From contig JANMLN010000005.1 of assembly GCA_031372565.1 (NCBI GenBank), forward strand, positions 1 to 35,434: a stretch of 35,434 nt of DNA. The letters are read 5' to 3'. The DNA is from Gemmatimonadota bacterium. GTDB taxonomy: Bacteria; Gemmatimonadota; Gemmatimonadetes; Gemmatimonadales; Gemmatimonadaceae. This document shows positions 1-35,434 of the stretch, piece by piece. The notes beneath the pieces are model-generated. The model was not told the DNA's origin and searched no databases. It saw only the letters and a list, made by a program, of their open reading frames with translations. The translations under genes and the position numbers were made by a program. The first letter of the stretch is position 1, and every line of letters starts with the position of its first letter.

Positions 1-1
1 C

Positions 2-946
2 TTCGGCGAGGACGTGGCCGACGTGTCCAAGGAAGAGCACTTGGGCAAGGTCAAGGGCAAGGGTGGCGTCTTCAAGGTCACCTGGGGGCTGCAGAAGGAA
101 TTCGGCGGGACGCGCGTCTTCAACACGCCGCTGGCCGAGGCCAACATCGTCGGGCGCGCGATCGGACTCGCGGCGCGCGGCTTCAAGCCGGTGGTCGAGA
201 TCCAGTTCTTCGACTACATCTGGCCGGCGTACATGCAGATCCGCGACGAACTCGCGACGATGCGGTGGCGTTCGAACAACCACTTTGCGGCGCCGGTGGT
301 CATCCGCGTCACCTACGGCGGGTACATTCGCGGCGGCATCTACCACTCGCAGACGGGCGCGAGCCTGTTCACGCACACGCCGGGACTTCGCGTGGTGTGC
401 CCGGCCACGGCACTCGATGCCAACGGCCTGTTGCGCACGGCCATCCGCTGCGAAGATCCGGTGATCTTCCTCGAGCACAAGCACCTGTACCGCCAGACGT
501 ACAACAAGGCGGCCGTGCCGGGCCCGAACTTCATGATTCCGTTCGGCAAGGCACGCGTGGTGCGCGAAGGGACCGATGTCACCATCGTGACCTACGGAGC
601 CACGGTGCAACGTGCGCTGCTGGCGGCCAACCAGATGGCCGAACAGGGAGTGAGCGCCGAGGTGATCGACCTGCGCTCGCTCTCACCGTGGGATCAGGAG
701 GCGGTGGCGGCGAGCGTGCGGAAGACCAATCGCGTGATCGTCGGGTACGAGGACTCGATCTCGTGGGGCTACGGCGCGGAGATCGCGGCGTGGATCGCGA
801 ACGAGTGCTTCGCGCATCTGGACGCGCCGGTGCGGCGCGTGGCGAGCACGGACACCTTTGTCGGGTACGCGCCGAGTCTCGAGGATGCGATCCTGCCGCA
901 GGTGGCGAACTTCGTCACGGCGATCCAGGAGACGGTGGCGTACTGA
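2..946 (+). CDS. 2-oxoacid (branched-chain/pyruvate) dehydrogenase E1 beta domain, 5'-truncated by the window (probably fused alpha/beta E1)
   Basis: Frame open from position 2 (FGEDVAD...); [33 protein letters not shown] and EVIDLRSL motifs of the transketolase pyrimidine-binding and C-terminal domains. Confidence 0.92.
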
Positions 947-947
947 T

Positions 948-1027
948 TGTCGTCCTGAGCAAAGCGAAGGACCTGCTTTCCTTGCAACGCGCGAAGAAGC
1001 AGGTCCTGTGCTCGGCTCAATACGACA
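948..1027. repeat. Inverted pair of REP-like palindromic elements (BIME-like)
   Basis: TGTCGTCCTGAGCAAAGCGAAGGACCTGCTT (948-978) and a degenerate inverted copy (997-1027), directly after the stop codon. Confidence 0.85.
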
Positions 1028-1063
1028 GTGGGAACACGCCCGCCCGCCGCGCGTTCGGAACCC

Positions 1064-1795
1064 ATGACTTCTCCTGCCTACCTGATCTTCGGCGGCGCCG
1101 GCGGCATTGGCGCGGCCACCGCGCGTCGACTGGTCGCGGCCGGCGGCCGCGTGGCCCTTGCCGGCCGCACGCTCGCACCGCTGCAGGCGCTCGCCGCCGA
1201 AGTTGGCGGACTCGCCCTCCCGTGCGACGCGCGTGACGCCGAGGCGGTGATGGCCACGGTGCAGCAGGCGCTCACGGAGTTCGGGCGGCTCGATGGCATC
1301 GCGAACTGTGTCGGGTCGATCGTGCTCAAGCCGGCGCACCTGACCAAGCCGGAGGAGTTCGCGGAGGTGATCGCGACCAACTTGACCACGGCGTTCAATG
1401 TCGTGCGCGCGGCCGGCAAGCTGCTGACGAGCGGTGGGAGTGTCGTGCTGGTGTCGACCGCGGCATCGCGGATCGGGCTGGCGAATCACGAAGCCATCGC
1501 TGCGGCCAAGGGCGGGGTCAACGCGCTCGTCCTCTCGGCGGCCGCGACCTACGGACCACGCGGACTGCGCGTGAACGCGGTCGCGCCCGGGTTGGTCGAC
1601 ACGCCGCTGGCATCGCGCATCACGGGATCACCGCCCGCGCTGCAGGCGAGCGTTGCCATGCATACGCTCGGTCGCGTCGGCACGGCGGATGATGTCGCGC
1701 CTGCGATTGCCTGGCTGCTGGGCCCCGATGCGAGCTGGGTGACGGGGCAGCTGATTGGCGTGGACGGTGGGTTGGGGACGGTGCGGAAGAGCTGA
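1064..1795 (+). CDS. SDR family oxidoreductase, atypical active site (no YxxxK Tyr)
   Basis: GGAGGIG Rossmann motif, NCVG, RVNAVAPG, VTGQLIGVDGG; NHEAIAAAK where YxxxK is expected; ATG 1064 chosen over GTG 1028. Confidence 0.9.
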   Translation: MTSPAYLIFGGAGGIGAATARRLVAAGGRVALAGRTLAPLQALAAEVGGLALPCDARDAEAVMATVQQALTEFGRLDGIANCVGSIVLKPAHLTKPEEFAEVIATNLTTAFNVVRAAGKLLTSGGSVVLVSTAASRIGLANHEAIAAAKGGVNALVLSAAATYGPRGLRVNAVAPGLVDTPLASRITGSPPALQASVAMHTLGRVGTADDVAPAIAWLLGPDASWVTGQLIGVDGGLGTVRKS

Positions 1796-1894
1796 CCGCG
1801 CGCGTCACGGACGAGGCGGCGCCGGAACTTGTACTTGGCGGCGGAGCTATTCACGGCTGATCTGGTCGCTCGTTTCCTGTCACGCTTCCGCCTG

Positions 1895-2539
1895 ATGTTC
1901 GCATCTCGATTCTCCCGCGCTGCCGCCGCACTCGCGTTGGCGACTGTGCTGGTACCCCACGCTGCGCGCGCACAACGGCTCGTCGCGCTCGACGCGTCGG
2001 CTGGCGCCGATGCCGGCGGACAGCGCGTTGCCGTGAGCGCGTGGCTGCCACTCACGAGCATCCTCGACCGGCTGACGATCAGCGGCGGTGCGCGACTGAC
2101 GACGTACACGGGAGACGGGGGACTCTTCACGAATCGCGGCACCCGTACCGGGGCGCTCGCACCAACGTTGGCGTTCCCCACAAACGTGGTGGGGCTCGCG
2201 CTCGCGGTGCAGGCTGAGCTCGCTGTGGTGGGGCCGCTGTCGGTCGGGTTCAACATCGATGTGGGCGGCATCGCTCTCGGCGGCGACCAGCGGGTATCGG
2301 GGCTCACGCCCAAGGTGCAGCGCGGGTCGCTGTTGCTCGGCGGGACGCCGGATGTCGGCGCGCTCAACTCGGAGACGTACGTGGCGTGGGCGGTGGTGCC
2401 CACGGTGACGGTGCGCGCCGGCACGACGCACTACGTGACGAACTACGACGTGACCGATGCTGCGGCGAGCGGTGCGCCGACGGCCAAGTATCAGAGCTTC
2501 CGGACGGTGCCGTTCGTGGCGGTGAGCTGGAGGTTCTAG
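1895..2539 (+). CDS. Hypothetical exported protein, probable small outer-membrane beta-barrel
   Basis: Signal peptide ending AARA-Q, amphipathic strands, C-terminal VAVSWRF beta-signal. Confidence 0.65.
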   Translation: MFASRFSRAAAALALATVLVPHAARAQRLVALDASAGADAGGQRVAVSAWLPLTSILDRLTISGGARLTTYTGDGGLFTNRGTRTGALAPTLAFPTNVVGLALAVQAELAVVGPLSVGFNIDVGGIALGGDQRVSGLTPKVQRGSLLLGGTPDVGALNSETYVAWAVVPTVTVRAGTTHYVTNYDVTDAAASGAPTAKYQSFRTVPFVAVSWRF

Positions 2540-2553
2540 GTTGGGGAGAAGCG

Positions 2554-2581
2554 GAGAAGCAGGTCCTTCGCTTTGCTCGGG
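2554..2581 (-). repeat. REP-like element (partial copy)
   Basis: GAGAAGCAGGTCCTTCGCTTTGCTCGG between convergent stop codons. Confidence 0.75.
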
Positions 2582-2585
2582 GGGG

Positions 2586-3695
2586 CTAGCGGCGGATGAG
2601 CGCGGTCACGAGTTCGACCGCGATGAGCACGATGATGATCAGCTCCAGCGCCTCGGTGCGCGCCGCGAGCGCTTCGGCGTTCAGCATGTTGTACGTCTCG
2701 CGGATGATGCCGAGCTTGCGCTCGATGCCGGCGCGCCAGGCGCGTTCGCGAAAGACGTCGAGCGCGGCCTGGTAGACGCGGGCGAGGTACACGTCGTCGG
2801 TGACCTTGAGCGAGTTGTCGACGCGTTCGACGAGTTCGGTGGCATCGGCGACGAGCCGCTGCAGATCGCGGAGCAGTGGCCCGTACCGTTTGGTGAACCG
2901 TCCGCTGCCACGCATCGTGTCCATGCGGTCGTACATGCGCTTCACTTCGCCGTCGAGCAATCCGTCGAACCAGCGGAGTTCGAGCAGCTGGGCGTTGGCG
3001 AACTCCACGATCAGTTGTACGTCGCTTTCGCCGGGGGTGTCTTCGACGACGAGCGCAGCGTCCCACGCGAGGACGGTCACGTCATCGGTGAAGTACGAGA
3101 AGCGGCGCGGGAGCAGCTCGCGCAGGGCGCCATCGGAGAGTGGGCGCGTCTCGCCGAGGAGCAGTGGGGCGACGTCCGCATCACTCAGCACCGCGAGCGG
3201 CGCGGGTTGTCCGGTCGCGTCGCGCACGGCGCGCAGCCTAAAGACGGTGTAGTCCTCCGTCACCCGCGCGAGCTGCGGTCGCGTGATCGCAGGCCCGATG
3301 CGATCGAGCAGCAGCTTCACGTGATGGTCGAGCACGGGCACGTTCGCCCGTTCTTCCTGCACGGCCATGCCGAAGCGCACGTAGTCGGCCCACGGGAGAT
3401 CGTGCGGCGCGCGCACCACGAGCCGCAGCGCGGCGACGCCGAACTCGTAGATGCGCGCCCCGATCTCGACGTCGCGCTCCTGGCCACCGATCACCACACG
3501 CTCGACGCCGAGCAGGACCGACACGGGCGGGTTGGCGATCTGGAGCGCTTGCGCCTCACCGCGCACGAGCTTGATCCGCTCGGGGGCGCTGGTGGCGAGC
3601 AGGTCGAGCACGGCATCGAGGCGGACTTCGTCGCCGATGTCGTAGAGGCGGTAGACGACGGCGGCGCCGTCGACGTGGAGGTCGTGTAGGGGCAT
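2586..3695 (-). CDS. Hypothetical protein, RMD1/DUF155-like
   Basis: YRLYDIG start, EFANAQLLELRWFD, DVYLARVY and C-terminal TM helix LELIIIVLIAVEL; start 3695 or GTG 3716. Confidence 0.7.
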   Translation of the reverse strand: MPLHDLHVDGAAVVYRLYDIGDEVRLDAVLDLLATSAPERIKLVRGEAQALQIANPPVSVLLGVERVVIGGQERDVEIGARIYEFGVAALRLVVRAPHDLPWADYVRFGMAVQEERANVPVLDHHVKLLLDRIGPAITRPQLARVTEDYTVFRLRAVRDATGQPAPLAVLSDADVAPLLLGETRPLSDGALRELLPRRFSYFTDDVTVLAWDAALVVEDTPGESDVQLIVEFANAQLLELRWFDGLLDGEVKRMYDRMDTMRGSGRFTKRYGPLLRDLQRLVADATELVERVDNSLKVTDDVYLARVYQAALDVFRERAWRAGIERKLGIIRETYNMLNAEALAARTEALELIIIVLIAVELVTALIRR

Positions 3696-3810
3696 GGGAG
3701 CGACGGGAGTCAGCACCGAAAGCTATCGTTGCCTCGGTACGCAGAGCTGCGAACGAGGTGCCGCCCGTTGGAGGCCAGCGCGGGAGTTCAGCGATTGCCG
3801 TAGGTTGGCT

Positions 3811-3890
3811 CTATTCACACAAACTGATTGGGTATTTCAGTGCAGTATTAGAACTATATCACGACATAAAAAGGACACTTGTCCGTAAGT
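3811..3890. other. AT-rich intergenic island between divergent genes
   Basis: 29 G+C in 80 nt (about 36%) against roughly 70% flanks; contains an ACTGA-N9-TCAGT inverted repeat at 3823-3841. Confidence 0.6.
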
Positions 3891-4014
3891 CATACCGCCG
3901 TGCGAATCACCGATTATCGTCGGTAGTGTCGATCGCGCGGCCGGCTCGCCCCGCCCGACCACCCGCGGAGCGGCCATCCCGTCCGACGCGCGACGGGTAG
4001 CTTTGCCGCGTGCG

Positions 4015-5286
4015 ATGCGCCCGCCCTCTCCCGTCTCCGTGTTGACCGTCGCTGCCAGGTCGCCCTCCGCGCAGGTCGAACCGGATCATGATCCGCGTCG
4101 GTGGCGCATCCTCGCCCTCCTCGCGATCGCCGAAGTGCTCGGCATGTCGCTCTGGTTCGCCGGGAGCGCGGTCGCGCCGCAATTGGCGGCCCAGTGGGGG
4201 CTCGCGCCGACGCAGCTCGGCTGGCTCACCTCGGCGGTGCAGCTGGGGTTCGTGCTCGGCACGGCGGTGATCGCGCTGTTCAACCTGGGCGATCTGGTGC
4301 CGGCGCGCTGGCTGTTCGCGGTGAGCGCGATGATCGGCGCTGCGGCAAACGCGCTGGTGCCATCGGCCGAGTCGGCGGCGTGGGGGCTCGCGCTGCGCGG
4401 GATGACGGGCGTGGCGCTCGCGGGGGTGTATCCGCCGGCCATGAAGATGGCGTCGACCTGGTTCCGGGCGCAGCGCGGGCTTGCCGTGGGCACCGTGGTC
4501 GGCGCGCTCACGGTGGGTTCTGCGAGTCCGTGGCTGGTGCGCGCGCTCTTTCCCGGGGCGGCGGTCGGTCCGGTGATGGCGAGCGCGAGCGTTGCCGCAC
4601 TCGTGGCGTCCGTGCTCGTGGCGGCGTGGTACGAGGATGGTCCCTACCCGTTCACGCCGCGGCCGTTCTCGTGGGGGTTGGTGGGGTCGGTGGTGCGCTC
4701 GCGGGAGTGGCGACTCGCGACGGGCGGCTATCTGGGGCACATGTTCGAGCTGTACAGCGCGTGGACCTGGCTCGCCGCATGGATGACCGCGAGCCTCGCG
4801 TCACGTGGGGACGCTGCGTGGAGCGGCGCTGCGCCCCTGTTCGCCTTCATCACCATCGCGAGTGGCAGCGTGGGCTGCGTGTGGGGCGGCGTGTTGGCCG
4901 ACCGGCGCTCGCGTGCGTGGCTCGTGACGCGGGCACTCGCGGTGAGTGGCGCCTGCTCGCTGCTGCTCGGCCTGCTCTTTGGCGCGTCCTGGTGGCTCGT
5001 GGTACCGGTGGCGATCGTGTGGGGCGCCGCGCTGGTGGGAGACAGTCCGCAGTTCAGCGTACTGGTCACCGAGAGCGTGCCGTCGCATGCGGTCGGCACG
5101 GCGCTCTACGTGCAGGTGTCGCTCGGTTTCCTGCTCACGTTGGTGAGCATTCAGCTGGTGCCACCGCTCGCTGCGTTGATCGGGTGGCAGTGGGTGTTCA
5201 GCGGACTGGCGATCGGTCCTGCGCTGGGCATCTGGAGCATACGAAGGCTGACGACGCGCGCCACCCCGGTGACCGCGGGCGGCTGA
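4015..5286 (+). CDS. MFS transporter
   Basis: About 12 hydrophobic segments, VQLGFVLG, GVYPPAMK, GYLGHMFELY, GVLADRRSR; exact start uncertain. Confidence 0.9.
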   Translation: MRPPSPVSVLTVAARSPSAQVEPDHDPRRWRILALLAIAEVLGMSLWFAGSAVAPQLAAQWGLAPTQLGWLTSAVQLGFVLGTAVIALFNLGDLVPARWLFAVSAMIGAAANALVPSAESAAWGLALRGMTGVALAGVYPPAMKMASTWFRAQRGLAVGTVVGALTVGSASPWLVRALFPGAAVGPVMASASVAALVASVLVAAWYEDGPYPFTPRPFSWGLVGSVVRSREWRLATGGYLGHMFELYSAWTWLAAWMTASLASRGDAAWSGAAPLFAFITIASGSVGCVWGGVLADRRSRAWLVTRALAVSGACSLLLGLLFGASWWLVVPVAIVWGAALVGDSPQFSVLVTESVPSHAVGTALYVQVSLGFLLTLVSIQLVPPLAALIGWQWVFSGLAIGPALGIWSIRRLTTRATPVTAGG

Positions 5287-5287
5287 G

Positions 5288-5908
5288 CTATCGGCCGCCG
5301 CGGTCGAGCTTGGCCAGCGCGTCCATCACCATCTTGTTCGTGGGCCGGACCTTGTAGTTCACCTCGGTGACCTTCCAGCGCACGATCCCCTGCCGGTCGA
5401 TCACGTACGTGCTGGGGTGTGGCCAGCCGGGGCTCTGTTCGTTGAGGATGCCGTACCGGTTGATGACGGTGTGCGCAGAGTCCGACAGGAAGGTGAAGGT
5501 CGGAGCGCCGCCGCGTGCCGTGACCTGTCGCGCCATCTTGGCGAGCAGGTTGGGCGGATCGATCGAGAGTGCGATCAGTTCCGCGTCCTGGCGGCCAGCG
5601 TCATCGAGGAGCCCATTCAGCTGCACGAGCTGATCGGTGCACCACGGTCACCAATGTCCTCGATAGAAGACGAGGATGATGTTCTTCTTGCCGCGGAACT
5701 GCGACAGGGTGACCGGCGTGCCGTCCTTGCTCGGCAGCGTGAAGTCTGGCGCGGCCATGCCGATGGCGACGCGGCCGGTGTCGGCCGGGGGCATCGATGC
5801 GCCGTCGCGAGGGCCGAAGGCGGGCGGTGTGGCCTGCGCCGAGAGGGCGGAGGGGAGGAGGGCCAGCGCGAGGGCGAGCGCGCGGGAGATGAGCGGGAGA
5901 GGGCGCAT
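5288..5908 (-). CDS. Exported peroxiredoxin/redoxin (AhpC/TSA-like) selenoprotein, Sec at codon 87 (TGA 5650-5648), 206 aa
   Basis: ORFs 5648-5908 and 5288-5626 are in the same frame; read-through gives APDFTLPS...LVFYRGHW-U-PWC-TDQL...LIALSID...PSTYVIDRQGIVRW, a complete thioredoxin-fold protein with UxxC; signal peptide ending ALSA-Q. Confidence 0.88.
5613..5637 (-). promoter_or_regulatory. Candidate bacterial SECIS hairpin
   Basis: mRNA CCG-A-UCAGCU-[CGUGC]-AGCUGA-A-UGG; the apical loop begins 20 nt after the UGA and has G at loop position 2. Confidence 0.7.
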
Positions 5909-5957
5909 GCAAGAGGGTAGCCGCGGCCTCGGGGAGAGTTCCCGGGGGGGAACTGCA

Positions 5958-6035
5958 AGAAGCAGGTCCTTCGCTTTGCTCAGGACGACGGGTTAGGGCC
6001 GGTCCTTCGCTTGGCTCACGCCGACGGGTTAGGGC
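5958..6035 (-). repeat. Two tandem REP-like copies (36-bp period)
   Basis: GGTCCTTCGCTTTGCTCAGGACGACGGGTTAGGGC (5965-5999) and GGTCCTTCGCTTGGCTCACGCCGACGGGTTAGGGC (6001-6035). Confidence 0.8.
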
Positions 6036-6439
6036 AGGTTGTCCTCGAGCACCATGCCGCGCACGACCCGCATCAACACCTTGTACCCCGGATTCGACCA
6101 GCTGCTGTCAGCCGGCGGCTCGCGATCGACGACCATGAACGTGGCGGGGGTGGCGCGTTCGAGCTTGACCGCGGCGGGGTCGTTGCCGTCGGGGGTGGCG
6201 GCCAGAATGAAGCGACCGCCGGCATCGACGATGCGCGCGACGGGCGAGGCCACCTTCATGAGCTCGGCGCTCGAGCCCACCATGCTGATCCGCTCACCGG
6301 CAACGGCGATCCCCGATGCCCAGGGGTGGGCCTCGTCGTTGGTTTTGACGCGCGCATTGACGATCACGAGGGTCGGGCCACTGATGGAGCCTGTGGGGCG
6401 GAACGGTGGCACGCCCCCCGCAGGCGTCATGGAACCCAT
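6029..6439 (-). CDS. Amidohydrolase-3/YtcJ-like beta-sandwich-only protein (no TIM barrel)
   Basis: LVIVNARVKT..PWASGIAVAGERISMVGS..IVDAGGRFIL joined by a short linker to KLERATPATFMVVDRE..VLMRVVRGMVL. Confidence 0.7.
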   Translation of the reverse strand: MGSMTPAGGVPPFRPTGSISGPTLVIVNARVKTNDEAHPWASGIAVAGERISMVGSSAELMKVASPVARIVDAGGRFILAATPDGNDPAAVKLERATPATFMVVDREPPADSSWSNPGYKVLMRVVRGMVLEDNLP

Positions 6440-6760
6440 CTATCGGCGCTCCATGGCGTCGCGGACGTCGAGCAGGACCTCGAAGTACAACTGCTCGCGG
6501 CGATAGGCGAAGTCGAGCGTCGCCAGCTGGGCGTCGTCACCAGTGGTCTTCGCACGTTCGAAGGCCTCCCGGTACATCTCGTCCAGGTTGGCCATGATGC
6601 GATCGCGGGAACGGGACATGCGGAGGCTCTCGAGGAAACGGGAAGTGAGGCGTGGCGGGCCGTCGTCGCCCTGCACCGGCTCGTCCTTGTTGGGCTCGAG
6701 CAGGTACTTGGTGGCGGCGCCGAGCAGTTTGCGGCGGGAATCGGGGGGGATGATCGACAT
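6440..6760 (-). CDS. Hypothetical protein (helical)
   Basis: 106 aa, typical codon usage, TAG directly followed by the next ATG. Confidence 0.7.
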   Translation of the reverse strand: MSIIPPDSRRKLLGAATKYLLEPNKDEPVQGDDGPPRLTSRFLESLRMSRSRDRIMANLDEMYREAFERAKTTGDDAQLATLDFAYRREQLYFEVLLDVRDAMERR

Positions 6761-6770
6761 GGCGGCGCGT

Positions 6771-7049
6771 TCAGCGCAGACCCTTGCCCTGCATGAGCCG
6801 CGCGATCACGATGTCGTCGTCGGCGGGCGCCTTGAGCTGCGCGAGCACCTCGACGTCGCTCGTCCCCTCGACGATCATGAGCGGGGGCGGCGATCCGCCA
6901 CGGGGCCCACGCGGCGTGGTGTGCCGCCGGTCGACTTCGAGCACCGCCACGACAGGGCTCGACCCCGGAAGGCTCGTGCGCCGGATGCGAACGAGCGGTC
7001 CCTGGGGCATGACCCGGGTGTAAAGAACGGTGGTGTCTGGAGTGTCCAT
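6771..7049 (-). CDS. Hypothetical protein
   Basis: 92 aa, co-oriented in the operon with a 10-nt gap to the next gene. Confidence 0.65.
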   Translation of the reverse strand: MDTPDTTVLYTRVMPQGPLVRIRRTSLPGSSPVVAVLEVDRRHTTPRGPRGGSPPPLMIVEGTSDVEVLAQLKAPADDDIVIARLMQGKGLR

Positions 7050-7091
7050 TCGCTGTCAAACTTCTTGTCGCGCGAGGAGCGCGGCAAGGGT

Positions 7092-7457
7092 CTACCGCAG
7101 CGGTTCCGCCGCTGGTGCCTCGGTCGACAGCCGGTGGAAGACCGCATCGCGCACCACCTGGCCGTCGCGCAGGTGCTCGGTGACGATCCGTTCGAGGAGG
7201 GCCGGGGTCACGTTGGCATACCACACCCCCTCGGGGTACACGACCAGCACCGGCCCGCCCTCGCAGACTCCCAGGCAGGGGGTTTCCCCACGCTTCACCC
7301 GGTTGGGGCCGAACAGCAGTCCCTCGCGCTGCAGCAGCTGGGCCAGCTGCGAGTACAGGCCGCGGCCGCGCCGATCGGGGGAGCAGTATCCCCCGACACA
7401 CACGAGCACATGGCGCGCGTAGGGCGCCATTTCCGGAGGTCCGTTGCCGATTCGCAT
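7092..7457 (-). CDS. Thioredoxin-like [2Fe-2S] ferredoxin
   Basis: RHVLVCxxxx[29 protein letters not shown]; alternative start 7430. Confidence 0.9.
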
Positions 7458-7623
7458 AGCTCGCGGATGCTAGTGGGCGGCCCGGCGAGCGCAACGGGGT
7501 GGCCGCGCTAGCTTTCCATACATGCCGTCGCCCGAGGAGTCGTTCTCGACCTCAGGGCCGGAACGGCACTTCCCATCCTGTCGCCGACGGCGCCCGCATC
7601 GGGTGACCGACTCCGGAGTTCGC

Positions 7624-8520
7624 ATGGCTGTCCAGTCGTTGCCTCCCGACCCGCGTACGGCCGCCAAGGGCTACGCGCACCCCGAGATGCTGGTGTCCAC
7701 CGAGTGGGTGGCCGAGCACCTCGCGGATCCGAACGTGCGCATTCTCGAGAGCGACGAGGACGTGTTGCTGTACCACTCGGGCCACATCCCGAACGCGCTC
7801 AAGATCGACTGGCACGAGGATCTGAATGATCCCGTGATGCGCGACTACCTCGCGCCCGAGGCGTTCGAGGCGCTGGTGCGCCGGCTGGGCATCTCGAGCG
7901 AGACGACCGTGGTGTTCTACGGCGACAAGAACAACTGGTGGGCCTGCTACGCCTTCTGGGTGTTCCAGCTGTTCGGCTTCGGGAACTGCCGCGTGCTCGA
8001 CGGCGGGCGCATCAAGTGGGAAGCGGAAGGTCGGCCGATGGTCACCGACACGCCCACCGTGGCGCCGTCGACCGTGACCGTCGGGCGCCGCGATGACCTG
8101 CGCATCCGGGCATTCTTTGGCGAGGTGCTCGCGCACATGGCGTCGAAGCGGCCGTTGATCGATGTCCGGTCGCCGCAGGAGTACACCGGCGAACGCACGC
8201 ACATGCCCGACTACCCGCAGGAAGGGACGCTACGCGGCGGCCACATCCCGGGTGCCAGGAGCGTGCCGTGGGCCCGCGCCGCGAACCCTGATGGCACGTT
8301 CAAGTCGGCAGACGAACTGCGCGTGATCTACGAGGGCGAAGCGGGGTTGCATCCCTCCGACGAAGTGATCGCGTACTGCCGCATCGGCGAGCGCAGTTCG
8401 CACACCTGGTTCGTGCTCACCTACCTGCTCGGCTACACGAGCGTCCGGAACTACGACGGCAGCTGGACGGAGTGGGGGAATGCCGTACGTGCACCTATCG
8501 AGAAGGGGACCGGCACATGA
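7624..8520 (+). CDS. Double-domain rhodanese sulfurtransferase (SseA/CysA type)
   Basis: LVSTEWV, GHIPNA, GHIPGA, active site [26 protein letters not shown] at 7615-7618. Confidence 0.95.
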
Positions 8521-9011
8521 CTGCACCACAGCGCCCATCCACCGCGGTCACGATGACGCCGCGGCCGCCCGTGCACATCACCACGCGCTGGACGCACGAG
8601 ATCGCCTTCGTGAACAACGCGGTGAACGACCGCGCCCTCGTGCTCGACGGCCACTCGAAGGACGGCCAGTCACCGCCCGAGGCGCTGCTCTCGGCGCTCG
8701 CGAGCTGCACGATGGTCGATGTGATCGAGATCCTGACCAAGAAGCGGACGCCGGCCGTGCGCGCGGAGTGTCGCACGACGGGTGAACGGTTTGCGGGGGT
8801 GCCGGCCCGGTTCGTCGCCATCACGCTCGAGTACCACGTTGACGGCCCGGGCATCACCGAGGCGGCAGCCGAACAGGCGATCGATCTCGCCATCAACAAG
8901 TACTGCACCGTGCGTGACTCGCTCAACCCGGCCATCCGCTTCACGACGCGCCTTGTGCTCAACGGCACGACGTTCGCCGACAAGGACGCGACCCGGCCTG
9001 CTGCCCCGTAG
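8517..9011 (+). CDS. OsmC family protein
   Basis: [13 protein letters not shown] and KYCTV cysteines; ATGA overlap with the rhodanese gene. Confidence 0.9.
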
Positions 9012-9047
9012 CATGCGCGCGTCGAGCGCGGCCTGCGTCACTGCGCC

Positions 9048-10220
9048 ATGAGTCCCGGGCCGGCGATCGTCTTCGGCACGGGGCACCTCGCGCAACGGAT
9101 GCGACGGCTGGTCGCGGCGCGCGGACATGCGGTGATCGCCCTGACACACGAGGCGATCCACGCCGGTGACGGCGACATGTCCGCCTTCGACGCGATCGGG
9201 CGGGCGGTTGCGTCGGTGGACCTCGCGACCGTCGACCGGATCTTTCTCGTCGATGACCGGGACGAGCGCAACCTCGAGATGTTGATTGCGCTCATCGCGC
9301 TGCGCCCCGCGCTCCCGATCGTCGCCACGCTGTTCAACGAGAACGTGGCGCCGCACCTGCAAGCGGCCCATCCGAACGTGCGCGTGCTCAATCCGGCCAA
9401 GATCGCGGCCGCGACCTTCATCGACGCGCTGGACGCGCCGCTGGAGCGGACACTGCGCTACGCGCCGGCGCCGATGCCGGTGGACCCGGTTCCCGTGCGC
9501 ACGGACCGCACGATTGCGCGACTGGTCGTTGCGTTCGCCGTGCTCGTCCTGGCGGCGGTGACGTACTTCCACGTGGCCGACGGTCTCAGCTGGCTCGACG
9601 CCGTGTACTTCGTGGTCGTGACGGTGGCCACCGTCGGGTACGGCGACATCAATCTGCAGCACGCCAGTGCAACGTCGAAAATCGTCGGTATCGGGCTGAT
9701 CCTCGCCTCGACCTGCTTCATCTGGATGATCTTCTCGCTGACCGTGGACGCGATCATCAAGCGACGCGTGCAACTGGCGCTGGGCCGCAAGTCGTACGAC
9801 CTGCGCGACCATGTCATCCTCTGCGGACTGGGGCGGCTCGGCACCTTCATCGCCGAGGGGCTGCTGCAGCGGGGGACGCGCGTGGTGATCGTCGAGTCGA
9901 ACGACGACTTGCCGTCGACCACCCACCTCAGGTCACTCGGCGCCGACGTGTACGTGGGCGACGCGCGGCAGCCGCGCGTGCTGCGCGACGTGGGGGTGAC
10001 GCGCGCCCGCGCGTTGTACTCCGTGGTGAACAACGACTTCGTGAATCTCGAGGTCGGACTCAACGCGCGATCGTTCGCGCCCGGGTTGCGCCTCATCCTG
10101 CGCATCTTCGACGAGTCGATGACGGAGCGGGTGCGCGACCACCTCGACATCCATCTCACCTATTCGATGTCCGCGATCGCGGATCAGATCATCTTCGACG
10201 CCTTGCCCGCGCGAAGCTGA
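9048..10220 (+). CDS. Potassium channel with RCK/TrkA-N domains
   Basis: TVGYGD selectivity filter, two TM helices, HVILCGLGRLG RCK domain, N-terminal GTGHLA Rossmann-like segment. Confidence 0.92.
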   Translation: MSPGPAIVFGTGHLAQRMRRLVAARGHAVIALTHEAIHAGDGDMSAFDAIGRAVASVDLATVDRIFLVDDRDERNLEMLIALIALRPALPIVATLFNENVAPHLQAAHPNVRVLNPAKIAAATFIDALDAPLERTLRYAPAPMPVDPVPVRTDRTIARLVVAFAVLVLAAVTYFHVADGLSWLDAVYFVVVTVATVGYGDINLQHASATSKIVGIGLILASTCFIWMIFSLTVDAIIKRRVQLALGRKSYDLRDHVILCGLGRLGTFIAEGLLQRGTRVVIVESNDDLPSTTHLRSLGADVYVGDARQPRVLRDVGVTRARALYSVVNNDFVNLEVGLNARSFAPGLRLILRIFDESMTERVRDHLDIHLTYSMSAIADQIIFDALPARS

Positions 10221-10226
10221 GCGCGG

Positions 10227-11006
10227 TCAGTCGCCGCCGCCGCCGCAGCTCGACGAACAGCTGGAACCGCCGCTGTCGCTGGAGCCGGAGTCGCTGGAGC
10301 TGGAGTCGCTGGAGCCCGAGTCGCTGGTCGCGGGTCCATCCCAGCTGTCGCCCGAGCCGCCGCCCGAGAAGCCACCCCCGCCCCCGAAGACCGACGCGTC
10401 GCCGCTCGAGCCGGCGCCGCTGCTTCCGAAGAAGGAGTGGAGCGGCTCCGAACCGACGTCGCTCCCCGCGCGCTCGTCCCGGCTCCGCTCTCGCGCCGCG
10501 CGCGCGCGCCGCGACGCCGCCGAATCCTTGGCGAGCTGGTCAGCGGTGAACTTGGGCGTGCCCCAGATGTCGGCCGGTGGCAGGCGGTCGAACTCGAACT
10601 GGTACGCGTCGATCGTCCGGGTGAACTGCTGTTGAAAGTGCGCCGTCTGGCTGTGCGACTGCATGAGCTCGGGATGATGATCGAAGTCGCGGCCGAGCAC
10701 GTCGCGGCAGAAATCGCGATAGGCGCGCGTGAAGAGCAGGTGCTCGTGCCAGACCTGATCGATCACCTTCGAGGGCGTGACGTCGACGCCGGTCGCGACA
10801 CCGAGATACACGAACTTCTTGTACTCGTGAATGGCGCGTAACGCGAAGTCGCGCTTCCAGCCGAGCTTGCGCCCCAACTTGCCGGCGAACGCCTGCGTCG
10901 AGGCATCGGCACCACGAAAGGCGGCCACCACGCGGTCGCTCAGATGGGGCGGAACGAGGTGGTCGAAGTGGTACTGCCTGATCCGAAGCCAGAGCTCTTT
11001 TTTCAT
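10227..11006 (-). CDS. Glycine-rich-domain (GRDP/TIGR04222-like) protein with Ser/Gly/Cys tail
   Basis: AIHEYKKFVYL, TPSKVIDQVWHEHLLFTRAY, HHP, PPADIW; tail SSCSSSCGGGGD. Confidence 0.82.
   Translation of the reverse strand: MKKELWLRIRQYHFDHLVPPHLSDRVVAAFRGADASTQAFAGKLGRKLGWKRDFALRAIHEYKKFVYLGVATGVDVTPSKVIDQVWHEHLLFTRAYRDFCRDVLGRDFDHHPELMQSHSQTAHFQQQFTRTIDAYQFEFDRLPPADIWGTPKFTADQLAKDSAASRRARAARERSRDERAGSDVGSEPLHSFFGSSGAGSSGDASVFGGGGGFSGGGSGDSWDGPATSDSGSSDSSSSDSGSSDSGGSSCSSSCGGGGD
10275..10327. repeat. 15-bp tandem repeat x3.5 encoding SDSG/SS
   Basis: GTCGCTGGAGCYSGA units at 10275, 10290, 10305 and a partial unit at 10320. Confidence 0.85.
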
Positions 11007-11236
11007 GGCTGGAATCTGCGGCGCCTTGTCCGGTCTGCGCGAGGGTCGATGCGCACGTCGCCCTCCATGACCGTGCGGTCGCAGCATGGTAAGTTGAACC
11101 GGATGTGGCCCCCGACATTCGTGGCCCGCGTGCCGAGCCGCACCGCGACGGAATCGTACCCGGCGCTCGACGGTGCCTCGGACGACGCCAGCGCGGGCAG
11201 GATCACGGCCAACACGCTTCCGACGAGATGACGCAT
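11003..11236 (-). pseudogene. Truncated DUF1259 (LppY/LpqO)-like gene remnant
   Basis: GGAG RBS, signal peptide, then YDSVAVRLGTRATNVGGHIRFNLP..DRTVMEGDVRIDP resembling the DUF1259 N-terminus; ends after 77 aa in an ATGA overlap. Confidence 0.5.
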
Positions 11237-11269
11237 CACGTAGCTCCAGTTCCGGGGAATGAATCGCAT

Positions 11270-13498
11270 GTGGCCGCTCGCGCAGCTTCGTGGCGGTGGA
11301 CCGCTGCGCGCTCAGGGCTTCCGCTCGTCCTGCTGCTCGGCCTGTCGTCCGTTTCGCTGAGCGCCCAGGCGCCAGACTCCGCGGCGCGCGCCGACTCGGT
11401 GGCGCGGTCGCGCCGCGCTCGTGCTGTGCGCGGGGTCGTGGTCACCGCCTCGCGCGAGGCCCGCTCGCTCGCCGGGGTGCCCGCCGCCGTGAGCCTGATC
11501 GACTCGGTCGCGCTGGCGCGCACGCGGCTGGTGCACGTTGGCGACGCGCTGCGCGCCGTGCCCGGTGTGACGGCGGGTTCACTCTACGGCACCGAGGATG
11601 TGAAGATCACCACGCGAGGCTCCGGCGTTCGCTCGGGATTCGGCGTGCGGGGGGTCGCGATTCTGCTCGATGGCATTCCGCTCACGGAGCCCGACGGCCA
11701 AGGGCGACTCGACCTGGTGGAGCTGGGCACCGCCGAACGCGTCGAGGTCGTGCGCGGGCCCGTCTCGGCGCTCTACGGCGGCGCGGCCGGGGGGGGCGCG
11801 GTCAACCTGATCTCGCGTACCGGCGCCGACCAGCCGGGGTGGATGGTGCGGCTGCTGGCCGGCCAGTTTGGCACGCAGCGCGGTGACGTGCAGTGGGGCG
11901 GTGTCGACGGCGATCGCGACCTGCTCGTGTCGGCGAGCTACAGCGGACTCGAGGGCTATCGCGACGTGTCGCAGGGCACCAACCGTCGTGCACGCGTCCT
12001 CGCCCGCTCGGGGACGCCGGAAGAGCGTCGCTGGACGCTCGACCTGGCCTGGTCGTTGCTCGACCAGCGGATTCCCGGCGCACTGACGCAGATCGAGTGG
12101 GACCAGCGCGCCGAGACCGCGGAGAGCATCAACGTGGCCAACCGGTTCCGCCGCTTCGAGGAGCGCTGGCGCGCCGGCGTCCGCATGGCGCAGCCGGCCG
12201 CGGGCGGCGCATTCGACGCGTGGGCGGTCGCGTCGGGACGCGACCAGACGGCCAGCATCTTCCAGTACCTCACGCAATCGCTCAAGCGACTCCAGTTGGG
12301 CACGCAGTGGGCGCGCAGCTGGAACGCGGCTCCGCTCGCACCGCGGCTCGTGACCGGCGTCGAGTGGGACCGGACGCGCGGCCCGCAGACCAACTTCACG
12401 AACGCGCGCGGCACTCCGCAGCTGTCGCCGATCTGCGTGAACGATCGCACCAACGGCGTCTTCAATTCGGCGTGCGTGGACCAGCTCGCCGAGGCGACCT
12501 CGATCGGGGCGTTTGCGCAGGGCGAGGCGTCACGCGGACCGTTCGCGGTCACCGCCGGTATCCGCTACGACGAGATCCGCTATGCGATCGACAACATCAT
12601 TCGCCCGCAGCAGGGGCTCGCGCGCACCTTCACTCAGGTGAGTCCCAAGGTCGCGCTCAGTTGGCAGGCGCGGCCGACGATCCGCACGTGGCTGTCGCTG
12701 TCGCGCGGGTTCGAGGTTCCGACCGCGACCGAGCTCTCCACCTCACCCGACACGATCCGCGCCTTCAATGACGCGCTCGGATCGTCGTCCACCTGGATGA
12801 CCGAGCTGGGCGCGCGCGGCACACTCGGGAGCCGCATCACGTTCGACTTCGCGATCTACAAGGCGCGCGTCGAGGGGGATTTCGTGAGCCGCACGGTCGC
12901 GATCCCGGGGGTCGCAGTGCCGCGATCGATCTTCGAGAACGCCGGCACGGTCGACCGACTCGGCATCGAGATCGCGGGAACGCTCGCGCTGCTCGACGGA
13001 CTCGAGGCGCGCGGCAGCTACACCTACGGCGAGCACGTGTTCGCGTCGTACGTCACGACGGTCACGGGGCCCGGGTACACCGCCGTGCCGCTCGATGCGG
13101 CGGGCAGCCGCGTCCCGGGCATCCCGCTGCATCGCGGCGTGCTCGAGCTGCGCGCACAGCCGACGCGCGCCATCGGCCTCTCATTCACGGCCGAGGGACA
13201 ATCGGCGCTCTTCGTGGAGAACACCAATGCCGGAAGCGGCGTGGTGTATCAGCGCACGTCGGCGGCCTCCGCAGCGCCGGCCGGGCGCATCGTGCCCTTT
13301 CGCGCGGTACGCGGCACGATCCTCACGCATGCGAGCCTGACGTGGGCGACGGGCCCGGCCACCTGGTTTCTGGTTGCCGAGAATCTGGGCGATGCGCGCA
13401 CCGCGTCGAGCATCACGATCAACGCGAGCAACGGGCGCTTCTACTATCCGACGCCGCCGCGCACGGTGTCGGTCGGCTGCACGCTCCGGGTCGAGTAG
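11270..13498 (+). CDS. TonB-dependent receptor
   Basis: Signal peptide, VVVTASR TonB box region, plug motifs VPGV, ILLDGIPL, ERVEVVRGPVSALYG..GGAVNLIS; start uncertain (11228 or 11270). Confidence 0.93.
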   Translation: MAARAASWRWTAARSGLPLVLLLGLSSVSLSAQAPDSAARADSVARSRRARAVRGVVVTASREARSLAGVPAAVSLIDSVALARTRLVHVGDALRAVPGVTAGSLYGTEDVKITTRGSGVRSGFGVRGVAILLDGIPLTEPDGQGRLDLVELGTAERVEVVRGPVSALYGGAAGGGAVNLISRTGADQPGWMVRLLAGQFGTQRGDVQWGGVDGDRDLLVSASYSGLEGYRDVSQGTNRRARVLARSGTPEERRWTLDLAWSLLDQRIPGALTQIEWDQRAETAESINVANRFRRFEERWRAGVRMAQPAAGGAFDAWAVASGRDQTASIFQYLTQSLKRLQLGTQWARSWNAAPLAPRLVTGVEWDRTRGPQTNFTNARGTPQLSPICVNDRTNGVFNSACVDQLAEATSIGAFAQGEASRGPFAVTAGIRYDEIRYAIDNIIRPQQGLARTFTQVSPKVALSWQARPTIRTWLSLSRGFEVPTATELSTSPDTIRAFNDALGSSSTWMTELGARGTLGSRITFDFAIYKARVEGDFVSRTVAIPGVAVPRSIFENAGTVDRLGIEIAGTLALLDGLEARGSYTYGEHVFASYVTTVTGPGYTAVPLDAAGSRVPGIPLHRGVLELRAQPTRAIGLSFTAEGQSALFVENTNAGSGVVYQRTSAASAAPAGRIVPFRAVRGTILTHASLTWATGPATWFLVAENLGDARTASSITINASNGRFYYPTPPRTVSVGCTLRVE

Positions 13499-13514
13499 GG
13501 GTGCCCGCCGCCTG

Positions 13515-13958
13515 ATGTCGACGCTCCTTGCTCCCGTACGCCCGACCTTTCGCGCGCTGGCCGAAGCCATGGTGCCGGCGACGCAGCACTATGGTGCGGC
13601 CGAGTGGGCGGAGATGGAAGCGATGGTGGAGACGGCGCTCGGCGCCCGACCGCGCGCCCTGCAGCAGCAGCTGCTGACCTTCGTGCGCGTGGTGAACCTG
13701 CTGGCCGTGCCGTTGAGCGGGCGCACGCTGGTGGCGCTGCGTGCCGCGGCGCGCGAGCGGGTACTGCATCGGCTGGAGCGCGCACCGGTGGCGTTGCTTC
13801 GGCGGGGTGTCTGGGGGGTGCGGACGCTGATTTTCATGGGGCACTACGCGCGTGTGCGGGACGGGGGCCGTGGTCGTGGGGGGGGCGAGGGGGGTGGTGG
13901 TTTGCCACCAGAAAAAACAGAAGCAGGTCCTTCGCTTCGCTCAGGACGACGGGCGTGA
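13515..13958 (+). CDS. Gluconate-2-dehydrogenase subunit-3-like small partner of the GMC oxidoreductase
   Basis: FRALAEAMVP...RERVLHRLE..LLRRGVWGVRTLIFMGHY; TGATG coupling to the GMC gene; tail is low-complexity and REP-derived. Confidence 0.7.
   Translation: MSTLLAPVRPTFRALAEAMVPATQHYGAAEWAEMEAMVETALGARPRALQQQLLTFVRVVNLLAVPLSGRTLVALRAAARERVLHRLERAPVALLRRGVWGVRTLIFMGHYARVRDGGRGRGGGEGGGGLPPEKTEAGPSLRSGRRA
13919..13953 (-). repeat. REP-like element within the coding frame
   Basis: AGAAGCAGGTCCTTCGCTTCGCTCAGGACGACGGG, a full consensus copy. Confidence 0.85.
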
Positions 13959-15460
13959 TGTACGACGTCATCATCGTCGGGTCGGGCGCGGCGGGGGGCA
14001 CGGTGGCGCACGCGCTGATCCCGCTGGTACAGGCGGGACGTCGCGTCCTCGTGCTCGAGCAGGGCCCGCGCCTCGACGATCACGAGTTCACCGGGCGCGA
14101 ACTCGAGATGGCGAATGCGCTGTTCGAGGACGGCGGCGGCGTGCTCACGGCGGATGGCGCCATGACACTCGCGTTCGGCCGCGCGTACGGCGGGAGCACG
14201 GTGACCTACACCGGCACCTCGCTCGTACCGGAGCCGCACGTGTTCGAGCACTGGCAGGTGCCCGGCATCACGCATGCGGACATCGCCGAACGCGCGGCGC
14301 GGTTTGCCGAACAGAATGGCGTCCACTTCCTGCGCGACGACGAGATCAACGAGAACAACGGGCTCTTTGCCGCCGGCTGTCGTACGATGGGTCTCGAGGC
14401 GGGCCGCTTTCCCGTGAATACGCGCGGCTGCAAAGGCTCGGGGCTCTGCAACCTGGGCTGCCCCAACGCGGCCAAGCAGGGCACGCACCGCGTCCAACTG
14501 CCCGCCGCCGAACGGGCCGGCGTGGAGGTCGTCACGCGTGCGGAAGTGCTGCGCGTCGGCGAGCGCGAGGTGCAGGTGCTGGTGCACGCCAAGCCGAGCG
14601 GCGCGAAGGGGCGCGAGAGCGAATGGGCGCCGGGCAGCTACACGGTGCGCGGCGCGGCCATCGTCCTCTGCGGCGGCAGCATCGGCAGCACCGCCCTGCT
14701 GCTGCGGTCAGGGTTTGCGCGCGCCCTTCCCCGCCTGGGCGAACGCTTCACCTGCCACCCCGCGCACATTCTCGTGGGCGAGCATGCGCAGCCGATCGGG
14801 CAGTCCGGCTTTCCCAAGACCTACTTCCTGGACCGGCCGGACGAGGGGTTCATTCTCGAGACCTGCATGTACTTCCCGTTCATCACGGCCAAGAACCTGA
14901 CCGGCTTCGGCGTCGATCACCAGCGGTTCCTCGATGCGTTCGACCGACTGCAGATGATCCTCGTGCTGGCGCACGACAAGGCGGTACCGGGTAACCGGAT
15001 TTCGGTCGACGCCAACGGACGCGCGGTGGTGCACTACACGTTCACCCCCGCCGTGCGGAAAGCGCTGGTGGCCGCAACGCGGCTCTCCGCGCGTATCTTC
15101 TTCGGGGCGGGGGCCGTGCGCGTGCATGCCCCGTCGGCTGATCCGCCGCTCCTCACGCGTGACGACCTGCCGTACCTCGAGACTCGCGTGCACGAGCGCC
15201 ACTTCCTGACGCATCGCATTTCCGTTTCGTCGGCCCACATGATGGGCGGCTGTGGCATGGGTCGCACGGCGGCCGATTCAGTGACGGACGCCTGGGGACG
15301 CGTGCACGGACTGCCATGGCTGCGCGTCGCCGATTCGGCCCTCTTCCCCGACTCGTCGGACGTGAATCCGTACCTCACCGTGATGGCGCTGGCCGATCGC
15401 GCCGCCCAAGCGCTCATCGACGACCTGGGCGCGCTGCGCGCCGCGGCACACGCCGCATGA
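13958..15460 (+). CDS. GMC family FAD oxidoreductase with Cys cluster
   Basis: YDVIIVGSGAAGG, LVLEQG, GGST, CKGSGLCNLGCP, AHMMGGCGMG, VNPYLTVMALA. Confidence 0.92.
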   Translation: MYDVIIVGSGAAGGTVAHALIPLVQAGRRVLVLEQGPRLDDHEFTGRELEMANALFEDGGGVLTADGAMTLAFGRAYGGSTVTYTGTSLVPEPHVFEHWQVPGITHADIAERAARFAEQNGVHFLRDDEINENNGLFAAGCRTMGLEAGRFPVNTRGCKGSGLCNLGCPNAAKQGTHRVQLPAAERAGVEVVTRAEVLRVGEREVQVLVHAKPSGAKGRESEWAPGSYTVRGAAIVLCGGSIGSTALLLRSGFARALPRLGERFTCHPAHILVGEHAQPIGQSGFPKTYFLDRPDEGFILETCMYFPFITAKNLTGFGVDHQRFLDAFDRLQMILVLAHDKAVPGNRISVDANGRAVVHYTFTPAVRKALVAATRLSARIFFGAGAVRVHAPSADPPLLTRDDLPYLETRVHERHFLTHRISVSSAHMMGGCGMGRTAADSVTDAWGRVHGLPWLRVADSALFPDSSDVNPYLTVMALADRAAQALIDDLGALRAAAHAA

Positions 15461-16092
15461 ACCTCGCCGACCTCCGTCTCGACTACGCGCGCGCTTCGTT
15501 CTCGGAGCACGAAGCCGCCGACGATCCGTACACGCAGTTCGCGCGCTGGTTCGCGGACGCGCAGGCGGCGCAGGTGCATGAACCCAACGCGATGGCGCTC
15601 GCCACCACGACCGCGGCCGGTGCACCGTCGGTGCGCATCGTGCTGCTCAAGGACGTGAACCCGCAGGGGTTCGCCTTCTTCACCGACTATCGCAGTCGCA
15701 AGGCGCAGGAGCTCGAGAGCACGCACCATGCCGCGCTCTGTTTTCACTGGGGGGAACTCGAGCGGCAGGTGCGCATTGCCGGCACGGTGACGCGCATGTC
15801 ACCGGACGAGAGCGCGTCGTACTTCCGCTCGCGGCCGCTCGGCAGTCGCGTCGGCGCACACGCGTCGCATCAGTCGTCGGTCCTGCCCTCGCGCGAAATG
15901 CTGGAAGCGCGCGTGGCCGAGCTCACCGCATCGCTCGGCGACGACCCGCCGCTCCCCGCGCACTGGGGCGGCTATCGCGTGTCGCCCGTGGAGGTGGAGT
16001 TCTGGCAGGGTCGGTCGAGCCGACTCCACGACCGGGTGCAGTATCTGCGCACCGACGCGGGCGGTTGGACCCGGCGGCGCCTGTCGCCGTGA
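15457..16092 (+). CDS. pdxH: Pyridoxamine 5'-phosphate oxidase
   Basis: EPNAMALAT, RIVLLK, ERQVRI, YFRSRP, HWGGYR, EFWQGRSSRLHDR, RLSP; ATGA overlap. Confidence 0.97.
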   Translation: MNLADLRLDYARASFSEHEAADDPYTQFARWFADAQAAQVHEPNAMALATTTAAGAPSVRIVLLKDVNPQGFAFFTDYRSRKAQELESTHHAALCFHWGELERQVRIAGTVTRMSPDESASYFRSRPLGSRVGAHASHQSSVLPSREMLEARVAELTASLGDDPPLPAHWGGYRVSPVEVEFWQGRSSRLHDRVQYLRTDAGGWTRRRLSP

Positions 16093-17195
16093 GCGGCGTG
16101 ACGCACACCGGCGTGGTTGTCCGCGATGCGACCGTTGCCGATGCGCTGCGGCTCGCGGAGTTCGGCGCGCGGACCTTTGCCGCCACGTACGCACACGTGA
16201 ACGATCCGGCGCACACCGCAGCGCATGTTTCGCGCGTCTTTGGCGAGTCGCTGCAGCGTGCGGAGATCGAGGATCCCGCGCGCCAGCTGCTGTTGGTCGA
16301 TGTCGACGGCGTGCTGGCGGCGTACGCGTTGCTGCACCTGGGTGCCCCGTGTCCCGTGACGTGGACGGAGGGCGTGCAGGCGGAGCTGGAGCGGCTGTAC
16401 GTGGATACGCCGTGGCAGGGCCGCGGCCTCTCCGATGCCCTCATGGACGCGCTGCTCGAGCGCGGCGTGGCGCGTGGCGCGGACTCGCTATGGCTCGGCG
16501 TGTGGCAGGAGAATGCGCGCGCGATCCGCTTCTACGAGCGGCGTGGACTTCGCGAGGTCGGAACGACGACGTTCCTGTACGGCGACGAACCGCAGATCGA
16601 TCGGGTGTACGTGCTGGCCCTTCGTGAACGGCGCACGCCGGTCATCGGCGCCGCCGTGAAGGTGGTGCGCCCGGAGCTCACCGTGCGGCTGCAGCGTGGC
16701 CGCGACGGACGCGACCTGCTCGTGTGCGTGCGCGCCGACGGAACCACGAGCTGGCTGCGCCGTCCGACGGGGCTGCCGCGCCGAGACCGTGCTTTGCTGG
16801 CGATCGAGGGCGCCGTCGCGCTCGAGGGCGGCGTCTTTGCGCGTGTCGCGGAGGGGGCGGAGCTCCTCGAGCTGCTGCGGCCAGAGCACACCACCATGCA
16901 GGACGCGCTGGGCTGGTCGCTCCGGTTCGCGGCGCTGATCGACGCCGAACAGGCGTCGCCGAGTCTGGCGACGCTGGCGATGATGCAGGCGACGCTGGCC
17001 GATCGATCACACGAGGTGATGTCGCCGGTGGTGCTCGACGAGGCGCTGCTCGCCGAGATCCGCTCACGCGTGGCCGAACTCGAGGCGACGTGGCGGCGGG
17101 TGCCGGCCGGCGAGGCGCTGGAGTTCGCCTTCACCCCCGGCGTGTCCGGTGGACTGAGCGCACCGGTCAGGCGCCGGGCGGCGCAGACGCCGTAG
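16089..17195 (+). CDS. GNAT acetyltransferase (PaiA-like) fused to a domain of unknown function
   Basis: ELERLYV..WQGRG, LWLGVWQENARAIRFYERRG; about 190 additional C-terminal aa; GTGA overlap with pdxH. Confidence 0.85.
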   Translation: MSGVTHTGVVVRDATVADALRLAEFGARTFAATYAHVNDPAHTAAHVSRVFGESLQRAEIEDPARQLLLVDVDGVLAAYALLHLGAPCPVTWTEGVQAELERLYVDTPWQGRGLSDALMDALLERGVARGADSLWLGVWQENARAIRFYERRGLREVGTTTFLYGDEPQIDRVYVLALRERRTPVIGAAVKVVRPELTVRLQRGRDGRDLLVCVRADGTTSWLRRPTGLPRRDRALLAIEGAVALEGGVFARVAEGAELLELLRPEHTTMQDALGWSLRFAALIDAEQASPSLATLAMMQATLADRSHEVMSPVVLDEALLAEIRSRVAELEATWRRVPAGEALEFAFTPGVSGGLSAPVRRRAAQTP

Positions 17196-17203
17196 CGACG
17201 CGC

Positions 17204-19525
17204 TCAGGCGCTTTCGGCGCGCTCGTCGTCGTGCGCGTCCTTGCTGGCGCGCGCCGCGTCCCATCGATCGCCCGGCCACCAGTTCCACTTCCCTGCCAAT
17301 CGCAGCAGCGCCGGCCCGATGGCCATGCGGATGACGGTGGCATCGAGGAAGACGGCCGCCGCGAGCGCGAAGCCCATCACCTTGACCAGCAGGAGTTCGC
17401 CCAAGGTGAAGGCGGCGAACACCGCGACCATGATGGCGGCCGCGCTGGTGATGACACCGCCGGTCCGCGCGAGTCCCTCGACGAGCGCTTCTCCTTCGTC
17501 GCGACCCAGCTTGCGCGCCTCGGAGACGCGCGCGACGAGAAAGACCTCGTAGTCCATGCTCAGCCCGAACACGATGCAGAACACGAGAACGGGCAGACTG
17601 GGAAAGAGGCCCGTGGCGGGACCGTCGAGCCCCACGAGGCTGGCCCCGTGTCCGTCGAGGAACACGACCGTCACCGCGCCGAACGACGCCATGACGGCGA
17701 GGAGGTTGAGGATCACCGCCTTGATCGGCACCATGATCGAGCGGAACGCGACGAACAACGCGATGAGCGTGCCGAACACGACGAAGCTGACCACGAGGGG
17801 CAGCTTGGCGTTGATGAGGTCCTCGTAGTCGGCGTTGAAGGCCGGCAGCCCACCGATCTTCATCGTGGCGTTGGTGGTGCCGGCCAGCGACGACACGCCG
17901 CGCTTGCGCAGGTCGCGCACCCAGCTCGTCACCTGCTGGTAGTCGACACCCGGGGCGGGCTGCACCTCGAGGAGCGCGAGTCGGCCATCCTGTGACGCAA
18001 ACGTCTGTCGCACGGTGGCGGGGAGGAGGCCCAGCAGCAGCTGGTTGGGGGGTCCGTAGTTGACCAGTCCCGGCAGTGACCGCACGCGCGCCGTGCGCGG
18101 GTCCGCCTCGATCGACTTGGCGAGTGTGCTCACCGCCGTCCAGCCGTCGCCTTCGAGCACGGACTGGCCGGGCGGCACTTCGACGAGCACACGCAGCGCG
18201 TACACGATGCCGCCGTGTCCCATCGCCATCAGATCCTCGAGGGCCGTGGCCGACTCCATCGAGCGTGGCAGGAAGTCGTACTTCGGCATGCGCGTCTCGA
18301 GGCGCGTCGCCTGCCATGCGAGGAGCACGACCGGCGGCAGCGCGATGGCCAGCACGATGAGCGGACGGCGGACCACCGCCCGCGCGAACGTCCACCAGCG
18401 CCCGGTGTTCGACGCGACCGGCACGATCGTGGCGCCACGACGGCGTCGGCGTTCGAGCATCGGTGCGGCCCAGACCAGCAGCGCGGGGAGCAGCGTCATC
18501 GAGAGCGCCATGCTCATGAACACGACGACGAGCCCGCCAACGGCCATCGAGCGCATCTCGTTGAGCGGCACGAGCAGCAGTCCGATGAAGCCGATCATCA
18601 CCGCCGCGCCGCTCACCAGGATGGTGTGGCCAGCGGCCGTGGCCGCCGTGGCCGCCGCCGACTCGCGGTCTTCGCCCGCCGACACGGCCTCGCGGAAACG
18701 CGAGAGCATGAGCAGCGCGTAATCGACGCCGAGCCCGAGCCCGAGCATCGTGGCCATGTTCTGCAGCAGGATGCTGAGCGGGAACAGGTGCGCGATGAGC
18801 GCCACGAAGCCCAGCGTGAGCGTGATGGCCAGCACCCCGATCACCACGGGCATGAGCGCCGCGATGAGCGCGCCGAACGCCGCGAGGAGCAGGAGCAGCG
18901 TCAGCGGCAGGACGCGTGCCTCGGCCACCTTGATCTCGTTCGACGAGAGTTTGCGCAGGTCGGCGTCCAACGCGAGGTCGCCCGTCCAGCGGAGGCCGAG
19001 CCGCGGCCACTGTTCGTGCAGTTCGCCGATGAGCGCCCGCGTGCGCGCGCGCAGCGTCTCGATTCCTGCCTGCTTGTCCTTCTCCGCGAAGGAGATGCCG
19101 GCGAGGATGATCGTGCCCTGCGCGTCCTTGGGGACGAAGAGCGGGTCGCGCACGTCGAGGTACGACAGCGTGCGCGTGAGGCCGGGCGTGCCGGCCAGCC
19201 CCTTGGTGATCGCGACGAGCGCATCGCGCCCCATCTCGGTCGTGGGCGAGGGAATGCCCGTGGCCACGAGGACGATGTAGTGCCCGAACGGCGATGCGAA
19301 TCGTTCGCCGAGCGCAATCTGCACATCCGCCGACTCGGAGCCGGGAATGCGTGCCCCGCCAGTGAGGCGCTCGGACACGTGCAGCGCCGACGGCGCGAGG
19401 AGCGCGATGATCACCGCCCAGACGACGGCGATCCATTTGCGCTGGGCCACGATCCAGCGCCCCGCAGCCCCCGACGTGCGGCGGCGGCTCGGGCCACGCG
19501 AGGACGAGCGATGGGACTGACGCAT
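17204..19525 (-). CDS. MMPL family (RND) transporter
   Basis: GLGVDYALLMLSRFRE, AGHTILVSG, FGLSMDYEVFL, GGVITSAAAIM, LDATVIR, WNWWP. Confidence 0.95.
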   Translation of the reverse strand: MRQSHRSSSRGPSRRRTSGAAGRWIVAQRKWIAVVWAVIIALLAPSALHVSERLTGGARIPGSESADVQIALGERFASPFGHYIVLVATGIPSPTTEMGRDALVAITKGLAGTPGLTRTLSYLDVRDPLFVPKDAQGTIILAGISFAEKDKQAGIETLRARTRALIGELHEQWPRLGLRWTGDLALDADLRKLSSNEIKVAEARVLPLTLLLLLAAFGALIAALMPVVIGVLAITLTLGFVALIAHLFPLSILLQNMATMLGLGLGVDYALLMLSRFREAVSAGEDRESAAATAATAAGHTILVSGAAVMIGFIGLLLVPLNEMRSMAVGGLVVVFMSMALSMTLLPALLVWAAPMLERRRRRGATIVPVASNTGRWWTFARAVVRRPLIVLAIALPPVVLLAWQATRLETRMPKYDFLPRSMESATALEDLMAMGHGGIVYALRVLVEVPPGQSVLEGDGWTAVSTLAKSIEADPRTARVRSLPGLVNYGPPNQLLLGLLPATVRQTFASQDGRLALLEVQPAPGVDYQQVTSWVRDLRKRGVSSLAGTTNATMKIGGLPAFNADYEDLINAKLPLVVSFVVFGTLIALFVAFRSIMVPIKAVILNLLAVMASFGAVTVVFLDGHGASLVGLDGPATGLFPSLPVLVFCIVFGLSMDYEVFLVARVSEARKLGRDEGEALVEGLARTGGVITSAAAIMVAVFAAFTLGELLLVKVMGFALAAAVFLDATVIRMAIGPALLRLAGKWNWWPGDRWDAARASKDAHDDERAESA

Positions 19526-19587
19526 CGGGAGCGGGGGACGGAACCGGCTGGTGAGTCACCCGGTATACCCCAAGATGCCCGGCCGCG

Positions 19588-19616
19588 TTGCCGTGCACAG
19601 GCCCCCCCCGTACAAT
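19588..19616 (+). promoter_or_regulatory. Sigma70-type promoter for a leaderless transcript
   Basis: TTGCCG-17 nt-TACAAT, 6 nt before ATG 19623, no SD. Confidence 0.65.
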
Positions 19617-19622
19617 CACTCC

Positions 19623-20729
19623 ATGCGTCCCGTCTTCTCCCGACTCCTCGGGTCGGCCGTCCTTGCGATCGGTGCGGCCTGCGTGGACGTACCCCTGGAT
19701 CTGGTCCGCCCCCGCGTGGGTTCGGTGACGCTGATCTCGGCGGCCACGCAGGTGACGCAGGTGAGCTCGGAGGCCGTCAATCCGCAGCTTCGCGTCCTCG
19801 GGCCGGACAGCCTGCCGCTGCGTGGCATCGAGGTCCGCTTCGCCACCCCCAACGAAGGCGCGAGCGTGACCCCCGCCATCGTCCGGACCGACTCGCTGGG
19901 TATCGCGCAGCCGTTCGCCTGGACGGTGAGCGGGACCCCGGGGACCGACACCCTCGTGGCAACGGTCGTGGGCGTGGGCGCCTACCGCTTTCTCGCCACC
20001 GTGACGCCACCCTGTGTCGGCACGACCCCCGCACTGGTCGGCGACTCGATCAACGGAGCGGTGACGACGTCGGGCTGTCTCACGGGAGGAGGCCGCCGCG
20101 CCACGGCGTACCTGCTGACCAACCCGGCACCCACGCTGCCGTACAGCGTCGTCATGCGCATGACAGGCACCGGCTATCGCGGTCGCATCGACCTGCAGCG
20201 CAACGGCCTGCCGATCGCGTCCTCCGTGTTTGACACGAGCACGACGCCCGCCACCCGCTCGGGGCTGTCGGTCTTCCTCCCGCCCGGCGGCGTCACCCTG
20301 CTCGCACAGTCCGAGACGCCGGCGTCGACGGGCGCCTTCGGGCTGCAGACGAGCGGCGCGGTGATCTATGTCGGCTGCGCCAACAACGTGTTCCTCGTAC
20401 CGGGGGCCTCGTCGACGCAGTCGATCGACGACACCGGCTGCCAGTTCCGGGACGCGAATGGCAGCACCTACTACGCGCACCGCTATCGCATCCGCATGGC
20501 GGCAGGGCAGCGCATCGTCGCGCGCATGAGCTCCACGACGCTCAGCTGCTTCATGCTCTTGCTCGATCCCTCCGGCGAGAACATTCTCGTGCAGGAGAAC
20601 TTCGGCACGACAGCGGCCTCGACCCTCGCCTTCGTCGCGCCCTCGACCGGGTACTACGTGCTCGCCACGCTCTCGGCGTCCGCGCCGCGCGCAGTGGGCG
20701 GTCCGTACACGGTCAGCGTCGACCCGTAA
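19623..20729 (+). CDS. Lipoprotein with Ig-like and PPC-like beta domains
   Basis: Lipobox IGAA-C; invasin/Big-like VRVLGPD..GIEVRF..RTDSLGIA..GTDTLVATV; two Cys-containing beta-sandwich repeats (AGQRIVARM, GYYVL, GPYTVSV). Confidence 0.75.
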   Translation: MRPVFSRLLGSAVLAIGAACVDVPLDLVRPRVGSVTLISAATQVTQVSSEAVNPQLRVLGPDSLPLRGIEVRFATPNEGASVTPAIVRTDSLGIAQPFAWTVSGTPGTDTLVATVVGVGAYRFLATVTPPCVGTTPALVGDSINGAVTTSGCLTGGGRRATAYLLTNPAPTLPYSVVMRMTGTGYRGRIDLQRNGLPIASSVFDTSTTPATRSGLSVFLPPGGVTLLAQSETPASTGAFGLQTSGAVIYVGCANNVFLVPGASSTQSIDDTGCQFRDANGSTYYAHRYRIRMAAGQRIVARMSSTTLSCFMLLLDPSGENILVQENFGTTAASTLAFVAPSTGYYVLATLSASAPRAVGGPYTVSVDP

Positions 20730-21663
20730 CGCCCCGCGCCGCGACATCCTTCACCAACTCGGCGTGGAGGTGCGCATAGCTGTCGAAGCGCGCCCGCGTG
20801 ACCGAGATCCCGACCGCTTGCCGCACGGCGCACCCGGGTTCGGCCACATGCACGCAGTTGGCAAATCGGCAGAAGCCGAGTGCGGTGCGGAACTCGGGGA
20901 AGCAGGCGCCGAGGTTTTCTGGCGGCAGCCCCCAGAGGCCGACTTCGCGCAGTCCCGGCGTGTCGATGATGGCGCCGCCATCGGGCAGTGGATGCAGGAA
21001 GGCGCCCACCGTCGTGTGTCGCCCCTTGTTCACGCTCTCGCTGACTTCACCGACGCGGAGGTTGAGGCCGGGATACATGGCGTTGAGCAGCGACGACTTG
21101 CCCACGCCCGACGGGCCCGTGACCACGGAGGCGCGCGCCGCGAGTGCCGCGTGGACTTCCTCGAGGCCAATCTCCGCCTTGACGCTCACGAGGTGCACCG
21201 GATAGCCGGCATCGGAATACGGCTTGAACCGCTCGCGCGCCGCGGCCTCACCCACGAGCTCCACCTTGTTGATCACCACGCGCGCGTGCAGCTCGTTCGC
21301 CTCGGCGATCACGAGGAAGCGATCGAGCATCCGCTCGTGCGGTTCCGGGTTGGCAGCGGCAAAGACGCACACGACTTGATCGACGTTGGCTGCGAGGACG
21401 CGCTCGCCATGGCGACCGCCCGGTTCGCGCCGCGCCAGCACGGACCCGCGCGGCGCGATCGCGCTGATCGCCCAGGAGCCGCCATCGGCGTCTTCGATGG
21501 TCACGCGGTCGCCCACGGCAAGCTTGTGGATGCCGCCGTCGTCCTCGCGTCCCTGCTTGAGCCGACCGCGCATGGAGGCAGTGACCGTGTCGCCCGCCTC
21601 GGTGCGCACGCGCCATTGGCCCCCGGTGCCCGCGACGATGCGTCCTTCGTGGGTGATGCTCAC
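20713..21663 (-). CDS. rsgA: Ribosome small subunit-dependent GTPase A
   Basis: ANVDQ, INKVEL, GPSGVGKSSL, GRHTT, DTPG, zinc motif CRFANCVHVAEPGC. Confidence 0.96.
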   Translation of the reverse strand: MSITHEGRIVAGTGGQWRVRTEAGDTVTASMRGRLKQGREDDGGIHKLAVGDRVTIEDADGGSWAISAIAPRGSVLARREPGGRHGERVLAANVDQVVCVFAAANPEPHERMLDRFLVIAEANELHARVVINKVELVGEAAARERFKPYSDAGYPVHLVSVKAEIGLEEVHAALAARASVVTGPSGVGKSSLLNAMYPGLNLRVGEVSESVNKGRHTTVGAFLHPLPDGGAIIDTPGLREVGLWGLPPENLGACFPEFRTALGFCRFANCVHVAEPGCAVRQAVGISVTRARFDSYAHLHAELVKDVAARGVTGRR

Positions 21664-22064
21664 GCGGTCGGTCCGTCGGCTGGCCGCACCGCAAGCCAGC
21701 GGCGCGAGTCGGCCTGCTCCGGTGGCTGCTGCGCGATCAGGCGTTCAAGTTCGGCGCGCACGTCGGCGAGTGTGAGGGCGCCGAGTGCGCCGAGCGCGGA
21801 GCTCTCGTCGGTGCCATGCGCGAGGAACGCCGACTCGAGGTGCCCGGCGATCCCCTGTTCGCCCATCCGCTTCCAGCGCAGGAAGAAGAGATAGGCGCCC
21901 ACGGGATGGGCAGCGTCGCCCGTGGTATCGGTGCACAGCTCGACCGAGTACGAGCAGCCATCACTCCCCTCGAACGCGGCCGGTCGATCATGCACCGCGC
22001 GGTAGCCGCCGATCGTGTTGGCGTCGCCCTTGGTGGGGTCGGCCGGGAGGTGACGCCCAGCCAC
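21660..22064 (-). CDS. Conserved hypothetical protein
   Basis: 134 aa (HDRPAAFEGSDG, YLFFLRW, GHLES), tightly packed between the proline dehydrogenase gene and rsgA. Confidence 0.75.
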   Translation of the reverse strand: MAGRHLPADPTKGDANTIGGYRAVHDRPAAFEGSDGCSYSVELCTDTTGDAAHPVGAYLFFLRWKRMGEQGIAGHLESAFLAHGTDESSALGALGALTLADVRAELERLIAQQPPEQADSRRWLAVRPADGPTA

Positions 22065-22067
22065 GCG

Positions 22068-23003
22068 CTACTGGGAGCCGCCGAACATTTCCTTCATCAC
22101 GTTGGCGGTGATGAAGGCGACATTGGCCGGCCGCTCGGCGAGGCGCCGCATGAGGTACGGATACCACTGCGTGCCGAAGGGGACGTAGACGCGCACGCGG
22201 TAGCCGTCGCGTACGAGCGCTTCCTGCAGGTCGCGGCGCACACCGTAGAGCATCTGGAACTCGAAGGTGTCGCGGCCGATCTTCTGGCGCTCGACGAACT
22301 GCCTGGCCGCGGCAATGATCTCCTCGTCGTGCGTGGCGAGGCCGGGGTAGTGTCCGGCCGACAGGAGGCGCTGCATGCACTGCACGTAGGTCTTGTCGAC
22401 GTCGGCCTTCTCGGGGAAGGCGACGGTCGCCGGCTCCTGATAGGCGCCCTTGCAGAGCCGCACGCGGCACTGGAGTTCGATGGCGCGCTCGACGTCGGCG
22501 GCGGTGCGGCGCAGGTACGACTGGAGCACGATGCCGACCTGACCGCGGTAGTTCGGGTAGAGGCGGTCCTCGAAGAGCTTGAGCGTCTTGTCGGTGTAGG
22601 CGCTCGACTCCATGTCGAGGCGCACGAAGGTGTCGTACTCGCGGGCGCGGTCGAGGATCCCCCGCATGATGTCGACGCACAGCTCCTCGCTGATGTCGAG
22701 ACCCATGGCCGTCAGCTTGAGCGACACGTTCGCGTTGAGCTTCTCGCGATGAATCGCGTCGAGCAGGTCGAGGTACTCCTTCTGCTGCACCCGCGACTCG
22801 GCTTCGGTGAAGACGGACTCACCCAGCAGGTCGAGCGTGGCCGAGATGCCCTTGGCGTTCAGGTCGCGCACGGCCGCGATGGCGGTGGCGATGGTTTCGC
22901 CCGCGACGAAGCGGTTCGCGAAGGAGCGCGCGAGGCCGTTCGAACGGACGAACTTGAAGATCTGGGGCTGGTTCGAGAGGTAGAGAAAGGTCTGGCGAAG
23001 CAT
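22068..23003 (-). CDS. putB: Monofunctional proline dehydrogenase
   Basis: RFVAGE, DLLGE, RLDME, RLCKGAY, ATHD, FQMLYG, YVPFG, RRLAERPAN. Confidence 0.95.
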   Translation of the reverse strand: MLRQTFLYLSNQPQIFKFVRSNGLARSFANRFVAGETIATAIAAVRDLNAKGISATLDLLGESVFTEAESRVQQKEYLDLLDAIHREKLNANVSLKLTAMGLDISEELCVDIMRGILDRAREYDTFVRLDMESSAYTDKTLKLFEDRLYPNYRGQVGIVLQSYLRRTAADVERAIELQCRVRLCKGAYQEPATVAFPEKADVDKTYVQCMQRLLSAGHYPGLATHDEEIIAAARQFVERQKIGRDTFEFQMLYGVRRDLQEALVRDGYRVRVYVPFGTQWYPYLMRRLAERPANVAFITANVMKEMFGGSQ

Positions 23004-23052
23004 GCGGTGCGGCTATGAGAGCGGGTTCCCGGTGGGCGGGAACATGGGGGGC

Positions 23053-23087
23053 GGGAGAAGCAGGTCCTTCGCTGCGCTCAGGACGAC
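23053..23087 (-). repeat. REP-like element
   Basis: GGGAGAAGCAGGTCCTTCGCTGCGCTCAGGACGAC, 13 nt downstream of the M14 stop. Confidence 0.85.
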
Positions 23088-23100
23088 CGGGGGAAATATG

Positions 23101-24792
23101 TCAGGGGACGGGGGTCAGCGGCACAACGGGGGCGTTTTCCGCGGCGCGCACGGGGTAGGCTTGGCCCACATCCAGCCGGTTGTCGAGCGCATTCCAGGTG
23201 ACGAGGCCGTCGTCGCTCTCGGGCTCCAGCAGCAGCGCGGCAATGCGCGCGAACCGCTGCCGGCCGCTCACCCAGTAGCTGCCAGCGGGAAACGCCTGAT
23301 TCGTGGGTGACCCCGTACGCACCACGAGCCGCACCTCGCGATGGCCCTGGAACGGACGCGCGGCGCGCGAGATCGAGTCGACGGTCCACTCGCGCGTACG
23401 CAGCGTGCCGGCGCGGCCGAGCACCGACACGGCGACATCGTGCAGGCGGAGCGCCGTCACGAGGGCGGTGTCGCGCGCATCGAGCAGCCAGCCGGCCGGC
23501 AGCGCCTGCGACCGCGTCGGGTCGAACCGGTCGAATACCGGGAGCGACTGCGTGCGGAAGCGGCCGCTGCGCCGCAGCCCCAGCGGAACGCCAGGCTGTG
23601 AACGGACACCGGTCGAGTCGCGCAGCAGGTCTTCGCTGATCACCGGCAGCGTGCGCCCCTTCGTGGTGAGCGCGCTGCGCAGCGCGAACGTGGCGCCGCT
23701 GGCCACCGCGCGATCAGCGGCCGCGCCACGCGCGCGGATCCCCTTGGCGTTCGCCGCGAACGCACCCAACACCTCGCGCACGAACTCGGTCATCGCCTCG
23801 ACGCGTCGCGCGAACGGGTCGTGCGAATACGCCTCGGCGAGGATGCTCACGCGGTTGCGGAGCCCCATGTAGTTGGTGCCGAACCGGGGACGATGATCGT
23901 ACGTATACCACCCCTGCTTGACGGTGTCGGTGGTGACGTCGCGCCCGTACTCGTTCGAGAAGTTGCCGTAGGTGAACGTCCGGATGCCGGTGCGCTTCTC
24001 GAGCTTCGAGGCCACGGACGGCAGCAGTGTGTCGCGCACGTACGGCGTGAGCGGGCTCGACGGGTGCAGCGACGGCGACCAGGTGAGCGCATACCCGTGG
24101 TAGCTGCCATCCGTGGTGTGGAGATCCATGAACAGGTCCGGGTCCCAGCGGTTGACGGCCGCATGGAAGGCGCGCGTTTCGGGCGCCTCGGCCTTCACGT
24201 AGTCACGGTTGAGGTCGAGCCCCTGAGCATTCGGCCGCTGTCCGACCGCTTCCGGTCCGTTCTGCTCCGTGCGGTTGAGCGACTGATCGGCAAGCCGCTC
24301 ATTCCCGTCGGCATTGTAGATGGGCACGACCACCAGCACGATCGAGTCGAGGAGGGTGCGGCCGCCGGAGCGTGCGAGCTCCCGCAGCAGCGCCTGCATC
24401 GCCTCCTTCCCCTCCACTTCGCCGGCATGGATGTTCGCCTGCACGTACGCCACCGCGCGTCCGAGCCTGCGTGCCTCGGCCGGCGTGCGCACCGCAGGGC
24501 GCGATGCGATCACCAGCGGCAGCCATCGCCCTTCGTGCGACCGGCCGAGCGAGTCGAGCACGAGCGGACCACCGGCGACGACGATCGAGTCGAGGAAGGC
24601 GCGCACATCGTCGTACGTGGACGTCTCACGGAACCCCGAGCGTTCGGCGCGGGTCTTCGGGCCGCCCGATGCACGCGGCGCCTGTGACGCCGTGACGGGC
24701 AACTCGCCGCGCCCCGTACCCTGTGCGACGCTCGACGTGGCGAAAACGGGGATGAGCACGGCAGCCAACAGCAGGAACCGATGACGCGACAT
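23101..24792 (-). CDS. Secreted M14 zinc carboxypeptidase
   Basis: Signal peptide; NIHAGEVEGKE, YNADGNE, DLNRD, DLHTTDGS. Confidence 0.92.
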   Translation of the reverse strand: MSRHRFLLLAAVLIPVFATSSVAQGTGRGELPVTASQAPRASGGPKTRAERSGFRETSTYDDVRAFLDSIVVAGGPLVLDSLGRSHEGRWLPLVIASRPAVRTPAEARRLGRAVAYVQANIHAGEVEGKEAMQALLRELARSGGRTLLDSIVLVVVPIYNADGNERLADQSLNRTEQNGPEAVGQRPNAQGLDLNRDYVKAEAPETRAFHAAVNRWDPDLFMDLHTTDGSYHGYALTWSPSLHPSSPLTPYVRDTLLPSVASKLEKRTGIRTFTYGNFSNEYGRDVTTDTVKQGWYTYDHRPRFGTNYMGLRNRVSILAEAYSHDPFARRVEAMTEFVREVLGAFAANAKGIRARGAAADRAVASGATFALRSALTTKGRTLPVISEDLLRDSTGVRSQPGVPLGLRRSGRFRTQSLPVFDRFDPTRSQALPAGWLLDARDTALVTALRLHDVAVSVLGRAGTLRTREWTVDSISRAARPFQGHREVRLVVRTGSPTNQAFPAGSYWVSGRQRFARIAALLLEPESDDGLVTWNALDNRLDVGQAYPVRAAENAPVVPLTPVP

Positions 24793-24821
24793 GAAGAGTC
24801 CTGTGGCGCGAGCCAGGCCCA

Positions 24822-26009
24822 CTAGAAGGCCTCGCCCACGGTGATGGAAAAGGTGCGCGAGTTGCGGCCCACGCCGTAGTCGAGACGCAGGTGCAGGCGA
24901 TCCGGCAGCGTGATGGCATACCGGAGCCCGAGCCCACCGGACGCATGGGCTTGATCGCTCGAGAAGCGTGTGATGTCGGGCGCGGTACCTGCGAGCGTCG
25001 AGAACGCCACGAAGCTCACGCGCCGAAGGTCCTCGAACACGCGGAAGGGTGCCGACCGATACTCGACCTGCACGGCCGCCGCCTGTTGATCCCGGAACCG
25101 GCCAATGAGGTAACCGCGCGCGATCGACTGTCCCCCCAACTGCGGCAGACGGTCAAATGGCACGCGGCCATCGGTGAGATCGACCCAGCCCTGCATGGCC
25201 AGCAGGTGTTCACCAACGATCCGTCGGTAGTGCCGTGCATCCAGCGTGAGGCGGCTGTACGCGTGGGTGGAGCCGAGCTGTGCCAGGGCCGCCGATGCTG
25301 TGAGCGACGCGAAGGTCCCGCGCGACGGCCAGTAGAGTCGGTCTCGCGTGTCCGCGTTGGCCAATACGCCGACCGTCACCAGCTTCCATCCGTTCTGGCC
25401 ATCGGTGCCGCTCAGGAACGAGCCGGGCGCCACGTCGGCCATGAGCACGTCGTCGTACGCCACGTGCAGGCCGCCGTAGATCCCCGACGCGATCAACCGT
25501 TGCGCCGTGATCGACAGCGCACGCGTGGTGGGTGTGTATGTCTCGCCCGAATCGATCGAGAATGCGCCGATGCCGTAGAAGCGGTACGGGAATCTCGACA
25601 AGGTGCCGTCGATGGTGACGTGCCATTCGTTTCGTGGCGTCCAGATATCCGCGTTGCCGGCGAGCGTGAACTGCCCGTTGCGCGTCGCGAGCAGATCCAC
25701 CGCATAGTTGGACGGGCGCGTGATCTGATCACGGTGGCCCTTCACCCAGAGGGCGCCGATGCCGCCGCCAATGCCGGTCTCGGGGGTGTAGAAGAGGCCC
25801 GGCAGCACGAGGGGTCCGATGGACGTGGGCGCGGCGGTGTCGCGCGCCACGCGCACGATCGTGTCGCGCATGGTCCGCGCCATCGTATCCGGCGCGACCG
25901 TCTTCGCCGTGTCGGGTGTCGTCTGCGCGGCAGCCGCAGACGAGACGGCACCGAGCAGCCCCGCAACCGCGGCCGCGCGGCACGTGCGATGCATCAGACG
26001 AAGGCTCAA
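24822..26009 (-). CDS. BamA/TamA (Omp85) barrel protein without POTRA domains, paralog 2
   Basis: FYTPETG, DTRD..WP, ARGYLIGRFRD, LRLDYG, C-terminal GEAF; TTG start overlapping the upstream TGA. Confidence 0.85.
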   Translation of the reverse strand: MSLRLMHRTCRAAAVAGLLGAVSSAAAAQTTPDTAKTVAPDTMARTMRDTIVRVARDTAAPTSIGPLVLPGLFYTPETGIGGGIGALWVKGHRDQITRPSNYAVDLLATRNGQFTLAGNADIWTPRNEWHVTIDGTLSRFPYRFYGIGAFSIDSGETYTPTTRALSITAQRLIASGIYGGLHVAYDDVLMADVAPGSFLSGTDGQNGWKLVTVGVLANADTRDRLYWPSRGTFASLTASAALAQLGSTHAYSRLTLDARHYRRIVGEHLLAMQGWVDLTDGRVPFDRLPQLGGQSIARGYLIGRFRDQQAAAVQVEYRSAPFRVFEDLRRVSFVAFSTLAGTAPDITRFSSDQAHASGGLGLRYAITLPDRLHLRLDYGVGRNSRTFSITVGEAF

Positions 26010-27253
26010 AACGCTTCACCCACGGTGAAGTAGGTGGCGGTCGAGCCGGGCCCCCATCCGCGATCAATGCGCAGGTGCAGTCGATCCGGCTTGGTGAGCG
26101 CGATCCGCAAACCGACTCCACCGGCCAGCTGAAAGTTCTGCATCCGGAAGTCCTGCATGCGCGGTGCGACCGTGCCCGTCGACGCGAAGACGACGCCGCC
26201 GAGACGCCACCACAGGTCCTTCTTCTGGTCGAACCACGGCGCCGATCGATATTCCGCCGTGAAGGCGGTGGCAAACTGGTCGCGGAAGCGCCCCTGAAAG
26301 AAGCCGCGCACCAGGTCCTTGCCACCCAGGCGGGGCATGCGCTCGAACGGGGGCGTGCCGCCCGTTGCGCCATCGGCGAACCACTGCAGCGCGATGACGT
26401 GCTCGCCGGCGAACGCCTGGTACAACCGTGCGTCGAGGACCGCGCGATTGTACCTGAACTCGCTGCCGAGCAGAGGATCGGCGCGCGTGAGCTGGAGCGT
26501 GGCGAAGGCGCCGTGCAGCGGGTAGTAGTAGCGATCGCGCGAGTCGTAGGTGAGCAGCGCACTGAGCGTCGAGAGGTACCAACCCGTCGGCGCTCCGGAC
26601 ACGAGTCCCTGCTGGATCGGGCCTGCCTTGATGTCGGAGAGCTTCGTGGCTTCGGCGAAGTAGCGCACGCCGACGAACAGCCGTGGCGCGACGCGATGCA
26701 GCCCCGTGAGAATCAGGCGCACCGTGCTCGGCACGAACTTCTCCGGCGGATTCAGGTTCGCGTCCGGTCCGATGCCGAAGAACTTGTTCGGCGCGCGCTG
26801 CACGGTGAGTTCGCTCGTGAAGCGGTTGCGATTCCCCTCGGTCCAGATGTCGGCGTTGGCCACGAAGCTGAACTGCGACGTCTCGGTGGCGAGCACCGAG
26901 GTCTGGTACGTGGTCGGGCGCTGTCCGGAAATGTCACTGGAGCGCACCCAGACCAGACCGGCGCCTCCCCCGTAGCCCGTTTCCGGCGAGTAGATGACGA
27001 TGGGCGACACGAGGAGGCCGGTACTGCTCACGAGTCGACCGGTGTCCTTCGGTGCGTTCGACGCGCGCGTACCCGTGTCGACCGGCGCACGCGCGGCCGT
27101 CGTATCGCTCGCCTGCGCCCCCGCCGGCATCGCCAGCGCAACACCGAGCGCGACACCCAGCGCGACACCCAGCGCGACACCCATGGCGGCGCCGCGTGCG
27201 ACTGTTGCCCACGAACGGCATACCGTCCGCGACGGTCGAGCCCGCATCGACAT
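26006..27253 (-). CDS. BamA/TamA (Omp85) barrel protein without POTRA domains, paralog 1
   Basis: IYSPETG, YDSRD..YP, VRGFFQGRFRD, LRIDRG, C-terminal GEAF. Confidence 0.85.
   Translation of the reverse strand: MSMRARPSRTVCRSWATVARGAAMGVALGVALGVALGVALAMPAGAQASDTTAARAPVDTGTRASNAPKDTGRLVSSTGLLVSPIVIYSPETGYGGGAGLVWVRSSDISGQRPTTYQTSVLATETSQFSFVANADIWTEGNRNRFTSELTVQRAPNKFFGIGPDANLNPPEKFVPSTVRLILTGLHRVAPRLFVGVRYFAEATKLSDIKAGPIQQGLVSGAPTGWYLSTLSALLTYDSRDRYYYPLHGAFATLQLTRADPLLGSEFRYNRAVLDARLYQAFAGEHVIALQWFADGATGGTPPFERMPRLGGKDLVRGFFQGRFRDQFATAFTAEYRSAPWFDQKKDLWWRLGGVVFASTGTVAPRMQDFRMQNFQLAGGVGLRIALTKPDRLHLRIDRGWGPGSTATYFTVGEAF
27134..27181. repeat. 12-bp tandem repeat x4 encoding GVAL in the signal peptide
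   Basis: (C/G)AGCGC(A/G)ACACC at 27134, 27146, 27158, 27170. Confidence 0.85.
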
Positions 27254-27261
27254 CGCCCGAA

Positions 27262-29403
<2,142 letters not shown>

Positions 29404-29406
29404 CGG

Positions 29407-30705
29407 CTATGCGCGCTCCACGACCATCGCATGGCCGAGCGCGCCGGCGGCGCACACGGTCATCAGGCCGAACTGCGCATTGCGTCGCCCGAGCTCGTTG
29501 CAGAGCGTCGTCAGGATGCGCGCACCCGTGGCGCCGAATGGATGGCCGATCGACAGCGAGCCGCCCATCACGTTCAACCGCTCCATGTCCACCTGACCCG
29601 TGGGTTGGTCGAAGCCGGCACGACGAGACCACTCGGCGCTCGCCAGCCCGGCGATGTTGCTCAGCACCTGCGCCGCGAACGCTTCGTGCATCTCGACCAG
29701 ATCCATGTCCTTGAGCGTGAGCCCCGCGCGCTGCAACGCCACCGGCGCTGCGAGGACCGGCGCCTGCAGCAACTGCTCGGCTGGATCGAGTGCGGCGTAC
29801 GCGTAGGAGCGGATGTAGCCGATGGGGTTGTAACCGCGCGCCTTCGCGACGTCCTCGCGCATGAGCAGCACGGCGCTGCCGCCATCGGTGAGCGGGCTCG
29901 CATTGCCCGCCGTGACCGAGCCGTAGCGCCGGTCGAACACCGGCTTGAGTCCCGCGAGCTGTTCCAGCGAGGAGTCCTCGCGAATGCCGTTGTCGCTCGT
30001 GACCACCGTGTCATAGCGCGGCCCCACGTACACGGGCGCGATCTCCGCCGTGAGTCGGCCGTCCTTGGTGCCTGCGGCGGCATTGCGGTGCGAGCGCAAC
30101 GCGAACGCGTCCTGCGCATCGCGCGTGATCCCGTTCAACTTCGCCATCTTCTCGGCGCTCTGCCCCATGCTCTCGCCGGTCGTCGGTTCGGCAATCGCGG
30201 GGGTAATCGGGATCAGGTCGCGCGGGCGGATCCTGGCAATCGCCTGCACGCGCGCCGCGAGCGACTTCGCGCGACTGGCCGCCACGAGCGCATCGCTGAA
30301 GCCGCGCGAGTGGAGGATCGGGACCGTCGACAGCGACTCGGCGCCACCCGCGATGATCGTGTCGTAATGGCCGAGCACGATCTGGTCGGCGGCGTTCGTG
30401 ATCGCCTGGTTGGCCGAGGCGCAGGCGCGCGAGACGGAGTACGCGTCGACCGTGCGCGGGAAGAGCGGGATCAGCGAGACTTCGCGGGCGATGTTCGGCG
30501 CGATCACGTTGGGCACGACGGTGCCGTAGATGAGCGACTGGACCGAGGCGGGATCGAGGTTGGTGCGATGCACCAGCTCACTCACGGCCAGCTTCCCGAG
30601 CTCGATGGCGCTCAGGTGCTTGAAGACGGAGCCGGACCGGACGAACGGGGTGCGGACGCCGGCCACCACGGCCACGCGCCGCCCCGGGGAGCCAAGAGGG
30701 GGCAT
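29407..30705 (-). CDS. fadI: Acetyl-CoA C-acyltransferase (thiolase)
   Basis: GVRTPF, PNIARE, SRACAS, MHEAFAAQ, GHPFGATG, CAAG. Confidence 0.94.
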   Translation of the reverse strand: MPPLGSPGRRVAVVAGVRTPFVRSGSVFKHLSAIELGKLAVSELVHRTNLDPASVQSLIYGTVVPNVIAPNIAREVSLIPLFPRTVDAYSVSRACASANQAITNAADQIVLGHYDTIIAGGAESLSTVPILHSRGFSDALVAASRAKSLAARVQAIARIRPRDLIPITPAIAEPTTGESMGQSAEKMAKLNGITRDAQDAFALRSHRNAAAGTKDGRLTAEIAPVYVGPRYDTVVTSDNGIREDSSLEQLAGLKPVFDRRYGSVTAGNASPLTDGGSAVLLMREDVAKARGYNPIGYIRSYAYAALDPAEQLLQAPVLAAPVALQRAGLTLKDMDLVEMHEAFAAQVLSNIAGLASAEWSRRAGFDQPTGQVDMERLNVMGGSLSIGHPFGATGARILTTLCNELGRRNAQFGLMTVCAAGALGHAMVVERA

Positions 30706-30807
30706 CCCGAGAAACGTAGGGGTGTCGCCGACCGCCGTCCAAGGGGATCTGGCAGTTCCTTGTGCGCACGGGCAGGTCGCACGGCGTGCGTCGGCCTATT
30801 TTTCGGC

Positions 30808-32427
30808 ATGCCTGGACCTCGCCGCGCCGACCATCTCGCCCGCCTGGCGCACGAGCGCTTCGATCTGGCGATCATCGGCGGCGGGATCAATGGCGCCGGG
30901 ATCGCACGCGACGCCGCCCTGCGGGGCCTCTCGGTGGCGTTGCTGGAGCGCGACGACTTCGCGGCCGGCACCTCGAGCCGTTCGAGCCGGCTGGTGCACG
31001 GGGGGGTGCGCTATCTCGAGCACGGATACCTGCACCTGGTGTTCGAGGCGAGCGCCGAACGGCGCACGCTGCTGCGCATTGCCCCGCATCTGGTGCGGCC
31101 GCTGTCCTTCACCTGGCCGGTGTATGAGGGAGCGCGCATCCCGCGCTGGAAGCTCGGCGCCGGGCTCTTCTTGTACGATCTGCTGGCCGCCTTTCGGAAT
31201 GTCGGCAATCACGAGCGACTCGACGCCGTCGGCGTGCTGGCGCATGAACCCCAGGTGGAACGTGACGGGCTCACCGGGGGGGCGCGCTACTTCGACGCCG
31301 CCACCAACGACACGCGCCTCACGTGGGAGAACGTGCTGGACGCGGCGCGGCACGGCGGCGCCGTGGCCAACCACGCGGAGGTCACCGGATTGGTGCGCGA
31401 TGCGGGGCGCGCTTGTGGTGTGACGGTGCGCGACACGCTGAGCGGCACGTCGTTCACTGTGCGTGCGGCCGTGGTGATCAACGCGGCCGGCCCGTGGCAC
31501 GACGACGTACGCCGGTTGGACGAGCCCGCGCACGTGCCGGGCGTGAAGGGGACCAAGGGGGTGCACATCGAGGTCGAGCGCGCGCGCATTGGCAATCGCG
31601 ACGCCGTGACACTCGTGAGCGGCGTGGACGGTCGCGTCATGTTCGTGCTGCCCGCAGGTCCGCACGCGATCATCGGCACGACCGACACGCCGACAACGGC
31701 GAGCCCTGACGAGATTCGTGCCGATCAGGGCGACGTGGACTATCTGCTCGCGTCCGCCAACCTGGCCTTTCCGGAGGCGCATCTCACGCGCGACGACGTG
31801 ATCTCGGCGTGGGCGGGGATCCGTCCGTTGATTGCGGCCGGCAACACGAGCGATCCGGCGAGCGCGAGCCGAGAGCATGCGATCACCACGAGCGCGAGCG
31901 GTGTGGTGAGCGTCAGCGGCGGCAAGCTCACGACCTATCGATCAATGAGCGAGGAGGTCGTGGACGTCGCGGTCCGCGCGCTCGACCGGCGCGTGCCCAA
32001 GGGGGACTCGGACCAACGTCCGCTCCCCGGCGGCGACGTGGCCGATGTGCCGGCGCTGGTGGCGCACGTGTCGGGTATCGTGCACGCCGCTGATGTCGCC
32101 GAGCAGTTGGTGCACAGCTACGGCAGCTCGTGGGAGTCGGTCTGGGCGCTCGGCGCTGACCGGCCTGCGCTGCGCGAGCGCGTGGTGCCGGGATTGCCGG
32201 TCGTGTGGGCGGAGCTGGTGTGGGCCGCGCGCGACGAGATGGCGATGACGCTGGCCGACCTGTTTGTGCGGCGTACCGCGCTGGCGTTCCAGACGCGCGA
32301 CAACGCGCGATCGGTCGCGCGGGGGGCGGCCGAGTTGGTAGCGCCGGAGCTCGGGTGGAGCGCTGCGGACGTGGACGCAGCGGTCGTCGAGTGGGAGCAG
32401 GAGGCCGTGCGACTGTTCGCGCTCTGA
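30808..32427 (+). CDS. glpD: FAD-dependent glycerol-3-phosphate dehydrogenase
   Basis: IIGGGINGAGIARDAALRG, GTSSRSSRLVHGGVRYL, GTTD, AGIRPL, GGKLTTYR; real start 30808 lies inside the 1791-aa shadow ORF. Confidence 0.94.
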   Translation: MPGPRRADHLARLAHERFDLAIIGGGINGAGIARDAALRGLSVALLERDDFAAGTSSRSSRLVHGGVRYLEHGYLHLVFEASAERRTLLRIAPHLVRPLSFTWPVYEGARIPRWKLGAGLFLYDLLAAFRNVGNHERLDAVGVLAHEPQVERDGLTGGARYFDAATNDTRLTWENVLDAARHGGAVANHAEVTGLVRDAGRACGVTVRDTLSGTSFTVRAAVVINAAGPWHDDVRRLDEPAHVPGVKGTKGVHIEVERARIGNRDAVTLVSGVDGRVMFVLPAGPHAIIGTTDTPTTASPDEIRADQGDVDYLLASANLAFPEAHLTRDDVISAWAGIRPLIAAGNTSDPASASREHAITTSASGVVSVSGGKLTTYRSMSEEVVDVAVRALDRRVPKGDSDQRPLPGGDVADVPALVAHVSGIVHAADVAEQLVHSYGSSWESVWALGADRPALRERVVPGLPVVWAELVWAARDEMAMTLADLFVRRTALAFQTRDNARSVARGAAELVAPELGWSAADVDAAVVEWEQEAVRLFAL

Positions 32428-32535
32428 TGTCGTCCTGAGCGAAGCGAAGGACCTGCTTGTAAGGTCGTCGCTGAGCGCAGCGAAGGACCCGCTTCTCCCG
32501 TCGTCGCAGAGCGCAGCGAAGGACCCGCTTCTCCC
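32428..32535 (+). repeat. Three head-to-tail REP-like copies
   Basis: Copies at 32428-32458, 32464-32499 and 32500-32535, between convergent glpD and greA. Confidence 0.88.
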
Positions 32536-32549
32536 CTCGCGCGAACCCT

Positions 32550-33038
32550 CTACTTGATCTCGTCGGGCGCGCTGACCGAGTGAATCGTGACCAGTTCGAC
32601 CACCTCGAGCTTGCGCACTCTGGTCGGCAGCTTCAGCAGTGCAACCTCGCCGACCATCTTGTTGAGGAGCGCACGCCCGATCGGCGAGGCCATCGTCACG
32701 TGCAGGTCGTTGAACTCGAGCGCGTCACCGAACACGAGGTGATAGGTCTCGATGTCTCCCGACGCCTGATCCTTGACCGTGACTTTCGATCCCATGCCGA
32801 CCTTGTCGGAAGGGATCTGTGCGAGGTCGATCTGCGCGAGCTTCGAGAGGCGCTGACGGAGTTGGCCGAGCCGCGCGCCGACCAACGCTTGGCGCTCGAG
32901 TGCGGCCTTGTACTCCGAGTTCTCGCGGAGGTCGCCCATCTCGACCGCGCGGCGGATCTCGTTCGGGAGGGTGACGTTGAGCTCATGCTGGAGCTTTTCG
33001 ACCTCCTCTCCGAGCTTTGCCTTGAGTTCCTCGAGCAT
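32550..33038 (-). CDS. greA: Transcription elongation factor GreA/GreB family
   Basis: GDLRENSEYKAA acidic tip, SPIGRALL. Confidence 0.92.
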   Translation of the reverse strand: MLEELKAKLGEEVEKLQHELNVTLPNEIRRAVEMGDLRENSEYKAALERQALVGARLGQLRQRLSKLAQIDLAQIPSDKVGMGSKVTVKDQASGDIETYHLVFGDALEFNDLHVTMASPIGRALLNKMVGEVALLKLPTRVRKLEVVELVTIHSVSAPDEIK

Positions 33039-33065
33039 GGCGATCCGTCGCTGTCAGGGCGGGGG

Positions 33066-33103
33066 AAAAGGAGACGCCCGGCCACGTGGGGGCCGGGCGC
33101 CTC
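33066..33103 (-). terminator. Terminator/pause-like hairpin in the greA 5' leader
   Basis: 13-bp stem GAGGCGCCCGGCC/GGCCGGGCGUCUC (one G-U), 7-nt loop, followed by CUUUU. Confidence 0.65.
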
Positions 33104-33113
33104 GGATGCATTC

Positions 33114-33119
33114 ATTATA
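33114..33119 (-). promoter_or_regulatory. greA promoter -10 box
   Basis: Perfect TATAAT in a GC-rich context; weak TTCCGG 17 nt upstream. Confidence 0.65.
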
Positions 33120-33180
33120 TGGCGGTCGATGCCGCGCCGGAACCCCGCCCGGTGGGTACGGGCGTCTACCTTTCGACGCG

Positions 33181-34002
33181 ATGATCCATCTCGAAACGCA
33201 CGGCCCCGTGGTCCGCGCCGAGTTCACGACGAGCCGAACACGACTCATCGGGATCTCGGTGAGCGCGTACCTGCACAAGGGGGTGGTGATCGATACCGCA
33301 TTCCCCGACGTGCGACAGGAGTTCCGCGACTGGGTCAAGGCGACGCGCGCGGGTGGCGTGGCGGTGACGCACCAGCATGAGGACCACGCCGGCAACGTGA
33401 ACTCCGTGCTCAAGCTGGGGCTCCCCGTGTGGCTTGCGGCCGACACGCATGCGGCGCTGCGCGCGGTTGGGCCGATCGGCTTCTACCGGCACTTCACGTT
33501 CCGGGCGATGCGTTCGCTCACGCGTGAGGTCGTGCCGTTCGATCCATCACCGATCGTGCCGATCGCGACTCCCGGTCATTCGAGTGATCATCATGTGTTC
33601 TGGGACGCGGATGACGAGATCCTCTTTGCCGGCGACCTCTTTCTCGGCATCAAGGTGCGTGTGGCGCATGCGAACGAGGACCCACGCGCGCTCGTGCGGA
33701 GTTTGCGCGCATGCGCCGCGCTCAGGCCGCGGATGATGTTCTGCGCGCACCGTGGGTTGGTCGAGGAGCCGACCGCTGCGCTCTCGGCCAAGGCCGACTG
33801 GCTGGCGCAGTTGATCGATGAGTGCGACCGGCTGATCGATGCCGGGTGGGGCGACGCGGCCATCCGCAACGCCGTGTTCGGTCGCGAGGACGTGTCGCGC
33901 TACTTCTCGTTCGGCGACTACTCGCGCGGCAACCTGGTGTACGCGATCCGCTCGACGCGCGTGACGAGCGCGGCCGCGCGAGAAGGACCCAGCGTGCAAT
34001 AG
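33181..34002 (+). CDS. Metallo-beta-lactamase fold hydrolase
   Basis: [30 protein letters not shown]. Confidence 0.92.
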
Positions 34003-34043
34003 CGCGGTACGGCTGTTTGAAGGCGGCACCGGTAGGCTGCAGG

Positions 34044-35126
34044 ATGACTACCGCCCCGCGCACCGTGCTCGGTGCTCTGGATGAAGTGATCCAGCGCAAG
34101 CATTACTCGCCGAGGACCGGCGAGGCGTACCGGTATTGGCTGCGACGCTACGTGCGGCATCATGCCGGTCGGCATCCACGGGAGATGGATGCGCTGCAGG
34201 TGGAGCAGTTCGTGTCGTACCTGGCCACGCACGAGCGGGTGAGCGCGAGCACGCAGAATCAGGCGCTGGCCGCGCTGCTGTTCTTGTATCGTGAGGTGTT
34301 GGGGCAGCCGCTCGCGATGCGTGGGCACCATCTGCTGGCGAAGCGACCGCACCGGGTTCCGAACGTGCTCACGCGCGACGAGGTGGGCGACGTGCTGCGG
34401 GTGATGCGCGGTATGCCGAAGCTGATGGCGGCCTTGCTGTACGGCAGCGGACTACGGCTCCAGGAGTGCTGTCAGCTGCGCGTGAAGGAGCTGGACTTCG
34501 CGCGGGGCGAGGTGCTCGTGCGGGGCGGCAAGGGGCAGAAGGACCGGGTGACGATGCTGCCCGAGTTCGTGGACGAGGCATTGCGCGCGCACCTCCGGTT
34601 CGTGGCAGCGCAGCACGCGCTGGATGTGCGCGCCGGCGGCGGGTACGTGTCACTGCCCCATGCACTGGAGCGGAAGCTGGGGAGCCGAGCGGCGCGGTCG
34701 CTGGCGTGGCAGTGGATCTTTCCGGCGACCAGGCAGCAGACCGCGAGCGACGACGGTCGCCGGCGGCGGCATCACCTGCACGAGACCGTACTCCAGCGCG
34801 CCGTGACAGCAGCGGCGGCAGCGAGTGGGATGACGAAGCGGGTGACCTGCCACACGTTCCGTCACTCGTTCGCGACGCACCTGCTGGAGGCGGGGTACGA
34901 CATCAGAACCGTGCAGGAACTGTTAGGGCATCAGGATGTGAGCACGACGATGATCTACACGCACGTCCTGAACCGCGGTGGGTTGGGGGTCCGGAGCCCG
35001 CTGGACTTGGGGGCGGCGCGGGTCGGTCACGCGCAGTACCGAGCGCCGATGGGAGGTGGTGCGCGGGAGCGGCTGCTCGCTGGGATGGAGCCGGTGGATG
35101 ATCCGCGTGACTTGGGTCGGGATTAG
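34044..35126 (+). CDS. intI: Integron integrase
   Basis: [36 protein letters not shown], integron-specific insertion [49 protein letters not shown]. Confidence 0.96.
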
Positions 35127-35200
35127 GTAGCGCTGCGCGGGTGCATTTCGGGGACTATGTGGCGGGGGGGTTGATGGGAACGTCGGTGTCCGCGGGGCAC

Positions 35201-35229
35201 TTGCGAGGTGCGGGCGCAAGGGGCAGACT
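35201..35229 (+). promoter_or_regulatory. Possible cassette promoter Pc
   Basis: TTGCGA-17 nt-CAGACT upstream of the candidate attI. Confidence 0.3.
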
Positions 35230-35280
35230 GGGGACTAGGTGGGCGGCCGAGCAGCGACGAAGCGAGCTAGGTCGGGGGGC

Positions 35281-35301
35281 ACTGTTGAATACACGTTAGA
35301 C
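35281..35301 (+). mobile_element. Candidate attI recombination site (core G/TTAGAC)
   Basis: GTTAGAC (35295-35301) matches GTTRRRY; second GTTGAAT at 35284; lies at the shift from G-rich spacer to lower-GC cassette-like DNA. Confidence 0.6.
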
Positions 35302-35332
35302 ACACGACGCACTTCGAACTACATTTCGTCTT

Positions 35333-35434
35333 ATGAAGACCGTTCCTGGCGTCAAGATTCTCCGCGATGCGCGCGGGCGTGAGACGGCGGTCGTTATCGA
35401 CCTGAAGCGGCACAGGGCGCTCTGGGAAGATTTC
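35333..35434 (+). CDS. Probable type II antitoxin (first gene cassette), 3'-truncated by the window
   Basis: MKTVPGVKILRDARGRETAVVIDLKRHRALWEDF resembles small antitoxins usually found upstream of RelE/ParE toxins; not in the ORF track. Confidence 0.6.
   Translation, partial: MKTVPGVKILRDARGRETAVVIDLKRHRALWEDF

Follow-up and report, generated by a model that had tools for sequence, protein, structure and literature searches.

The window, by which is meant the whole 35,434 nt stretch of Gemmatimonadota DNA analysed here, carries on its minus strand a reading frame of 206 codons whose only interruption is a TGA at 5650-5648 (Table 1). An ORF lister reports this frame as two fragments, 5648..5908 (86 aa, ending in ...FYRGHW) and 5288..5626 (112 aa), which the initial annotation had considered to be a single frame split by one TGA. 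The coordinates bear this out, and translation through the TGA yields the proposed length of 206 aa, with FYRGHW-U87-P-W-C90 contained within the product. The 119 codons 3′ of the TGA are open and display a coding-type GC3 of 0.88, and this is the sole in-frame TGA (one found) within the 35-kb window to be flanked on both sides by coding-type GC3.

Table 1. Coordinates of the gene, its predicted signal peptide, active-site codons and RNA hairpin within the window
Feature	Position	Strand	Details
Whole selenoprotein gene (main reading)	5288..5908	minus	206 codons including one UGA (Sec87); ATG at 5908, stop TAG 5290-5288
Predicted cleavable Sec-type signal peptide, residues 1-24	5837..5908	minus	Read by eye from the translation
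UGA codon, read as selenocysteine U87, first position of UxxC	5648..5650	minus	TGA/Cys column in 80 related loci
TGC codon of Cys90, second UxxC position	5639..5641	minus	Aligns with peroxidatic Cys of AhpE
Core SECIS hairpin, 6-bp stem UCAGCU/AGCUGA, loop CGUGC	5617..5633	minus	Minimum-energy fold and family pairing; 5′ arm 5633-5628, loop 5627-5623, 3′ arm 5622-5617
Hairpin with outer CCG/UGG across an A.A mismatch	5613..5637	minus	Forms in fold of window copy, not family-conserved; CCG 5637-5635 pairs with UGG 5615-5613
Codons Pro163-His164-Pro165, PHP signature in place of the peroxiredoxin catalytic Arg region	5414..5422	minus	Invariant in 30-sequence alignment

With regard to relatives, 80 related genome loci were kept from 593, spanning Gemmatimonadota, Acidobacteriota, Binatota, Rokuibacteriota, Myxococcota and Verrucomicrobiota. 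The codon corresponding to the interruption is TGA in 45 of these and TGC or TGT in 35, in agreement both with the earlier placement of the TGA at the first Cys position of FYRGHW-TGA-PWC and with the expectation of either Cys or U in this column; full-length protein homologues likewise carry Cys at the U87 column. That pipelines would split such a gene had also been anticipated, and public protein sets do hold halves of family members, all seven N-terminal fragments fetched ending at ...YRGHW, as well as ten proteins with W at the Sec column. The latter could be taken to indicate that TGA has been reassigned to Trp or Gly, and that the residue is not selenocysteine, but all ten map to TGA in their nearest loci, and a codon-by-codon tally of 78 loci contains no TGG at this position. 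Furthermore, TGA serves as the ordinary stop for 10 of the 18 other Pfam-supported ORFs in the window, and Trp would be unexpected at a catalytic Cys column beside a conserved hairpin; reassignment is barely credible.

Downstream of the TGA, the window sequence keeps every family-invariant residue, and comparison with five relatives over 117-119 codons gives dN/dS values of 0.30-0.43. This region is under purifying selection, rather than the relaxed selection that the initial annotation had named as a counter-indication, and conservation of the TGA, in the 45 loci above, is seen at or beyond the distance of the closest relative found (67 % identity). A tree of 79 rows, constructed after masking of the Sec column, places the window sequence within a Gemmatimonadota Sec clade, on a fairly long terminal branch (0.39), and its five nearest rows by path all carry TGA. 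Three Sec/Cys changes are needed on this tree, compared to a mean of 25.8 upon shuffling. Judged by these sequences, the gene belongs to what appears to be an old, multi-phylum, Sec-containing clade.

The hairpin UCAGCU-CGUGC-AGCUGA begins 14 nt after the UGA, and its loop, 20 nt after the UGA, has G as its second base, the loop being placed as originally described. This base, G5626, is the family-invariant apical G and falls at position 25 when numbering begins with the U of UGA. The hairpin is the minimum-energy structure in 28-, 45- and 54-nt folds of the window sequence, and taken alone is weakly better than shuffles (z of -1.6 to -2.2 at 28-45 nt, with 9/200 and 20/200 shuffles folding as well). 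In a 66-nt single-sequence fold, the proposed hairpin is not the minimum-energy structure, and the result is no better than shuffles (z -0.47). The weight of the window hairpin derives from comparative data. Amongst 45 aligned TGA sequences, the core hairpin (CAGCU/AGCUG with the invariant loop G) is kept in 44, with helix columns 19-23/29-33 paired in 44-45 of them. The two closing pairs covary, pair 18-34 being UA in 24 sequences, GC in 6, CG in 3 and GU in 1. Pairing across these TGA sequences reaches 72.9 %, against at most 42.4 % with slid partners, and this value is attained by 0 of 500 shuffles; for the same columns in 34 Cys sequences, pairing is 48.5 % and is matched by 177 of 500 shuffles. 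The conserved stem–loop with an apical G, first proposed from one sequence, covaries in TGA relatives and is absent from Cys relatives.

Synonymous codons are frozen in the Sec forms (Gln CAG in 45/45, Leu CTC in 36/44 and Leu CTG in 43/43), whilst those of the Cys forms at these Gln and Leu positions are spread over 5-6 codons. The window hairpin differs from the family consensus in its CGUGC loop, in having C.C as its seventh pair and in encoding Val-Gln for Gly-Glu, and is one pair short of that consensus; a GUG loop is common to the window copy and three of the related loci (L001, L002 and L011). The outer CCG/UGG extension, also part of the original description, does form in the window copy, but its three pairs are formed in only 18, 18 and 6 of the 45 TGA sequences, and this outer helix was rejected as a family feature. 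The conserved SECIS is the inner helix of 5-7 bp only. No Rfam family covers the window SECIS: no match at gathering score was found in the window, and near the gene there were two chance-level matches (E 5-8).

These Sec-specific features bear upon whether the TGA might have arisen through faulty sequencing or assembly, or through a nonsense mutation that very recently altered TGC/TGT in an ordinary Cys-type redoxin. Although TGA is one substitution from either codon, and Cys is present in 35 of the 80 relatives, the window clusters with TGA relatives. In addition, it possesses the hairpin and the codons CAG CUC ... CUG that are absent from Cys forms, as well as His at position -2 of the Sec column, as found in 41 of the 45 Sec forms. 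An origin by error or recent mutation is considered highly improbable.

Turning to the gene neighbourhood, neither selA, selB, selD nor tRNA-Sec was found in the 35-kb window or in approximately 1.14 Mb of related loci. Sel domains were absent from the 27 window ORFs scanned, and a regular expression for a SelD N-terminal motif had no match in six-frame translations of the window and related loci. The tRNA search returned nothing in the window or in 44 TGA loci, and a single tRNA-Met across the 80 loci and the window. No family-wide partner, whether conserved neighbour or reductant gene, emerged from the related loci, and neither cytochrome-maturation nor DsbD/CcdA genes lie near the gene. Directly upstream genes encode an SDR in seven loci and a ketoacyl synthase in seven; a few loci have a Ser/Thr kinase or an ABC ATPase there. 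The small upstream ORFs of the window have no Pfam match, except for that at 7092-7469, which weakly matches a 2Fe-2S thioredoxin-like ferredoxin, below cut-off. A promoter and terminator scan gave nothing usable.

The lack of Sec machinery in the 35-kb window, the hairpin one pair below consensus and the fairly long terminal branch would each suit a lineage that has lost this machinery, or a gene in decay, with the UGA acting as a stop to leave an 86-residue fragment or two small proteins. Against this, the downstream codons remain open with coding-type GC3, retain all family-invariant residues and show constrained dN/dS, and the 6-bp hairpin with its invariant loop G is intact. Moreover, the 86-residue product would, according to an AF2 model, end before the active-site helix and be without most of the fold. 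Termination at the UGA is thus judged to be unlikely.

The AF2 model of the read-through protein has a mean pLDDT of 87.8, and its best PDB match is AhpE (target-normalised TM 0.84-0.88, rmsd about 1.9 Å, 33 % identity), which also ranks first by sequence among proteins of solved structure (E 4.3e-18). In line with the earlier proposal of AhpC/TSA homology, an AhpC-TSA domain (PF00578) spans residues 49-178 at 104.4 bits (cut-off 26, E 5.2e-30); there is also a Redoxin match (E 1.1e-21) and a weak one to SCO1/SenC (19.7 bits, cut-off 22.8). No NCBIfam model attains its cut-off on this protein, the top match being to thiol peroxidase BCP (52.7 bits, cut-off 140), and AhpC scoring 24.5 against 272. 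Alignment with AhpE places U87 at the Thr, C90 at the peroxidatic Cys, R83 at the Pro and P165 at Arg116. Arg at the R83 position and Cys at the C90 position are each found in 79 of 79 family rows; C90 and His164 are invariant in the 30-sequence alignment, and PHP is present in 42 of the 45 Sec forms.

The read-through protein accordingly lacks the canonical peroxiredoxin signature of PxxxT/SxxC plus a catalytic Arg. Of the phrase 'peroxiredoxin-like redoxin' used initially, the fold is upheld, but 'redoxin' is the better term because the Pro, Thr and Arg active-site residues of peroxiredoxins are missing. With Sec at the Thr position of PxxxTxxC, and both Pro and Arg replaced, we therefore read the product as a thioredoxin-type UxxC redoxin exported via a predicted signal peptide, in which C90 is the likely partner of U87 in a putative selenenylsulfide.

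The N-terminus reads MRPLPLISRALALALALLPSALSA, matching the sequence given previously, with putative cleavage before Q. By eye, it comprises an n-region with R2 and R9, an h-region, ALALALALLPSAL, and a c-region, LSA|Q; the translation contains neither a lipobox Cys nor a twin-arginine motif in this segment. The N-termini of full-length homologues are comparably hydrophobic and end in ..AQ, and the AF2 model has a low-confidence helix at residues 7-22. It is this reading of the N-terminus that suggests a periplasmic location.

The conserved SECIS, the Sec/Cys column, purifying selection 3′ of the UGA and the use of TGA as the usual stop therefore argue for a Sec-decoded gene with a bacterial SECIS. 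This is probably a real selenoprotein gene, and its product is probably a secreted redox protein. The full reading, to which we assign a probability of roughly 0.86, is of a Sec-decoded, 206-residue, exported UxxC redoxin of the Prx-like family that operates through a selenenylsulfide cycle. In such a scheme, the UGA at 5650-5648 would be read as selenocysteine under the direction of the stem–loop at 5633-5617, a structure that would bring in SelB together with Sec-tRNA(Sec). The product would consist of a cleavable signal peptide and a peroxiredoxin-fold domain, with U87-P-W-C90 at the start of a helix. Following export, the U87 selenolate may attack an oxidised substrate (disulfide, sulfenic acid or peroxide), C90 would resolve the adduct to form an intramolecular selenenylsulfide, and a periplasmic thiol reductant would re-reduce it.

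If the gene does encode a selenoprotein, the chemistry could still differ, and a tentative alternative is a Sec-dependent periplasmic peroxidase, rather than a disulfide reductase, in which U87 is oxidised to a selenenic acid and C90 resolves it. The fold and nearest solved relatives are those of peroxidases, AhpE foremost, as is the best NCBIfam match, and selenols react rapidly with peroxides unaided. A variant would have U87, C90 and H164 bind metal in a Sco-like manner, as the weak SCO1/SenC match and the invariant His164 beside the motif might suggest. However, none of the three residues defining peroxiredoxin catalysis (Pro, Thr and Arg) is retained, and the Cys-form relatives, which share this site, would be poor peroxidases without them. 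In addition, the W-C/U-P-x-C motif is of the thioredoxin/TlpA/ResA type, there are sub-threshold matches to the ResA and TlpA models as well, and every family-model match is far below its cut-off. More doubtful is the idea that the exported HW-U-P-x-C clade forms a separate enzyme family of soil and sediment phyla, with Sec87, Cys90 and His164 creating a new catalytic or metal centre on a peroxiredoxin scaffold devoid of Pro, Thr and Arg (e.g. for a periplasmic selenol peroxidase or Sco-like copper handling). Sec would then have been gained once, deep in the clade, and reverted to Cys at least twice, with His-to-Tyr change at -2.

For the preferred reading of a Sec-decoded UxxC redoxin, the kind of system is already known, and it is this member that is new rather than any system it opens up. 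Ordinary annotation would split the gene, drop it or call it a pseudogene, and in public protein sets family members occur either in two halves, N- and C-terminal, or with an erroneous Trp. The gene marks its source organism, along with many Gemmatimonadota, Acidobacteriota, Binatota, Rokuibacteriota, Myxococcota and Verrucomicrobiota MAGs, as likely selenocysteine users; among the titles and abstract openings returned by a literature search on Gemmatimonadota selenoproteins, none dealt with the topic. Paired Sec and Cys clades, in which the hairpin comes and goes with the UGA, also offer a clean natural comparison from which to study the constraints that a SECIS places on codons and amino acids.

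Amongst known systems, TlpA, ResA and DsbE(CcmG) are exported and place a W-C-x-x-C type motif at the structural position shared with the window protein, although they are membrane-anchored and Cys-only. ResA and TlpA models and structures match the window protein, with NCBIfam scores below cut-off for ResA (47.7 vs 170), TlpA (29.7 vs 230) and DsbE (16.1 vs 123.15). M. tuberculosis AhpE (Rv2238c, a 1-Cys peroxiredoxin; PDB 1xvw, 4x1u) has the same fold and active-site helix position, but is cytoplasmic, possesses P..T..C plus Arg116, and has neither Sec nor a second motif Cys, where the window protein has R83, Sec87, C90 and P165 of PHP. PrxU of Eubacterium acidaminophilum (NF040737) is similarly a Sec-containing protein of AhpC/TSA fold, but with Sec at the peroxidatic Cys (PxxxTxxU), whereas here Sec lies three residues earlier, at the Thr position. 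Its model gives 34.4 bits (cut-off 270), and those for SelL-related redox protein (NF040769; 35.4 vs 120) and the WAxxUGC family (34.2 vs 300) also fall below threshold. As in known bacterial SECIS elements (E. coli fdhF, bSECISearch consensus), a G is found in a small apical loop, here at position 25, whilst the stem is family-specific, CAGCUC/GAGCUG encoding Gln-Leu-Gly-Glu-Leu.

The closest counterpart is the FYRGHWUPYC-type 'Prx-like' UxxC family, which is already published (PMC1088965, PMC2398784, PMC9312934). PMC1088965 describes a Prx-like family in which a thioredoxin-like UXXC replaces TXXU, and Table 2 of PMC2398784 lists Prx-like UxxC selenoproteins, with 'Prx-like 1' reads containing ..FYRGHWUPYC.. 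in its supplementary file 3 (GOS). PMC9312934 employs the UxxC motif as the criterion delimiting the Prx-like subfamily, and names WP_010940744.1 as type member in a table; PMC13188914 has table rows for Prx-like selenoproteins and cites PrxU of Eubacterium acidaminophilum. By its pfam00578 domain, UxxC motif and resemblance to the FYRGHWUPYC string, the gene is assigned to this published 'Prx-like thiol:disulfide oxidoreductase / Prx-like 1' family, with which it shares an AhpC/TSA domain, a UxxC with Sec first, Cys homologues at the same column and a SECIS after the UGA. The GOS Prx-like 1 reads, as given in that supplement, begin a few residues before the motif, without the signal peptide or the approximately 45-residue N-terminal part found here. 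In comparison to Prx-like 1, the clade to which the window gene belongs is predicted to be exported, and is drawn mainly from Gemmatimonadota, Acidobacteriota, Binatota and Rokuibacteriota MAGs.

The selenoprotein gene is listed as two ORFs, one of 86 aa ending in ...VFYRGHW and one of 112 aa starting at an internal GTG, which the initial annotation had taken to be one frame broken by a single TGA; the coordinates match this description (see table). Read through, the product comprises 206 aa with the motif FYRGHW-U87-P-W-C90, and this TGA is the only in-frame example in the window with coding-type third-position GC on both sides. Reassignment of TGA in this organism is ruled out, because 10 of the 18 Pfam-supported ORFs in the window use it as their ordinary stop codon. 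Judged at the sequence level, the stretch following the UGA is translated. Between the window and five relatives, dN/dS is 0.30–0.43 (dS 0.8–1.3) over the 117–119 codons after the TGA and 0.15–0.32 over the 42 codons before it, and the window protein retains all invariant residues of the family in a protein alignment of the 30 best full-length sequences.

Features of the window, and database entries with unusual residues at the Sec motif
Feature	Position or entry	Strand or orientation	Remarks
Selenoprotein frame	ATG 5908 to TAG 5290-5288	minus	single interruption, TGA 5650-5648
AhpC/TSA domain	residues 49-178		spans the TGA; Pfam E 5.2e-30; Redoxin E 1.1e-21
His85 codon	5656-5654	minus	-2 from the Sec column
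Hairpin UCAGCU-CGUGC-AGCUGA	5633-5617	minus	RNA fold 3' of the UGA, plus outer CCG/UGG extension
MFS transporter gene	3889-5286	convergent	adjoins the selenoprotein gene
Short repeat CCTGAGCRAAGCGAAGGAC	954-972(+), 2563-2581(-), 5966-5984(-), 6002-6020(-), 13927-13945(-), 23064-23082(-), 32434-32452, 32470-32488, 32506-32524(+)		
Tyrosine recombinase	33822-35126	+	phage-integrase family, N-terminal SAM-like domain; at window end
Trp-bearing proteins (HWWPYC)	P0009, P0011, P0012, P0016, P0021, P0023, P0026-P0029		
Related loci with unusual motif residues	L004:10253, L005:5321, L045:4744, L046:10229, L048:10184, L077:10136, L034:5207, L037:10157, L039:3784; L038:5239-5757		

A scan of relatives, taking one genome per species, returned 593 confirmed examples, and the analysis retained the best 80. 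Within these 80 loci the aligned codon is TGA in 45 and TGC/TGT in 35, in keeping with the earlier expectation that homologues would hold Cys or Sec in this column; no TGG occurs in the 78 loci whose codons were tallied individually. The TGA forms amongst the best 80 derive from Gemmatimonadota, Acidobacteriota, Binatota and Rokuibacteriota, as well as Myxococcota-type 'Deltaproteobacteria', a Udaeobacter (Verrucomicrobiota) and an Eisenbacteria MAG, with the best match being locus L002 (67 % identity over the domain); the hits do not include the record of the window itself. A search of a large protein set gave 114 matches, and 20 of these were examined as sequences: full-length relatives (≤61 % identity) display FYRGHW-C-P-[YFW]-C, all seven N-terminal fragments end exactly at ...YRGHW, and five fragments of 113 aa represent C-terminal halves. 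Trp occupies the Sec column in 10 of the 30 best full-length sequences. All ten map, at 60–94 % identity, to closest genome loci with TGA at this position (e.g. L015:3402-3404), and the Trp is therefore a Sec TGA called as Trp, the work of some gene caller on short contigs. Residues within UxxC are unusually variable in some Sec forms (U-T-A-C, U-G-A-C, U-G-R-C, U-G-H-C, U-L-Y-C and U-P-D-C), and one Cys form reads C-P-F-S, with the second Cys absent.

The stem-loop described in the initial annotation, CCG/UGG extension included, forms in the window RNA fold. Taken alone, the hairpin improves only modestly on shuffled sequence (z −1.6 to −2.2), and it is not the optimum structure of a 66-nt fold. 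The comparative signal was assessed in 52-nt alignments beginning at the UGA (column 1 being its U), one of the window and 44 TGA loci (n=45) and one of 34 Cys loci, with L055 and L038 in neither. Columns 19–23 pair with 29–33 in 44–45 of the 45 TGA sequences, the closing pair 18–34 is UA in 24, GC in six, CG in three, GU in one and unpaired in 11, and pair 24–28 is CG in 26, GC in three, UA in one, UG in one and unpaired in 14. Overall pairing reaches 72.9 % vs ≤42.4 % with slid partners, none of 500 shuffles matches the observed pairing or covariation, and G25 is invariant. The same columns of the Cys set are 48.5 % paired, no better than shuffles (177/500), with pair 19–33 present in 13 and pair 22–30 in seven of 34. 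Synonymous choice is frozen in Sec forms, with CAG for Gln in 45/45, CTC for the first Leu in 36/44 and CTG for the second in 43/43, but not in Cys forms, where Gln is CAG in 16 and CAA in five, and the first and second Leu use six and five codons, respectively. By eye, L055 also harbours CAGCTC-GGC-GAGCTG. The hairpin after the UGA is thus identified, from these comparisons, as a conserved SECIS. The core of the proposed element stands, whilst the outer CCG/UGG helix is rejected as a conserved part because its pairs form in only 18, 18 and six of the 45 sequences.

At L069:10100-10151, from an Acidobacteria MAG, the TGA locus lacks the family hairpin and the UGA lies inside the stem of a different fold; this locus sits on a long branch beside a Cys clade, and may be a decaying copy or the bearer of a different SECIS. 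The codon after the second Leu of the hairpin (columns 34–36, window 5617-5615) is AAA/AGA in 23 of 45 sequences, supplying the A that pairs with U18; these codons looked unexpected for G+C-rich genomes.

A quick tree by maximum likelihood, covering 79 rows (the window and 78 loci, leaving out L038 and L055) with the Sec/Cys column masked, places the window inside a Gemmatimonadota clade of Sec forms, adjoining L002 and L001. The Sec/Cys label requires only three changes on this tree vs a shuffled mean of 25.8. With midpoint rooting, which fixes neither the root nor the direction of change, this reads as one apparent gain of Sec below a 65-row clade and two apparent reversions to Cys, in a Gemmatimonas group of seven and a Pyrinomonadaceae group of 13. 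The residue at −2 is His in 41 of 45 Sec forms, and Tyr in 22, His in 11 and Gln in one of the 34 Cys forms, a pattern of His with Sec and Tyr with Cys that hints at a coupled active-site change.

On the flank opposite the MFS gene lie small ORFs without Pfam matches, and no conserved informative neighbour was found, as neighbours vary by lineage (SDR, ketoacyl synthase, Ser/Thr kinase, ABC ATPase). The short repeat occurs in nine copies (≤3 mismatches) vs 0.01 expected in the window, mostly between ORFs, with copies 954-972 and 13927-13945 overlapping ORFs. Two sets are spaced at 36 nt, and two of the copies concerned directly precede the selenoprotein gene; the GTCCT/AGGAC arms suggest a REP-like hairpin. 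A small ORF at 7092-7469(-), with weak below-cut-off matches to thioredoxin-like [2Fe-2S] ferredoxin, is arranged divergently with a gene at 7474-8520(+) that matches the rhodanese domain in two stretches, the pair lying about 1.2–2.6 kb from the selenoprotein gene. The tyrosine recombinase and the metallo-beta-lactamase-fold ORF before it have overlapping stop-to-stop frames.

An AF2 model from the 30-sequence alignment has a mean pLDDT of 87.8, with residues 41–200 mostly >90. In the PDB it most closely matches M. tuberculosis AhpE, followed by archaeal Bcp/PrxQ, and AhpE is also the top sequence match amongst solved structures (E 4.3e-18). The TxxC Thr of AhpE aligns with U87 and its peroxidatic Cys with C90, whilst its motif Pro is replaced by R83 (Arg in 79/79 family rows) and its catalytic Arg116 falls opposite P165, part of a PHP triplet that is invariant in the 30 sequences and occurs in 42 of the 45 Sec forms. 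Because of this match and these replacements, the scaffold is assigned as peroxiredoxin and the active site as thioredoxin-type W-U-P-x-C. The role would be that of a disulfide or sulfenate reductase (probability about 0.55); a Sec-based peroxidase is distinctly less likely, and the small share left falls to other roles, metal binding included. No NCBIfam model reaches its cut-off (score/cut-off: BCP 52.7/140, ResA 47.7/170, SelL-related 35.4/120, PrxU 34.4/270, TlpA 29.7/230). By eye, the N-terminus of the window protein and homologues looks like a cleavable Sec-type signal peptide that lacks both a lipobox Cys and twin arginines.

Taking the UGA, SECIS, Sec/Cys pairing and fold as demonstrated, SelB with Sec-tRNA(Sec) would bind the hairpin and insert Sec at codon 87; no Sec machinery was found within the window or in the related loci examined. 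The protein would then be exported and lose its signal peptide, the exposed U87 selenolate at a helix N-terminus would attack an oxidised substrate, C90 would close a selenenylsulfide, and a periplasmic reductant would recycle it.

Amongst the titles listed by a literature search, no paper on selenoproteins of Gemmatimonadota was found. In the Sargasso Sea paper, a 'Prx-like protein family' distantly homologous to Prx has a predicted active site in which a thioredoxin-like UXXC replaces the TXXU of Sec-peroxiredoxin (PMC1088965). Table 2 of the GOS paper gives 225 selenoprotein sequences for 'Prx-like 1, pfam00578, UxxC', and its supplement file 3 contains 'Prx-like 1' reads with ..FYRGHWUPYC.. 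(GHWUP 30 times, HWUPY 42 times; PMC2398784). Two reviews tabulate a 'Prx-like thiol:disulfide oxidoreductase, PF00578, UxxC/UxxU' amongst predictions of high confidence (PMC9312934, PMC13188914), and a 2016 survey counted this oxidoreductase in 28 organisms (PMC5029168). As these entries define it, the gene is a member of the described Prx-like UxxC family, because it has the same domain and the same Sec motif, the field's own criterion; particular to the clade of the window may be the signal peptide, the N-terminal part of ~45 residues and the spread in soil and sediment phyla.
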